A stretch of 64,000 nucleotides of DNA from Naegleria gruberi (taxonomy: Eukaryota), in the NCBI GenBank assembly GCA_000004985.1, contig GG738899.1; one strand, written 5' to 3'. Made by a program: the position numbers and the translations under genes. The notes beneath the pieces are model-generated. The model made no database searches and was not told the DNA's origin. It saw nothing but the letters and a program-made list of their open reading frames with translations. Positions 1 through 64,000 of the stretch are shown one piece after another; the first letter of the stretch is position 1, and each line of letters starts with the position of its first letter.

Positions 1-1
1 G

Positions 2-2467
2 GCTATCAAAGCTCTGTTTAATAGACCTGTTCATATTGCGATAGATCATTCAAATGGTGATCTGTATGTCACTGATCAGGGAAATCATGCTATCCGAAAG
101 ATTACTTGGGATAAGACCATCAGTACTGTTGCAGGCATAGGCAGATTTGGTACAGATTCCTTTATTGATGGAGTTCCTGCTACAAAGGTCAGTTTGGATA
201 CACCCATCAAGTGTGTGATCGTGGCAGGTGAACTGTACATTCAAGAAAATAGAGGAATTCTTAGAGTTGGTAAAGATGGTACCATTTCTATAGTTATTGA
301 CATCAAGAAGCACTTTTACTATGCAAAGCAATTCGAATTGTTGACATTCGACATTTCCCAAGATGGATCCATTGTTTACGTTGCCATGAGCTTTGATAAT
401 TCAGTTTTTATCAAGCAGTATCATGAAAGTAATGAAACTTGGACTCATGTAATGGGTACAGAAAATTCTGAAAGCAGTTGTCTCTCTCTTCCCAATTGGG
501 AAGAAGGTTATTATTTGAATCCTTCCAATTATACACTCTGCCATGTTACAGATATGATATTTACAAAAGATGGAGCGATGATTCTCATAGACACTTATTC
601 CAAAAATTATACTGAGATTACTAATTCTGATGTTCCAATGGATATTCAACCAATGTCTGCAATTCATCGTTTAGAACAAGATGGAACGCTTTCTGTATTA
701 ATGACCTCAACTAGAGGCTATACATTCGGTGGACTGGGGGTTTATCCAAATGGAGATTCAATAATTTATACTGTCCAAGAAGAAAATGTGAAGAAAATTA
801 TTGAAACTCATATTACTTGTAGAGAATATTTGAAACTGTCCAGTGAAAGAAGGAACTGTGTACCAGTATGTGACACCAGACCAGCTGATGATCCAAAGGT
901 CTGTGGTGGACATGGCACTTGTCAAGATACTAATAAGTGTGTATGTAATGATGGTTTCAATCCTGAAACATTTTGTAAATCTCCAATGTGTTTTGGAGAT
1001 TTTTCAGAAACTGGAGGATGTTCTGGTCATGGCAAATGCGTTGATTATGATAAATGTTCATGCAATTATGGCTATTGGGGGGACAATTGTCAATATCCAT
1101 GGAGTTTTACAATTATCATTATTGGTTGTATCATTTTGGTTGTAGCTTTAATGTGTGAGTTCAGTACTATCTTTGGTTGTTACATTTACTTGGACAACAA
1201 GAGGAAACATAAAGTGTTGGAGGGTGAACATTCAGACATGCTGGACGACTACAAGAGTGCTCAACAAGATGTTGCCGATATGAGGGGAATAGTTAAAGTG
1301 GTAGAATTTACAAATGCCATTTCCAGTAATCAAAGGTCCACCTTCAATATTAATGGAGAAAGCTATCCATGTTCGTTTGAGGCAAGAAAAAGGTACTTAC
1401 ATATTGAACCCAATGATTTTGGTGTTAAAACTGTGCTATGCAACAATTTAAGGCCATTACTAGTTTACAGCAAAATCTGGCAATTTACAATAGAGAGAAA
1501 TGATCAGATTGCAAGTATTCGTAATGTTGCTTACTTTGTAAATAGTTTAAAATCCAAACCATCCGAGTCCAAATCATCTGAGTATGAAGCTTATCCATAC
1601 CTATTTGTGACATTGAAACACTATCCACTTAGTAACCTTTCCATAAGGACTGAAAAAAGAATTTTACAAAAACTGTTTACAAAAGAAGGAATGAGAAAGG
1701 CATGTCTTAGTATGGCAAAAGCAATAGCTCGATTCCACAATACTTTGGGCTTAATCCATTGCGATATTGCTCTCAAAAATTTCGTAATTGAAGAACTTGG
1801 AAATGGAGAATTAGTTTTCATTTTGATAGATTTTGATGCAGCAAGATTCATCAAGCCAGAAGATGCCACAAAAATGTTACAGAACAATAAGCGAGTATCA
1901 GTGGATAGTTCACAAGGAATCCAACCGCTCTCAGACAATTCCCTAGATGAATATACTATTTCACATTTAACAGGAAACGAGGATTACCAAAATACGACAC
2001 AGAGGGATCTTTATGCCTATGGGGCAACCATTGAAGAACTTTACGATATTTTCCTTTTTCAAATTACAAACATAATTAATGAACTCACTGATATGATTTC
2101 TAATTCCAAGTTTACTGAAGAAAAAGAACGTTTAACAATGGAGATTAAGGCATTTGAAGAAGTAATTCCAAATCACTCTGAAATGTTGAACTATTTCGAA
2201 AGCAATGTGAAGCCAATTGTTGCAAAATTGAAAAATCATGAGTATCAAACAGACTACAAATCAGAAATGTATCTCATTGAACTATTTTCAGATGAAACAT
2301 TTTCTCAAACTCTAAAGAATGAACAACAAGTTTCACCTTTGTCTCACAATACAGCATCAGTCATAACTCCACATCAAAATCCAACACAAACAACAACAAC
2401 TTTAAGCTCAAATCAACCAGAAGAGATTGATGATGAACAAAGTATTCTTTTGCGCAATAGAAGATAA
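2..2467 (+). CDS. Receptor-like transmembrane protein, 5'-truncated at the window edge. Extracellular NHL repeats, two EGF-like modules, one TM helix, and an atypical intracellular kinase-like domain of aminoglycoside-phosphotransferase type (HCDIALKN...IDFDAA)
   Basis: The frame is open from nt 2 and continuous with ORF 194..2467. The translation starts mid-repeat with NHL consensus (AIDHSNGDLYVTDQGNHAIRKI). EGF-like Cys spacing is CxCxxGFxxxxC (CGGHGTCQDTNKCVCNDGF, CSGHGKCVDYDKCSCNYGYWGDNC). The hydrophobic stretch FTIIIIGCIILVVALMC follows. The C-terminal HxDxxxxN...DFD motif marks a protein-kinase-like fold but lacks the HRD/DFG of canonical kinases. Confidence 0.6.
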   Translation, partial: AIKALFNRPVHIAIDHSNGDLYVTDQGNHAIRKITWDKTISTVAGIGRFGTDSFIDGVPATKVSLDTPIKCVIVAGELYIQENRGILRVGKDGTISIVIDIKKHFYYAKQFELLTFDISQDGSIVYVAMSFDNSVFIKQYHESNETWTHVMGTENSESSCLSLPNWEEGYYLNPSNYTLCHVTDMIFTKDGAMILIDTYSKNYTEITNSDVPMDIQPMSAIHRLEQDGTLSVLMTSTRGYTFGGLGVYPNGDSIIYTVQEENVKKIIETHITCREYLKLSSERRNCVPVCDTRPADDPKVCGGHGTCQDTNKCVCNDGFNPETFCKSPMCFGDFSETGGCSGHGKCVDYDKCSCNYGYWGDNCQYPWSFTIIIIGCIILVVALMCEFSTIFGCYIYLDNKRKHKVLEGEHSDMLDDYKSAQQDVADMRGIVKVVEFTNAISSNQRSTFNINGESYPCSFEARKRYLHIEPNDFGVKTVLCNNLRPLLVYSKIWQFTIERNDQIASIRNVAYFVNSLKSKPSESKSSEYEAYPYLFVTLKHYPLSNLSIRTEKRILQKLFTKEGMRKACLSMAKAIARFHNTLGLIHCDIALKNFVIEELGNGELVFILIDFDAARFIKPEDATKMLQNNKRVSVDSSQGIQPLSDNSLDEYTISHLTGNEDYQNTTQRDLYAYGATIEELYDIFLFQITNIINELTDMISNSKFTEEKERLTMEIKAFEEVIPNHSEMLNYFESNVKPIVAKLKNHEYQTDYKSEMYLIELFSDETFSQTLKNEQQVSPLSHNTASVITPHQNPTQTTTTLSSNQPEEIDDEQSILLRNRR

Positions 2468-2650
2468 TCAGTTATTAGTTTAAAATCGTTTGATTTCTTA
2501 CAAAATTATCTTGCATAAAATTCAATTATACAAATTGAAATTACAATATTTTGATGTTAGCACAATCTTGTTGACTAACTCAAAGAATATTCAACCTTCC
2601 TTATTGTAATCCAACTCTTCCCAATTTGTAAATATTCATTAATAAGTACG

Positions 2651-4451
2651 ATGATGGAGCAAATAAGAAACACATCCTTCCAAAACTTGCCTATTTCTCT
2701 CTCACTACTGCCGAATTTCAAAAAAATCAACACCTTTCGATTCAAAAAACCATTCGAAACCTTTGGTCCCATCATATCTCTAAACTTTAAAAAAACTAAA
2801 CCAGCATGTCTTCACTGCCCACAACTCATAATCAACACCACACAAAATACTACAATAGAAAGTCTTCCACCGAGTCCAACTAATTCGTCCAACTCTAAAC
2901 GAAAGAGTTTCGAATTAAAATTCAATCCACATGATTACGTTCTAGTTTTCGAACACGTCATGAATGATAAAGAATGTAAAGATCTTTTCCATGAATATTT
3001 GACGAAACATGCAAAATCTGCTGAATTGTTGGATTTTCTTAATGATTATCGTGAATATGTGGTTTATTACTTTAGTTTGAATTTGAGGGCGAAACCTTCG
3101 TGTTTGATAAAGGACGTTTGGAAGAAAGTGCCAGAGAGAAAGACTGAACCTGAGAAGGAAAGCGAAGAAGTGTTGGTTATTCGAAAGAATAAGAAATTAG
3201 ACGATTTTCATGCAATGGCAAGGAATTTAATGGAAAAATATATTATCGAGGGTTCACAACATGAAATTAATATTAGTTCTTGTAGGAAAGATATCATACA
3301 GAGATGGAATAACATTAATAACTTTTTGATATCTGACAGTATTAGGACGACAGTTCAAGGATTGACACAAGTTATTGATTTGTTGAATCCTGAAACCTTG
3401 TTCAGAAGTTCAAGTAATTTAGTTCGAGTTGATTTGGAATATGATCAATTTCCTCGTTTTGTTAGAAGTGATTTAGTTTATCAATTCCTAAAAAGGAAAG
3501 GTGAAGGATTTACTCGATCTGTGGCTTTGAATGTTTCACAGGGATACAGATTAGATATTAGATTTAAACCTCACGAGTTGGTTTCCAAGAAAATTGACGA
3601 CAAGATGATTTATTTCGGTAAGTTGTTGAATATTCGAAATGTTTAATGATTTTGTGAAATAATTAATAGGTTACACCCTCCTACAAGATACACCTGACTG
3701 GGAATGTATTCATGACAAGAATGAATCTCAAGTTTTCATCTCCAAAACCAATTACACATTCGGTCTGAATTCGAATAATTTGAAACTAAAGAAACTTACC
3801 TTCTCAATTCCTTACAGTTTAGAGAACTTTTGGGCAATCTACGTAGATACAGAACTATACACGAAATACAAAATATTCCAAACGAAAAACTACAAATTTC
3901 GTCAATATATTGAACCAAATTCAGGTAAAACCGATCAGTCAACTGGAGAATTATTGGATAATCAACTGGCAATGGCTCAAGTTCAATCCTCACTTCGTCT
4001 CGTTCCATTTACCAAATCTAGACAATATTCAGTGATTACTACAGTGATTTATGAACCTCTTCTTGATTGTATCGTTCAAATTTCACCAACTTATAGAGAT
4101 CCAAATGTTGGAAATGAAAATGTGTTGGTTATTGGACTTTCGTACAGTTTTTTCTTTAGAATGAGAGATGGCTCGACTAGAGTAGTTTTGATTACGTATT
4201 CTGATATGAATTTTAATATTCCTTCCTTTGTAGAATCTCGAGCTCTGGTATTTAGTGTCAAAAATTTCAAAAAGGGAATTGTCAAAGCTTTGGATGAATT
4301 GACAGGAAAAGACAAGTCAAAAGTAATTGAATACAAGGATGATCAAGAACGTCCTTGGAATATCATCATGGAGGTCAATAAGAACATGTTCCCAAATCGA
4401 TCTTGGTTTAAGGAATGGAATGAACAAATGGAAGAAAAAGAAGAGCAATAA
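2651..4451 (+). CDS. RGS-domain protein with a C-terminal START/Bet-v1-like lipid-binding-type domain. Two exons: join(2651..3617,3670..4451)
   Basis: The ORFs at 2651..3646 and 3780..4451 are joined by a 52-nt intron (GTAAGT at 3618, AATAG acceptor ending 3669) that keeps the frame: ...MIYFG|YTLLQDTPDWECIHD.... An RGS-like motif is present (LVFEHVMNDKECKDLFHEYLTKHAKSAELLDFLNDYREY). Confidence 0.55.
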
Positions 4452-4813
4452 GGAGTTGTTTATAAATGGAATTTTTACTTATTCTATAACATCAACAACA
4501 AAAGTTCGCCTCTCTCTCACCTGATTGAATCTTCTCCTGGGTGTTGAGGGGAAATTTGGAGTTGTATTCAATTTTTGGGTTCCTTATTCGAGATATGAAA
4601 ATCCTTCACCACCTGCATTCTCAATTTCGATGGGAACTGATCTAATCTTGTCTCAATACGAGGAGGTAGTGACAAGACTCATTTACACTTTCAATGTTCA
4701 AGAAATTAAATTTACCAGAGAGTAGGTAAACCATAAAATTCATTAGTAAATATAACATTCAGTTCACTTTCTAATAATTAATTGGTCACCAATTCTAACT
4801 TAGTAAAATAAAA

Positions 4814-4885
4814 AGCCCTAGAGATGTTTCGATCATCTGACCTCAACCTTATGAGGGTTATGCTCTCCCACTGAGCTACGAGGGC
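4814..4885 (-). tRNA. tRNA-Met: tRNA-Met (anticodon CAT), eukaryotic initiator-type (A54, A60 in the T-loop), with one acceptor-stem mismatch
   Basis: The minus-strand sequence GCCCTCGTAGCTCAGTGGGAGAGCATAACCCTCATAAGGTTGAGGTCAGATGATCGAAACATCTCTAGGGC folds as a cloverleaf: U8, A14, G18G19, D-stem GCTC/GAGC, anticodon loop CTCATAA. The T-loop ATCGAAA is the initiator hallmark (human tRNAi-Met has GGATCGAAACC). Acceptor pair 6:67 is a C:T mismatch. Confidence 0.7.
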
Positions 4886-5366
4886 TTTGATCAACAAAAC
4901 CAAAAAATATCAAAATTATCGTAAACGAAAAAGATTTTAAATTCCAAAAATTCATTTAAATTAAACTTTAAAGTTTGTTAAAATTGGTTTTTACAATGTC
5001 ACCGTAGTGTGAACACCAAACTGTAAAGTGTTGAACTCGTCAATTAGAAATATTTGAACTTTACAATAAAAAATTCTTGCCTGAATTAATTGACAATTGT
5101 AGCCATGCACTTCCACTCCTGTTTTAAAGAACCATTACAATGAACATTTTTCCGTACAAAGATAAAATGTGCTAAGTGATAATTCCTTGTTAATAACCAG
5201 CTTAGATGTTTGGGTTTCCAAATTCTGTTTCTGGCCATAACAAGCTGTCATTCTACTTTATTGATCACTGACAGCTACCAAATGATTGGATTGAACAAAA
5301 ATAAACACTTCAAAAACCTCTTCATTGTTCTTTTTAAAAATAATAAATTTAAAAAAAACCAAACAA

Positions 5367-6461
5367 ATGAAATCACTATTGCTACTTTTCACACTCTTGG
5401 CAACTGCAATTCTCATTGCTGGCCACAAAGTCACAGAAAAGACAATCATCAGCTCTGAAAAGATAGGTTACGGTGTGTTGAAGGGTCCAGAATCTATTGT
5501 GTGGGATCCAGTCCATGCTGATGTATTATATACTGGTATTAATGATGGTAGTATCATGAGAGTAAATGTCACGTCAGGTGTCAGTACTGTTTACGCTTAT
5601 TCTGTCCCAGCTTTGAATGCCACACAAAGAGCTGTCTGTGGTACAAGCGTGTTATATGAAGGTACCTGTGGTAGAGTTTTGGGAATGGTATTTGATAAGA
5701 ATAACAATTTAATTGTCGCTGATGCTTACAAGGGATTGTTGAGAATTTCCAGAGCTAATCCAAGTCAAGTTGAAGTTTTGGTCAATTCATACAATGGAGT
5801 CCCATTCAAGATGACAAACTCAGTTGTCTTGTTGAAGGATGGTAAGACTGTCTATTTCACTGATTCTTCCCTTCTCTATTCAAGACTTTACTTTGTGTCC
5901 ATCGTTGTGGCCAACAATCCAGATGGAAGATTATTCAAATTCGATTTGGAAACCAAGCAATTGCAAGTTGTCATTTCTGATTTGAAATTTGCCAATGGTA
6001 TTGCTGTTTCCAAAGATGAATCCTTCCTCGTTATCAATGAATGTTCATCTGGCTCATTAAGAAGATTCTACTTAAAGGGAAGAAAGGCCGGAACTAATGA
6101 TGTTTTCGTTCAAGATATTGGTGGATATGCTGATAATATCAAGACTGATGATGATGGCAATTTCCTAGTTGGTTTATTCTCAAATACCACTCAAGAAGTT
6201 ACTGCCATTCATGATTCTGCCAAGTTGAAGAATATTTTCCTGACCATTGTGCCAGCAACTACCACTTTGGGAATGATTGTTCCACAAGGATTGGTTAAGA
6301 AGGTCAATCAAAAGGGAAAGATTACAACTGTTTATTCTGATAAGACTGCTACTTTTGCTTTGCAAGTTTCTGAAGCTGATGTCAGAGGTGGATATTTGTA
6401 TTTGTGTTCAGTTTTGAACCCTTGGTTGACCAGAGTTAACTTGTCAACTGGTTTGCAATAA
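5367..6461 (+). CDS. Strictosidine-synthase-like / APMAP-like six-bladed beta-propeller protein with an N-terminal signal anchor
   Basis: Single 365-aa exon. N-terminal MKSLLLLFTLLATAILIAG, then GPESIVWDPVHADVLYTGINDGSIMRV and FTDSS.. motifs typical of the strictosidine synthase/SMP-30 superfamily. The ATG at 5367 is the first in-frame ATG; the track ORF begins upstream at 5325 with a non-ATG codon. Confidence 0.7.
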   Translation: MKSLLLLFTLLATAILIAGHKVTEKTIISSEKIGYGVLKGPESIVWDPVHADVLYTGINDGSIMRVNVTSGVSTVYAYSVPALNATQRAVCGTSVLYEGTCGRVLGMVFDKNNNLIVADAYKGLLRISRANPSQVEVLVNSYNGVPFKMTNSVVLLKDGKTVYFTDSSLLYSRLYFVSIVVANNPDGRLFKFDLETKQLQVVISDLKFANGIAVSKDESFLVINECSSGSLRRFYLKGRKAGTNDVFVQDIGGYADNIKTDDDGNFLVGLFSNTTQEVTAIHDSAKLKNIFLTIVPATTTLGMIVPQGLVKKVNQKGKITTVYSDKTATFALQVSEADVRGGYLYLCSVLNPWLTRVNLSTGLQ

Positions 6462-7021
6462 GTGTATTATATTGAATGTGTTGATATTTTCACATTTGTA
6501 AATAAAATTGTAAATTAAAGTTTCAACACAAATAATCAAATTTTCAATTTTTTAGAAATAATTAAAAAAAAATTAAAATCATGATTTCTGTTGCTCTTTC
6601 TTGATATCGATTATTATTCGAGATGCTTGATTTTTGTGATTAGATTAACAACAACAAGCACTGGAAAGTCCTCGTCTTCGGAACGACACTTCCAATTTTC
6701 TTCTTCTCAATTAATATTAATCAACTTTACCTGATGACTGATGTAATATTGTCATCATGAATGATGAACAAAAGTACTTTGTTTTCACCAGATCACACAA
6801 TTAGATTAATAACAAACAACTCGAACAAACAACTGAAACAAGCCTTACAATATCACCACAACAGAAAACTTCCATAATAATACCTCACGCAACAACACAG
6901 AGAACAAGAGAACAGGTTCACATCACCGTAAAACACTACCCAAAGAACAAAATTGCTGCAACAACAACAAATTGTGCAATGCTGCTCTCTCTGAAACGTT
7001 CACTTTGCACTGCGCATCTAG

Positions 7022-9331
7022 ATGCCTTCTTTGGCTCTGAAACTACTCTTGGTAGGAGTAAAGAAAATGTCTCTACAGCATCAGCAGCAACAGAAAGAAC
7101 AAGTACTGCAGTCAAATGCAAATAATGGACAAATTGTGGATGTTAGTACAGGTAGTGATGATGATAATAATGGATTGGAAGATGAAGGAAAAGGAGTGAA
7201 TTTGCATCATGTTCATAACATGTATGGACAAGTTAATAATGATGAAAATAATGGAGTAGTAACAACAACAATTGAAAGGACAATAGTAATGGATAATGAT
7301 GAGGATTCGGGTAGTAGAATAGCACTGGAATTGAATGCCATTCCACAGGAAGCTACACTGAATGGAAATGTAAAGACAACAACTTTGAATGATGTAATTG
7401 TTAAATCTACTTCACAGATCAAGTTGGAATTTCATGATGATCCCCTAGTTGAGGAACATGAGAGATGTTTCATGGAGTGGAGAAATGTGTGCTATCCAGT
7501 GGGAGGTAATAATTTAATTGTGAGAAATGTGAGTGGATTTGTTGCTCCTGGAAAGATTACAGCCATTATCGGTTCAGCGTTGAGTGGAAAAACAACTCTA
7601 TTGTCCATTCTATCACAAAGAGGAAATTACAAGGATTTTGGAGGATTAATTCTAATTAATGGAAAAGTTGTAAGGACATGTAAGGAAGGACCATGTGCTA
7701 AAATCTCATCAACTCAATACAAATCACTGATAGCTCATGTCCCAAAGCATTTTACAGCCTCTCATCCATTTCTTACTGTGAGGGAGATTTTGAATTTCAC
7801 AGTCAAACTGAAATTGACCAGTGTTAAAAGTGCACTCACCAAATGCAGAGAAGAACGATTAGAATACCTATTGACCAAGTATGAGCTGAAAGAAAAGGAG
7901 GATGAATTGTATTCAAAACTAGGAGTAGCAGAGAAGAGAAGATTGCACATTGCTGTACAGAATGTTCTCAAACATAGAGTTTTGCTACTGGAATATCCAA
8001 CTGATGGTTTGGAATTTGGAGAGGCATCCAGAATTATTAGAATTATGAAATCAATTGCCAAGATGGGAGTTGGTGTTGTTCTTACTTCACACAAACCAAG
8101 TTTATTAGAATTGGAATTATTCGACTACATTTCAATACTCAATAGAGGTAATCAATTATATTTTGGTCCTCCTGGTGAATTAATTCAATACTTTTCGAGA
8201 ATTGGTGTCAAACTTCACAACACCAACCATAATGAAGTGGGATTCTTGTTCCAAGTCATTTCTCTGCTTCAGGCAGAATCATTCCATCCAATGTACACCG
8301 ACACTTATGATACAAAGGAAAATACAGAGAGATTTTCCATAGAGTACGTAAGGCAAACAGAAGAGTTTTACATTCCAATGAAAAACAAGGAAGAAGCACC
8401 ATATTTGACCAATGACCTGACTCGTTTTCATTTTGAACCTTATTATGCCAACTTTTTCTATTCAGTATTCTTTCTGATGGCTAGAAATTACTTGAGCCGA
8501 ATTAGGAATTGGAAGGTTGAATTTCTAATTCCACTATTGGAAAAATTGGCTGTTTCAATATTTATTGGACTGCTTTATTTCCAAATTGATGAGGGAAATA
8601 TGTCGCTGAGAGGAAAGATTTTCACCTTTCTCAATCTTAATATCTCCCTTACTTTTACTGCGAGCTTGAAGAATCTTATCAATCAAATACCAATGTTAAC
8701 TCAGGAGAGAAACAGCTCTATCTACAGAACCAGTGTATTTTTCATTTCAAAAACCATTGAGGATTTGATAGAAACTTCGATTTTATCTCTATTATTTGGT
8801 TGGATTGTTTACTTTATGACTAACTTGAGATTGGAATATGACAGAGTATTAACGTTTGGACTGATTTTTGCAACCTACCATTGGACTTGTGTCAGTTTTG
8901 CGCAAATGCTGGTTTCTCTGATTCCTGTCCCACCATTGCTAAATTTAATTACACCAGTAATTAATATCATGTTCATATTAACGAGTGGGGTGTACGGTTT
9001 TCCGAACACTGATTGGTTGTCGTGGTTTAAATATTTGAACTATCTCTTTTATGGTTTCAAAGCAATGTCTCTCAATGAATTTGATATTCAATTGGAAATT
9101 CCAACAAATACTACCTGGCCTGCTAATTATTATACCAATGGAACCTATTTCCTCTACAAAAATTATGGATATTCAGATCCTCATTACATGATGTGGGTCT
9201 ATTTTGGAATTCTCACTTCTTTTTGGATTGTTTGTAAGATTCTGAGCTATGTTGGATTAAGATTAGTGTATGGAAAGAAGAGTTATATTCGACTTGCCAA
9301 GAAACTACTACGTTCATGGAAGAATACTTGA
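7022..9331 (+). CDS. ABCG-type (White-like) half transporter, NBD-TMD order, with a degenerate nucleotide-binding site
   Basis: Walker A-like GSALSGKTTLLSIL. The ABC signature is degraded to GVAEKRRLHIAV (consensus LSGGQRKRVSIA). Walker B reads VLLLEYPTDGLE (consensus LLLDEPTSGLD), so the catalytic Glu is replaced by Tyr. Six predicted TM helices follow (ABC2_membrane-like). Low-complexity Q/N-rich N-terminus. Confidence 0.65.
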   Translation: MPSLALKLLLVGVKKMSLQHQQQQKEQVLQSNANNGQIVDVSTGSDDDNNGLEDEGKGVNLHHVHNMYGQVNNDENNGVVTTTIERTIVMDNDEDSGSRIALELNAIPQEATLNGNVKTTTLNDVIVKSTSQIKLEFHDDPLVEEHERCFMEWRNVCYPVGGNNLIVRNVSGFVAPGKITAIIGSALSGKTTLLSILSQRGNYKDFGGLILINGKVVRTCKEGPCAKISSTQYKSLIAHVPKHFTASHPFLTVREILNFTVKLKLTSVKSALTKCREERLEYLLTKYELKEKEDELYSKLGVAEKRRLHIAVQNVLKHRVLLLEYPTDGLEFGEASRIIRIMKSIAKMGVGVVLTSHKPSLLELELFDYISILNRGNQLYFGPPGELIQYFSRIGVKLHNTNHNEVGFLFQVISLLQAESFHPMYTDTYDTKENTERFSIEYVRQTEEFYIPMKNKEEAPYLTNDLTRFHFEPYYANFFYSVFFLMARNYLSRIRNWKVEFLIPLLEKLAVSIFIGLLYFQIDEGNMSLRGKIFTFLNLNISLTFTASLKNLINQIPMLTQERNSSIYRTSVFFISKTIEDLIETSILSLLFGWIVYFMTNLRLEYDRVLTFGLIFATYHWTCVSFAQMLVSLIPVPPLLNLITPVINIMFILTSGVYGFPNTDWLSWFKYLNYLFYGFKAMSLNEFDIQLEIPTNTTWPANYYTNGTYFLYKNYGYSDPHYMMWVYFGILTSFWIVCKILSYVGLRLVYGKKSYIRLAKKLLRSWKNT

Positions 9332-10018
9332 ATGCATTCGTCCTTCCTCAATAAAGATAAAGATCATATACAATCAAACAACTACAGCAGGGTAAAGATA
9401 ATATATCCTCAACAACACTGTTTTAACATGTCCATAAGTAAATAATTTTACATGACTAAACAAGTCTTCTACATCCAAACTAGAACATCAAACCAATTGG
9501 CCATCAAATCATCATTCCACTACATCCTCCTTTCCATTTCATGATTGTATTCATTTCTACTCTGGCCCGAAATATCACACTACGTTACATTCCAGCATAC
9601 TTTCACCCATCATGTACTTGCTTATCACAAGAGATCTTTCAAACAACAACATTTAATCATTCATATTATAAGCAGCAAATAATTACCTTCCTTTCCCCTC
9701 ATCTCATCCATCACCAAATGCTTGCTGTGCTGCTTGACGAGGACACAATTTTTTCATCATTAAAAAAAATCACTAAAATTTTAAGCGGGAACCTTCAAAG
9801 CCTTTGTTCTTCCTCCTTTCCTTCACTGCACACGGCAAGAAACAACAACAACATCATCAGATTATATTGTTGTAGTAATAGTATTTGAAAAGGATACCTT
9901 AGTTATAACTAATTGTTATATTTCCGCTAACGAACGATTATTAAAATTATATATTTCTAGAAGAAGTATTATCATCATTGTCATCATCATTGTACTATAT
10001 TATTATTATTATTAAAAT

Positions 10019-11490
10019 ATGAGAGTATTTAAACAACGTATTAAAGTTAAACTTGGAAAGGCTGAATCTACTCAAGACCCAGAAGGATACAATGACTTAC
10101 GTGATCAAGTGAAAAAGACTGAAAATTATGCTAAAGGAGCTTTAAAGATTGTGAGAGGATATTGTCAAAAATCCGAAGCAATTACAAAGGTTCAAAATGA
10201 AGTTGGTCAATACTTGGTAGAAAGTGGTATGCAAACAAATGATGAAGGTAAGTTAATTTCTAGAGGATTCGGCTCAGTTAATAATTTTATGATGTTTGAT
10301 TGATGAAAATGACGAATTGACACAGTTGGTGAATCTTTGATGAAAATTGGAGAAGGATTAAAATCACTTGCTACTATTCACCATGCCATGTTGGTTAACA
10401 TTGTTGAAAAGTTTATTCAACCAGCTACAGAATTCAAGAAGGAAGTCAAGGATTCTGAAGTTTCTCATAAAAAGTATGACAAGAAGCGTTTGGAATTTGA
10501 TGCCCAAGTAGATCTTGTCAATTCATTAAAGCAAAAGGGTGAAAAGGTAGATCCACAAAAAGTTCAAACAGAAGAAGAAAAACAAACACAATTTGACAAT
10601 GAAAAGGATGAAGCTTTTGAAGAAACATTGGAAGAAACTTGTGATGTTTTGGTAAAGAGACAAACCAAGCACTTGGCACAACTCAATGAATTACTTTTGA
10701 GTTTCCACCACTTTTTTGCTGAAGGTTATACTCTTACACACGATTTGAAGGAACCATTGGAAAAATTAATGGAAAAATCCAACAAGAAAGCTTCCACATT
10801 CAAACAACAAACAGTGGAAAGTGTTTTGGGTGGAGGAGGATCTATCAGATCAACACCATCACAATCTTCATTCACACCTTCAACTAAATCAAACACTGAA
10901 ACATCAACTTCAACAGTCACAACAACCTCAACAGCCAAGTCATCAACTAATACTACTTCAACTAGTGCTGTTGGTGGTATGGGAGCTGCCTTCTCAGCTG
11001 CCAAAAAGACAGAAAGTGCTGCAGCAACAGTTTTGTGTAAATGTAAGGCCATGTATACTTATGATGCTCAGGATAGCACAGAAATTTCATTCACTGAAGG
11101 TGAAACTATTTTGGTTTATGAAAAGGAAGAAGGTGGATGGTGGAGAGGTGCTAGAGAAGCTACTCCAACCAAGTCTGGTATCTTCCCATCTAATTTCGTT
11201 GTAGATTCTAGTGCTTCTTCAGGTAGTGGAAAAACAACAACTGCATTGTATGATGTAAGTATTATTTGTTTTATTGGAATTGATTTATTAATTATTTTAT
11301 CATTTAAAATTATTTTGTTAAATTATTTAAATAGTATGAAGCTCAAGAATCAAACGAATTAACTTTCAAAGCAGGAGAAGTTATTGAAGTCATTGAGGAA
11401 GCAGATGGAGGGTGGTTTATGGGCAAGAATTTGTCAACAAACAAGGTTGGTCTTTTCCCTTCAAACTTTACAGAACTAGGAGCACAATAA
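10019..11490 (+). CDS. BAR-domain protein with two C-terminal SH3 domains (amphiphysin/Rvs167/endophilin-like). join(10019..10247,10326..11254,11334..11490)
   Basis: Intron 1 is 10248..10325 (GTAAGT...CACAG) and intron 2 is 11255..11333 (GTAAGT...AAATAG). The exon 2-3 junction restores a complete SH3 domain (ALYD|YEAQESNELTFKAGEVIEVIEEADGGWFMGKN...GLFPSNF). The first SH3 domain is CKAMYTYDAQDSTEISFTEGETILVYEKEEGGWWRG. The N-terminal 250 aa are helical and BAR-like. Confidence 0.7.
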
Positions 11491-11609
11491 ATATAAATAA
11501 AAATATTAGAAATTAATTTATTAAATTTAAATGTTATTATAATTCCAATAATTCCTAATTATTTAATTGATATTTATTTAATTAATAAATAAAATATTTC
11601 AAAAATAAT

Positions 11610-12344
11610 TTAATTACTCTTAATAATTCCATCAATCATTGAAATCCAATCAGCAGCAGTGAAATCATATCCATTGAAAACATTAACACCATTAACAAAG
11701 AAGAATGGAGTTCCATACAATCCTCTTGAAGTAGCATAACCAAACATTGAAGCAGCTTGAGCAAATGATGATTGACTATTCATTTCACTCAAATATTGTT
11801 CATAACTAATCAATCCCAATGGTTGAACATAGGTAGCATAGATCAAGTTGAAAATTTGAGCTTGATTCATATTCTTCAAATTAGCATTTGAAGCAGGTGA
11901 TTGATTACTAAAGAATAAATCCAAAAACTTCCAACAAACATTTCTATCAGCCTTTGAAAACTTGGAAACAATCGAATAGGTTTGAGCAGAATAAAATCCA
12001 GCAATATGCATTGGCAATGGCATCAAATGAAGACTAAAAACAACCTTATCTTGATTTCCAGAAGTTCCATTATTAAAATAATATTGAACAAGAGGCTTGG
12101 TAATACTTTGGAAATGTGTAGCACAATCAGGACAAGTCAAATCCAAGAACATTTCAAATTCAACAAGTGTATTCGGAGAGGAATTTCCAATAGTCCATGA
12201 ATTTTTCAAATTACTAATTCTTGGTCCGACTGGTGTAATGGCGAGTGATGATTGAGTAGAAAGGAATAAAATCATCATTACCATCATCACGATGGAAGCA
12301 AAAAGAGCGCGTGATGAGCGGGTGCTGCTGAGATGTTGAGACAT
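11610..12344 (-). CDS. DsbA-like thioredoxin-fold protein (Thioredoxin_4 / DSBA family, CPDC active site) with an N-terminal signal anchor
   Basis: Single 244-aa exon. Hydrophobic N-terminus IVMMVMMILFL. The motif EFEMFLDLTCPDCATHF matches the F-x-D-x-x-CPxC pattern of DsbA/Com1-type oxidoreductases. Confidence 0.55.
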   Translation of the reverse strand: MSQHLSSTRSSRALFASIVMMVMMILFLSTQSSLAITPVGPRISNLKNSWTIGNSSPNTLVEFEMFLDLTCPDCATHFQSITKPLVQYYFNNGTSGNQDKVVFSLHLMPLPMHIAGFYSAQTYSIVSKFSKADRNVCWKFLDLFFSNQSPASNANLKNMNQAQIFNLIYATYVQPLGLISYEQYLSEMNSQSSFAQAASMFGYATSRGLYGTPFFFVNGVNVFNGYDFTAADWISMIDGIIKSN

Positions 12345-12799
12345 TTTTTTTTGATGATTCTTCTCCGAACGGAGTTAAAACGGATCAGTTCAAATAGATT
12401 AATCTTTCAGAAAGAAGGAGATTCTGTCTTAATCTTTGACAATATTCGAATATGAACTGTTTCGATTAATTTTTATGAGAAATCTGAATATTAAATCATA
12501 CAAGAAATTGAGATTAATTGGATGAGTCAAACCCTTACTGTTCAACTATTCATAACCTTGAAACTGTCATTGTAACAAAAAACTGTAAGACTTTACAATA
12601 AGAGTGTTGTAAAGGAAACATTTCACATCACATCTGACATCAAACAATTTATTTGTGATTTTTGGCAAGTGTTTGCCATCCTCCTAATTAATAGGCATAC
12701 CCTATTTGTTGGTGCACTTCCGTATTCACATCAGTTCGATAATATTTATTTAAACTACCGCTTCTTTTATTAGAATCTCACAAAAAACAGAAAAAAAAT

Positions 12800-13475
12800 A
12801 TGCAAACTAAATCTTCCCTCCTCGTTTTATATTTCACACTAGTTGCAACTGTTTTGTGTGTTTTGACTTGTTCGGCTCAAGCTTCTATCAACTTGAACGT
12901 TCCAATGAAAACTCAAACTTTTCAGTCAACTTTCAAGTATCCTAGCGCTCAAGCTGCTTATCAAGTTTTGAAGACAACTGAAGTTATGTTCAGTTTGCAA
13001 CCTTATGTGTAGGTATTTGTTGTTAAATTGTTGTTTTTCTTATCAATTTATTCCGTAAATTAACAATTATTAATTTGACATTTTGACATTTAACAGATAT
13101 TATGTTCAAATTATTTCTCAAACTGATACCTCTCGTGAATTAGATTTTGCTGAGAAAATCCCAGTCTTCTTTGGTGTTTTCAATTATGATACTGGTAAAT
13201 TGAGAGCTGTCCAAGCTTTTGACAATTCTCAAAGATCCATCGTGTCAAATGTCCCATTCCCAGGTGGTTTAGGAACTTTGGTTGCTAATCTTTCATTCAC
13301 TGAATCTGCAGATGTCGACGAAAATGGCTTAAAGACAATTACTTGTAATGAAATTGTCAATGGTCAAGTTTTCTTGCTTGCTAAATTATTTGTTGAAGAT
13401 AGTGTTAAGAGTGCTCATACTCAATTGGTTGCTGATATTGCAAATTATTTCACTACTCATCCAGCTAGTGCTTAA
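12800..13475 (+). CDS. Small secreted protein of unknown function. Two exons: join(12800..13008,13097..13475)
   Basis: Signal peptide MQTKSSLLVLYFTLVATVLCVLTCSAQA. An 88-nt intron (GTAGGT at 13009, AACAG acceptor ending 13096) removes the in-frame TAG and joins ...SLQPY-V-YYVQIISQ... in frame with ORF 13083..13475. No recognised domain. Confidence 0.4.
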
Positions 13476-13589
13476 ATAAAAAGTTAACATTTTCCCGCCA
13501 ATTTACTAATTAGGACATTATTTCTCTTCATAGCAAGACTGGAAAATTGTTTTTTGGCTACCTGAAATCTGCGAAGTCAGTTTTTACCA

Positions 13590-13680
13590 GCTGATTATTT
13601 TTAGTCGCGAGTTTTTGATATGGTCTAGCTGGTTTTGACCATCCCAGCGCTGGGATGGTAAGCTTAAAAATTCTCCACCA
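13590..13680. repeat. Nested palindrome / cruciform-forming inverted repeat in a convergent 3'-3' intergenic region
   Basis: A perfect 20-bp palindrome ccatcccagcGCTGGGATGG is nested inside a second inverted repeat (ctagctggt ... accagctag). accagctg recurs upstream. Confidence 0.5.
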
Positions 13681-13756
13681 GCTAGTCTTGCTATGTCTTT
13701 AACTAAACAATGAGAATTTGCTAGTGGAATATGAAAATATTTAATGTAGTTTAAAC

Positions 13757-16700
13757 TTATTTAAAATATGGATATTTGAGTAATTGTCTAGCTTGTGGTC
13801 TTGTTGCGCTATCTTTACCAACCATTTCAATAACGAGTTCAATAAGCTCAGTTGAGTAAATATTTGGTTTTTGCATATTTTCTGTAAGGATTTGTTTAAC
13901 TTGAGAACTGTCTTTAGAAAAATGGAGATGACTGATGGCAGTTGTAGTGTCATGTGTCATTAATTGATAAATAGTTACACCCAAACTGTAAACATCTGTG
14001 TTAAAACCATAACTTGCTCCCAAACCTAGTTCTGGACTCTGTGAAAATTGTTAACTTTCGAATAGCAATATACTAAACTTACCAAAAACATTGGAGTTCC
14101 ACAATAACTGTTATTTGCAGAAAGTGAATTATCCCTCGCCAATCCGAAATCTGCCAAAACTACCTGAATGTAATCTTGAGTCAATTCCTTAATAAAAATA
14201 TTCGATTCCTTAACATCTCTGTGAATCAGTTTCTTCTCTTCATGAATATATTCTAAAGCATTCAACATTTGGAACAATACACTTTTCAACAAGGTTTCGG
14301 ATATTTGAACTTTAAGTAAACTTGTCAAATCTCCCTTGTCATAATATTCCATCTCAATAACCAATAATTCATTCTTATCAACGAACATGTCATTCACCTT
14401 AATAATATTTGGATGTGCCATGTTCAATAATTGTAAACCTTCTTTCATGAATTGGTTTAGTTCAGAATAGGATTGGAATTTGATAGCTTTTAGAGCTTTG
14501 AAAGAATTGGTTTTGACATCGAAAGCTCTAAAGACAGATCCGAAACCTCCACTTCCAATCTTTACCATGTCCTTGAAACGACTCAATGGATCAAAAGAAG
14601 AAGAACTTGAGCTAGTTCCATTTGTGGAAGACGAAACTGATTGGAATTCCATGGTTGGTCGGAAGAATATGGAAGCTTCAGATTCGGGAAAATCGGTTGC
14701 TGTTATATCATTCTTGGATTCTATCATTTCCAAGTTGAGGTTTTCATTTGATTTCTTTTTTTTCCTAAAATAGAAAATTAGAATGATAATCAAAATTACA
14801 ATAATGACAATTAATAGAAAGACTGAAAGGATGGGAACTAGAGTTGCTATCAGAACTACTTGAGTTTCTTGTTGCTTTGAACTTTCTGGTGAGATTCGTA
14901 ATTGAGAACATTCGTTTCCAGAATAGTTTAAAGTACAGTTACATTGATTAGGAGAAACACATTGTCCTCTTTCTATGCCATTACATGCATCACTTGAATT
15001 CTTACCATAACAAATTGGAAGGCAATTCTCAAAATTTGAAATGAAATATCCAGTTGGACAGTTGACTGAAATTTTGTAAACAGTTCTAGCATTTGCAAAA
15101 AATATTTCACCAGTAGATTCACTAACAACAATCGAATTAGGATTACTATAAAAAACCATAATAATATCAACCTTTCCTTCCTTGTTTAGTTTCTTCAATC
15201 TTCCATTCTCAGCAAAATAAACTATTCCATTAATATTCGAAACATAAAGTGTACTAACAGCCTGTTGAGGGATATAAACAGTCGTTACAATTCCATTGCT
15301 ATCAATTTTCCTTATACCAACCGTATCTACATAATAGATTGAATCGGATAAACTATCGTAGCTTAATGAAACAGCACTTGAAATGATAAAATCAGTTGCT
15401 AGGGATCCGTCTGAGGAACGAGTGCCTCCACCAGCTACTTTTGAAATGGTATTATTTGAGGCCAATCTTATCAAGATATTATCTGAAAAGAATAAATAAC
15501 CACCTTCCTTATATGGTACAATTAATTTTGGACGTGGAATGTCTGTTAATCGATTGTTGACAACAGAACTTCCAGATCCAAACAAATCAAACGTTATCGT
15601 ATCAGTGAATGCTCGTACAATACAACGACACTGGTAGAAATTCTTGAGAAAAGGTTTTCAGGCATAATTGAGTCAACTACCACAACACTGCCTTGGAGTT
15701 TGGCTAATTTTAAAAATGCATGGGGCAATCCGGAGTGCCCTGTCTGTAGGGTATTGTCATTGTATTGTTCTGTGATTTCCATAATCTGCAAAGATATATT
15801 GGTTTGCAACTTTAGTAATTCCTGAAATTCCAGAAAGTTTTGTTTTCCTATTGTCAAACTCTGAGTTGTAATAACCTCCCAAACAAGGACCAATCAGATT
15901 TTTAACTCCCTTGCTTTGTAGATTGTATTGGAGTACTAGATTTTCACTTTGACTATATAAAATTAAATTATTTCCTGACATGGCTAAATTGGCCGAAAGG
16001 TCAACAAATTGTGGATCTTCACCATTGTATTCTCTGTAAACAGCTCCATAACCAGCTATTGTACTTAGTTTAGATGTTGTGTCGTTATACTTTCTTATTA
16101 ATTGATTTCCAGAATCGCAAATAATAAGTGTTCCATTTTGGTCAACTGTAAACGCAGTTGGATATCTTAATTTGTTATCATCAAAACCTGGTACGGTTCC
16201 AATCTGCGTGTTGCCGGCATTAGTAAGGTATCCATCTTCTGAATTGGTGTAAAACGACATTCCCTTATAGCGTCCCATATTTGTTACCTTGTATGGAAAA
16301 GTTGTAAGATATTGGAAAATATTTTCTATTATGATTGCAACAGAATTACCATCTGTAACAAATATACTTGTTTGTGATTGAATAGTTTCTACATAGATTG
16401 AGGTTGGTGCCTTAAAAAGATAATCAATATTCGAAACTATTCCATTCGAAACTATTCTAATTCTTCTATTTCCAGTATCTGAAATATAGAGAATACCATT
16501 ATTGTAGAATAAACCATTTGGATTGTTAAGCTGACAATTTATGGCCAAACCTTCTCCATTATATCCAGCAGTTCCATTTCCAGCTACTCTATAAACAGTA
16601 TCTGAGCTAATATTATAACGAATTACTCTATGATTATTCGAATCTGATATATACAATGATTGATAACTACTATCCATTACCAATGATTGAGGAAAATTCA

Positions 16701-18009
16701 GTAAAGTCTTGGTTCCTGCCATTCCATCAATGTCCGATAAAAACCCCGCTAATCCGGAATCTGCCCCAACCACTATTTTCAAAGTTTTGGTAGAAATGTC
16801 CAATTTCAATACTCGATTTGCATAACTTTCACTCATATAAATATTTCCCTCCAAATCTACAGCAATTCCTCTACATGCTGTCAATAGTTGAGTTTCGGCC
16901 ATGTAGACGAAACCTTGTCCTAAAGATTGAATTCTTTCAGTATTTGGGGAGAAACCAGCAAAGTTGTGCACATAGTTTTGTTCAATCACTCTAATTTTTT
17001 GATTATTTTTTTCTAAAAAGTAAACATTTCCATCAGACGAAACTTCAATACTTGTTGGATTGTAAAGAAAAAATTCAGTATCAAAGTGTTGCATTCCATT
17101 TCCTGCAATTGTTGTGATAGAACCATCTGTTGTTATCTTTCTAATACGATTATTTGCAGAATCTGCAAAGTAAACTTCATTATTCGAAACTCTAATGGCC
17201 TGTGGATAGTTTAGTTTAGTTTCAGTAGCACGTTTTCCATCTACATCAAACCCACATCCATTGTATCCTGCAATTGTTTCCATTTGTCCATTAAAAACTC
17301 TTCTCAATTTGCAATTGAACGTGTCAGCAATATAAATTTCACCTGTAGTATTCGAAACATGGACAGAATGTGGATAATTCAACATGGATAATGTTGCCAC
17401 ACCATCCGAATAACCAGCAGTTCCATTTCCAGCAATTGTCGTAATATTATTCGTAACAAACGAAAGCTTTCGAATAATATGATTTTCTTCTTCAACAAAA
17501 TACAATTCTCCACCATTTCTCTCAACTACAAATAAACCTCTTGGATTTTTCAAATTTGTTACCAATGCATTTCCATCTCCATTCCAAGAATCAACAAAAG
17601 TTCCAGCAACAATTGTTACCTTACTCAACAGATCGGAAGTAAAATTAAAAATTTGCTTTCCAGTCGAAACATAGATCGTATCCAGGGAGCTGCCACTCAT
17701 TCGTATTGAAGTAATTGCACGGTAGTCATTTCCGTTTCTTGTTGAAATGACAGTTTGACTAGTGACATTTATGGCGGTCAATTGGGAATCGTGAAGAACA
17801 TAAAGTGTGTCAATGCCATTGAAGGACATGTCAAGGGGTTGATAGAGTTTCAAGTTTCTGGCATGTTGGGATTGTCCAATAAATTTGGAGAGTTTATATT
17901 CGAGGGGAAGATTTTGGCCTTGTGTAAAAATTGGCAGCAATAATAAAAATGTCAAAGTCACTACACAAAATATCAGATAATTTGGCAAGTGACAGATGGC
18001 GTGTAACAT
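13757..18009 (-). CDS. NHL-repeat receptor Ser/Thr(/Tyr) protein kinase: signal peptide, about 20 NHL repeats, two EGF-like modules, TM helix, canonical kinase domain. The gene model is interrupted by two frameshifts at about 15590-15760 (possible pseudogene or assembly error)
   Basis: ATG at 18009 gives signal peptide MLHAICHLPNYLIFCVVTLTFLLLLPIFTQG. ORF 15757..18141 is wall-to-wall NHL repeats and ends ...ADYGNHRTIQ followed by TGA. Skipping one nt after that stop gives an NHL-like +1 frame (DNTLQTGHSGLPHAFLKLAKLQGSVVVVDS...). A second shift enters ORF 14026..15585 (more NHL, EGF CxCxxxYSGNEC, TM VVLIATLVPILSVFLLIVIIVILIIILIF, kinase with HRDVKESN, DFGLA). A 44-nt intron at 14039..14082 (GTAAGT...CACAG) joins GTPMFL|SPELGLGASYGFNTDVYSLG. 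There is no GT dinucleotide around the first shift, so it cannot be an intron. Confidence 0.5.
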
Positions 18010-18162
18010 GCTGAATTTTTTTTTGTTGGTTTGGAGTGTGACTCCGCCCTTTCCAGACTGAAATCTTTCAAAGGTTCCAACAAGACACTTCAATCTCTTT
18101 AAGCTTCTAAAAAGAGAAATTAATCGAATTTGTAATTTCACAAAAAATTCAAAAAAAATGAA

Positions 18163-20274
18163 ATGATCGTTGGTGGCGCCTTAAAAGGTCTCGGAATGAT
18201 TTTTCCCGCCAATTTGGAGCATATCGTAAATGAGGAGAATGAAGAGGAATTTATTTTGATTCGGAAGGGATTTGATAATAGAAAACAAGTTGCTTTAATT
18301 TCTGGTTAGTAACATATTCATTTGTTGGATTTGGATATATAAATTGGTGATACTATTTAATTTTATTATTTGATGATTTGATGAATTTAATTTGATTTTA
18401 ATATTATTGATGGTGATGAACAAATATGAAAAGGAGGAGGATCTGGACATTCACCATCACATGAAGGATTTGTTGCAAAAGGAATGCTCACAGCTGCTGT
18501 TTTGGGAGCTGTTTTTACTTCTCCGAGTGTTTTGCAAATCTTCAAGGCAATCACTGCTGTTACAAGCAGGAGACGAGTTGATGAAGAAGGAAAGGGATGC
18601 TTGTTGATTGTGAAGAATTATACAGGAGATATATTGAATTTTAGATTGGCTAGAGAAATGGCCATTCAAGATGGATATAATGTGGAGATGATTATTGTGG
18701 GAGATGGTATGTTGTTTGAATATATATGTGAAGATTGTAAAGTTTTTGAATGATTAGATGTTACTCATCAGAGAGGAGTTGCTGGAACTGTTTTTATTCA
18801 TAAATTGTGTGGAGCTATGGCTGAGAGAGGTGATTCATTGAGTGAGATTTTTGAGTTTATGAAATCAAAATTAAAAATCACATCGGAACAAGTATTGAAT
18901 AATGGAAATGAATCATTTATTAGGAGTATTGGAATTGGATTGAATAGTATTTCAATGCCAGGTAATTCGGAACCACTCTATGAATTGAGTGACAGCGATC
19001 CTGTCTATGAGCTCGGCTTGGGAATTCATGGAGAGAAGGGCGTTTGCAGACTTACATTTTCTCCAACTAATCCAGTCACTGAAATTTCCAACACAATGAT
19101 TGAACATTTATTACCAAAGGAATTCAGTGCCGAGAATCTCAAATTTGCTCTCATGATTAATAATTTAGGATCTACCACCTTGTTGGAAATGTACAATATT
19201 GCAAGGGTGGTAATTACCTTATTGGAAAATCAAAACATTTCTATTGAGAGAGTGTATGTTGGAACATTCATGACTGCTCTGAATATGCATGGATTCTCTC
19301 TCAGCTTGCTTAATTTAGCTCAAAACTCTGAACAATTATTAGAACTCTTGGACACTCCAACAGAGTCAATGTTTTGGCCAACTAGTTTGAATCTCTCCAA
19401 AAAATCAAACAATTCTTCGAGAACTAGTCACTCAACTGGAGGTATTAAACTGTCCCCTCAAATAGGAATAACAGCCACAACAAAATCCATCATATCTACT
19501 GAGGAAAATTCACAAGTAGAAAAATTCCTCTCACTCACAGGGGTCGTTTGTGATTTTATCTTGACAAGAATTAAAGAATATAATTCTTTGGACAGTGAAG
19601 TTGGAGATGGGGATTGCGGGAGTGCCATTGAAAGGTATGTACAAAATATCACATTATGTAATTATATAATTTATAACTATTTTATATATTTGGAATATTT
19701 TAGAGCTTGTGAATCAATTCAACAACACATCCTCAAAAAACAAGATTTGAAAATGACACTTGCCGAATTGGTTTATCAAATTGGAATTTGTGTTCAAAAT
19801 AGTGGAGGTAGTTCAGGAGCTATTATTTCCATGTTCTTTTTAAGATATTCCAAATCATTGAAAACGAATTCATTCGATCACAAGAAGGCATTCATTGAGG
19901 GAGTGCACGGAATGATGGAATTGGGTGATTCAAAGAAGGGAGACAGAACAATGCTCGATACTCTCATTCCAGTCAGTGAATATTTACAGGAACAAGAAGA
20001 ATCTATCGATGTGGAAACCATTGTTAAAGTTGCAAATGAAGGAATGGATAGTACAAAATCAATGCTTGCCAAAAGGGGTAGATCTCGTTATCTTGGAGAC
20101 AGAGTTTTAGGATTCTTAGATCCTGGTGCACTTTGCATGTTTGATATTGTCAAAATTTGGTCATTGTGGATGTTAGATAAATCACGGGTGGCTAACTCTA
20201 GCGATTTTTTTCGTGAAGTCTCCGACCCACGAGTTTTTTTTGCCACAGTAAATATTACAAGTTGTACTATTTGA
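18163..20274 (+). CDS. Dihydroxyacetone kinase / triokinase (DhaK + DhaL domains). join(18163..18304,18434..18741,18772..19634,19704..20274). The 3' end runs into the transposon, whose TIR supplies a 30-aa C-terminal extension
   Basis: Exon 1 is [15 protein letters not shown]...[10 protein letters not shown] 129-nt intron (GTTAGT...AAAAG) leads to [34 protein letters not shown] is the DhaK signature. A putative 30-nt intron (18742..18771, GTTTTT...ATCAG) removes an in-frame TGA and gives the same length between GDG and RGVAGT as in human TKFC. A 69-nt intron (GTATGT...TTTTAG) lies inside the DhaL domain, which carries GDGDCG. The reading frame reaches its stop only at 20272..20274, inside the element. 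Confidence 0.75.
20175..20182. repeat. Target-site duplication, left copy (AGATAAAT)
   Basis: Identical 8-mer immediately outside both TIR ends. Confidence 0.75.
20183..20241. repeat. Left terminal inverted repeat of the transposon
   Basis: CACGGGTGGCTAACTctagcgattttttttcgtgaagtctccgaCCCACGAGTTTTTttt. The capitalised blocks have reverse-complement partners at the right end. Confidence 0.7.
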
Positions 20275-20554
20275 ACCAATATACAATCAATAAATGTTTT
20301 GAAAATGTAAATAATCATATTTAAAGACTAGACTCTATCGTTTACCTGTTGACGAAAAATCTTGGGGTTTTATCAACCCCTAATAAAGAATTTGATGTGT
20401 GCAACAATCATAAAAATAAATATAACCATAAAAGGTATTGAAAAATGACTAACCGAGCTCAAAATCAAATATAACGAGTTTTATTCGAAATACTAATACA
20501 AAAATTGGTAAGTACCTTTCTTCTTACTTCAATAACGAAATGTAAAATTTTGAA

Positions 20555-23500
20555 TTAAATATCTTGAGAGTTGATGATTTGAGAAGGTTGCGGTTCAATT
20601 TCAATTTCCTCAAATAAGCAATTATTGCACCATCTTTCAAATTTAACACATGAATCACAAATAAGAGATCCACAATCATGACATCTACGTACTGACTGAG
20701 TTCTGAAGTGACATGATTCACAGACAAATTGAGGGAAATGAGTGGAACAATTTTTACAAACTCCTTGAAATTCACATAAATTACAAATCTCCACTCCACA
20801 TTGATTACACTCATCAAGTGATTTTGTGTATCCTAAACAAATGTGGCATGGATAAATTGGATAGAAAAGTTCTGTAAAACAATCTATGCAATATAATTGA
20901 TGCCAACATGAATCACAAAACAACCTGAAACAATCACCACACTTATTAATTCCTCTCTCATGTCTACAATAGTTGCAACCTTGTTGTTCACAAATATCTG
21001 GATCACATTTACAAGTATTTGGAAAGCAATATCGTTCATTCTTCTTACAGGAGCATTTAAGGTTTGAGCAACTGGTTGTACAACGGCATCCTGTTACCTT
21101 AGTAAGCTTGGATTCTGAATTTGATTTCTTTCTTTTTTTCTCAATATTTGAGGTTTTAGAGAATTCTTGAATATTCGAAATGGCTGTGTTAACATCATCA
21201 AAAAATTTGTTTAAAATATTAAATAATCCAATTACATCAAAGAATGCACAATGACAATCCGCAACATTTCCCACTTGGAAATGTTCAATTAACATTTCTT
21301 CTTTGAATGCAGTTCTTCCACTACTCTCTTTTTTTGGTAATTTGTGATGTAGATCTTTGTGGCTTTTCATTAATTTCAAGGAATCTACGAAAACTATATT
21401 TTCAAACTTTGATTCTCTTTTCGGATAAAACTCTTTCTTAAATACTTTGAAATCAAGTATCTCACCATTGTGCGCAATTAAGAAAGTTTTCCCTTTAGTA
21501 TTACTAATAAAATCAATAATAAAATCAAGCTCCTTTTCAATGATTGGTTTGTCTCTTACATAATTCAAATTGATTCCAGTAATCTTTGTTGAATGATATG
21601 AAATTGATTTTGTTGGATTTACTAATCCATAAATTGATTCACCTGTTGCCATATTTAAAAAGCAATATTCTGTTATTTTTGGTGGATCATCATTTGTCCA
21701 AAATCCTGTTGTTTCAAAATCAAACAGAATATATTTGTCATCTCCAAAATCATGTTGAAATGGAAGACCCTTATTGTGTGTGTACAAATCATCATTGAAT
21801 AAAATTCTGGAAGCTCGTGGGATTGGTTCTGAAGGTCTAATTTTTTGATCTACTATTGATTTATCAACAGTATTTGTAATAAGTGTTAATAAATTATCAC
21901 TGTCCAATAGGTTGGAAGAATCTGACTGTTTGATTGATTTCAATAAAGCTTCAATCATTGACTGCTTTCCCTCTGAAAATGAATAATTATGAACGTTCAT
22001 TACATGTTTCAAAAATGATTTCAATCTCACAAAAGGTTGATTACATTCTTTACAAAGAATGTAAATATTATTCATGATGTTTTTTGAGTCAATGTTCGGT
22101 GGATTTTTACACATGAATTCTCGTATGAGCATAGTGTTTCTTTGAGGTTCAAATCCTTCTACAGCATCCAATATATAATCGAACATTTCAGTAAAACTAT
22201 TTTCTTTCTCTAATATTTGATCTTCTTCTTCCTCTGTAAGTTTTTTCTTATTCTTCTTCTTATACTTCTTTCTAGTTAATTCCTCATACTCCAATTCCAA
22301 ATCTATTTTTCCATAACAATTCGAATAACTCTCATTTCTCAAAACAAATGGTCCGTCACTTAGTTTTGCTTTTAACACTAACCAAACAGATCTATAACAG
22401 GAACAATAATCCATAAATGTTGGATATCTAATTTTGGATCTAACAATGCTGAAACAATGTTCTACCATTAATGTAGATAAGCTACAAGTACATAGCTCAA
22501 TTGTTGGAAATCTTGTCTTAAGCTCCTTTAAGGATTTTAATGTAATTATAATATGATCAAATAATTCATTATTTAAAGAAATATCGTTTGATTTTTGCCA
22601 TGGATTAATAAATTGAAAAACAGAGTCTAACAGAATCTCTTTTGCTTCCCAACAATAATCATTTTTGAAAATATAATAAATATCCTGCATTAGTTTTAAA
22701 TATTTAGAGACTGTTTGACAAGTAGTATTTTTTGATTTGGCCAAACCATCAATTAAATTAGTTTCTAATAATGCAAATACGGGATCCATAGCCATTTTGT
22801 CAGTAGGATAAATCACAGAATTAGGTAGCCAATCAGTTAAATTTGATTCAGATTTGGCAATCAATAACGTCTCAATTGAAAATGAAATGCCATCTATAGT
22901 CATGGTTTCATTTAGTAATCTATTTCGTAATCGTTTTAGTAGATGAGAGTAATCAAAGAAGTGAACAGTATTGGGAAATATTTTTTGTGTTTGGAAAAAT
23001 GTTAAATTTCCAGTCAATCCATCGCTACTGAAACCTACAACTTGGAAAGAATAATTATTTAACTGAATTCTTTCAAACTGTTCCTTAATCTTTTTTACTT
23101 GATCTTCCAAAAAATCTGCATGACTTGATTTTGTACAACCTGCAAACATTAAAGGGAAAGAAACACTTCCATCAATTGTAGTAGCAAAGAATTGGCAAAT
23201 GTGAGAAGCAATTTGGGAAGGTACAATTTCTTCTTTAGATTTGTATAGCTGATCAAAATCTTTTTCATTATAATCTGCAAATCCTATAACTTTTCCAGAA
23301 TCTTTAAGAACACATAACCCTCCTCTTATTTCTATTTCATCATATGAAATTATTATATTATTCGTAACTTTCTTTTTCTGTATAGATTTCAATAAAGATT
23401 GCAAATCTAAATCAGAGGTTTGCCCTGTAGATAATTTGGGAAGATAAGATTTCACTGTTGCTAGAGATGGAAGTAATAAATTCACTTCATCAAGGGCTGT

Positions 23501-24226
23501 TTGAGAATTCAAAGCTGAGCCATTTCCTTTCAATATTTTCCATATTTTTGATCCACCAAAATATCTTAAAATTAGACACCAATGAATAATAGATTCCTTA
23601 TACTGATATCCTCTTGACTTATTATAATTAGTGATATTTTCCAAAGTATTTTCCATTAATTGGTAGAAAAATTGTTGTTCATGCAGTTTTTCATCTTCAA
23701 TAGCAGCAATCACCAATTTTACAAGTTTGTGATGATGAATTTTGGATAGTTTTTCCTCTAATGAATCCAATTTTTCTTCCCGTCTTGTTAACATAGATTT
23801 TAATTGAGATACTTTCTTTCTTAATTTCTCTATTTGATCTTTTTGTTTGATTAATTTTTCGTCAGAGTTGTTTGATTTAGTGGTTGTCATATGTCGCAAT
23901 TTTTCATATAATTGATAACAATCTGTGCAAACTCCATTCCGATTTAAATTAATATTTCCACATTTCAATGATTTGAAAATGAAATTTCCATTATCATTAA
24001 ATGATACAATTCCTACTTCATTGTTTCGTTTGTCACAAACTTTTCCATCATAATTTAATAAATTCCATACTTTTTCCACAGCAACTCCTTTACATGTAGT
24101 ATTATTATTTTTACAGTTAGCACATGATCGTGTATCAGCATGTTTACATTTCCCCATGCCTTCTTTAATTTCCGAAAATCCTTTTTCTGAATTATATTCA
24201 ACTTTGATCGTTTCATCATTTGCCAA
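20555..24226 (-). CDS. Transposon-encoded 1223-aa polyprotein. N-terminal Cys-cluster region, coiled coil, central region of about 600 aa (putative transposase core, unclassified), DEDDh 3'-5' exonuclease domain, C-terminal array of at least 8 B-box/zinc-ribbon-like CxxC...CxxC modules
   Basis: Intronless 3.7-kb ORF in a genome whose host genes have an intron every few hundred bp. Exo I motif ILFDFETTGF, Exo II LIAHNGEILDFKVF, Exo III CHCAFFDVIGLFNIL (H-x-A-x-x-D): the complete DEDDh triad set. Coiled coil around DQIEKLRKKVSQLKSMLTRREEKLDSLEEKLSKI. The C-terminus carries repeated pairs of the type CQQGCNYCRHERGINKCGDC, CDSCWHQLYCIDC, CHICLGYTKSLDECNQCGVEIC, CEFQGVCKNCSTHFPQFVCESCHFR, CHDCGSLICDSCVKFERWCNNC. 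Confidence 0.75.
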   Translation of the reverse strand: MANDETIKVEYNSEKGFSEIKEGMGKCKHADTRSCANCKNNNTTCKGVAVEKVWNLLNYDGKVCDKRNNEVGIVSFNDNGNFIFKSLKCGNINLNRNGVCTDCYQLYEKLRHMTTTKSNNSDEKLIKQKDQIEKLRKKVSQLKSMLTRREEKLDSLEEKLSKIHHHKLVKLVIAAIEDEKLHEQQFFYQLMENTLENITNYNKSRGYQYKESIIHWCLILRYFGGSKIWKILKGNGSALNSQTALDEVNLLLPSLATVKSYLPKLSTGQTSDLDLQSLLKSIQKKKVTNNIIISYDEIEIRGGLCVLKDSGKVIGFADYNEKDFDQLYKSKEEIVPSQIASHICQFFATTIDGSVSFPLMFAGCTKSSHADFLEDQVKKIKEQFERIQLNNYSFQVVGFSSDGLTGNLTFFQTQKIFPNTVHFFDYSHLLKRLRNRLLNETMTIDGISFSIETLLIAKSESNLTDWLPNSVIYPTDKMAMDPVFALLETNLIDGLAKSKNTTCQTVSKYLKLMQDIYYIFKNDYCWEAKEILLDSVFQFINPWQKSNDISLNNELFDHIIITLKSLKELKTRFPTIELCTCSLSTLMVEHCFSIVRSKIRYPTFMDYCSCYRSVWLVLKAKLSDGPFVLRNESYSNCYGKIDLELEYEELTRKKYKKKNKKKLTEEEEDQILEKENSFTEMFDYILDAVEGFEPQRNTMLIREFMCKNPPNIDSKNIMNNIYILCKECNQPFVRLKSFLKHVMNVHNYSFSEGKQSMIEALLKSIKQSDSSNLLDSDNLLTLITNTVDKSIVDQKIRPSEPIPRASRILFNDDLYTHNKGLPFQHDFGDDKYILFDFETTGFWTNDDPPKITEYCFLNMATGESIYGLVNPTKSISYHSTKITGINLNYVRDKPIIEKELDFIIDFISNTKGKTFLIAHNGEILDFKVFKKEFYPKRESKFENIVFVDSLKLMKSHKDLHHKLPKKESSGRTAFKEEMLIEHFQVGNVADCHCAFFDVIGLFNILNKFFDDVNTAISNIQEFSKTSNIEKKRKKSNSESKLTKVTGCRCTTSCSNLKCSCKKNERYCFPNTCKCDPDICEQQGCNYCRHERGINKCGDCFRLFCDSCWHQLYCIDCFTELFYPIYPCHICLGYTKSLDECNQCGVEICNLCEFQGVCKNCSTHFPQFVCESCHFRTQSVRRCHDCGSLICDSCVKFERWCNNCLFEEIEIEPQPSQIINSQDI

Positions 24227-24356
24227 TTTTTCAACAAATCTTATTAGCTTCTGATAATGACTGTGACATAAACGTGACGTTTTTTTGTTGATTATTATAT
24301 TATCAGGAACATTTCTTGTGCCAGGCTGTTTACAACAACAACAACTTGTACGTTGT

Positions 24357-24408
24357 TTTCTTCATGACATTTTTTTGTTTTTTACTCAAAAAAATGTCAT
24401 GAAGACCC
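24357..24408. repeat. Second subterminal hairpin inside the transposon, just upstream of the ORF start
   Basis: cttcatgacattttttt gttttttactc aaaaaaatgtcatgaag (17-bp perfect inverted repeat). Confidence 0.6.
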
Positions 24409-24612
24409 AACACAGCCGGAGTTCTTTACCTAGGATGTTCAAGCCAAGTATTATTCTCAAGAAACTAGAACCAATTCATAAATTAAATATTTAATTAGAT
24501 TACTAGTAATAACCCGCCAGGTTCATACAATGAATAAACATTTAAATTTTTTTATTTTTTAACGGAATTAATTTGCTTTGATGAAAATATAATGGAGACT
24601 GTTGGTATGTTT

Positions 24613-24721
24613 CATGCAAAGTTCCACGTTGGTCAAATAATTATTAACATCAACAAGTAGTAGAAAACAGTAGGTTTTAAATTATTGGATTAGTTTTTTG
24701 ACCAACGTGGAACTTTACATG
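24613..24721. repeat. Subterminal hairpin inside the transposon (25-bp inverted repeat, one mismatch, about 60-nt loop)
   Basis: catgcaaagttccacgttggtcaaa ... tttgaccaacgtggaactttacatg. Confidence 0.65.
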
Positions 24722-24934
24722 AACGAGGGCACACTTTGAAGATTATTTTTCTGTGGCTTTATGTTATTCTTGTAATATATCTACAGACTCGGAAAGTTGC
24801 CAAGCAATAAATAAACAATACTAGTACTCATATGTTCAAAAGAATGACAAAGATCAACTTTAGATGTATTATAAATCGATTTAAAAGTTGAAAATTATTT
24901 ATTGATGAGCAACAACAAATTCCAATTTTATTTA

Positions 24935-24999
24935 AAAACTCGTGGGACACAAATGCTCGATTGCCTGAGCCAAAAATGACCCATAGTTAGCCACCCGTG
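24935..24999. repeat. Right terminal inverted repeat of the transposon
   Basis: AAAAACTCGTGGGacacaaatgctcgattgcctgagccaaaaatgacccatAGTTAGCCACCCGTG. Confidence 0.7.
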
Positions 25000-25007
25000 A
25001 GATAAAT
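25000..25007. repeat. Target-site duplication, right copy (AGATAAAT)
   Basis: Identical 8-mer immediately outside both TIR ends. Confidence 0.75.
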
Positions 25008-25194
25008 GATTGAGTTTTGTGAAACAGCTCATCAACGGAAATTGGTTGTATCCAATTAATTTTCAAAAAAGAAATCCATTATCTTACTGTAATCAATTAT
25101 TACAATCTAAAATTGATTACAAGTAGCATCTGATACCAACACCATTATAACCAAACTGTTGAAACTTGACGAAACTTTTTCATCTTTAAAAAAA

Positions 25195-26496
25195 ATGAAA
25201 AGATTCATTGGTGGTTTATTTCTCGTACTAATCTTTGCCACTGTTGCCATGTGTGCCAGCAGTGATGCATTCGACACCTTGAGTGATTACATCTCTCTCG
25301 CAGACTCCCTCAGAGGAGGTGGTTCTTCAGGAGGTGGAGGTGGCAGAGGAGGTGGATCCGGTGGTGGTGGCAGAGGAGGAGGTAGCTCTGGAAGTAGAGG
25401 AGGATCCAGCAGAGGAGGAAGTAGCTCTGGAAGATCAAGCACTGGAGGTAGATCAAGTACTGGTGGTAGATCAAGAAGTACTGGAGGAAGAGTTTCTGGA
25501 CCTGGTCGTTCACCAACTGGACCTTCTAGATCAATTGGTGCAACTAAAGGTGGAAGAGTTGGAGGAAGAGTTGGTGGAAGAGTTTCTGGACCAGGTAGAT
25601 CACCAACTGGACCTGCCAGATCAAGAGTTGGAAGAGTTTCTGGACCAGGACGTGCTCCAACATCTGTTTCCATTCAAAGAAATGCCATTCAAAGTAGAAT
25701 TAATGCTGCATTTGCTGGATTGAGTAAGGTTTCTACCAATCCTGCCTTGTCAGCTGCTCTTTCTAGATATGCCTCAATGAAAGCTGCTTCCTTGAAAGCT
25801 CCTTCAGTAACTAGTGCATTATTCTCCAAGACTCCATTGGGTCCAGTGAGTACTTTCTCAAAGGTCAACCCATCCTTGCCAACCAACAAGTTCACTAAAC
25901 CTGCAACTGTTGCCAATGTTCCTATTCCACAACCTCGTCCTGCCAATTTGGCCAAACCAGCAACTCAAACTGTTGCTGCTACTACCAGTGTCAAGAATCC
26001 AATTAATCCTGCTGGTGTCCAAAGAGTTGCTCGTAGTAAGCAACTTACTGGACCACAAGTAGCTCAAAAAGCAATTAAGGAATTAGCTGCTGCTGGTGTT
26101 ACTTTATCAGCCGATCCAAAACAAAGAATTGCTCAAATTGCTGACCAAATGGCCAACCCAGGATCATTACACAAATGTGCTGGTTATGTTGCTGCTGCTG
26201 TTGAAGCTGCTACAGGAGTCTCTCTCAGCAGACCTGCCTCAGCTGAAGCTAAGGATTACGGAACTACCATGGCCAAGGCTGGAATGAAGTCAATTCCAAA
26301 TAATAGCACTCCACAAATTGGTGATGTCAGAGTGATTGGACCATCTCCAACCAATGCCAAGTACAGTATTGGTCATATGGAGACCTATACTGGACCAAAG
26401 AGTGGATGGGTTTCTGATTATGCTCAAGGAGTATCTGCTGTTGATAATCCAAAGAGTGCTTATCATGGAGCTTCTGTTTCTACCTATCGTTTCTAA
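25195..26496 (+). CDS. Secreted protein with a Gly/Ser/Arg-rich repetitive region, an Ala/Pro/Ser-rich linker and a C-terminal CHAP-like (cysteine, histidine-dependent amidohydrolase/peptidase) domain
   Basis: Signal peptide MKRFIGGLFLVLIFATVAMCASS. Degenerate tandem peptide repeats (GGGSGGGGRGG..., RVSGPGRSPTGP x3). The C-terminal module HKCAGYVAAAVEAATG ... IGDVRVIGPS ... YSIGHMETYTG ... WVSDY has the Cys...G-D-V...G-H-hydrophobic spacing of CHAP/NlpC-P60 peptidoglycan hydrolases. No introns. Confidence 0.55.
   Translation: MKRFIGGLFLVLIFATVAMCASSDAFDTLSDYISLADSLRGGGSSGGGGGRGGGSGGGGRGGGSSGSRGGSSRGGSSSGRSSTGGRSSTGGRSRSTGGRVSGPGRSPTGPSRSIGATKGGRVGGRVGGRVSGPGRSPTGPARSRVGRVSGPGRAPTSVSIQRNAIQSRINAAFAGLSKVSTNPALSAALSRYASMKAASLKAPSVTSALFSKTPLGPVSTFSKVNPSLPTNKFTKPATVANVPIPQPRPANLAKPATQTVAATTSVKNPINPAGVQRVARSKQLTGPQVAQKAIKELAAAGVTLSADPKQRIAQIADQMANPGSLHKCAGYVAAAVEAATGVSLSRPASAEAKDYGTTMAKAGMKSIPNNSTPQIGDVRVIGPSPTNAKYSIGHMETYTGPKSGWVSDYAQGVSAVDNPKSAYHGASVSTYRF
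25310..25680. repeat. Coding low-complexity tandem repeat (GGN/AGA-rich, irregular 9-36-nt units)
   Basis: The repetitive ggtgg/aggagg/agagg runs generate the spurious overlapping ORFs seen in all frames of the ORF track at 25283..25723. Confidence 0.5.
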
Positions 26497-26694
26497 TTTT
26501 TATTTGATAATAAATATATTGATTTAGGTAAATAATAACTTGCTTATTCACACAATTCTTTTCAATCCAATTTGGAATATTTCAATTTCACTGGTTGCTC
26601 AAGTCATACCTCTTTTGATTCCTAATTGGAGAGTGATACGTAATATTAATATTGAAAACTTTTACAACGACATCATCAAAATAATTCAAAAAAA

Positions 26695-28386
26695 ATGTCT
26701 TCACTGCTAACAAGCAAACAAATTTCTCAACTTGTTTCTCTCCCAGGCAACAATAAATGTGCCGATTGCCAAGCACCAAATCCCCGATTTGCCGATATTA
26801 AACAATTCACACTTTCGTGTATTTCATGTGCAGGAATTAAACGAACCAAGATTGGAACACATGTTTGTCAGTTGAGAGTTGTTGGACTGGATACTTGGAA
26901 AGAAGAACACTTTAATGCAATGATTGAACAAGGAGGAAATGATGCAGTGAATCGAATTTTGGAAGCCGAATTGAAAGATCAAGATAGGAAGGAAGAAATG
27001 AAGGATATGACACGTTTTATTCGTGCAAAGTATGAAGAGATGCGATGGAAGGGATGTAAAGCATTGAATGAGGTGTTTATGAAGAGCTACTGGTGTAATT
27101 TGAAGGAATTATTGGAAAGGAATGGAGCAGTTGGTAGTATTGAAATAGTTTTGAAGAGTGTAAATTCGAATGATTGTGTGAGAGTTAAACAAGGTCAGAA
27201 AATGTATGAAATTAATTTGAGAGATTTTACAATGGAACAGATAGAGAATTCAACCGATAGCTCAATTGAATTGAGTTTAAACTCTTATCAATCAATTGAC
27301 AAACCAATCTATCAAGCAATGATTGATCAGTCAGACGAAATTTCAATATTTAGTAATGGAAGAGGATTTTTCAAACGTTCAGGGACGAGATTGTTTGATT
27401 TTAATTTAGAAAATGATTTTATTTTACAAATTATTTCTACAATTAATGGAATTTTTGTAATTGACAGGAATTTGAAAGTTTACAAATATTATTTCTTGAA
27501 AATTTGTGAAAATGAAAAGTTTACAAATGGAATTACTCTTCAAAAATGCGAGAGAGATGAAACTCCATGTGGATTGACCTATTTTAAATCATTCATTTCA
27601 AGAATTTATCCTAATTTGTATAAATTCATTGAAAATGATAATTTGTTAACAAATGAGGAAATTGGAACGCTAAATATTATATTCAACATGTTACTATATG
27701 ATAATTATGATATTAATGGCATTGATTTATTTTCATTAGCTTGTATTATTAATAATTCAACCCCAGATTTGGATTTTTTTATGGAAAAACTTGAGTTTTT
27801 AACATTTAAAGATATGAATGGAATACAAACTGTTATTGAAAAGGTTAAGAATTATATTGGTGAAAATTCTACTAGATCAGTATCATTTCTTAAATTATAT
27901 TTATTTAAATGTTTACAATTTATTTCCAATTATGGAAATGTTAATAATATCAAGATTTACTTACCATTCAATTATAGTTTGAAACCTAAATCGAAAGAAA
28001 ACTTGACATGTCTATTTAATTGTCAAAAAAGTAGTGATATTACTATAAAAATAGAAAATGAATTATTTTATTTGCATCGAACAGTATTAACAAGTAAATC
28101 TTCAGTATTTAAAATAATTTTGGACGAAAATAGTAAATTTAATGATGTGAAAAATAATATTTTGGAAATTGATTGTGAAATATTTAAAAATTCCAAAAAT
28201 GGAAATGTTCCAAATTTAATGGTTAAATGCTTTACAATACTATTTAACTATTTTTATGATTTTGAAATTGATTTATCAAAATTTAACTTTTATCTAATGT
28301 CTACATTATTAGAAATGTCTCAATTTTATCAACTCGATCAATTCCATGATAAAATCAACAATGAATTGAAATTTTTTCGATTTTGA
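26695..28386 (+). CDS. ArfGAP-domain protein with a C-terminal BTB/POZ-like region
   Basis: N-terminal ArfGAP zinc finger CADCQAPNPRFADIKQFTLSCISCAGIKR (C-x2-C-x16-C-x2-C) plus the conserved R. BTB-like DITIKIENELFYLHRTVLTSKSSVFKIIL near the C-terminus. Single exon. Confidence 0.7.
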   Translation: MSSLLTSKQISQLVSLPGNNKCADCQAPNPRFADIKQFTLSCISCAGIKRTKIGTHVCQLRVVGLDTWKEEHFNAMIEQGGNDAVNRILEAELKDQDRKEEMKDMTRFIRAKYEEMRWKGCKALNEVFMKSYWCNLKELLERNGAVGSIEIVLKSVNSNDCVRVKQGQKMYEINLRDFTMEQIENSTDSSIELSLNSYQSIDKPIYQAMIDQSDEISIFSNGRGFFKRSGTRLFDFNLENDFILQIISTINGIFVIDRNLKVYKYYFLKICENEKFTNGITLQKCERDETPCGLTYFKSFISRIYPNLYKFIENDNLLTNEEIGTLNIIFNMLLYDNYDINGIDLFSLACIINNSTPDLDFFMEKLEFLTFKDMNGIQTVIEKVKNYIGENSTRSVSFLKLYLFKCLQFISNYGNVNNIKIYLPFNYSLKPKSKENLTCLFNCQKSSDITIKIENELFYLHRTVLTSKSSVFKIILDENSKFNDVKNNILEIDCEIFKNSKNGNVPNLMVKCFTILFNYFYDFEIDLSKFNFYLMSTLLEMSQFYQLDQFHDKINNELKFFRF

Positions 28387-28665
28387 AAATAAATTTTGAA
28401 TTTCTAATAAAAATTAAAATCTTTCTAATTTTTATTTGTAAGTAGATTCGAATATTCTTCTTATTATTTTTGTTGGAATGTTCAGTTTGGTAAAATTAGT
28501 TTCTAATAGAAAGAAATTTCATTGGAAACAAAACTGATCTAATCATTCCACATTGTAAAAACCAACAATATTAAAATAAACTGTCAACTCCGTGCCAACT
28601 TTCCATTTTCCTTCAACAAGAAATAGGAGTTTTCTTTCCGAAACTCACCGAAACTTCAAAAAAAA

Positions 28666-29597
28666 ATGGCCAAACACCATCTCATCATTGGAACCCTTCT
28701 CCTGATAACCTTCTTGCTATTCGAAAGTAGCATCCTCGCCCAAACCTGTTCCATTACCCTCTCCGATGGTACTTCAATTGATGTTTCCAAATTGGATACC
28801 ACAAATGGCTATGTTTCGAATGATGACAAGGATCCAAACTATAAATTCTACTTGTATGTTGTTATTAGTTTAAATTAGACCAATTTGTGTGTTAAATAAT
28901 TTATCATGTTAATGATGAAATTGATGTTCCTTTCGAATATTGTGAAAAAAAAATCTTGAAAAAAATCTTTATTCGAAACTATAGTAATATTTGTGGAGGA
29001 TTGAAGAAACCATCTGATGTGTGTCTTGTTGATGGTCAAGCATTCCAATATTCAAATGATATCAATCTTTGCTATCCAATTTCAAAGCCAAATACTCCAA
29101 CCGTTACCTTGTTAAATCCAGCAGATGAAAAGGCAGGTGTCAAAGTTGTCCATCAACCTGTCTCAATGGATAGAACTTCCAGACAATTATCTTTGGAAAT
29201 TTCATGTGATGTTAATGGTCCAGCTGCTCCATCATTCAAATACATGAAAGAACAAATCAATGGTGGAATTATTGTCTACTCTTTCAGTGGTTCAACCAAG
29301 TCAATTTGTCCAGGTGTCAAACCAGATCCAAATAATCCAACCAATGACAGTGATTTACCATTGGGTCAATATGGTATTGGAGGTTTAATAATGACCTTGG
29401 CATTGGTCGCCTTGATTTTATATTTCATTATTGGATTTGCAATTTTAAAGTTCAAAATGCAAAAGACTGGAACTGAAGTTATTCCACAATTTACATTCTG
29501 GAAGGATTTGCCATTCCTTTTCATTGATGGTATCATGTTACCTGTTGATTTAATTAAGGGATGTATGGGAAAGAAGAATTATCAAGAAATGGCTTAG
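28666..29597 (+). CDS. Type I membrane protein with a mannose-6-phosphate-receptor-homology (MRH)-like luminal domain. join(28666..28853,28985..29597)
   Basis: Signal peptide MAKHHLIIGTLLLITFLLF. A 131-nt intron (GTATGT at 28854, TATAG acceptor ending 28984) keeps the frame (KFYF|NICGGLKK). Cys pattern and Y/G spacing are MRH-like (CSITLSDGTSIDVS...NICGGL...CLVDG...CYPIS...ISCDVNG...VYSFSGSTKSICPG). TM helix LIMTLALVALILYFIIGFAIL and a short tail. Confidence 0.5.
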
Positions 29598-29740
29598 TTT
29601 TTTTCATCATTAAAAAAGAATAAATGTAATTCTATCTAAATACTTGATTGACTGACATCTGTACTGGAGTGAGTTTTGAGAAGATAACGTTTTTACATTC
29701 TGAAATTGCAATTTTTATTGTAAACTATTTTTCAAAAAAA

Positions 29741-30373
29741 ATGAAACCACAGAAGGAAGCGATTTGGTCGCTCAAACTCGATGAAATTTTTAGTTGCTAC
29801 TCGCCACGTGATCTTCCCGATGCCATTCGTAATTATTTCGAAGAGGATTGTGATGAAATTTATTTGGAAATTGGAAATTCTTCTGCTGGATTGAAGCACA
29901 TCATGGAAAGACATGAAAATCAATTTATAATTCCAAAATTGAGGAAATTGAATGATGAGAAGGGAGGTGATGATGATGATATTGAGAGGAGTATGAGTTC
30001 TTGTTCATCATCCGAAGGTTTGGAAATTGATTTTACAAATAATATTAATGATGATCGGAATGAAAATATTGAAAATAAAGAAATGGAAAATATGAAAAAT
30101 TGTAATGAGAATGATACTGATTCAATACCATCATTGGAAAGGAATTATCAACTAGTTTCTGAATACATCTACAATATTATGAAAAGAGCAGATTATTACT
30201 ATTATGGATATAAAATTCTGCCAGGAAAGAAAATTCCAGAACGTGTAACTCTTGCCTTGCTATATCAATTGGATTTTAATAAGTTTTTGAGGGTTTCAAT
30301 GGGAACGAATGGTTTCATTGTGACTGCAGTGCCTCAAAGTATCAATAATTATGTTCACACTTCATTGTGTTGA
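29741..30373 (+). CDS. Hypothetical protein (acidic, no recognised domain)
   Basis: ORF 29648..30373. The first ATG with plausible context is at 29741 (MKPQKEAIW...). The 5' structure is uncertain. Confidence 0.3.
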   Translation: MKPQKEAIWSLKLDEIFSCYSPRDLPDAIRNYFEEDCDEIYLEIGNSSAGLKHIMERHENQFIIPKLRKLNDEKGGDDDDIERSMSSCSSSEGLEIDFTNNINDDRNENIENKEMENMKNCNENDTDSIPSLERNYQLVSEYIYNIMKRADYYYYGYKILPGKKIPERVTLALLYQLDFNKFLRVSMGTNGFIVTAVPQSINNYVHTSLC

Positions 30374-30654
30374 AAAAGTATTTCACAATTTCATCTTTAG
30401 AGAACTATATGAAATGCAAGACTAAGGACTCACTATTTAACCAACTAGATTTGACAAGATTATGAAATATATCATTTGTAACATTATCAATAATCAAGAT
30501 GATACAATAATTTTGAAACCATTTTCACACACTCTTCTTTGATTAGGAAATCAAAAAAAAAAATGACTAGAAAACAAAGCAAAAGTCATCATCAAACTCT
30601 CAGCAACAACACCAACATACAACAACATCAAAGGCTTCTGGTTCTTCTCCTGCT

Positions 30655-33600
30655 TTGGAAGGAAAGGAAAAGAAGAGAAATTCGGATCCGCCTCCTCCGA
30701 ATGATCAAGTTGTTGCTCAGCAAATTGTTGTTGAACAATCATCATCGGATGAGAAAGAAAAGAAGAAGAATTTGGAAGAAGAAATTCCAGAAGTTGTCTA
30801 TCAAGATGGAGAACAGGATGCTCTTGATCGATCACAGGAAATTGAAGTTTTACAATCAATTTATGGAGAAGATTTTGCTATGATTGATGCAGAACAATGT
30901 TTTGAAATTACAATTAGAGGAAAATTAAATTTTGAATTACCAAGTGATTCGGATATTGCTAATAATCACTTTTCAATTTCGGAAATTCCTTTCAAATTGA
31001 GTCATGTTGGTTTGAAGCTTTGGGTCAAGTATGTGAATGGTTATCCATCTCAAACTCTTCCCAAGTTTAAATGTATTCCCTTGATAGATTTGAATAGAAT
31101 TATGAGTTTGGTAAGAAGTGCTTCTCAAGTTCATGCTCAATTGTCTTTGAAAAGTCAAATGCAAGAGGAGGAAATTGAAAGCATTTATGCAAAAATTAGA
31201 GCCAAATCAAGTGAATTATTAGGATATGCGATGGTGTATTCTTTCATTCAGGAAATTGAGGAATATTTGGAGAGTAATAATGTATCTGTCTCTCTTGCTG
31301 AGGAACAATTCCAATTCCAACAGAAGGAAAAGAAGATTATCAAAACATCTGTCGTATTGACAATGATTGGAGATGCTGCTCTCACATCAGACAATGTTCT
31401 CAACGTGGAAACAAGTGCCAAGTACAAAAACAAGGAGAATCACGAGGAGGAAGATAGGAAGAAGAAAGGCTGCACTAAAAATAATGCCGTATGGGAAAAT
31501 ATTCAATACTTTAAGGCAAAGAATAGAATTTCCATCGAGAGTTATGTCAAGGTTGAGGCCTCGTATAGCAAGAATAGCATTAGTTCAAACTTTTGGCTAA
31601 ATAGATATGGCCATGCTGTGGCTAGTAACGGTAATCACTTGTGGTTTAGTTTTGGTGGTATTCATGAAGGAAGGGTGACTGCTGATTTGATTTCGTTCAA
31701 TGATTCAGGAATAGCCAAACCTGCCCTTCTTAAGGAAACCATTAATCCAAGAATTTTCCACACATTCACCTACATTGTTACTGCAGAAATATTTGTTATC
31801 TTGGGGGGCATGTCTGAGAATCGTGACTATTATTCGGATGCATATCTCATTGACTGCCAATTCAATCATCCTAACGTACAAAGATTGCCCGTATTTCCAT
31901 CCAAGATTGCTGGACATTCAGCAACCAATTTTGAAGACAAGCTCTACGTGTTTGGCGGATTTTCTGGAGATACTTATTCTAACCACCTGTACAGTTTAAC
32001 ACTCAGAAAGCCAAAAATTGGAAATGCTCCAAGTAATTCTTGGATTAGAATTGACGCACCTAATGGACCTTCTCGCAGATGCGGATGTAGTTCAGTCGTT
32101 TTCAGAGATATTTTGTATGTATACGGAGGAAACAATAAGGGAGCCTTTCTCGATGATTTGTATGCCTTTGATTTGAACTTGAAATATTGGACCAAAATTG
32201 TCACTTTTGGAACTAGCACTGCACTTTCACATGCTCAATTATTTGCCACTGCCAATAATACACTCACTCTTATTGGTGGTATTTATGTATACCGTAATTG
32301 GAATACTACAGTATTGGAGTTTTCTATTGACAGTTCCACTTGGAGTGCTTTAAAATGTGAACAGACCAAGAAATTTAACGACAGAACTGCCCTCTGTAGT
32401 GTTTTACAAGATAATCAAAATTTTATCTACACTGGAGGTATTAAGAATTTGGGTTTTACTTCCCTTGCCAAAATTTCACAATCTAACCCAATCATGGCAA
32501 AGGAAATGCCAGAAAAGGTTGATTCCGTAAGAAAGATGGTTAAACGATACGTTGGAGGATTAGAATATACCAGAACCTTATTCGACGTATATTATGACAT
32601 GATTACCTCCCAAATTGAAAATAATTCTGACCTTATTATTAATTACTATGAAAAGGATGAGAATGGATGCACTGATCACCGTAAAATCTTTGCTCACCAA
32701 TACGTTGTAATTTCAAATCCAGTTTTAAGAAGATTATTGGCCATTCAAAATGTTAGAGATCACTTGAATCAACAAGATTATCAATATAGTATGGAGGCTG
32801 ATGAGGAAAATGTGCTCTCATTTAAAAATGTATATATAGACATTCAAACATTCAAAGGTTTTGAAGATTTGACTTTTAATGGTATTATGGGTTGCTTACA
32901 ATTTGTGTATTCATACTCGTTTGACCCTGAATTAGTAAGAACAGATAAGGAATGCTTAGAGCTCTATCAAGCTGCCAAGAAATTCAAATTAACATTATTG
33001 TGTGAAATGTTGTGTAACTCTATCACTGCCGATTCTCTCCAATTGACCATTGGTGATTTCATTGAACAATCAATGCAAGAATTCTTAAAACCTGCAGCTG
33101 TTGGACCAGAAGAACAATACTTTTTGAATACTGCCAATGAATTTGAAACATTTTCATCAGAACAAACCAAAGACACTCCATATGTTAGAATTATTGCTCC
33201 TGATCTTTATAGCAAGTTGAATTTGGAGAGAGCAAGATACATCAAGTCCATGAATGAAGAATCTTTGGAAGAATCAGCTATTCCAGAGGAAATGCCAGAA
33301 GTGGAATCATTTGATGAGGAATTATTTGAGGAAATTGATAGTGCAAAGGGAGAAGGATTCAATTGGATGACTGATGTTCCAAAATCAGCCGATGATTTAC
33401 CAGAACTTGAATGGAAGTACATTATTGTTCACAAGAGTATTTTAGTATATAGATCCAAGTTCTTCCGTACAATGTTTAACATGGATTTCTCAGAGAGTAA
33501 GACTAATGAAATTAGATTGAATGATACCTCAATGCAATCTATTGAAGCAATTCTATATTGGATGTATTCTGGAAAGTTCCCAACCATCTTGTCAGAAAAT

Positions 33601-33885
33601 GCCATTGAACTATTCGTTGCTGCAAGTCAGTATGATTTGCCAGAGGTGAGAGATTGGGCCAGATCTTTTATTGAAAAGTTTATTGATGTTAATAATGTGA
33701 TTACTGTTTTGGATATTGCAGACATGATTGGTGATGTTAGTTTGAAACGTTTCTGTATCTATTTTATTGCCAATAGATTAGATATCATTTGCAGAGATCC
33801 ACTCTTTAATGAAATTCCACATAATACCAGATTTGAAATTAGATCACTCAACAGTAAGATTAATAGAAAAAAGGTTAAAAAGTAA
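30655..33885 (+). CDS. LZTR1-like Kelch-repeat / double BTB protein with an N-terminal RWD domain. The 5' end is unresolved: no in-frame ATG before the RWD domain, while an out-of-frame ATG lies at 30563
   Basis: RWD start RSQEIEVLQSIYGEDFAMIDAEQCFEITI. Kelch-type blades (NRYGHAVASNGNHLWFSFGG, HSATNFEDKLYVFGGFSG, RCGCSSVVFRDILYVYGG). Two BTB domains (..YQAAKKFKLTLLCEMLC.. and YIIVHKSILVYRSKFFRTMFNMDFSESKTNEIRLND...AILYWMYSGKF). The frame is open upstream to 30571 with no Met. The ATG at 30563 sits in the +1 frame after an A11 homopolymer. Confidence 0.55.
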   Translation: MEGKEKKRNSDPPPPNDQVVAQQIVVEQSSSDEKEKKKNLEEEIPEVVYQDGEQDALDRSQEIEVLQSIYGEDFAMIDAEQCFEITIRGKLNFELPSDSDIANNHFSISEIPFKLSHVGLKLWVKYVNGYPSQTLPKFKCIPLIDLNRIMSLVRSASQVHAQLSLKSQMQEEEIESIYAKIRAKSSELLGYAMVYSFIQEIEEYLESNNVSVSLAEEQFQFQQKEKKIIKTSVVLTMIGDAALTSDNVLNVETSAKYKNKENHEEEDRKKKGCTKNNAVWENIQYFKAKNRISIESYVKVEASYSKNSISSNFWLNRYGHAVASNGNHLWFSFGGIHEGRVTADLISFNDSGIAKPALLKETINPRIFHTFTYIVTAEIFVILGGMSENRDYYSDAYLIDCQFNHPNVQRLPVFPSKIAGHSATNFEDKLYVFGGFSGDTYSNHLYSLTLRKPKIGNAPSNSWIRIDAPNGPSRRCGCSSVVFRDILYVYGGNNKGAFLDDLYAFDLNLKYWTKIVTFGTSTALSHAQLFATANNTLTLIGGIYVYRNWNTTVLEFSIDSSTWSALKCEQTKKFNDRTALCSVLQDNQNFIYTGGIKNLGFTSLAKISQSNPIMAKEMPEKVDSVRKMVKRYVGGLEYTRTLFDVYYDMITSQIENNSDLIINYYEKDENGCTDHRKIFAHQYVVISNPVLRRLLAIQNVRDHLNQQDYQYSMEADEENVLSFKNVYIDIQTFKGFEDLTFNGIMGCLQFVYSYSFDPELVRTDKECLELYQAAKKFKLTLLCEMLCNSITADSLQLTIGDFIEQSMQEFLKPAAVGPEEQYFLNTANEFETFSSEQTKDTPYVRIIAPDLYSKLNLERARYIKSMNEESLEESAIPEEMPEVESFDEELFEEIDSAKGEGFNWMTDVPKSADDLPELEWKYIIVHKSILVYRSKFFRTMFNMDFSESKTNEIRLNDTSMQSIEAILYWMYSGKFPTILSENAIELFVAASQYDLPEVRDWARSFIEKFIDVNNVITVLDIADMIGDVSLKRFCIYFIANRLDIICRDPLFNEIPHNTRFEIRSLNSKINRKKVKK

Positions 33886-34223
33886 ACTGTTAGTTGTGTG
33901 GATTATTTAATTAGTGGATTCCCTTTGTAATCTTTTGTTTAGGACCCATTTCGTAATAGTGAAGAAGAAATGCAATTCAGAAGGATGTAGTAGCACAGTT
34001 AAATCCCCTATTTCAATTCTATCAAACCAAGTAAGCTGTATTTACGAACCAATTGTAAAACTGTAAATGTAATGAATATAGTTAATGGAAAGTTCATTGT
34101 TTTCTAAAAGGTTACGCCCACAATTAATATTTTCATGTAGATCTCTTTGTCAACTGTGTAACCTTTCAAACTGACTTTTATAATCCAGCTCTAAATATGA
34201 TTGGCTATTAAATATCAAAAAAA

Positions 34224-34673
34224 ATGGCAAAAACAATCTTTCCTCTCCTCGATTTACACGAGGACTTCAAGTTCCTATCTGTCAAACAAATACCAACACT
34301 TCTCCTACTAAACAAATCCACTCACGGTCAATTGGTACAATCAGAAAGATTTTGGAAAGGAGCTGCCTTTAACTATGCAAGAGCATTCTCTCTCGAATTA
34401 CCAGTAGAAGATTTATCAACCGCAGATTTGCCTCAATCTTTAAGAGGACTAATTGAGGAAAAACAATCAAAAATCCACATACTCCAACAAGAAATTCATG
34501 CCGCCGAAAGTAAGGCAAGTACCTACAGGGCACAAGCAGCTAAGATTAAAGGACAAACACCAAGTGCAATGAATCTTTTTATAACAAAAACTTATGAATC
34601 TGAGACGAAGGAATTGGAGATGCATTTGAAGGAATTGAAGAAAAATGTTCAAGATTTGACATTGGAAGAGTGA
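34224..34673 (+). CDS. Small coiled-coil protein, function unknown
   Basis: 149-aa ORF. Heptad-rich C-terminal half (EEKQSKIHILQQEIHAAESKASTYRAQAAKIKGQ...). No recognised domain. Confidence 0.35.
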   Translation: MAKTIFPLLDLHEDFKFLSVKQIPTLLLLNKSTHGQLVQSERFWKGAAFNYARAFSLELPVEDLSTADLPQSLRGLIEEKQSKIHILQQEIHAAESKASTYRAQAAKIKGQTPSAMNLFITKTYESETKELEMHLKELKKNVQDLTLEE

Positions 34674-34899
34674 ACTTTTCTCTTGTTGCATATTATTCTA
34701 TAATGAACTGATTTTCCAATTAAGGTATTCTTTTTAAGAGATTTAAACATGCTTGAATGGAAGGACATATTGACTTGGATCCATATTTTGAATATTATTC
34801 TTTACACCATTTGGGTATTACGCTAATACATCATTATTCCTCAATATATATTCTTGTAATTTCTCCAATAAATTGCATTTTCATACAAGTTCATTTAGT

Positions 34900-35961
34900 T
34901 CAACTTGATAACACTTGTAAAACCTTGTCAATACAAACGTCTCTATTCAAGATACTGGCATGATCTCCCTTCACATAAACCAACTCTGTATGAGGTGAAT
35001 CCTTCAAATGAAGAGGGATTGAAGCTGTCTGTTCATCTACAGTGAGAACCAAATCAGAGAAGAGAGATGGTTCATTTTGTTGGAATTCTGTCATCGAAGT
35101 GACAATATTGGTCATTCTAACCTTATTACTTAAAACAGAATCTTGTGCCCACCAAAATGATTTGGCAAATACTTCATCCCATCCATCACTTTCAACATGA
35201 TTCATAAATTGTTCCACAATGGTTGGTTCCTCTGGATAACTTCTCAAAACCTTAGCCATAGGATGAAGAAATTTCAAATCTCTTGCCAATTTTACTCTAC
35301 CACTCAACAGAGGAGAAATTTGAATCAATTTCAGAGCATCCTGTTTCAGTAAATTATCACAAATATTGCCATCATTGATATCTAAATTATTTTGTACATT
35401 ATTGACCAAAAAGTTTCTGACAATCATACTCCCCATCGAATGGGTTACAAAGTGAAAACTTTCATCTTCATTACTAATCTCATCACTTGTTTCTTGTTGC
35501 TGTTGTTCCTTAACATAATTTGAATACCATACAGAAGCACTTCTCGACAAGACATGATCTCTGCTCTGTCGATGCTCATTCAAAAAGTCATACAATCCAC
35601 TCGATGATCTTTCTATTGATTGTCTATAGGAAGGATACCAATAATTTAAAACTCTGAATTTTCCACTCTCAATAAGCTTCTTTTCAATAAAGAAGAATTG
35701 AGAGGCAAAGCCAAAACAACCATGACATAATACAACAGTGGTTCTTTGATTATTTGTAATGTTGGACATTGGATGAGAAATTGTGGTTCCGGAACCTTCT
35801 TCTTGATGATGGAAAGATAATGTTGAGAAGGTTCTTCCTTTGAGGTGATGATGAACATTCATAAAAGACCAATGTCCAATATTATTACTACTATTAAAAT
35901 CAATCAAAATCTTTTCGCTTCTTCTTCCGACAAGTCCTCCCACACTATTTAATCTCTTCAT
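34900..35961 (-). CDS. Putative serine esterase/lipase of the DUF676 (FAM135-like) alpha/beta-hydrolase family
   Basis: VVLCHGCFGFASQFF (oxyanion-region motif of DUF676) and GxSxG nucleophile elbow FVTHSMGSMIVRNFL. Single exon. ATG at 35961. Confidence 0.6.
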   Translation of the reverse strand: MKRLNSVGGLVGRRSEKILIDFNSSNNIGHWSFMNVHHHLKGRTFSTLSFHHQEEGSGTTISHPMSNITNNQRTTVVLCHGCFGFASQFFFIEKKLIESGKFRVLNYWYPSYRQSIERSSSGLYDFLNEHRQSRDHVLSRSASVWYSNYVKEQQQQETSDEISNEDESFHFVTHSMGSMIVRNFLVNNVQNNLDINDGNICDNLLKQDALKLIQISPLLSGRVKLARDLKFLHPMAKVLRSYPEEPTIVEQFMNHVESDGWDEVFAKSFWWAQDSVLSNKVRMTNIVTSMTEFQQNEPSLFSDLVLTVDEQTASIPLHLKDSPHTELVYVKGDHASILNRDVCIDKVLQVLSS

Positions 35962-36195
35962 ATTTTTTTCTAATTATTATTTAAATTATTATTAATATTA
36001 TTAATAATCTTTAACAGCTTACCAATATAATATTGTTTCCGCATCATCATCATAGATAATGATTATTTTGATTAAAATTAATTCTTCATCATCGGGCGTT
36101 TTTTAAAAAGTTTTGGAAAATTTTTCAAGGCTTTGAAGTTTCTTTCAAATTTTCTTCCGTTTGAATTGCAACGAATTTCTTAGGAGCGTAAAAAA

Positions 36196-37638
36196 ATGCG
36201 TCAACCACTCGAAAATACCACAAGGCTTTCATTTCATAGTAATATCATTAATAATAACAATAATATTTGCCGGCTAGTAGTGGTGGTGCTGATAGCAATA
36301 ATTGTTGTTGGCTTTTTTGGCTCATCATCTTTGGTAAATGCTATTAATCAACAAGAAGAAGAATATAAAACTCTGGATAATCTTCCATCATTTAGCAAGT
36401 TGAAGAATTTGACAGTGTCGGGATTTGGTGCTGGAGCTTCTATGGCTATCATGATGCAAGTTGCTCACTCACAAAAGGTTGGAGGTGTTGCTTCGTTTTC
36501 AGGCCTTCCATATTATTGTGTGAAGAATAACATGTCTCGTTTGGAAACTTGTTTTAAACATACTGAGAAAATTCCAATGTCTGAATTTATGGAAATGTTC
36601 GACAAGTTTATTTATTTCAATTTGATTGATAATTTGGATCATCTTCCTTCCCACAAGATTTATTTGCAAAGTGGAAGTAAGGATAAGAGTTTGACTCAAC
36701 AAGCAGCTTTGAAATCTAAGGAAATGTATGAAACTTTGGGTGTTCCAAAGGGAAATATCAAGACTGTTCTTGATATTCCATCCGGTCACTCTATGGTCTC
36801 TGTTGATTATGCTAATGCCGAAAAGAATCAATGTGGAGAGAAAATCAAGGAACCATACATTCAAAATTGTGGATTTGATTTAGTAGGAGATGCTCTCAAA
36901 TTTGTCATTGGTGAAGATAATTTTGTTAATGAGGCCAATTTTGTTGCCAGTGCCGAGAATGTAAGTTTTTCATATTTAAACTTGAATTTCATGATAACAC
37001 AATGATAGCTCTTTAAAATTGACCAAAGACCATTCGATTCTGAAAGACACTTGATGGGAGATTTTGGATACATTTACATTCCATCAGCTTGTCAAAAGGA
37101 TGAAACTAAATGCAAACATATTGTAAGTTGAATTGCAAATGATTAATCATTAATTCACTATATTATAGCACGTTGCATTCCATGGTTGTGATCAAACTGG
37201 TGATGAATTCCCTCTCTACTCTGGTTACAATAGAATTGCTGAACAAAATAACATTGTTGTCTTGTATCCAAGAACTGCAGTACAAGATAGATTTAATCCT
37301 CATGCATGGTAAGTTCCATTATTATTATTATTTCTAAATTATAAATTTTAAATTATTTAAATATTCAATCAATTTTTGGAATATTGTAAAATAGTTGGGA
37401 CTTTTTTGGAACTGAAAATGGTGACGATTATCGTGCTGAATTGTATCCATCAAGAATTGGTCCACAAATGCAAACTGTTGCAAGAATGATTGAACAAGTT
37501 GGTCACGATATGGACATGAAGAGATTAATTGAACGTAGTGCTAAGGAAGCTCTTCTTCTTCTTGGAGCTCTTGTTGTCATTGTTGTCTATCAAATGTACA
37601 AGTTGACTATTGGTTCAAAGAAGGAGAAATCTGATTAA
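36196..37638 (+). CDS. Esterase of the PHB-depolymerase / feruloyl-esterase family (Esterase_phb-like), with an N-terminal signal anchor and a C-terminal TM segment. join(36196..36960,37009..37122,37169..37308,37395..37638)
   Basis: Three introns of 48, 46 and 86 nt, all GTAAGT...(T)AG, keep the frame. The G-x-S-x-G-like SGFGAGASMA region and the family-diagnostic NPHACWDFFG motif (CWDWWG in bacterial and fungal members) are split across the exon 3/4 junction and are only restored by splicing. Confidence 0.65.
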
Positions 37639-37651
37639 ATTTTAAAAACAC

Positions 37652-38701
37652 TTATTTATTTTCCATCATTCTTTGTTTGAATTTTGACACCTTCTTTGGT
37701 TGTTCATGTGTGGTATTACCTGGAGAGGCCTTAAATATCGATGATTGACTTGGTAAAGCATCTCTTTCGACAATGTTAAATGAAGTGGTATCTTTCATGG
37801 TGGAGGAAGATTGTTTTGGTGGTTGTTGAGACTTCTTTGGTTGTTGTTTTGGCTCAGTACTTGCACCACCAGTAGCTCTATGGAAATATTTGAGAATGTC
37901 TTGTTGGAGTCTCTTTTCTTCTTCACCAAATTCTTCACCTTCATCTTCTTCATCTTCCTCCTCTTCGATATGCTTATTCAAGTTAATATTCACACCACCC
38001 TTCTTCATATCTGTTGCTTCCTCTCTTTCTAATTCTTCCAAAATTTCCAAGATATCCTCTTCATCCTTCCTTGTTGTTTTGTGACGATAGTACAATTCAT
38101 CCCGATCCATTCCCTTTGAATTATATGGCAATTCAATATCCTCCATTTCTGAAAAATCAGGTAATGATCCATTACTATTCATCTCCATTTCTCTAAACAT
38201 TTGTTCAAGCTTGGTAGCTTCGGACATGTCTTGATATTCTTCCTCCTCTCGCTTTGATTTCTTTTGTTCTTCCTTGAGAATATTCGAGTGTTTACTCAGA
38301 CCAATTCCTTCATAAACTGTGTGTAATAATTTTCTCTCTTGTTCCAATTTTTCCATCACCTTTTTAATTCTTCTCTTGAGTATTTCTCTAGCTTGATAAG
38401 CAGAAGTTTTAATAAAGTAATTTTCTCCCAGCGAAACTGTAATTTCATTAGTTTGTACCAATTGTCCAGGCATGAAAGCCAATTGATGTGTTCCGATCGG
38501 TATCATACAACTTTGTTTTAAACTTTGTGGAATGAAGGTGAGAGTTTTATATAATTCCTTGTATTCTTCGAGAGTTTTTTCATAGTCTTGAATAGCTTTT
38601 CGGTGTCTGAGAGCAACTTCAGTGAATTGTCTTTCCAATTCCTTCTTGTTCAAATTATTGTTATTTGACGACGATGTTCCCTTTGATGATGATTGCAACA
38701 T
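37652..38701 (-). CDS. Prefoldin-alpha-like protein, URI1/RMP-type (unconventional prefoldin RPB5 interactor-like), with an acidic C-terminal region
   Basis: Prefoldin-like hairpin region IPIGTHQLAFMPGQLVQTNEITVSLGENYFIKTSAYQAREILKRRI, followed by EEEEDEEDEGEE acidic stretches. Single exon. ATG at 38701. Confidence 0.5.
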   Translation of the reverse strand: MLQSSSKGTSSSNNNNLNKKELERQFTEVALRHRKAIQDYEKTLEEYKELYKTLTFIPQSLKQSCMIPIGTHQLAFMPGQLVQTNEITVSLGENYFIKTSAYQAREILKRRIKKVMEKLEQERKLLHTVYEGIGLSKHSNILKEEQKKSKREEEEYQDMSEATKLEQMFREMEMNSNGSLPDFSEMEDIELPYNSKGMDRDELYYRHKTTRKDEEDILEILEELEREEATDMKKGGVNINLNKHIEEEEDEEDEGEEFGEEEKRLQQDILKYFHRATGGASTEPKQQPKKSQQPPKQSSSTMKDTTSFNIVERDALPSQSSIFKASPGNTTHEQPKKVSKFKQRMMENK

Positions 38702-38959
38702 TTTTTTTAATTTAATTATTTAATAATATTCCTGATGAAGAATTCTTCTTTAATTAATCAATTAATAACCATCATCACATCGGATTCGATATTTGTATTA
38801 TTGTTCTATATTTTGATGATGAGCAATACGAGGAAGAGACTAATAGTGCTTGCCTCCAAAATATGTAACAGTAATAAATTTAAGGTTTGGCGCCCAATTT
38901 TGAATCATCAAAAAAAATAGGAAAAAACACATCAAAGCCTTATTGCTTTGTTTTAAAAC

Positions 38960-41110
38960 ATGTCTTCGGCTGCGAACAACAATACTAACAACAATAATTT
39001 TCCATATGGGAAGAGAATAACCCACACTTCCTCGACAGTAGGGTCTTCATCTAATGTTGGTTCTGCCTCATCAAATTCTAATAGTACTAGTATGAAGTTG
39101 GGTAATCTCTCACCAATACAACATTATAGGAGCTCAAATTTACATGGCACCTATTCTCACTCTGATATCAGAGGGGAACAAACAAAGAATATGGATGAAG
39201 TCATTTTGCATAATACTCAAACCTTGATGGATTACAATACTCCAAGGGGAGCCAATAACAATGATTTTGAATTGAAGAGTAATACTTCTCCACTTTCTTC
39301 AACATCAGAGAGTAGTGCCATTTTCAATAAGCCCTTGGATCAGTTGGTAAAGTGTTTTTTATGTTTCAACAAACCTTCATCACCTCACTTGTGCCCTTGC
39401 TGTTCCAAAATTGTCTGTTTGGGATGTGCAAAGAAGTGGATCTCGGAAAAGAGTTCTTGTCCAAACTGTAGATCACCCCTTTCAACAAGTCAATTAGTTA
39501 ATTGTAAATTTGTAACAGAGATTTCATCTGAGTTGGAAAAGCTTCAAACTCAAATCAAGAAGGACAAAACTATTGTTCCTTCAAGAGCAAGTTTAGTGAA
39601 TGAACATTGTTCTAGCCACGATCTTCCTCTGATTTATTATTGTGAAACTTGTAAGGAGCCAATCTGTTCTGATTGTGCAATGTTTGAGGAAAAACACAAA
39701 AATCACAAATTTAAAAAGGTCAATGAAGTTTACAAGGAATGTGTTGACATTGTAAAGGTAGAATCTGAAACTGTTAAAACTCGTCTGAAAGATTTGAACT
39801 CTCTCACACTGAGTATCGAAGAAAATATTAAGAGAATTACCAAAGCAAAGGAGGAAACCTTAAAAACAATCAATGAAACTGTCGAAGAAATGCGTACTAA
39901 TTTGGATTCACTCTATAAGAGCAAGCTTTCATCATTGGTCTCCCAAAAGAATATGATTATTGATGAAATTGCCATGTTAGAGAAGCTAACCAAAGAGTTG
40001 GGAAGACAAATTGAGACGAGTCCACAATGTGTTTTGATATCCAAAACTCCAGACATTGTCCGTGTAGTGGATGAAATCAATAAGAAGCCAACAGTTGCCT
40101 TCAATAAGATTGCTGTAACAGAAAGTTTCCCTAATGAAATTGTTCCACCATACGAAGGAGGCCAGTTTCGTATAGAAAACTATTCTGAATTACTTAAAAC
40201 AACCGAAGTTATTTATTCTGATCCAATCACTATTAATGGATTGCAATGGAGGTTGAAGGTTTATCCAAATGGTACAGGAGTTGCCAAGGGAGTTTTTATA
40301 TCTGTCTTTTTAGAAATGTTCAAAGGGTTGACTGAACCTAAAAAGTACCACTACAAGGTTGAAATGGTAAATAAGAGAGATACCTCAAAGAATATTGAAA
40401 GATCATTTGCCTCAATTTTCGAATCTGGAGAATGTTGGGGGTATAATAGATTCTATCGAGTTTCAGAGTTGGCTGGAAATGGGTTTATTGATGTAGATGA
40501 TGATGTTTTGAACTTGAATTTCTTTGTGAGACCAACATCATACTTTGAATTATGTTTAGAGCAAGCAAGATACATTAAAGACCTGGAAGATTTCAAAAAG
40601 ATGAATCCAATTACGAGTGTTACAACTGAGGAGGAAGTTGCAGAAGAGGCAAACAACCTATTGAAGGAGGAAGCATTCAACAATCCAAATCTCTCCCCAA
40701 TTGAAGAAACAGAGACTTATCAATTCCTTGTGGAAAGTGAGGAAACAATCGGCAATCACCAAGTTCAAGAGCAAGAAAATACTTCCTTAAAGATAGAAGA
40801 AGATAATTCTTTCTCGATCAATACCCAAATAACCCCTGAAGCTGATGAATCCATATCTCCAACAGTTTTTATCAATCCAATAGATGAAGATATTGTCACT
40901 ATCGAGCAAGACACAAGCATTATATCTTCTGATGGTAGCCAACTGGTTATTGAACAGGTTGAAGAAAAATCAGACAATAAGGAACCATCAACGGCAGGAT
41001 CTGTCTGGTCCAAGTCCCAACAAGAGCAAGCATTCTCATTGCCATCAGTTGGAAACCATAGTAGTGACACCGTTAATGTTTCAATATCATCAATAGAAAA
41101 CAGTGATTAG
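38960..41110 (+). CDS. TRIM37-like tripartite-motif protein: RING finger, B-box, coiled coil, MATH/TRAF domain, acidic C-terminus
   Basis: RING CFLCFNKPSSPHLCPCCSKIVCLGCAKKWISEKSSCPNCRS. B-box CSSHDLPLIYYCETCKEPICSDCAMFEEKHKNHKF. Long coiled coil. MATH domain QFRIENYSELLKTTEVIYSDPITINGLQWRLKVYPNG...FFVRP. Confidence 0.7.
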   Translation: MSSAANNNTNNNNFPYGKRITHTSSTVGSSSNVGSASSNSNSTSMKLGNLSPIQHYRSSNLHGTYSHSDIRGEQTKNMDEVILHNTQTLMDYNTPRGANNNDFELKSNTSPLSSTSESSAIFNKPLDQLVKCFLCFNKPSSPHLCPCCSKIVCLGCAKKWISEKSSCPNCRSPLSTSQLVNCKFVTEISSELEKLQTQIKKDKTIVPSRASLVNEHCSSHDLPLIYYCETCKEPICSDCAMFEEKHKNHKFKKVNEVYKECVDIVKVESETVKTRLKDLNSLTLSIEENIKRITKAKEETLKTINETVEEMRTNLDSLYKSKLSSLVSQKNMIIDEIAMLEKLTKELGRQIETSPQCVLISKTPDIVRVVDEINKKPTVAFNKIAVTESFPNEIVPPYEGGQFRIENYSELLKTTEVIYSDPITINGLQWRLKVYPNGTGVAKGVFISVFLEMFKGLTEPKKYHYKVEMVNKRDTSKNIERSFASIFESGECWGYNRFYRVSELAGNGFIDVDDDVLNLNFFVRPTSYFELCLEQARYIKDLEDFKKMNPITSVTTEEEVAEEANNLLKEEAFNNPNLSPIEETETYQFLVESEETIGNHQVQEQENTSLKIEEDNSFSINTQITPEADESISPTVFINPIDEDIVTIEQDTSIISSDGSQLVIEQVEEKSDNKEPSTAGSVWSKSQQEQAFSLPSVGNHSSDTVNVSISSIENSD

Positions 41111-41141
41111 CTCAAACAATTCAATCTCCGAACAGTAAAAA

Positions 41142-44100
41142 ATGCTTCCATTTCCGCACAGGTTGTCTTATTTGTGTTTGTTATTTCTCTTCTTGGTACT
41201 CTTTACCCACCACAGCAACACAACAAACACTTTCTATCCTGTTGAATATTCTATGGAAGCAATTGTTGGCAACAGTCCAAATAGTACTTGGCATGCTTTG
41301 GATTACTTCTTCAAAGTAATACCTTCTTTCCGAGAGCCTGATAGATTCATCTACGTTCATGCAGCCAGAATGGGTGATGGTAAATTCAGTCTTCATAAAT
41401 TTGATAAATTAGAAGGAAATTATCAAAATATTGCTCCTGATGTGATGTATTTCACACTTGTTGCTCACATAACAGATGACAACTCTGTCCATGATGTGCT
41501 TTATTATGCTACCGATTCTACATGTACTTTTTACAAGTATAACGAAACAAACAACTCAACCACAAAAATTGCTGGTAATGGAGTTTGTGATACAAATTGC
41601 AATGCACGTGAAAAGCAATATAATGAGAGTCTTTGCAGGGGTTATTTAATGTCTTATCCACATAAATTCAATAATGAGAGTGAATTGTCCTTCTACTTAT
41701 ATGGTGGACAAGAAATTTATCGATTGAAGAATAATTTGGTACAGATTGTGGCAGGTCATGGAAAATCAACTTCCTTAGAAGATCAACCAGCAACAAATGT
41801 TACATTGGGTATATCTGGAACTTGTACCAACTCACTTGGAGAGATTTATATACTACAAAATTATCGAGAAGGAACAGGATATTATATTAGAAAGATTTAT
41901 CCAAATGGTATAATTACTACTGTCCTTTCGTTGATGGGAAATTATGCATATTCTGGTACTTGTTTGTTTGATAGTACTGTTTACGAGGTGGAAAATAAGA
42001 AAATGGTGTTGGATAGGTTATATATTTACGAACATCCAGCATCTACTGTAACAAAGTTTGAGCTTACTTTCGAATATCCAAACACTGGAAAGCCAACATT
42101 GCTTAATTATTCACAAACTACTCTAATTGGAAAATATAACTCTTTTGTACAAGCTGGAGATGGTGGCAAAGCAATCGATGGCAGAATTAGTACTGTAAAT
42201 GTCGACGCTTTTGATGGATTTGTTGCACTTTCTGCTCTGGGTAATGTTAGATTTATTGACAATCAAACTGGAATAATATCAGAGGTACTTTCGGCAAAAG
42301 GACATGGATTTTACACAGCAATTAATAATTTCAAATTCATACCAAAGGATATTATTTACTCTTACAATGAGGGAAATCCAGAAATTCACATAGCTGACCA
42401 TGTCTCATCTTCAATTTTGAAATATTCTTTGAAGAGCAAGAGTATGGAGCCAATGAAAAAGTATTTTATTAGCGATTTGAATAATGCCCCATCTACAGCA
42501 AAACCCTACTCTATGGCATTGGATTCCTATTCTAATTTACTTGTTTCTAATGATTTAAGCTATTGGAGCCCCAACTTTTTAGTTAATATAACCAAACTTG
42601 GACCAAAGGTGATATTTGGACAAAACAAAAAAATTGATGATTCTATTAGTTTGGATTCCTCAATATTGGGTAGGCCCTATTCCAGTTTTTTCATTATGTA
42701 CAATCAGGCGTACTATAGCATAGTTTCAGACAGAGGCAACAATAGACTCTTGCTTATTGACTTTGATGGAAGGAATATTACAACAATAGCTAGTATGAAA
42801 GATGGTATCAATGGACCAACTGGTATTTGCTATCTGAGCGATAGAAGTATGGTGATATTTTCAGATACTGGTAATCACGTCTTGAGATATTACAATATTA
42901 GGACACGTGAATTGGGAATATTTGCTGGAAGATTAGGAAAGAAAGGATTTACTGAAGGTTCTTTGCTCAACGCAACATTCAATCAAGTAAGTTTTAAAAT
43001 GAAACCAAACTAATTATACTAACTCAAAACACAGCCTGTTGGATTATCTTGCACTTTAGATAAAATTCTTGTGGCTGATTCTCATAATCATGCAATCAGA
43101 TTAATCAATATATATGCAAGCACTGTGGAAACTATTGCAGGAACTGGTAAGTGTTTTTGTTACAAAATTAAAGATCTTAATGCTCAATTCAGGAGAGGAA
43201 GGTTTTAATGGAGATTTCTTGGTACCTTTGAGTACTACATTCAATAATCCAATGGGAGTTTGCTTCCAAGAGCGTAATATTATAGTTGCTGACACGAATA
43301 ATCATAGAGTTAGAGTTATTGATGTAAACAACAGATATGTTTCCACAATCGCAGGATCTTTTTTGGATGGAGATAGTGGAGATGAAGGATTGGCCTCAAA
43401 AAGTTTACTCAATTCACCTCATGATGTTCAATATGAAGATAATGTAGTTTATATTGCTGGTATGTTTCAGGTATTTTTTGTTCAAGCTTCTAATCATTTC
43501 AGATTCTGGAAATAACAAAATTAGAGTAATTAAAGACCAAACTATTAGTTCCTTAATAGGGAGAAGTGGTAATTCTGGATTTGAGGGAGATGGAGGTCCT
43601 GGTTTAACAGCAAAGCTCAATTTCCCAACAGGATTGAGTCTTTCTACGAAATATATTGTAATTTCTGATTCAAAGAATAATAGACTTAGATTTTATTTAA
43701 AAGAAGAAAAAACTATTTATACATTAGCGGGTGGTTTTGGAGATAATGGGCCATCTGAGAATGGTATTGGAACACCGTTCGGAGTTACAATCTCTCCAAA
43801 CAATGAAATTTATGTCTCAGATGTGTTGAATAATTTAATTAGACGAATTAAGAATGGAAAAATTACAACAGTAGCAGGTTCTGGAGCATATGGATATAAT
43901 GGCGATGATATTAGTGCATTGAAAGCTTCTTTGGCATCACCTTCGAACATTGTTGTCAATCCTCTAACAAATGACATTATATTTTCAGATACAAACAATC
44001 ATAGAATTCGAATAATTTACAGTGACGGAAATATATCTACATTGGCTGGAACTGGACAAGCAGGTTATAATGGTGATGGAGTGGCTTCAGCTACTCACCT

Positions 44101-46057
44101 CCACTCACCTTCTTTTATCAAATTCATTCCACCACAATTCGAAGTGATAGTTTTTTCTGATTCTGCAAATGGAAGAATACGAAAGATTAGCAAGGTGAAT
44201 AATATTTATATGGTATCGACAATTGCAGGACCTCCTGACTTGATTGGAGTACCTGAGGGATTATCAATTTCAAACGAAGGAGATGTATATTTTGCAGATT
44301 CAAAGAATTTAAGAATTTCAAAACTAATTCCAACCTGTCAACCAGGATATGTACTCAATTTGGAAAAAACAAAGTGTATTCCTATTTGCTATGATATTTC
44401 GGCCCTTGATCCTTCCTCTTGCTCCAGTCATGGAAGTTGCATCGATAGAAACAATTGCCAATGCATGAATGGATATACTGGAAATTCCTGTCAATATTCA
44501 ATCTGTCATGGAATTTCTGGACAAAATATTAGTGTTTGCTCATATTCGGGAACTTGTGTATCTCCAAATAAGTGTGAATGTGTTTCAGGCTATGCTGGAG
44601 ATCAGTGTGAATTACCTACTTGTTTTGGAAAAACTGGAAGAGAGGGTTGTAATAATCGTGGAAAGTGCCATGCTAGAAATTTTTGCATTTGTGAAAATGG
44701 TTATGCAGGAACAACGTGTGAAACAAATGTAATATTGATTGGCTCTCTAGTTGCGGTCTTTGCTGTTGCATTGATTATTATTGGCATTGTGGTGTTAATT
44801 TTAATATTTGTCTTTTCCAAATATAGGAAACAGAAGAAGATTATTGATACCGATCTTACACTGGATGAGAGATTGTTATCACAAACTGAATTGGAAATTA
44901 GCAATACAAGTTCTAATCGTACATATCATCAAGAAGAAGACAAGTTTATCATTCCAATTGAACAATTGAATATGGATAAACCAATTAAAGTAAGTATAGC
45001 AAAGGAAATCAACATTAACAAATTTAACCTATTTTACACAGAGACTTGGAGAAGGAGGAATGGGAAGCGTATTCATGACCAAATATAATGGAATGAAGAT
45101 TGCTGTCAAAGTATTTGATTTGAACAATTTTAACATTTCCGAAGATGATTTCAAGATTGAAGCAATTTTATTAAGCAAGCTTAGACATCCAAACATTATC
45201 AACTTCTATGGCATATCGTCTACACCTACAAAGAGATTCATAGCAATGGAGGTAAGTTTCAATTATTTCCACGAGTGAAAACTGAACTATTTGAAATATA
45301 ATCACAGTGTATGGACAAGAGCTTGGAGTCCATGATTAGTTCACTGCAAAAAGGTACCTCTACATGTTCTCTTAAAATGAAACTATCCATTATTCTAAAT
45401 GTAGTGAGTGGTATCAATTATTTACATCATTTGGAGCCTAATTTTATTATTCATAGGTATGTTTTCACAAAGTGGCCTTTCACAATTTCTTATTGAATTA
45501 TATATAGAGATTTAAAACCAGCAAATATTCTCTTGGATAAAAATGGAATTGCAAAATTGTGTGACTTTGGATTGGGAAGGGCATTATCTTCCAATACAGT
45601 ATCAGCAATCACTAGTAAGGTTGGAACATATAATTATATGTCGCCAGAACTTTTCTCAGATGATATAGAAAGAGGAGATGCTCGATCAATTGATATTTAC
45701 AGTTTAGCCATCATTCTATGGCAACTCGTATTCGAAATTATGGAACCATATCAAAGCTCGGATACAAAAGTTCTTCAAAAATTGAATTTGGAAAAACCAA
45801 AAACCTTTAACAGCACTTATCATTTCCACAAAAGTATCTGTGAAGAGAAATTGAGACCAATTATTCCATTTTCCACATTGGAGGAATGTCGTGAGTGGTG
45901 TGAAAAATTCCTAGACCAAGAACAAGCCAAGTACTATGAGGTAATTTATGAGATGAGTCAATTGATTGAACAATCGTGGAGTCATGAGCCAAGTAAGAGA
46001 CCAACAAGTGTTCAGATTTTGGAAAAGATTGAGGAATGGGATGAACGAGTTTTGTAA
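41142..46057 (+). CDS. NHL-repeat / EGF-like / TM receptor protein kinase, 7 exons. join(41142..42986,43035..43146,43193..43459,43503..44989,45042..45251,45308..45456,45508..46057)
   Basis: Six introns of 48, 46, 43, 52, 56 and 51 nt, all with GTAAGT/GTATGT donors and CAG/TAG acceptors; each removes in-frame stops and joins conserved motifs (IYIA|DSGNNKIRVI; IIH-R|DLKPANIL). Signal peptide, many NHL repeats, four EGF-like modules (CSSHGSCIDRNNCQCMNGYTGNSC ...), TM helix LIGSLVAVFAVALIIIGIVVLILIFVF. Kinase with GEGGMGSVF (G-loop), AVK, HRDLKPAN, DFGLG, YMSPEL. Confidence 0.7.
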
Positions 46058-46130
46058 AATTTAATTTTCAATTCAATTTCTGCATTGAGTTCAGGTTCAA
46101 AGTTTAATTTTCCAATTTCTAATAAAAAAA

Positions 46131-46472
46131 ATGAGTACCAGATCATCTGCGATTGATCGATTCACTATTAGCAATGGACCACAAAGGTGTGAAAATCAAA
46201 TTAATAGAATTTGTCCATTGTTTCTTCGGAATTTGTGTAGAAAAGGAGATGCATGCAATTTCCTTCATGAAATGCCATCAATTTCAGTGTGTCCTTTCTA
46301 TCAAGGTGGATTTTGCAAAGATGGACCAAAATGCAAATTAAAACACATCAAATCCGTGGCTTGTCCTGATTATTTATCTGGATTTTGCATCAATGGTCCA
46401 AATTGCAACTATTCACATCCTAAACTTGAATCTGATCAGATTTTCAACATGAAGTGCCAATCTGATCAATGA
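46131..46472 (+). CDS. Small CCCH-type zinc-finger protein (three C-x7/8-C-x5-C-x3-H fingers, CPSF30/ZC3H-like)
   Basis: CPLFLRNLCRKGDACNFLH, CPFYQGGFCKDGPKCKLKH, CPDYLSGFCINGPNCNYSH. 113 aa. ATG at 46131. Confidence 0.6.
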   Translation: MSTRSSAIDRFTISNGPQRCENQINRICPLFLRNLCRKGDACNFLHEMPSISVCPFYQGGFCKDGPKCKLKHIKSVACPDYLSGFCINGPNCNYSHPKLESDQIFNMKCQSDQ

Positions 46473-46921
46473 TTATCCATGAAATCCTACTCCGATTGTA
46501 TCAAGATTACAAAAAATTCATTCTTTCAAATTCCACTCCAATTCCTCTCTCTCAACATAATCCATCCTCTCATCCGACCGAAACAAATTTCAAAATACCC
46601 ACTGTTCCCGCCAAAATCATTGTAAACATGCACATGCACACCGAACTAACTCATGTCTTGCCTTAATTACTCCTAATTGTCCTGTTGAACGTGCGCTATT
46701 GCATTTTATAGCCTTTATATTGTTGCAGAGCATTTAGCCTTTGGCTCGAGAATCTTTTTGAAAACGACAATTTTTCAAAGCACTCGAAAAACGACGCTAA
46801 AAAACTCTCGAAAAAAAAATTGTCGTAATTGGTCGGTGATTGAACCACGCAAATTTCAAAGCCTAAAAGAAGATTTTTCACTACTGCAAGCCTTGACTAG
46901 ATTTAAACAGCTGTTTTAAAG

Positions 46922-48490
46922 ATGCAAGAAGCACATGAGGGAAATAACATTGAAGGAGTTTCGACTTCTGTAGAATTAGAAATTGTTGATAGTAATAATA
47001 ATAATAATGGAGAGCAACAACATGATGTAGAGGTGGTGGCGAGGAATGAAGAACAATCGACGCAGCATCAACAACAACAACAACAGTTTAATGTAATGAT
47101 AGAAGAAGAATCTCCTCAAGCTTCGAATAAGCCAATCACATATTACGAATCTTCACCAACAGCCATTGATAATAATTCTTCAATAACAACAACAACAACA
47201 AATAAGAAAAAGGTTAAATTACCTCCTCCAATGATAACCAAAAGCATTCAAACTAAGCAATGGCAAGTTGACTTCTCCAAGTTTCCCATAATCGAAACTG
47301 ACAAGGCAACTAAACTTAAAAAGCGAGTTTCCAAATTTTACGAAAAGCAAAACGAACTGGTTGAAGGTTTTGCTGATTTATATACGAATACCATTACGAA
47401 AGATTTTCTGGTAGACGGAGAAGACGGATATTTAGAATTGAACGACGAGCTTAAGGAAGAAAATCCAATTGACTCTTCAGCAAAGGACGATAGATATGCA
47501 AACTTTTGCATTCAAGCAAGTTTTTGGGTGAATATCTTGTTATTGTTTTTAAAGGTTTCAGCTAGTTTCTTATCAATTTCACTATCAGTTATTACTTCAA
47601 CTGTAGATTCGATTCTTGACATTGTTTCTGGGCTAATCCTTGTGTATACGAATCATTTGAGAAAAAAGAAGGGAGATTCTCACAAATATCCAGTTGGTAA
47701 GGATAGATTAGAACCACTGAGTTTCATTATTTTTGCAACATGCATGGCAACTGCAAGTCTTCAAATTATTAAGGAAGGTGTTGTGACAATTATTCAAGGA
47801 TTAGTGACAGGAGATCCATATTTACCTGCAAATAATGAAAACTTGATCAGTTGGAGTTCTCAACCAGAAACTCTTTCAGGTGAAATGGAATGGATGCTTG
47901 GAATCAAAGTTCCTGCCACCTTCAAGTTATTTGCCTATTCCTACAGTTTGGCTGTCATGTTGGTTGCTGTCGTTTTGAAAACCATCTTGTATTTCTTGTG
48001 TATTAGAGCTAAATCTGCTTCATGTGAAGCCTATGCCTTCGATCACAGAAATGATGTGCTCAGTAACTCATTCCTAGTTGCCTCCCTTTTCATTTCAATG
48101 TGGGCTTGGTGGGTTGATCCATTCAGTGCAACAGTTCTCTCCTGTTATATTATCTATGGATGGGTAGGTGAATCAATGGAACATGTGACCAAGCTTGTTG
48201 GTTTATCAGCTGAAAGTGATCTCATTCAGAAATTGACATTTATTGCTTACAACCATTGTGAAAAAATTGTTAAAGTTGATTTGGTCACTGCTTGGTATAG
48301 TGGAATGAATATTATTGCTGAAATTCATGTTGTCTTGCCACCTGACATGTCACTTAAGGAAGCACACAATATTGGAGCCAAGTTACAGACAAAGATTGAA
48401 TCTGTTCCAGAAGTGGAAAGATGTTTCGTCCATTTGGATTTCAACGACACTCACAAGAATGAAAGATCATTAATTGGAAAAGATGTATAA
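46922..48490 (+). CDS. Cation diffusion facilitator (CDF) family metal (Mn/Zn) efflux transporter with a low-complexity N-terminal extension
   Basis: Cation_efflux TM core (ANFCIQASFWVNILLLFLKVSASFLSISLSVITSTVDSILDIVSG ... HVVLPPDMSLKEAHNIGAKLQTKIE). The N-terminus is rich in N/Q/T repeats. Confidence 0.7.
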   Translation: MQEAHEGNNIEGVSTSVELEIVDSNNNNNGEQQHDVEVVARNEEQSTQHQQQQQQFNVMIEEESPQASNKPITYYESSPTAIDNNSSITTTTTNKKKVKLPPPMITKSIQTKQWQVDFSKFPIIETDKATKLKKRVSKFYEKQNELVEGFADLYTNTITKDFLVDGEDGYLELNDELKEENPIDSSAKDDRYANFCIQASFWVNILLLFLKVSASFLSISLSVITSTVDSILDIVSGLILVYTNHLRKKKGDSHKYPVGKDRLEPLSFIIFATCMATASLQIIKEGVVTIIQGLVTGDPYLPANNENLISWSSQPETLSGEMEWMLGIKVPATFKLFAYSYSLAVMLVAVVLKTILYFLCIRAKSASCEAYAFDHRNDVLSNSFLVASLFISMWAWWVDPFSATVLSCYIIYGWVGESMEHVTKLVGLSAESDLIQKLTFIAYNHCEKIVKVDLVTAWYSGMNIIAEIHVVLPPDMSLKEAHNIGAKLQTKIESVPEVERCFVHLDFNDTHKNERSLIGKDV

Positions 48491-48563
48491 CAATTTTATT
48501 ATTATAAATATTACAAAATACCATTTATTAATTTTTTCAAGATAGTTTCCTGTTCTCAACAAT

Positions 48564-51113
48564 TTACAAATTGAAATGTGGTGTGAACAAGCTCAACAAG
48601 AATGGAATCAAACATAAAATGACCAAAATCAATGGTGTGACTGATGCATTCATTAGAGAAGCACCAGAAGTGGCATTTCTATTCAAAGATCCAGTTGGAA
48701 TTGTTGAATTGTTACCATTATTGTCATTATTTCCAATGGTGGTTTGACATTGAGCTCCAGTATGTTTGGAATCACATGTGCAGGTGTCATTCTTGAGACA
48801 AGTACCAAATCCAGAGCAAACAGTGGCTGAAGTATTTGAAATTCCATAACAAACAACAACTGGTTGACTTGGTTGAGTAATGGTAGTTTCACATTTGGCT
48901 CCAGTATGCTTTGAATCACATGTACAAGTATTGTTTTTGACACAGGTGCCGAATCCAGAACAAACACTTGGTGAACTACTCAAAATTCCATAACAAACAA
49001 TCACTGGTTGAGCAATCACATTTTCACACTTTACACCAGTATGTTTGGAATCACATGTGCAGGTATCATTCTTGAGACAAGTTCCAAATCCAGAGCAAAC
49101 GCTTGGTGATGTGCTCAAAATTCCATAACAGACAATTGGAATGGTATTTTCACATTTAGAGCCTGTGTGAGATGAATCACAAGTACATGTATCATTCTTT
49201 AAACATTTACCAAATCCAGAACAGACAGCAGCTGAAGTATTTGAAATTCCATAACACATAATCACTGGTTGACTTGGTTGAGTGATGGTATTTTCACATT
49301 TGGCTCCAGAATGAGATGCATCACAAGTACATGTATCATTCTTTAAACATTTACCAAATCCAGAACAAACAGCAGCTGAAGTATTGGAAATTCCATAACA
49401 AACAACAACAACTGGTGGGTTATTATTGTTGCTATTCACATTAAAGGATGGAACAACCAATAAACTTGCACTTCTTGCATCCAATGAAACAGTTACCTTA
49501 CCATCAACTGAGCTAGTAGTCAGAGTTTGAGAATTCTTTGAAATAGTTCCAGGAGAAACAAATGTCCAAGTGGTGATGGATTTGCTCTTTCCAACGTCAC
49601 CTGCCAATTGTAAACTAACACTTGAAGCTGAAGTTAACTTGTTCACAAGGACAATGTACAATGTATTTGAGGCAGAGTTGACAAATGAGTAAGCTCCAAC
49701 ACTGTCAACATTTGAACTAGTGGTATTGACATAGGCTCCATTAATGCCAGCTCCCTTTCCGTCATAATTCATTAAAAATTGGAATGATTTCTCAACCATT
49801 GAACCACTTTTTGGAACTGTAAAACGAGTTGCCAAATCAACTCCTTCTCTACCAAAAATGGTTAAAATTTCAACTTGGGCCAAAGCAGAAGACCAAAGAT
49901 TGTCAGCTCCAAAATTATATTCAGTAATGGCCAACTTCAACTCTGGACAATACTTGGCAATGGATGCTTTCATACGTGGAATGAGTGCAACCCTTGAAAG
50001 TGGTCCATTAGATTCAGCATCAGTAATCCAACTTTCATCAACATAATTAAAATCATACAAGCTCTTGACAGTTCTCAAACGAAGATCTGAATTCGTATCT
50101 GCTGTTTGAGTGTCATCATAAATTCCACTTGCTTGTGGATAATAGTGAATATCCAAATAGTCAACCAACAAAATTCCAGTATTCTTCTTATATTCACAAA
50201 CCTTTGTCAAGTAATAATCAATGAGTGGTAAATTGGAATGAGCTTGACGATCAGCACCAGAGGAACAACCATCTGCAGGGGAATAATAATATCCGCAATG
50301 TCCCCATGAATTTGGACCAAATGTCTTGATTGTGGAATCTTCTGTCTTGATTGCTTTGGCATATTTCTCAGTTAAGGTCCACATTTCATCGTAGGTTATT
50401 GGATTTGGATGGACATCATGATGGGTGGAATGCCACAAGTCCATTTCATTATCCAATGACCACAATTTGACAGGTGTTCCTCTACTTTTCATGTATTTGA
50501 TCCAGTTGACTACATAATTTTCATCAATGACTTTTGAAGTTTCTGCTGGATCATTTCCAGTAACATAGATATTACCAGTCTTTTTACCATTACCAGCATC
50601 TCCCATACACCAACTAGGAAAACCAGTTCTAGTACATTCAGTTTCCAATTGACTACCATATTTAGCAACTGAAAAACCCCACTTTTTAGAACGATCATCC
50701 AATGGAGTATAACCAATCAAACTAGCAGTCAGCATCAACTTGGATCCATGCTTATTAGCTGTGTCCATAAACATTGTAGCTGCAGATCCATTCGGCAAAA
50801 TTTGTCCGCTCTCAATTTCGTCTGGAATATTCATGAAAAACCAATCCTGAGCCGTGTTATGAATATTCTGTTGCCAATTATAACGAGTATCTGAATTACC
50901 ACCTTTACGATTGATTGTATATTTAACAGATTGAAAATTGGCTTCTTGTGCGTAGTTGACTCCAAAAATGTCTTGGTTGAGTTGGTTGCCGATTGGGAGG
51001 GAAGAATCAATTTTAACGGTGAGTTGTTGGTGGGTGGGGAAGAGGAGGAAGCAGATGATTGTCAGAAATAACAATCGACATGATGGTGTCAAGAGTTTGT
51101 TGACTAGTGACAT
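48564..51113 (-). CDS. Secreted glycoside hydrolase family 44-like endoglucanase fused to five tandem EGF-like Cys-rich modules, with a C-terminal hydrophobic (GPI-anchor-like) tail
   Basis: ATG at 51113 gives signal peptide MSLVNKLLTPSCRLLFLTIICFLLF. The catalytic-region motifs WSLDNEMDLWHSTHHDVHP and LLVDYLDIHYYPQA match the GH44 pattern (YSLDNEP.LW..THP..HP ... VHWYPE) as I remember it. About 850 aa with no intron. The C-terminus reads ...GNNDNNGNNSTIPTGS...LILVILCLIPFLLSLF. Confidence 0.6.
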   Translation of the reverse strand: MSLVNKLLTPSCRLLFLTIICFLLFPTHQQLTVKIDSSLPIGNQLNQDIFGVNYAQEANFQSVKYTINRKGGNSDTRYNWQQNIHNTAQDWFFMNIPDEIESGQILPNGSAATMFMDTANKHGSKLMLTASLIGYTPLDDRSKKWGFSVAKYGSQLETECTRTGFPSWCMGDAGNGKKTGNIYVTGNDPAETSKVIDENYVVNWIKYMKSRGTPVKLWSLDNEMDLWHSTHHDVHPNPITYDEMWTLTEKYAKAIKTEDSTIKTFGPNSWGHCGYYYSPADGCSSGADRQAHSNLPLIDYYLTKVCEYKKNTGILLVDYLDIHYYPQASGIYDDTQTADTNSDLRLRTVKSLYDFNYVDESWITDAESNGPLSRVALIPRMKASIAKYCPELKLAITEYNFGADNLWSSALAQVEILTIFGREGVDLATRFTVPKSGSMVEKSFQFLMNYDGKGAGINGAYVNTTSSNVDSVGAYSFVNSASNTLYIVLVNKLTSASSVSLQLAGDVGKSKSITTWTFVSPGTISKNSQTLTTSSVDGKVTVSLDARSASLLVVPSFNVNSNNNNPPVVVVCYGISNTSAAVCSGFGKCLKNDTCTCDASHSGAKCENTITQPSQPVIMCYGISNTSAAVCSGFGKCLKNDTCTCDSSHTGSKCENTIPIVCYGILSTSPSVCSGFGTCLKNDTCTCDSKHTGVKCENVIAQPVIVCYGILSSSPSVCSGFGTCVKNNTCTCDSKHTGAKCETTITQPSQPVVVCYGISNTSATVCSGFGTCLKNDTCTCDSKHTGAQCQTTIGNNDNNGNNSTIPTGSLNRNATSGASLMNASVTPLILVILCLIPFLLSLFTPHFNL
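48738..49404. repeat. Five tandem, near-identical 117-144-bp coding repeats, each encoding one EGF-like module (CYGISNTSAAVCSGFGKCLKNDTCTCDxxHxGxKCE...)
   Basis: DNA-level near-identity between units, for example 49201..49285 against 49321..49405. The protein shows five CYGI(S/L)..S..VCSGFG.C.KN.TCTCD units. Confidence 0.6.
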
Positions 51114-51571
51114 TTTTTTTGAGTGATGGGTTTGTTGGGTGCTTTTCAAATTTGTTTGAATATTTTTATGTTGCGATGAGGCTACTGATTTGGTAATTGA
51201 TTGTTGTGGAAGGTTTTTGAAAATCAACTGTTTCGAATAATTATGTTGTAAAGGTTCACCAATTCAATAATTAAAATTCGATTAGGTAAAAACCTTCATT
51301 CTTGCCAACCACCTTAATAGCAACTTGAAGCAATATCCAATGATTCAAGTGGTAGTCACAAATCAATTAACAAAACATTCAAATATACCAACAATTTAAA
51401 ATACAAGTGTCAAATCCTTTGGATGTGAACAAGCCAGAAGCTTCAGCTGTGGCAATAACTTGTCCAGAACTATATTCTACATGATGACCTCTCCCCAATC
51501 ATTGTGCCCTTAAAACGAGGAATTGCCTATTTAGAGAATGGAAATGAAAATACCCTTTAATAAAACGGATT

Positions 51572-51643
51572 GGGGACCAGTGGGAATCGAACCCACGGCC
51601 TCTCGCACCCAAAGCGAGAATCATACCACTAGACCATGGTCCC
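51572..51643 (-). tRNA. tRNA-Pro: tRNA-Pro (anticodon TGG)
   Basis: Minus strand GGGACCATGGTCTAGTGGTATGATTCTCGCTTTGGGTGCGAGAGGCCGTGGGTTCGATTCCCACTGGTCCCC. Perfect 7-bp acceptor stem, anticodon loop TTTGGGT, T-loop GGTTCGATTCC. It closely resembles the human tRNA-Pro body (GGTCTAGGGGTATGATTCTCGCTT.GGGTGCGAGAGG). Confidence 0.85.
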
Positions 51644-51876
51644 TTACACATGGTTTTTCAAAAACACTTTCAGTAGGCAAGCCTTATTATCATTTGCCTT
51701 AATTCAAAGGACGTCTCTTCTTTCAGTCTTGACAAATTGCTCATATTTTGATTGACTGCTACAACAGCCACAAATGGTAATACTACGGCAAGTGTTTCAA
51801 CCTCAAAAAAAAATGTGCGTTCCTACTAGACATATGAAATAAGTAAAAAAATCCAACAATAACTCGAGCAAAGATA

Positions 51877-53763
51877 ATGATGATTCATCGTTTCCTCTTC
51901 CGAAGCAGCAATCCTTTAATATTTTGCATTCTATTCATCCTTGTTACTACTATTTTATTCTCCTCTCATCAAGGTACGATAAATTTTATTTAAATATTAA
52001 TTAATTAAATTAAATTAGCTTATTGTGATGAGAAGAATATTTTGATATTGTCATTACCATTTCCAGGCCATATTCGTCCGAATGTAGAGCTGATGGAATC
52101 CCTTTCAAATTCTCCAACTGTATCGAATATTACTTTGATGACTGTAAAGATTGGAATGATGGCTGATCCTAGATTGAAAAAGTGGTATTCTCAAGTGAAT
52201 GGTACAGACGCAGATAGAAAAGTTCATGTTGCAGTGATGGAGAGTGAGTCATTCTTATCTGAAAGTTCTGATCTTTCATATCTTTACAATGAAATGAGTA
52301 AGATTAGAGATTTGGATGTAATTGACCAATTCAAATTTACTTTCAATAGATTTATGATTCCATACGAACGTTTACTTATTCAAAGTTTGGAAATTGCTGA
52401 AGTTTTAAATGGAAAAGTTATTAATATTGTCCCATTGGAAGAACGTTTACAAAAATTAGCTAAAACTCCCCAAAAAGGTGTCAAGAGATTTATGAGAATT
52501 CGTAATGATCCATCTGAAACTCTATTCGATCAGGCAGTTGTCGATTTTGCTTTGATTTCAATGCAAGCTATCGTTGCTGGAGGAAATATTCCATGCACCA
52601 AGATTTATGCTGCCTACTTTAGACAATTCATGTTCCATTATCCAGCCATTTCGGTTGCTTCGATGGATTATTTCACAACCTACCCAAAGAGATTAATCAT
52701 GCCTTTCAAGGCCCTTAAAGACTTGTTCTTTATTACAGAATACATGGCCGGATTGGGTAGTTATTTTGAAATGGAAGAATTGGGAAAGAGTGATTATTCA
52801 TGTGCCTTGATTCAAACCACCAGTTTTGGATTCGAATATGCTTCAAGTAATGTGCAACAGTTTGGTGCTTTCCTTGTTGGTCCATTCATTAATGATAATC
52901 ACATTGCAAATGAAATTGACCATTTGAAACAATTGGCAGGCACCTCCAACGAAGTTTCCAATAAGTGGACAGAAACTTCTGGCTATGAAGGATTCTTTGA
53001 ATGGGTTGATGAACAACAAGATATCATGCTAATGATTCTTGGATCTACAATGGTTTTAGATGATAATATCATGGCCAAATTGATTAAGGGATTACAAATT
53101 GCCCTCCAAGAAAATCCAAACATTTCCATCATTACTGCATTTGGTCATATTAATATGGATCTTTTTGAAAAGTTGGCACAAACAAATGCTCCACTCGTTC
53201 AATCCGTACTGAACAATAAGAGATTCAAATTATTGAAGGGTTTCGTTCCTCAGAAAGCTTTAATGTCCATCGAGAAGGTCAAAATTTTCTTTACTCACTG
53301 TGGAGCTAACAGTGTAAATGAAGCTCTTTACTTTGGTAAATTGCTGATTGGATTCCCATATGCTTTCGATCAATGGAAGGTAGCTCATACTATTGAAGAA
53401 TTCCAACTTGGACGTGCCATCTATAAATCCAGAGAGGAATCTATGGTATGGAAATCAGAAAGTATTTCACAAGCCATTCACGAATTGCTCTACAATGAAG
53501 AAAAGAGAGAACTCTACAAAACCAAAGCAAGACACACCAAATCTCTCATGAGAAGATCAGGAGGCGTAAAGAGAGCTGCTGAAATTGTCGAAATGGTGTC
53601 GGAAGTTGATGGTGATCTCTCTTGGAAAATTGCAGACAAACACCTCACATGGTGGCAATACTATTGTCTTGATATTGTGTTAGTCTATTCATTCCTCATG
53701 TATCTTGTAGTCAAATTAGCATGCTTGCTTTGTTGCAACAGAAGAAAGGTAAAGAAGGAATAA
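51877..53763 (+). CDS. UDP-glycosyltransferase (GT1 family, animal UGT-like with a C-terminal membrane anchor). join(51877..51973,52019..53763)
   Basis: Exon 1 encodes signal peptide MMIHRFLFRSSNPLIFCILFILVTTILFSSHQ. A 45-nt intron (GTACGA...AAATTAG) leads into ...YCDEKNILILSLPFPGHIRP. The UGT signature is FTHCGANSVNEALYFGKLLIGFPYAFDQ. C-terminal TM helix YCLDIVLVYSFLMYLVVKLACLL and a basic tail. Confidence 0.7.
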
Positions 53764-53810
53764 CATATCACTCTCCAAGCTCAATGACTGAATGGGATGA
53801 CTATGAAAGT

Positions 53811-55046
53811 TCAATAAATTAAAATCCAAACATTTCCATCTATACCTATTTCACATTTGAATTTAATAGACGTCAATTGTCTCTTATCCTTGTTGAATAC
53901 CTTGAATACAACTCCTTCAGATCCACATTCCAATACTGAAATGAAATCATACTCCTCCTTTAGATCTTTGTAATAAAAATTGAGAATTTCAACTGACTTT
54001 GCAAACTCTCCATGTAATTCGTTATATTTGCCGAGTATTTCTTTGTAATTATCGAAAGTTTTCTCATCTTCCAGCCATTTTGTGGCGAACAGCATCAACT
54101 GTTGGATTTCCTTTTCGGTATAAAATGATGTATCAAACTTTTCTGAAATATATTCCACAACGTACTTCAATTCTTTCACATTAGTTGAAACAGCAGGATT
54201 ATCTTCCATAAATTTATCCAATCTAAAACAAAATAAGTAATAATCAATACTGTCTTCTTGACTAACCTCAATGTTAGATTCTGAATTATTAACTCTCATT
54301 AATATTTGAAATATAATCAACTTTTCCACAAAGCTGGGTGAGTAGTTGCGGTTGAACTTGAACAGAGTCTTCTTTAGTTTTGGATTCATATTTGGCAATT
54401 CGATACAATAAAATAGTTCAGTTTCATCACTGAAATTTTGATATAACTCAATAATATTCCGTGATAATTTGGTTTGGAGATTGTAATGTTCAATAATTTG
54501 TGTTAGATCAGGTGAATATTCTCTTGCTTTTGGTAAATTTTGTTTTGATAATAAATAAATAAATTTGACATTTGACTTCAATGATTCGCTGGCATATATC
54601 AGAGAAAATGCATTTTTCTTAACAGATTCCAATACAATTTCTTCATCTTTTTTAAATATTTCATTGGTATAGTACAGAACTAATCCATTTTTCTTGACAG
54701 CTTCCAAAATAAATTCTCTATCTTTTCGTAACGATTCATTTGCAAAATTGAGTGAAAATTCATTCAATTCAATAGCTTCCAACAAAAACCCTCTATCCCT
54801 TCTCAATGTTGAATTGGCATAATTCAAAGAAAAGCTATACTTTCCAACAGCAGCCAACAATATCTCTCTATCTATCCTAAACGATTCGTCTACAATTTCA
54901 ATTACTGATCCGTCCTGTTGAACAGCTTCCAATGCCAATTCTCTATCCTTCTCCAAGTCAATGGCATATACCAGTGCAAATCCGTTTTTCCTAACTGCCA
55001 ACAATATAAATTCACGATCCTTCCGAAGTGAAATGTTTGCTTTCAA
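53811..55046 (-). CDS. DUF4116-repeat protein
   Basis: At least six tandem copies of the about 37-aa motif L(R/K)KDREFILEAVKKNG.AL.YA...L(K/R)(K/R)D.E (DUF4116). The C-terminal half has no recognised domain. Single exon. Confidence 0.5.
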   Translation of the reverse strand: MKANISLRKDREFILLAVRKNGFALVYAIDLEKDRELALEAVQQDGSVIEIVDESFRIDREILLAAVGKYSFSLNYANSTLRRDRGFLLEAIELNEFSLNFANESLRKDREFILEAVKKNGLVLYYTNEIFKKDEEIVLESVKKNAFSLIYASESLKSNVKFIYLLSKQNLPKAREYSPDLTQIIEHYNLQTKLSRNIIELYQNFSDETELFYCIELPNMNPKLKKTLFKFNRNYSPSFVEKLIIFQILMRVNNSESNIEVSQEDSIDYYLFCFRLDKFMEDNPAVSTNVKELKYVVEYISEKFDTSFYTEKEIQQLMLFATKWLEDEKTFDNYKEILGKYNELHGEFAKSVEILNFYYKDLKEEYDFISVLECGSEGVVFKVFNKDKRQLTSIKFKCEIGIDGNVWILIY

Positions 55047-55532
55047 GAGACAAGAACAATCATTGCCAAAGGAGGGAATTTGTTGTAAAACGAATTGTTC
55101 ATTGGACTGGTAAAAGTTGGATTTATGAAAGTTAGTGATCAGAAAATGTTAAATACTAACCCATTGATTTTGCATTTTTTTCAAGTTGACCTAGTTGTTT
55201 ATTCAACCAATTCATGATAGGTTACCACTTGGTAACAAATTATGTTGTGCTGATAGAATTGATTGGTGGAATATTTACTACGGCGAATTAAATGGTAAAC
55301 TCCCCTAATTGATCAATTTCCTGCTGTTTTCACAAACTTGGTAAGACGAGATCGCATCTCTGAATACAATCCTAGCTCAAATTTAAAAGACATGCCAAAA
55401 CCATGTTTCCATGATGCATGCATCCAATTACATGTTTGCTTGTTGGTAACCATGTATCACAAACTTGATGGCCACACATTTTCATGCTCCATGAAAAGTG
55501 ATTTGTCATCAAAAATACATGCTCGCCCAAAG

Positions 55533-55880
55533 CTAATCACCAACTGCCTCTTGCAAGATGGCAAATATGACATGCAAAAGACCAGGTACGTAGCACAACA
55601 TGGTCAGCATGGCACAAACAACAATCTGTCTCACCTTCTCTCCCTTCTCCATTGGGTGCTTGAGATGGAATCTTAACAAGATCCCCATCGCCAAAGGAGG
55701 AAACAGGATAGCTGTCGTTAGCAACATTAAAGAGCAAGATGATGAGCCAGAATTTTCATCCTCCTTCCTCGAGGATGAATTCTTAGCCTTCCTAATTTCA
55801 TCATCAGATGATGCTGATGAGGGAATATTTACTATTACAACGCCTCCTCCTCCACTGCCAACACTACTTCCCTCTGTCAT
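55533..55880 (-). CDS. PMP3/UPF0057-family plasma-membrane proteolipid with a Ser/Gly-rich N-terminal extension
   Basis: The C-terminal 60 aa, ILFPPLAMGILLRFHLK...IVVCAMLTMLCYVPGLLHVIFAILQ, align with yeast Pmp3 (LFLPPVAVFLARGWG..IVDIILTILAWFPGMLYALYIVLQ). ATG at 55880. Confidence 0.45.
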   Translation of the reverse strand: MTEGSSVGSGGGGVVIVNIPSSASSDDEIRKAKNSSSRKEDENSGSSSCSLMLLTTAILFPPLAMGILLRFHLKHPMEKGEKVRQIVVCAMLTMLCYVPGLLHVIFAILQEAVGD

Positions 55881-56411
55881 GTAGTAGTGATTTCTGGTTG
55901 ATATTCCTCTCTCTGTTTATTTACACCACCAGTTCTTGGATGATTACCGAATATTCGTTTTGTGTTCTTTGAAAAATCAGAGTGTACGCTGCTGAAAACT
56001 TTTGTATTTTTTTTGAGGTGCGCACTGGAGTAGAATGGAAACGAGGCTACAAATGGCATGCTCGGGTTGACTTTTGTGGACTGGTATGAAATATTGTAGT
56101 GGCCACCACTTTACAACTCATTTGCATAATACTGTAATAGTACTTAATGAGCTTGAGGTACTTTTATGAAACCTTTTGCTTGTTGGGAGTAGATACAATC
56201 CACGAATGTAAGAGTAGAGAATATTTGGAAAGCAAAAAATTTGAAGTTTTACAATAGTTTACAATTTGTGAATTTACAAAAATTGGAAAGACGTTCCAAA
56301 CATCTTTCAAATCTCAAGTGATCGTTGGAGTGCAAAGGTATCAGTGATGCTGCAGGGTATTATTATTTTACAAGAGTCAAAAATGTTACTTTGGATCAAA
56401 GAAATATCAAA

Positions 56412-56927
56412 TCATTTTAGGAAGGAGGTGGAATAGGAAACAGACATTTGATATTTTGTTTGGTAATGGTTATTGTTACAATACGTCAATGAGTTAGCAA
56501 ATGCAGTTGTAGAGGCAGCAGAAGTATAATAACTGGAGGTAGTTGTTTGAGGAATCACTGCAAGTACATCTGCAGAAGATCGTTTGGTTCTCTTAGATTG
56601 TTTGTTCTTCTTTGGTTGTGCAGTGTTGGCATTTGAATTTGATTGAAGTAAATTCTCGAGGAAGGAACACACCATACTATCATCTTCAATATTGGTAACA
56701 TCCATAGATCCCTTTCTCTTTCTCTTTTTAGAAGAGTTTGAATCAGTCTTCATTGAAATATCTGAATCAGTTGTTCCTAACTCTAGTGAGCCGTTGCTGT
56801 TGGTGTTATTACAAAATAATTGTGGTGGAGATGAAAGGTTCAAGGAAGGAGAGTAAAGTGTCACCAAACAGTTTTGAGAAGGTGTAACTCCTTCGTTGCA
56901 ATGAAAGTTATCGTCCCATGATCTCAT
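56412..56927 (-). CDS. Hypothetical low-complexity basic protein (KKRKRK NLS-like motif)
   Basis: 171-aa ORF with ATG. The only ORF of any length in a roughly 3-kb gene-poor stretch. No domain. Confidence 0.2.
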   Translation of the reverse strand: MRSWDDNFHCNEGVTPSQNCLVTLYSPSLNLSSPPQLFCNNTNSNGSLELGTTDSDISMKTDSNSSKKRKRKGSMDVTNIEDDSMVCSFLENLLQSNSNANTAQPKKNKQSKRTKRSSADVLAVIPQTTTSSYYTSAASTTAFANSLTYCNNNHYQTKYQMSVSYSTSFLK

Positions 56928-59012
56928 TCTTCAATTAACTGTAGGTTGTTTGGAATTGTTTCTGTTCGGTTTGGTTTGAGTCCAATTTTTTGATGTTGAG
57001 TTATTCGTAAAAGAATCAATCTTCTTTCTAATCGAATCGTGTTATTAATAAATGTGTGCAGCAATTCAATGAAAGATGAGAAGGTTGATAAAGTTGATTG
57101 TCCAATATTGATCAACTTCTGTTTGTGAGTATTGTTCTTTTTTTGAGAATGTATTCATAATGTAAAAAGATTCATGCTTTTTCAATGTGCAAGAAATGTT
57201 ATTGTGAAAAACCAGATGAAGCAGATAGAATCGTGCATTGACAAACAAGTCATTTTTCTGTAAAAGGGTATTGAAATGGTAAAATATTGATAATACGAGC
57301 AGTTCATGTACTAGCTTGAAATGGTCTTTGGTTGATGCCGTACATTCATAAAATGAAAAACACTATCATTAAAAAAATTCATGAATTCATCTCATCATGT
57401 ACCTATAAACAATATTGGCATTAGCATGTTGACAATCATTAGACGGCATACCAATTATTGTACCAAGAATATTTCAGATAAATATCATAATCAGTGAGAT
57501 TAAAAAGTGTAACTTTTCGATATGTATTTCCATATGTTAACATGGAGAAGAATAATTTGTAAGAATTATTTGTTGTTGTTGCCTCCTCGGTGTATGAGTT
57601 TACAATTCATAATAACCGTAGTTATCTTGTTGTTGTAAATCTTGTTGTTAATTTCTGTAGATGATGTACACAGACGATGTAATGTTTGAAGGATGTGGTA
57701 AAATCACGTTGGTTGATGATACTAAACTATTGTCCTTCTTTTTGTTTAAACAACACCATGCTGTTTCAAAAATCAGTATTGATTTTGTTCTTGTTGTTGT
57801 GTAAACTTTTCTATTATTTTTGTCATCCTTCACAAAGTTTTCTAGTGACAATCAAATTTTTCTTTCAACGAAATCTCTCAGGGTTGATCTGGTACTAACC
57901 ACTTTCATCAAGATAGGAAGTTGAATTAGTGCATTTTTTTTAATTTTGCTTCAATTCAACCGCCACAAAATGTCATCTTGTTAAACAAGGCCAGACAAAA
58001 ATCTTGCTTACCCAGTGCTGATCTGATACTGCCAGATTGCTTGTGTGCTTTTCACAACTTTAAATGTATTATCTAAAGATGTCGTGTACTATTATTGGAT
58101 GCTCTTTTGGGGAACCATAGATTTTAAAGGGTGAATACGTCAGTAGCAATTTGTAATTCCATATTGCCATTCGAGTTCGTTAATTGGCGCGACACATGGA
58201 CTGTGTGTGAGTTCTTCAAAATCTACAACTGTAGTAATTGATAATACATTCAATAAAGAAAGAAGCACAATGGGGTAGGACAATGGACAATCTTCAAACC
58301 GAAACTAATTTTGTAAATTTTTACAATTTTGCATTGTAACAAAATGCACTACAGCAGTCGCGACATTCTGTCCATTAATATTATAATAATAAAATTGTAA
58401 TGTGGCAACCAATCTCAGTATCTGGTATCGTCGTGATAGCATGTTAAAGAAGGTTTCTGCCTTAAATTTGAGATTTCTAAACAGAGTACCATTCACCTGT
58501 TTAATGAAACAGCTGTTTCGTACATTATTTTCAATGAGGAAGTCACTCAATCATTCCTATTTCAATTATTCGAACAGTTAACGACAGCATTAATGAATAC
58601 TCCTTCCTCAAAACCTCACCCATCAAAAATATTATAAATATCTTTGCATCGTCATAATCGGCCAAACTATTAACTTCTTAATATTACCAATAAGCAACAA
58701 CAAGAATCTAACGATTAAAAATCCATTCATCCGAGACTATTTGTTCTCTTCCAAGTTAACATTCGAAGGAGAAAAATCTCATTTCCTTTGCCACATGTTT
58801 TCATCATCATCAGCAACCAATTCGGCACAAGGCAAACAACGGCGTATTTCGTGATGAATAGTATCTTTGCCTCATTTGCGTGTTTGTGTTGCCTTTCTAA
58901 AAGTGTTGTAGAAAACGCGCCATTTTTTTAAGCAGGCAAAAAATTTAGGCTTTACACTTCCACTTTACGCTGGAGAACTTGTGAGTCTTCCAAATTTATC
59001 AATTAAAAAAAA

Positions 59013-59747
59013 GTGAGAACAGACGTATTCAACAATTCTGTTAGAGATCTCTTCTGTGCTTTGATACAACCACAAAGAAGAAAATTTTCGTCTCGAGATA
59101 ATTTAATTATAATGAATGGTCAATCATTTGTGGTGATGACTAACAAGTCAAACAATGAACAACAATGGAATGAAAAGTGTTTATTTCGATCCTTGATACA
59201 CGATGAGGATATTTCGAATGTATTAATACATGATGAAGAGGAGGAAATGAATGATACATTGAGTCATGATGGTTGCTTAGCAATAGAGGATGGAATGGAA
59301 GAGGAATTATTTGATAATGTATTCTTTTTCAATGTGACGATGAAATTGAATGGTAAAATATTGTCCTGTGGAGTTTCCTTCTGTGATACTAATCAGGTCA
59401 ACCAGAGGAAGGACTCGTATATAATACTCACGACTGATATGATACCAATGAGTGACTCCATTTCGATACATCAGCTGTGTCTGTACATACCAGAAATCAT
59501 TCTCAATTATTCACATATGAAATACAAGTGCAATAACTTGCATATTGTCATTGAAATGAAACAAGCAAACCAAACAATAGAAATACAAATGAATTGCCAA
59601 ACAGAATGCATCTATTCAGAGCTTCTACCACTCAACAATGTAAATATTACGACCACCAACACGGTCAACAAGGATGGAAGGACGCTGCCACTATTACAAC
59701 TCAGACTGATGCAAACCCGTCTTCCTCTTTCATGGTCGGTTGATTAA
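59013..59747 (+). CDS. Hypothetical protein
   Basis: 244-aa ORF. No recognised motif. The model is uncertain. Confidence 0.25.
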   Translation: MRTDVFNNSVRDLFCALIQPQRRKFSSRDNLIIMNGQSFVVMTNKSNNEQQWNEKCLFRSLIHDEDISNVLIHDEEEEMNDTLSHDGCLAIEDGMEEELFDNVFFFNVTMKLNGKILSCGVSFCDTNQVNQRKDSYIILTTDMIPMSDSISIHQLCLYIPEIILNYSHMKYKCNNLHIVIEMKQANQTIEIQMNCQTECIYSELLPLNNVNITTTNTVNKDGRTLPLLQLRLMQTRLPLSWSVD

Positions 59748-59928
59748 TCACCTTCCCTAAATAACTATAATAAACCCTGAATAATTGTTTTGTAATGTAG
59801 ATCTGCATTTTCGCTCTTCCAAACCGAATACTACCACTTGCCAAGTATGGCAACACAATCTATTCATTTTCAAAAAAGTTACACCTTCTAAATACATAAA
59901 TGTAAAGGATATGGTTTTAATTTGGTAT

Positions 59929-61839
59929 TTAGTATGAACTTGCGAGTTTAGAATGCAATGCTTCGGCCATCATTTTGCCCTTGTTGTGAATTCTCTTGCC
60001 TTCGAGATATAAAATTGCTTCTAAATAAGTGTCTGGAACGACTTTGTAAACTATTGGTGAGTTGAATGCAAAGTGGAAAATGTTACAAAGCATCTTCTTT
60101 TGAGTTGGTGGATCCAAGACCCAAATTTCACATCGAATTTCCAATGATTTTTCACCAGCATAGACAATTTGTGAAGTGAATTCGACAACACTTCCTACTT
60201 CAACTGGACGTAAGAAACTGTTTTCATTCAAGGCAAGGAAAACTGGTTTGTGTTTAGTGAACATGTATGCAGTCAAGAATCCCAACTCATAGGCCTCTAT
60301 TTTAGTTCAATAAATTCCAAATTTCAAAAATTCCACAATATTAATTCCATAAATATATTATAATGGATTTGAGTAAAATTAAAAATATAAATTAACAATT
60401 AAAACATACCCTTCAAGAGGAAACCACCAAAGATTTTTCCATGAATATTTCTATTAGTTGGATGCATAATCTTAATATTGCTTTGACGAGTTGTTGCCAT
60501 TGGCATGCAAGCTTGAGGTTCTCCTCCATCCAAGGATAATTGGTGGACAGTGAGACAGTTTGGATTTGAATTATCAAAGTCAGTTGTGATTTGTGGTTGC
60601 TTCATCTTTTGAAGGAAAATATCGTGAATGAGTAATCTTTCTTCATCACTTGGTGGCTTCTTCATGAGACTTAGGTCGCTCATTAATTTTCTTCTTGTTT
60701 GATTTTCCTTACCAATTTCGAACAAAATCTTATCCTCTTGAGTGTCTGGACTAATACTGTGAACAACAGTGGACTTGTTGGAGGACTTGTCCAAGGCAAC
60801 CATGACGAAATAAGCAACCATGACAAGATCTCTTTGTTCACTCAATCCATTATTTGTGAAAGTATTGCTGTACAATGAGCTATCACTTGTTGGTGAGTCC
60901 TTCTTCAAACTGTGAACTTCAATTCTGATTTCCATACTAGATTTACCAGTACATGTAACTTTACCAACAATTTCCAAATCAAAGAAAGGAATAATTGGCT
61001 TTTGTAATTCAATTCTATCGATGGCTGCAGTGACAATGGTCAAAGGTCTTCTCTTATCAAAACCATCGGAGTGTTTATAAGCTACTTCTCCTGCAAGAGC
61101 ATCCAAATCTTCCAACTATTTTTCAATATATATGAATTCCAAATGTTAACATTGATTATTAGTAATATTTCAAATAGATATATAATAATAATATTAATAA
61201 TATTGTTAATGATATTATTCACATAATTTGATAGTAAAATAAAAACTTACAAGACGACCAATTCTCATTCCATTAAAAGCATTCATATAGATATCTCTCA
61301 ATTTAGAATCGGTAGAGAATGGCAATTTAATAACAACTTCACTTTCCTTTGGTGATTTTGACTTGATTTCGAAAGGCTTTTCCTCAGCAGGTTGTCCATT
61401 ATTTAACATTTCATTCATGTGATCTTCTTGTTGTTGAGAGAGGTATCTTCTTTCAAATCTGTGCTTGTTCAAATGATAATCAATACTTTAACATTATTCC
61501 GAAATAATATATTAATAGTAATAATAATAATAATAATGTAAAATCATCGTGATCATCCACAATTAATCCGATCATTAGAGAGAAGTAGAATAATATTAAC
61601 CAATAATCCGTAATGATCAAGATATATCAAAAAGGATTGAAAATAACCTACTCTTTAGCGACTCTTACAGACAAGGATTCGGCATCTTGTACTTCTGTTT
61701 CTTGAGTTTGATTTCTCATCAATTGATTGGAGTGATAACAGCCCTTTGATGATGCTGAGAATCTCACCACCAACAACGAACATGAGGAAGAACCAATTCT
61801 TCTTGTGGCTCTTGAAAGTGTTGAAGTGAATGATTTCAT
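59929..61839 (-). CDS. ACOT9-like acyl-CoA thioesterase (double hotdog fold) with a mitochondrial-type presequence, 4 exons (minus strand): 61839..61652, 61458..61251, 61115..60410, 60296..59929
   Basis: Presequence MKSFTSTLSRATRRIGSSS. The introns are 193 nt (GTAGGT...CACAG), 134 nt (GTAAGT...AAATAG) and 113 nt (GTATGT...AAATAG). Splicing joins ...HGKIFGGFLLKG|AYELGFLTAYMFTKHKPVFLALNENSFLRPVEVGSVVEF (thioesterase motif). The second hotdog domain lies in exon 3. Confidence 0.65.
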
Positions 61840-61984
61840 TTTTTTAAATTCTAATTTTAAATAATTTTAAGGAAAAATATTCTTTTTTTCATATTTATTT
61901 GAATTGAAATAATATCAACATGAAATTTACATTAAGAAAAACTATTTTTAAGACAAAATTGATTGAAAATTTGAGCATGTTAAC

Positions 61985-62692
61985 TTAAAGTGATTTGGAA
62001 GGTGTTGGTGCACGGGTCAATCTTAAATACCATTCAACAAATAAACATGAAGTCACCCAACCAGCAATGAATTCGAAAGCAAAGAGTTTGTGAGCTGTGG
62101 CAGTAACTAACCAAGCATCTGGAGCACAGAGGACATTCTTTGCAATGGTGACCAAAATTCTCATGTAGAAGACTCCAAAACAAAGAGCCCACATTCTACA
62201 AGCCCATTCTCTATGAGCTGCAAAGTCCTTTCTTCTAGCACTTTCGAATGATTTGTAAATACACACCAAGGTATAAGGTGCAAACACAAATGTTGCCAAT
62301 TGACACAAAATACCCATCTTGGAGGTCAAAACCAGCAAGATTGAAGAGATGACCGAAACAACAGCACTCACAAATGTAATCTGACCTAACAATTTGTGAA
62401 CTTTTCCACCAACCATCTTTCTCATCACACCCAACAATTGGAAAGGAGACAAAACAAAGACCACTCCTCCACAAACCACATGTCCCAAAAACAATGCATA
62501 CTTGACCAATCCACTCTCATGATAGGCCTTAAACCACTTATCATAAAATCCCTCTCCCAAACTCTCTGTTGTGCTGGCTCTATGATAGCTATCACTGTAC
62601 ATCATCAGACAATGAATGCCGAAATAGAGAGAGGCCAATGTCATTAAACTCCACAAGGAATAAGAAGCAACCGAAGATAAAAAAGCTTTCAT
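61985..62692 (-). CDS. Multi-pass integral membrane protein of unknown function (5-6 TM helices)
   Basis: 235-aa ORF with alternating hydrophobic helices (WSLMTLASLYFGIHCLMMY, ALFLGHVVCGGVVFVLSPF, ITFVSAVVSVISSILLVL ...). No catalytic motif recognised. Confidence 0.4.
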   Translation of the reverse strand: MKAFLSSVASYSLWSLMTLASLYFGIHCLMMYSDSYHRASTTESLGEGFYDKWFKAYHESGLVKYALFLGHVVCGGVVFVLSPFQLLGVMRKMVGGKVHKLLGQITFVSAVVSVISSILLVLTSKMGILCQLATFVFAPYTLVCIYKSFESARRKDFAAHREWACRMWALCFGVFYMRILVTIAKNVLCAPDAWLVTATAHKLFAFEFIAGWVTSCLFVEWYLRLTRAPTPSKSL

Positions 62693-63212
62693 TTCTGGTT
62701 ATTTGCTTGGATTATAGCAGTGTAGTTGTTTTTTTTGAATGTTACAAATGCAATGAGAATGTTGGTGCAAGGTTAGGTGGTGATTTAGTTGGTTTTCACA
62801 CAGAGTGCCAAAAGGTAAGTAGTTGTTGGTCGATTCGAAGATGATCCAACAACTCCTTAATTTCCCCGTTTGGAGCATATTAATAAGATCAATGAGATTA
62901 CAATAAAAATTGTCCGCATCGTTGACTAATATCTTGTGTTGTGAAAAATAATGATGGTTGTGAAAATAATTGACTCGATTTCAAAGAACACATAGGATTC
63001 ATTCGTTGATGATGCACTTTTTGTTAAGGCAAGTCAACAAGAGTTCCTAAGAGGATGATGTTTCTCAATGCCGTGAACAAACCTTTGTTATTGAGTATCA
63101 ATTATTATAAATTGAGATGGTAACCAAGTCGAAACCAATTTCCTTTTAGGTAATTTAAAAACAACTTTTGGTCATTGCCTATCAAACAATCCAATTAGAA
63201 AAAAAATCATTG

Positions 63213-64000
63213 ATGATGATTAGAACGATGACTCTAAATTTCCTTTGCATTGCTTTACCACTAGTTGCATTGCTTTTCATCAGCTCCCAGTGGATTGTCT
63301 TTTCGAAACCTGTCGAATATCAAATAGAAACACTATCAGCCACTTCCCAACCATTGTCTTTTTCCTTCACACTTGGTCGGCAATCTTCATCACAAAACGA
63401 ATTAATTTACTTTCTTTCTTTTTACCAATTATTCGAATTCAACCAAAATGGTGGAAAATTGTCACAATTAATTGGTTGTGATTCCTCTTCATCTGGCAGT
63501 AAATTGTCATGTGAAAGCTTTTCGCATTTCAAGAATGGTGCTAAATTCTCATCTGCCAATCGAACCAATATTTTGTTTTCCAGTTTTCATGTGGACGAAA
63601 GTGATGAAAATCAAATTTATCTTTCCAGTTTTTATCAAATTTATTTATTTAATAAGAGGGAAGGTATTATTACACTACTTTCCGATAAGGATTTTGATAA
63701 AAAAACGAATGCACGAGATGGAATGTTTCTAAACGAAACTGTATTTACTGAAATACGGTCAATTACGAAAGATTTTATTGGAAATATGTTTATTTGTGAT
63801 GATGAAGTAATTTACAAAGTTGGTTTAGATGGAATTTTACGAGAATTGACCTCTCGTGAGGGAACTTCACTTAAAAAACAAAACGGCTATTCGAATCAGA
63901 CTATTCTCCTGAACCCAACTTTTATTTCACATCATAAGGGTTATATATATGGATATGACATATTTTCCATCTTTAAAATCAATATAGAAACAGGTTGGTT
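63213..64000 (+). CDS. Secreted protein, N-terminal part (continues past the window end)
   Basis: ATG at 63213 (MMIRTMTLNFLCIALPLVALLFISSQW = signal peptide). The frame then stays open for 262 codons to the window edge. It is absent from the ORF track only because it has no stop inside the window. Confidence 0.4.
   Translation, partial: MMIRTMTLNFLCIALPLVALLFISSQWIVFSKPVEYQIETLSATSQPLSFSFTLGRQSSSQNELIYFLSFYQLFEFNQNGGKLSQLIGCDSSSSGSKLSCESFSHFKNGAKFSSANRTNILFSSFHVDESDENQIYLSSFYQIYLFNKREGIITLLSDKDFDKKTNARDGMFLNETVFTEIRSITKDFIGNMFICDDEVIYKVGLDGILRELTSREGTSLKKQNGYSNQTILLNPTFISHHKGYIYGYDIFSIFKINIETGW

Follow-up and report, generated by a model that had tools for sequence, protein, structure and literature searches.

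A bacterial-type GH44 glucanase gene of Naegleria gruberi with a tandem EGF-module stalk and a GPI-type C-terminal signal

An intron-free gene in a 64 kb stretch of DNA from the soil amoeba Naegleria gruberi (contig GG738899.1; this whole stretch is called the window in the following) encodes a complete GH44 domain that is followed by five EGF-like modules in tandem. The best explanation of the whole, to which a probability of about three in four can be given, is that the product is a cell-surface enzyme of the GH44 glucanase/xyloglucanase type that derives from bacteria, stands on an EGF stalk and carries a GPI-type signal. From the N- to the C-terminus, the protein consists of a predicted signal peptide, the GH44 domain, the five modules and a GPI-type tail (Table 1). 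The locus can be read as a stepwise record of a bacterial enzyme being turned into a eukaryotic surface protein, and the order of the steps is readable within one small clade: one ancient transfer, codon amelioration, the gain of a signal peptide and an anchor, intron gain in one lineage, duplication, and the capture and amplification of EGF modules in one copy.

Table 1. Features of the GH44 gene, in positions of the window; aa, residues of the predicted protein
Feature	Position	Strand	Protein	Remarks
Complete intron-free CDS	48564..51113	(-)	849 codons + stop	NAEGRDRAFT_72666 / XP_002672256.1
Predicted signal peptide region	51027..51113	(-)	about aa 1-29	Basic n-region K6/R13, hydrophobic core LLFLTIICFLLF
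GH44 (beta/alpha)8 barrel and beta-sandwich	49446..50990	(-)	aa 42-556	phmmer vs CelM2, Pfam, AF2, Foldseek
Glu223 codon, predicted general acid/base	50445..50447	(-)	E223, LDNE motif	Aligned to CelM2 LDNE
Glu398 codon, predicted catalytic nucleophile	49920..49922	(-)	E398, AITEYN motif	Aligned to CelM2 AITEYN
Tandem DNA array, period 144/135 nt, 5 copies	48734..49416	(-)		TRF; encodes five EGF-like modules
EGF module cores	49296-49400, 49152-49256, 49026-49130, 48891-48995, 48747-48851	(-)	aa 572-606, 620-654, 662-696, 707-741, 755-789	Within the array
Asn/Gly/Ser-rich spacer	48639..48746	(-)	Candidate GPI omega sites S816/G817 in NATSGAS	Rule-based scan
Hydrophobic C-terminal tail TPLILVILCLIPFLLSLFTPHFNL	48567..48638	(-)	aa 826-849	GPI-attachment-type signal (predicted)

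The gene and its catalytic domain

The reading frame lies exactly where an earlier note, written from the letters of the window, had placed it, on the minus strand and without interruption, and its product is 100% identical to N. gruberi NAEGRDRAFT_72666 (P0001). In the searchable literature, which was also queried with accession numbers, no relevant description of NAEGRDRAFT_72666, of a Naegleria GH44 or of Naegleria cellulases was found. The same note had set the intron-free gene against neighbours that are interrupted every few hundred bp, and this part of it does not hold. The ORFs on either side, of 522 and 573 codons, are both free of interruptions, and the window contains 21 stretches that run for 300 codons or more without a stop (the longest 1268 codons; 61% of the window), among which the GH44 ORF ranks third by length. 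Since long open ORFs are ordinary in the window, an intron-free gene of 2.5 kb carries no weight as a signal of transfer. The flanking genes, namely a cation-efflux transporter, a UDP-glycosyltransferase, a DUF4116 gene and an NHL-EGF gene, are all eukaryotic. The NHL-EGF-TM gene (43454-45088) is found 3.5 kb from the GH44 gene and contains EGF modules of the same type as those of the stalk; its layout resembles that of a receptor.

The assignment of the catalytic region to GH44, a family of clan GH-A, is unambiguous by profile, sequence and fold. In the Pfam profile search, PF12891 Glyco_hydro_44 matches aa 85-328 with E=6.8e-69 and 232.7 bits (cut-off 25.1), and no other GH family matches the product. 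With phmmer, the GH44 structures in the PDB match the whole domain (E=2e-76 to 1e-38); for CelM2 (3ii1/3fw6; E=2e-76), aa 42-556 align to residues 30-533 of the 535-residue chain. The AF2 model of the domain has pLDDT values mostly above 85, and Foldseek places it on CelM2 with a TM score of 0.91 and an rmsd of 2.3-2.5 Å. The top ten Foldseek matches are all GH44, and the next families follow from an E of about 1e-19. Identity to solved GH44 structures is 23-31% in structural alignments, CelM2 being the closest at 31%.

Both sequence motifs that the earlier note gave as typical of the family occur in the protein, LDNEMDLWHSTHHDVHP spanning aa 220-236 and VDYLDIHYYPQAS spanning aa 318-330. Neither E223 nor E398 varies among 45 aligned GH44s, and a further 70 positions that are invariant across the aligned bacterial and eukaryotic GH44s are all kept here. 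For PpXG44, the catalytic roles of Glu-187 and Glu-358 have been described, as has the role of the acid/base Glu in the NEP motif (PMC3190823). The gene product is predicted to be an enzyme of the retaining endo-beta-1,4-glucanase/xyloglucanase type. Its substrate is an extrapolation, as no characterised enzyme was found in the subfamily and the closest one, CelM2, has only the identity given above.

Relatives of the catalytic domain and the age of the transfer

Seven eukaryotic GH44s were found in a search that covered 5.8 billion proteins: two in N. gruberi, one each in N. lovaniensis and Willaertia magna, and three on environmental contigs. Two of these (P0006 and P0007) are eukaryotic by the genes on their contigs, and P0004 was counted as eukaryotic from its sequence features and its position in the tree. 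Among the best 120 matches, all other named ones are bacterial, and most of the remaining matches are unnamed metagenomic proteins. A collection of bacterial and archaeal genomes contains at least 594 stretches with a gene for a relative, spread over many phyla; these loci come from an alignment-driven genome scan, a scan with a single protein having given none. The best bacterial relatives, with 43-50% identity, are from Thermoanaerobaculia/Acidobacteriota, Eisenbacteria and Myxococcota. As a group, the eukaryotic GH44s are 47-50% identical to sequences of the Acidobacteriota type, 43% to Paenibacillus and 40-44% to Chloroflexota, and the greater closeness of the Acidobacteriota type argues for the eukaryotic GH44s being nested in bacterial diversity.

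In neighbour-joining (NJ) trees of 86 and of 192 sequences, the seven eukaryotic GH44s are monophyletic with 100% bootstrap support. The smaller tree has Myxococcota/Bdellovibrionales MAGs as their sister (89%). The larger one has P0020, a GC-rich sequence, in that place (100%), followed by Acidobacteriota (64%); by raw identity P0020 is nearer to the bacteria, so that long-branch attraction may account for its placement. Support along the backbone is low and the sister group shifts with sampling, and for this reason no donor lineage is named. Myxococcota/Bdellovibrionales were considered as donor and rejected, the 89% grouping being lost on denser sampling. As far as such comparisons go, the gene is of bacterial type and was probably acquired horizontally, to be given eukaryotic targeting and display modules afterwards. 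This reading, which the earlier note had put forward, is supported and withstood each test applied to it; beyond the small clade of heteroloboseans, the close relatives are bacterial without exception.

In its composition the gene is at home in the host genome. Its GC3 is 0.31, compared to 0.23-0.33 in the neighbours and 0.80-0.95 in bacterial relatives, and its RSCU values correlate with those of the neighbours at 0.81, while bacterial genes give about -0.55. Between the GH44 gene and the N. gruberi paralog, represented by an environmental allele that is 98.5% identical to the latter (L086), dN/dS is 0.20 and dS about 1; purifying selection on the gene is shown, as judged by substitution rates. 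In the ortholog of Willaertia, the part that codes for the catalytic domain is split by four GT-AG introns. Both this ortholog and that of N. lovaniensis lie amid eukaryotic genes, and no conserved gene neighbourhood with the two was found. The transfer is ancient and common to several genera, its age following from the host-like codon usage, the dN/dS of 0.20 against the paralog and the four introns gained in Willaertia.

The EGF stalk and the two terminal signals

The modules of the stalk were identified by PF07974 EGF_2, which matches in five stretches (82.8 bits; cut-off 22.1); PF23106 EGF_Teneurin also matches the stalk (63.3 bits, cut-off 24.3). Each of the five modules has six Cys with the spacing C-x10-C-x5-C-x5-C-x-C-x8-C, and the C-terminal part of the module fits what we take to be the PROSITE EGF_1-type signature, C-x-C-x5-G-x2-C. 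There are one or two N-x-S/T sequons per module, and the linkers between modules are short and made up of Pro, Gln and Thr. Amino acid identity among the modules is 69-91%, that to anything else at most 47%, and the modules have diverged more at third codon positions than at first and second ones. In an exhaustive HMMER search for relatives, the best matches from outside were giant proteins with many EGF modules, among them NAEGRDRAFT_51207 of N. gruberi and one from Percolomonas. These are heterolobosean, in agreement with the description of the modules as host-type in the earlier note. A near-identical donor module was not found, the stalk modules being far closer to each other. It is shown that the stalk was built up within the gene, through tandem duplication of a host-type EGF module. 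Among the eukaryotic GH44s, only this N. gruberi paralog has an EGF stalk. In the AF2 model, aa 564-830 have a pLDDT below 50 and the alignment there is without depth, which makes the term "rigid spacer" an assumption.

Only two segments of the protein are strongly hydrophobic, aa 14-25 and aa 826-842, and they coincide with the eukaryotic signal peptide and the C-terminal anchor signal that had been suspected from the sequence. The first is a core of 12 residues with a hydropathy of 3.18 that follows a basic n-region, and a signal peptide is predicted here by rule. The second is situated at the extreme end of the protein with no charged residue after it; the tail as a whole (aa 826-849) has a hydropathy of 3.37 and ends the protein without K, R, D or E past the core. 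A rule-based scan for GPI anchoring, using small residues at omega and omega+2 located 8-12 aa upstream of a hydrophobic tail, returned the tail, the spacer and the candidate sites S816/G817 (SGAS), which are 9-10 residues ahead of the start of the tail at aa 826. By these hand-made rules the tail is predicted to be a GPI-attachment signal, with a plain membrane anchor as the alternative. For Naegleria genomes in general, evidence of GPI-anchored proteins has been stated (PMC9928731).

A hydrophobic N-terminal segment is present in all seven eukaryotic GH44 homologs, and in six of them the extreme C-terminus is hydrophobic as well and lacks a charged tail. In the remaining one, P0007, a TM segment and a Lys-rich tail take the place of the GPI-like end. 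The two bacterial homologs that were scanned (P0008 and P0010) do not have a hydrophobic C-terminus. A donor of the tail was sought among 151 EGF-family proteins, with one weak match as the result (33% over 58 aa). The signal peptide and the GPI-like tail are older than the EGF stalk.

Proposed history, alternative readings and known systems

In the proposed history, a single transfer would have brought the catalytic region from a bacterium into an ancestor of Naegleria, Willaertia and related heteroloboseans. The gene would then have taken on host codon usage and gained a signal peptide for the ER as well as, where the bacterial C-terminal domain had been, a GPI-type signal. A gene duplication in the N. 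gruberi lineage would have followed, and one of the copies, the present gene, would have received an EGF module of heterolobosean type, inserted after the beta-sandwich domain and ahead of the anchor signal and amplified in tandem to five copies. The protein would enter the ER, be N-glycosylated and disulfide-bonded, and be anchored on the outer leaflet of the plasma membrane; from there it would also reach phagosomes. The glycosylated stalk would keep the catalytic domain off the membrane, and E223 as acid/base and E398 as nucleophile would cleave beta-1,4-glucan backbones. As substrates, polymers that resemble cellulose or xyloglucan would be likeliest, from prey, biofilm or the detritus of plants and algae, with the cyst wall of the amoeba itself as the alternative. 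That the protein is GPI-attached and located at the surface, and what its substrate and its role in the amoeba would be, is what we infer from its features.

Regarding the origin of the gene, it is very improbable that GH44 was already present in an early eukaryote and was inherited vertically, without any transfer, to be lost nearly everywhere but in Heterolobosea. Such a history would fit the poorly supported backbone of the NJ trees and the identities within the eukaryotic clade, which at 42-56% are about as low as those to bacteria (45-50%) and indicate that the clade is old. However, every eukaryotic source that can be assessed points to a heterolobosean, whereas the bacterial and archaeal relatives fill the many stretches and phyla mentioned above. 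The distances to bacterial subgroups are also unequal, from 47-50% for the Acidobacteriota type over 40-44% for Chloroflexota to 23-31% for the solved GH44 structures, which would be unexpected if the root were on the eukaryotic branch, and two indels are common to the eukaryotic GH44s and a few bacterial-type sequences. Contamination of the assembly, or a very recent and unintegrated bacterial insertion, would be in line with an intronless gene from a bacterial family, but its probability is negligible: GC3 and codon usage are like those of the neighbours and opposite to those of the bacterial relatives, the ORF runs on into heterolobosean-type EGF modules between eukaryotic flanks, and the public record of the protein lies on a 331 kb scaffold. 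Together with the orthologs in N. lovaniensis and Willaertia, found amid eukaryotic genes and in Willaertia with four introns, and the dS of about 1 to the paralog, this rules the explanation out.

Regarding function, the main task of the protein might be to bind carbohydrates, as an adhesin or receptor for prey or substrates that bear beta-glucan, and not to act as a digestive hydrolase. Membrane-tethered layouts with EGF repeats are typical of adhesion and receptor proteins, the stalk is most closely related to giant surface proteins with many EGF modules, and the receptor-like NHL-EGF-TM gene is a neighbour. Such a role is nevertheless improbable in view of the two catalytic Glu and the 70 other invariant positions that are kept and the dN/dS of 0.20, even though neither observation fully separates binding from catalysis. 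Loss of catalysis is usually accompanied by loss of the catalytic residues. It is conceivable, if unlikely, that the enzyme works at encystment or excystment on the beta-glucan cyst wall of the amoeba itself and not on food. An outward-facing, membrane-tethered glucanase would be well placed for a wall that is laid on the cell surface, and Acanthamoeba is known to have cellulose-walled cysts and cellulases that act on them (e.g. PMC11945136). The data are from Acanthamoeba only, however, and beta-1,4-glucan in Naegleria cyst walls was not found in the searchable literature. A doubtful but more specific idea is that of a contact-dependent feeding tool, which would breach cellulose-containing prey walls or biofilm matrix with no enzyme lost to the water; algae, oomycetes, cellulose-walled cysts of other amoebae and bacterial cellulose would then be its targets. 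Free-living Naegleria would in this case carry the glucanase on the end of its glycosylated stalk, both on the plasma membrane and on that of phagosomes. If this were true, a difference in ecology would explain why N. fowleri apparently does not have the gene, and in a eukaryote one protein would do what bacteria achieve by displaying cellulases on their cell surface.

On the preferred reading, a bacterial-derived and EGF-stalked glucanase at the cell surface, a family that is otherwise essentially bacterial would be added to the polysaccharide-degrading enzymes of heteroloboseans, and free-living Naegleria would have a candidate means to handle beta-glucan walls or to remodel the cyst wall. 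CelM2 (3FW6/3II1), Clostridium thermocellum Cel44A, Paenibacillus polymyxa XG44 and the Clostridium acetobutylicum EG are of the same family by profile, sequence and predicted fold and have the same NE/TE motifs. Unlike these solved bacterial enzymes, the Naegleria gene belongs to an uncharacterised subfamily of the Acidobacteriota/Eisenbacteria/Myxococcota type, which has an extra Cys-containing loop, ECTxxGxxSWC, that CelM2 does not have. Bacterial GH44s are combined with CBM, FN3 or dockerin modules, whereas the Naegleria protein is combined with eukaryotic signal, EGF and anchor modules. The paralog NAEGRDRAFT_66809, N. lovaniensis C9374_010030 and Willaertia magna ABK040_005879 represent the same transferred gene (53-75% identity). 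All three have the hydrophobic N-terminal segment and the GPI-like C-terminus but no EGF modules; the two orthologs have Pro/Ser-rich linkers and the paralog almost none. The six-Cys module of the stalk, CYGI...C..G.C.....C.C......G..C, recurs with 32-47% identity in NAEGRDRAFT_51207, in Percolomonas cosmopolitus A0A7S1KTM9 and in the NHL-EGF-TM gene. Some members of this heterolobosean multi-EGF family end in a GPI-like tail directly past the last EGF module, and the multi-EGF relative that was examined, the NHL-EGF-TM neighbour, has no glycoside hydrolase domain.

As a whole, this is a clean yet fairly ordinary case of a borrowed bacterial enzyme rebuilt for the cell surface, and it leaves the general view unchanged, as the transfer of bacterial CAZymes to phagotrophic protists and nematodes is well documented. 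Nematodes have obtained cellulases from bacteria, with GH5 enzymes in plant parasites and in Pristionchus. These cellulases and similar bacterial CAZymes of phagotrophic protists follow the same pattern as seen here: they were acquired, received a signal peptide, were ameliorated and duplicated, and gained introns in some lineages (PMC3032686, PMC8826503, PMC3575306). The nematode and protist enzymes, however, are from another GH family and are secreted in soluble form, often with a CBM, whereas the Naegleria GH44 appears to be tethered to the membrane by way of its EGF stalk and its GPI-type signal.

The GH44 enzyme and its gene

The window gene encodes a protein 100% identical to the N. gruberi 'predicted protein' NAEGRDRAFT_72666 (XP_002672256.1, UniProt D2VUH6), which the public record places on a 331 kb scaffold, and the window (overall GC 34%) thus belongs to the nuclear genome of this amoeboflagellate, a heterolobosean. 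An earlier note, made from the sequence alone, had described two GH44 motifs, a signal peptide, five EGF-like modules and a hydrophobic C-terminus, and all of these are present.

Features of the window gene, its surroundings and related loci (nt, window positions; aa, protein positions)
Feature	Position	Strand	Details
Window gene	nt 48564-51113	-	849 codons and stop, one unbroken ORF
Signal peptide	N-terminus	-	basic n-region, then hydrophobic core LLFLTIICFLLF
GH44 region	aa 42-556
GH44 motifs	aa 220-236; aa 318-330		LDNEMDLWHSTHHDVHP; VDYLDIHYYPQAS
Cysteine-pair regions	aa 160-169; 273-283		nt about 50607-50636; 50265-50297
EGF-like modules, five	aa 572-606, 620-654, 662-696, 707-741, 755-789		six Cys each, C-x10-C-x5-C-x5-C-x-C-x8-C; 1-2 N-glycosylation sequons per module
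C-terminal end			Asn/Gly/Ser-rich spacer, then hydrophobic TPLILVILCLIPFLLSLFTPHFNL; no charged residue beyond
Tandem DNA array	nt 48734-49416		period 144/135 nt, five copies, 74-81% matches
NHL-EGF-TM gene	nt 43114-45088	+	ORF pieces 43114-43515 and 43454-45088
UDP-glycosyltransferase gene	nt 52042-53763		adjoins GH44 gene
Willaertia magna GH44 gene	L085:8001-10171		JBEGDK010000001.1
N. lovaniensis GH116 gene	L084:1068-3956		PYSW02000040.1
P0006 N-terminal module	aa 25-135		one copy; L001:10001-12127
P0007 N-terminal modules	aa 20-330		three copies; L002:115-2961
NifS-SelD fusion gene	L001:1922-4312

The same note took the catalytic region for a bacterial-type GH44 glycanase, and this is borne out. 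In Pfam, Glyco_hydro_44 (E=6.8e-69) is the one glycoside hydrolase family that it matches, and a phmmer search of all PDB chains returns GH44 structures only, with CelM2 (3II1/3FW6) best (E=2e-76, aa 42-556), followed by C. thermocellum Cel44A, the C. acetobutylicum enzyme and Paenibacillus polymyxa XG44. An AlphaFold2 model built with 45 homologs has a pLDDT mostly above 85 across aa 30-556, and its ten closest PDB structures by Foldseek are without exception GH44 enzymes (CelM2 with TM 0.91 and rmsd 2.3-2.5 Å); the next families, GH79 and GH51, have E-values more than 30 orders of magnitude worse. Since profile, structures and fold all give GH44, assignment to a common eukaryotic GH family, which the note had named as one refuting outcome, fails. 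The predicted clan GH-A catalytic pair is intact (E223 in LDNE, E398 in AITEYN), is invariant across 45 aligned sequences and matches the same CelM2 motifs in the alignment. The counterparts of E223 and E398 in PpXG44, Glu-187 and Glu-358, are the proton donor and the nucleophile of a retaining mechanism (PMC3190823). Two cysteine pairs, C160/C169 and C273/C283, are likewise invariant throughout this GH44 subfamily, in its bacterial and its eukaryotic members, and the loop bearing the first is deleted in CelM2, so that they may form subfamily-specific disulfides.

Relatives and direction of transfer

Relatives were sought in 5.8 billion proteins and the best 120 hits inspected. Ranked above any bacterial hit are a second N. 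gruberi gene, NAEGRDRAFT_66809 (75% identity, 597 aa), the orthologs of N. lovaniensis and Willaertia magna (53% each), and the environmental proteins P0004, P0006 and P0007. The contigs of P0006 and P0007 carry clearly eukaryotic genes (CFAP161, WAC/WSD chromatin proteins, Ras, Arf-BTB), with a GC of 35% and codon usage like that of Naegleria, and because the top named matches of a gene beside P0006 are Willaertia and Naegleria proteins, the organism behind P0006 is most likely another heterolobosean. Both proteins carry N-terminal modules, each of some 110 residues, that have a WWFQF motif and conserved cysteines; these modules have no match in Pfam and may be an undescribed carbohydrate-binding module. 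Adjoining the P0006 gene is a fusion of cysteine desulfurase and selenophosphate synthetase (NifS-SelD), whose matches are Willaertia and Naegleria proteins (46-52%) and otherwise bacterial fusions, best at about 50%, and which is a second bacterial-looking gene common to heteroloboseans. No GH44 of N. fowleri was found among the matches listed, though N. fowleri proteins are in the database. N. lovaniensis, the closest relative of N. fowleri, has the gene, and this human pathogen may have lost it.

The remaining named hits among the top 120 are all bacterial, and most of the others are metagenomic proteins without a name. Scanning bacterial and archaeal genomes, one for each species, gave at least 594 stretches encoding a relative, the best (43-50% identity) led by Thermoanaerobaculia and other Acidobacteriota, Candidatus Eisenbacteria and Myxococcota, with Paenibacillus and Cohnella next (42%) and Chloroflexota at 37-41%. 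In two neighbour-joining trees (86 sequences, 487 columns and 300 bootstraps; 192 sequences, 499 columns, 100 bootstraps and two distance corrections) the seven eukaryotic GH44s form a single clade, and the two N. gruberi genes are sisters, each at 100%. The sister of this clade changes with sampling, and no donor can be named: it is a pair of Myxococcota/Bdellovibrionales MAGs (89%) in the smaller tree, and in the larger one the database protein P0020 (100%), then an Acidobacteriota group including Sulfomarinibacteraceae (64%). P0020 comes from a contig of 2113 bp and 61% GC (L083, Logan SRR28364997) that terminates in an Illumina adapter, AGATCGGAAGAGCGTCGTGTAG, making its C-terminus artefactual. 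It has a CBM_4_9-like N-terminal domain common to Myxococcota GH44s, and has two indels close to the LDNE motif in common with the eukaryotes. Raw identity nevertheless puts it nearer to bacteria (51-55%) than to eukaryotes (41-47%), and the grouping could be due to long-branch attraction.

Ancient vertical descent would also place GH44 in eukaryotes, but it is unlikely. GH44 occurs in many bacterial phyla as against a single eukaryotic clade, and the eukaryotic proteins are not equally distant from the bacterial subgroups, with 47-50% identity to the Acidobacteriota type and 40-44% to Chloroflexota (in structural alignments, 23-31% to the solved enzymes). Transfer from a bacterium to a eukaryote is the parsimonious reading, in keeping with the horizontal acquisition suggested earlier.

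Domestication in the host

Contamination or a recent insertion can be excluded. The GH44 part has a GC3 of 0.31, within the range of neighbour genes (0.23-0.33) and far from bacterial relatives (0.80-0.95), and its relative codon usage correlates with the neighbours at 0.81, as against about -0.55 for bacterial genes. The flanking genes, to which the earlier note had appealed, are indeed eukaryotic: a cation-efflux transporter with Asn/Gln runs, a UDP-glycosyltransferase, a DUF4116-repeat protein, an NHL-EGF-TM protein and a RING/B-box/MATH protein. Eukaryotic genes likewise surround the N. lovaniensis and Willaertia orthologs, in neighbourhoods different from that of the window. Between the window gene and an environmental allele of its paralog (98.5% identical to NAEGRDRAFT_66809), dS is about 1 and dN/dS 0.20, indicating an old duplication with purifying selection on both copies. 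About 4 kb upstream of the N. lovaniensis ortholog there is a gene for a GH116 glycoside hydrolase; its closeness to GH44, like that of the UDP-glycosyltransferase gene, is probably coincidental.

The lack of introns had been held to set the gene apart. It is intron-free over 2.5 kb, but its neighbours are not interrupted every few hundred bp: both adjacent genes are unbroken ORFs (522 and 573 codons), and 21 stop-free stretches of at least 300 codons, the longest of 1268, cover 61% of the window, the GH44 ORF ranking third by length. Intronlessness is therefore normal here and no evidence on origin. The Willaertia gene has four GT-AG introns (80, 66, 52 and 95 nt, GC 5-20%) after codons 78, 129, 232 and 275, all within the bacterial-derived catalytic domain, and the Naegleria and environmental orthologs have none, pointing to introns gained in a single lineage once the gene had been transferred.

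All seven eukaryotic homologs have an N-terminal hydrophobic segment, and six end in a hydrophobic stretch that no charged tail follows and that has small residues 8-12 positions before it, a layout that, judged from sequence, is of the GPI-attachment type. The exception, P0007, has a transmembrane segment and a Lys-rich cytoplasmic tail. In contrast, bacterial relatives such as P0008-P0010 have no hydrophobic tail and possess a further C-terminal domain, about 130 residues long. Export and membrane tethering would thus have been gained early, before the genera diverged. Between beta-sandwich and tail, the orthologs have Pro/Ser-rich linkers and the paralog almost nothing; the EGF modules are confined to the window gene among eukaryotic GH44s, which makes the stalk a late, paralog-specific addition.

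The five modules are 69-91% identical as protein, and their third codon positions (43-83% identical) have diverged more than first and second positions (81-96%), a pattern consistent with duplicates that then came under purifying selection. When 1.84 billion representative proteins were searched exhaustively with HMMER, 1116 stalk relatives came up, 220 of them at E<=1e-30, but no near-identical donor. The top relatives are giants, 1,600-7,000 residues long, which match in as many as 24 stretches but are only 35-47% identical. Those with names both come from heteroloboseans: NAEGRDRAFT_51207 of N. gruberi, with 4968 aa, and a protein of Percolomonas cosmopolitus. The same EGF variant (32-35% identity) occurs 3.5 kb away in the NHL-EGF-TM gene. 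The modules are of host type, as proposed. The NHL-EGF-TM gene encodes NHL repeats, three EGF modules, one transmembrane segment and a cytoplasmic tail, a teneurin-like domain combination in an amoeba; its overlapping ORF pieces suggest a short intron. A GPI-like tail directly follows the last EGF in 8 of 151 EGF-family members, making stalk plus lipid-anchor signal a recurring host architecture. The stalk itself is best read as built by amplification on the spot, starting from one or two captured modules; the present tail may descend from the ancestral GH44 tail or have arrived together with the EGF module.

Proposed function and known parallels

The window protein, encoded by a gene under purifying selection, combines a GH44 fold, an intact predicted catalytic pair, export- and anchor-type signals and a repeat stalk rich in cysteines and sequons. 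It would enter the ER, be N-glycosylated and disulfide-bonded, and receive a GPI anchor around the candidate site S816/G817. Displayed on the plasma membrane, and from there lining phagosomes, it would have its catalytic domain lifted by the stalk above membrane and glycocalyx, and would cleave beta-1,4-glucan backbones (cellulose, xyloglucan, mixed-linkage glucan) with retention of configuration; xylan is a possible further substrate, as in CelM2. Tethering would suit an aquatic or soil phagotroph, from which a secreted enzyme otherwise diffuses away, and the most likely role is digestion of prey, biofilm or detritus polymers. Remodelling of Naegleria's own cyst wall is a real alternative, though beta-1,4-glucan in Naegleria walls was not found in the searchable literature; a mainly adhesive role is less likely because the catalytic residues are conserved.

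The gene and its GH44 domain are already public, and in UniProt the N. lovaniensis ortholog is labelled a GH44 domain protein. The searchable literature, which does not include the N. gruberi genome paper, mentions neither the gene, its accessions nor GH44 in Naegleria; an earlier listing as a transfer candidate in that paper is possible. No other of the top 120 GH44 hits shares the GH44-EGF-anchor architecture of the window gene. The pattern in which a phagotroph or nematode gains a bacterial CAZyme and eukaryotic features are added later is known (PMC3032686, PMC8826503), and the window gene is a well-ordered example of it.
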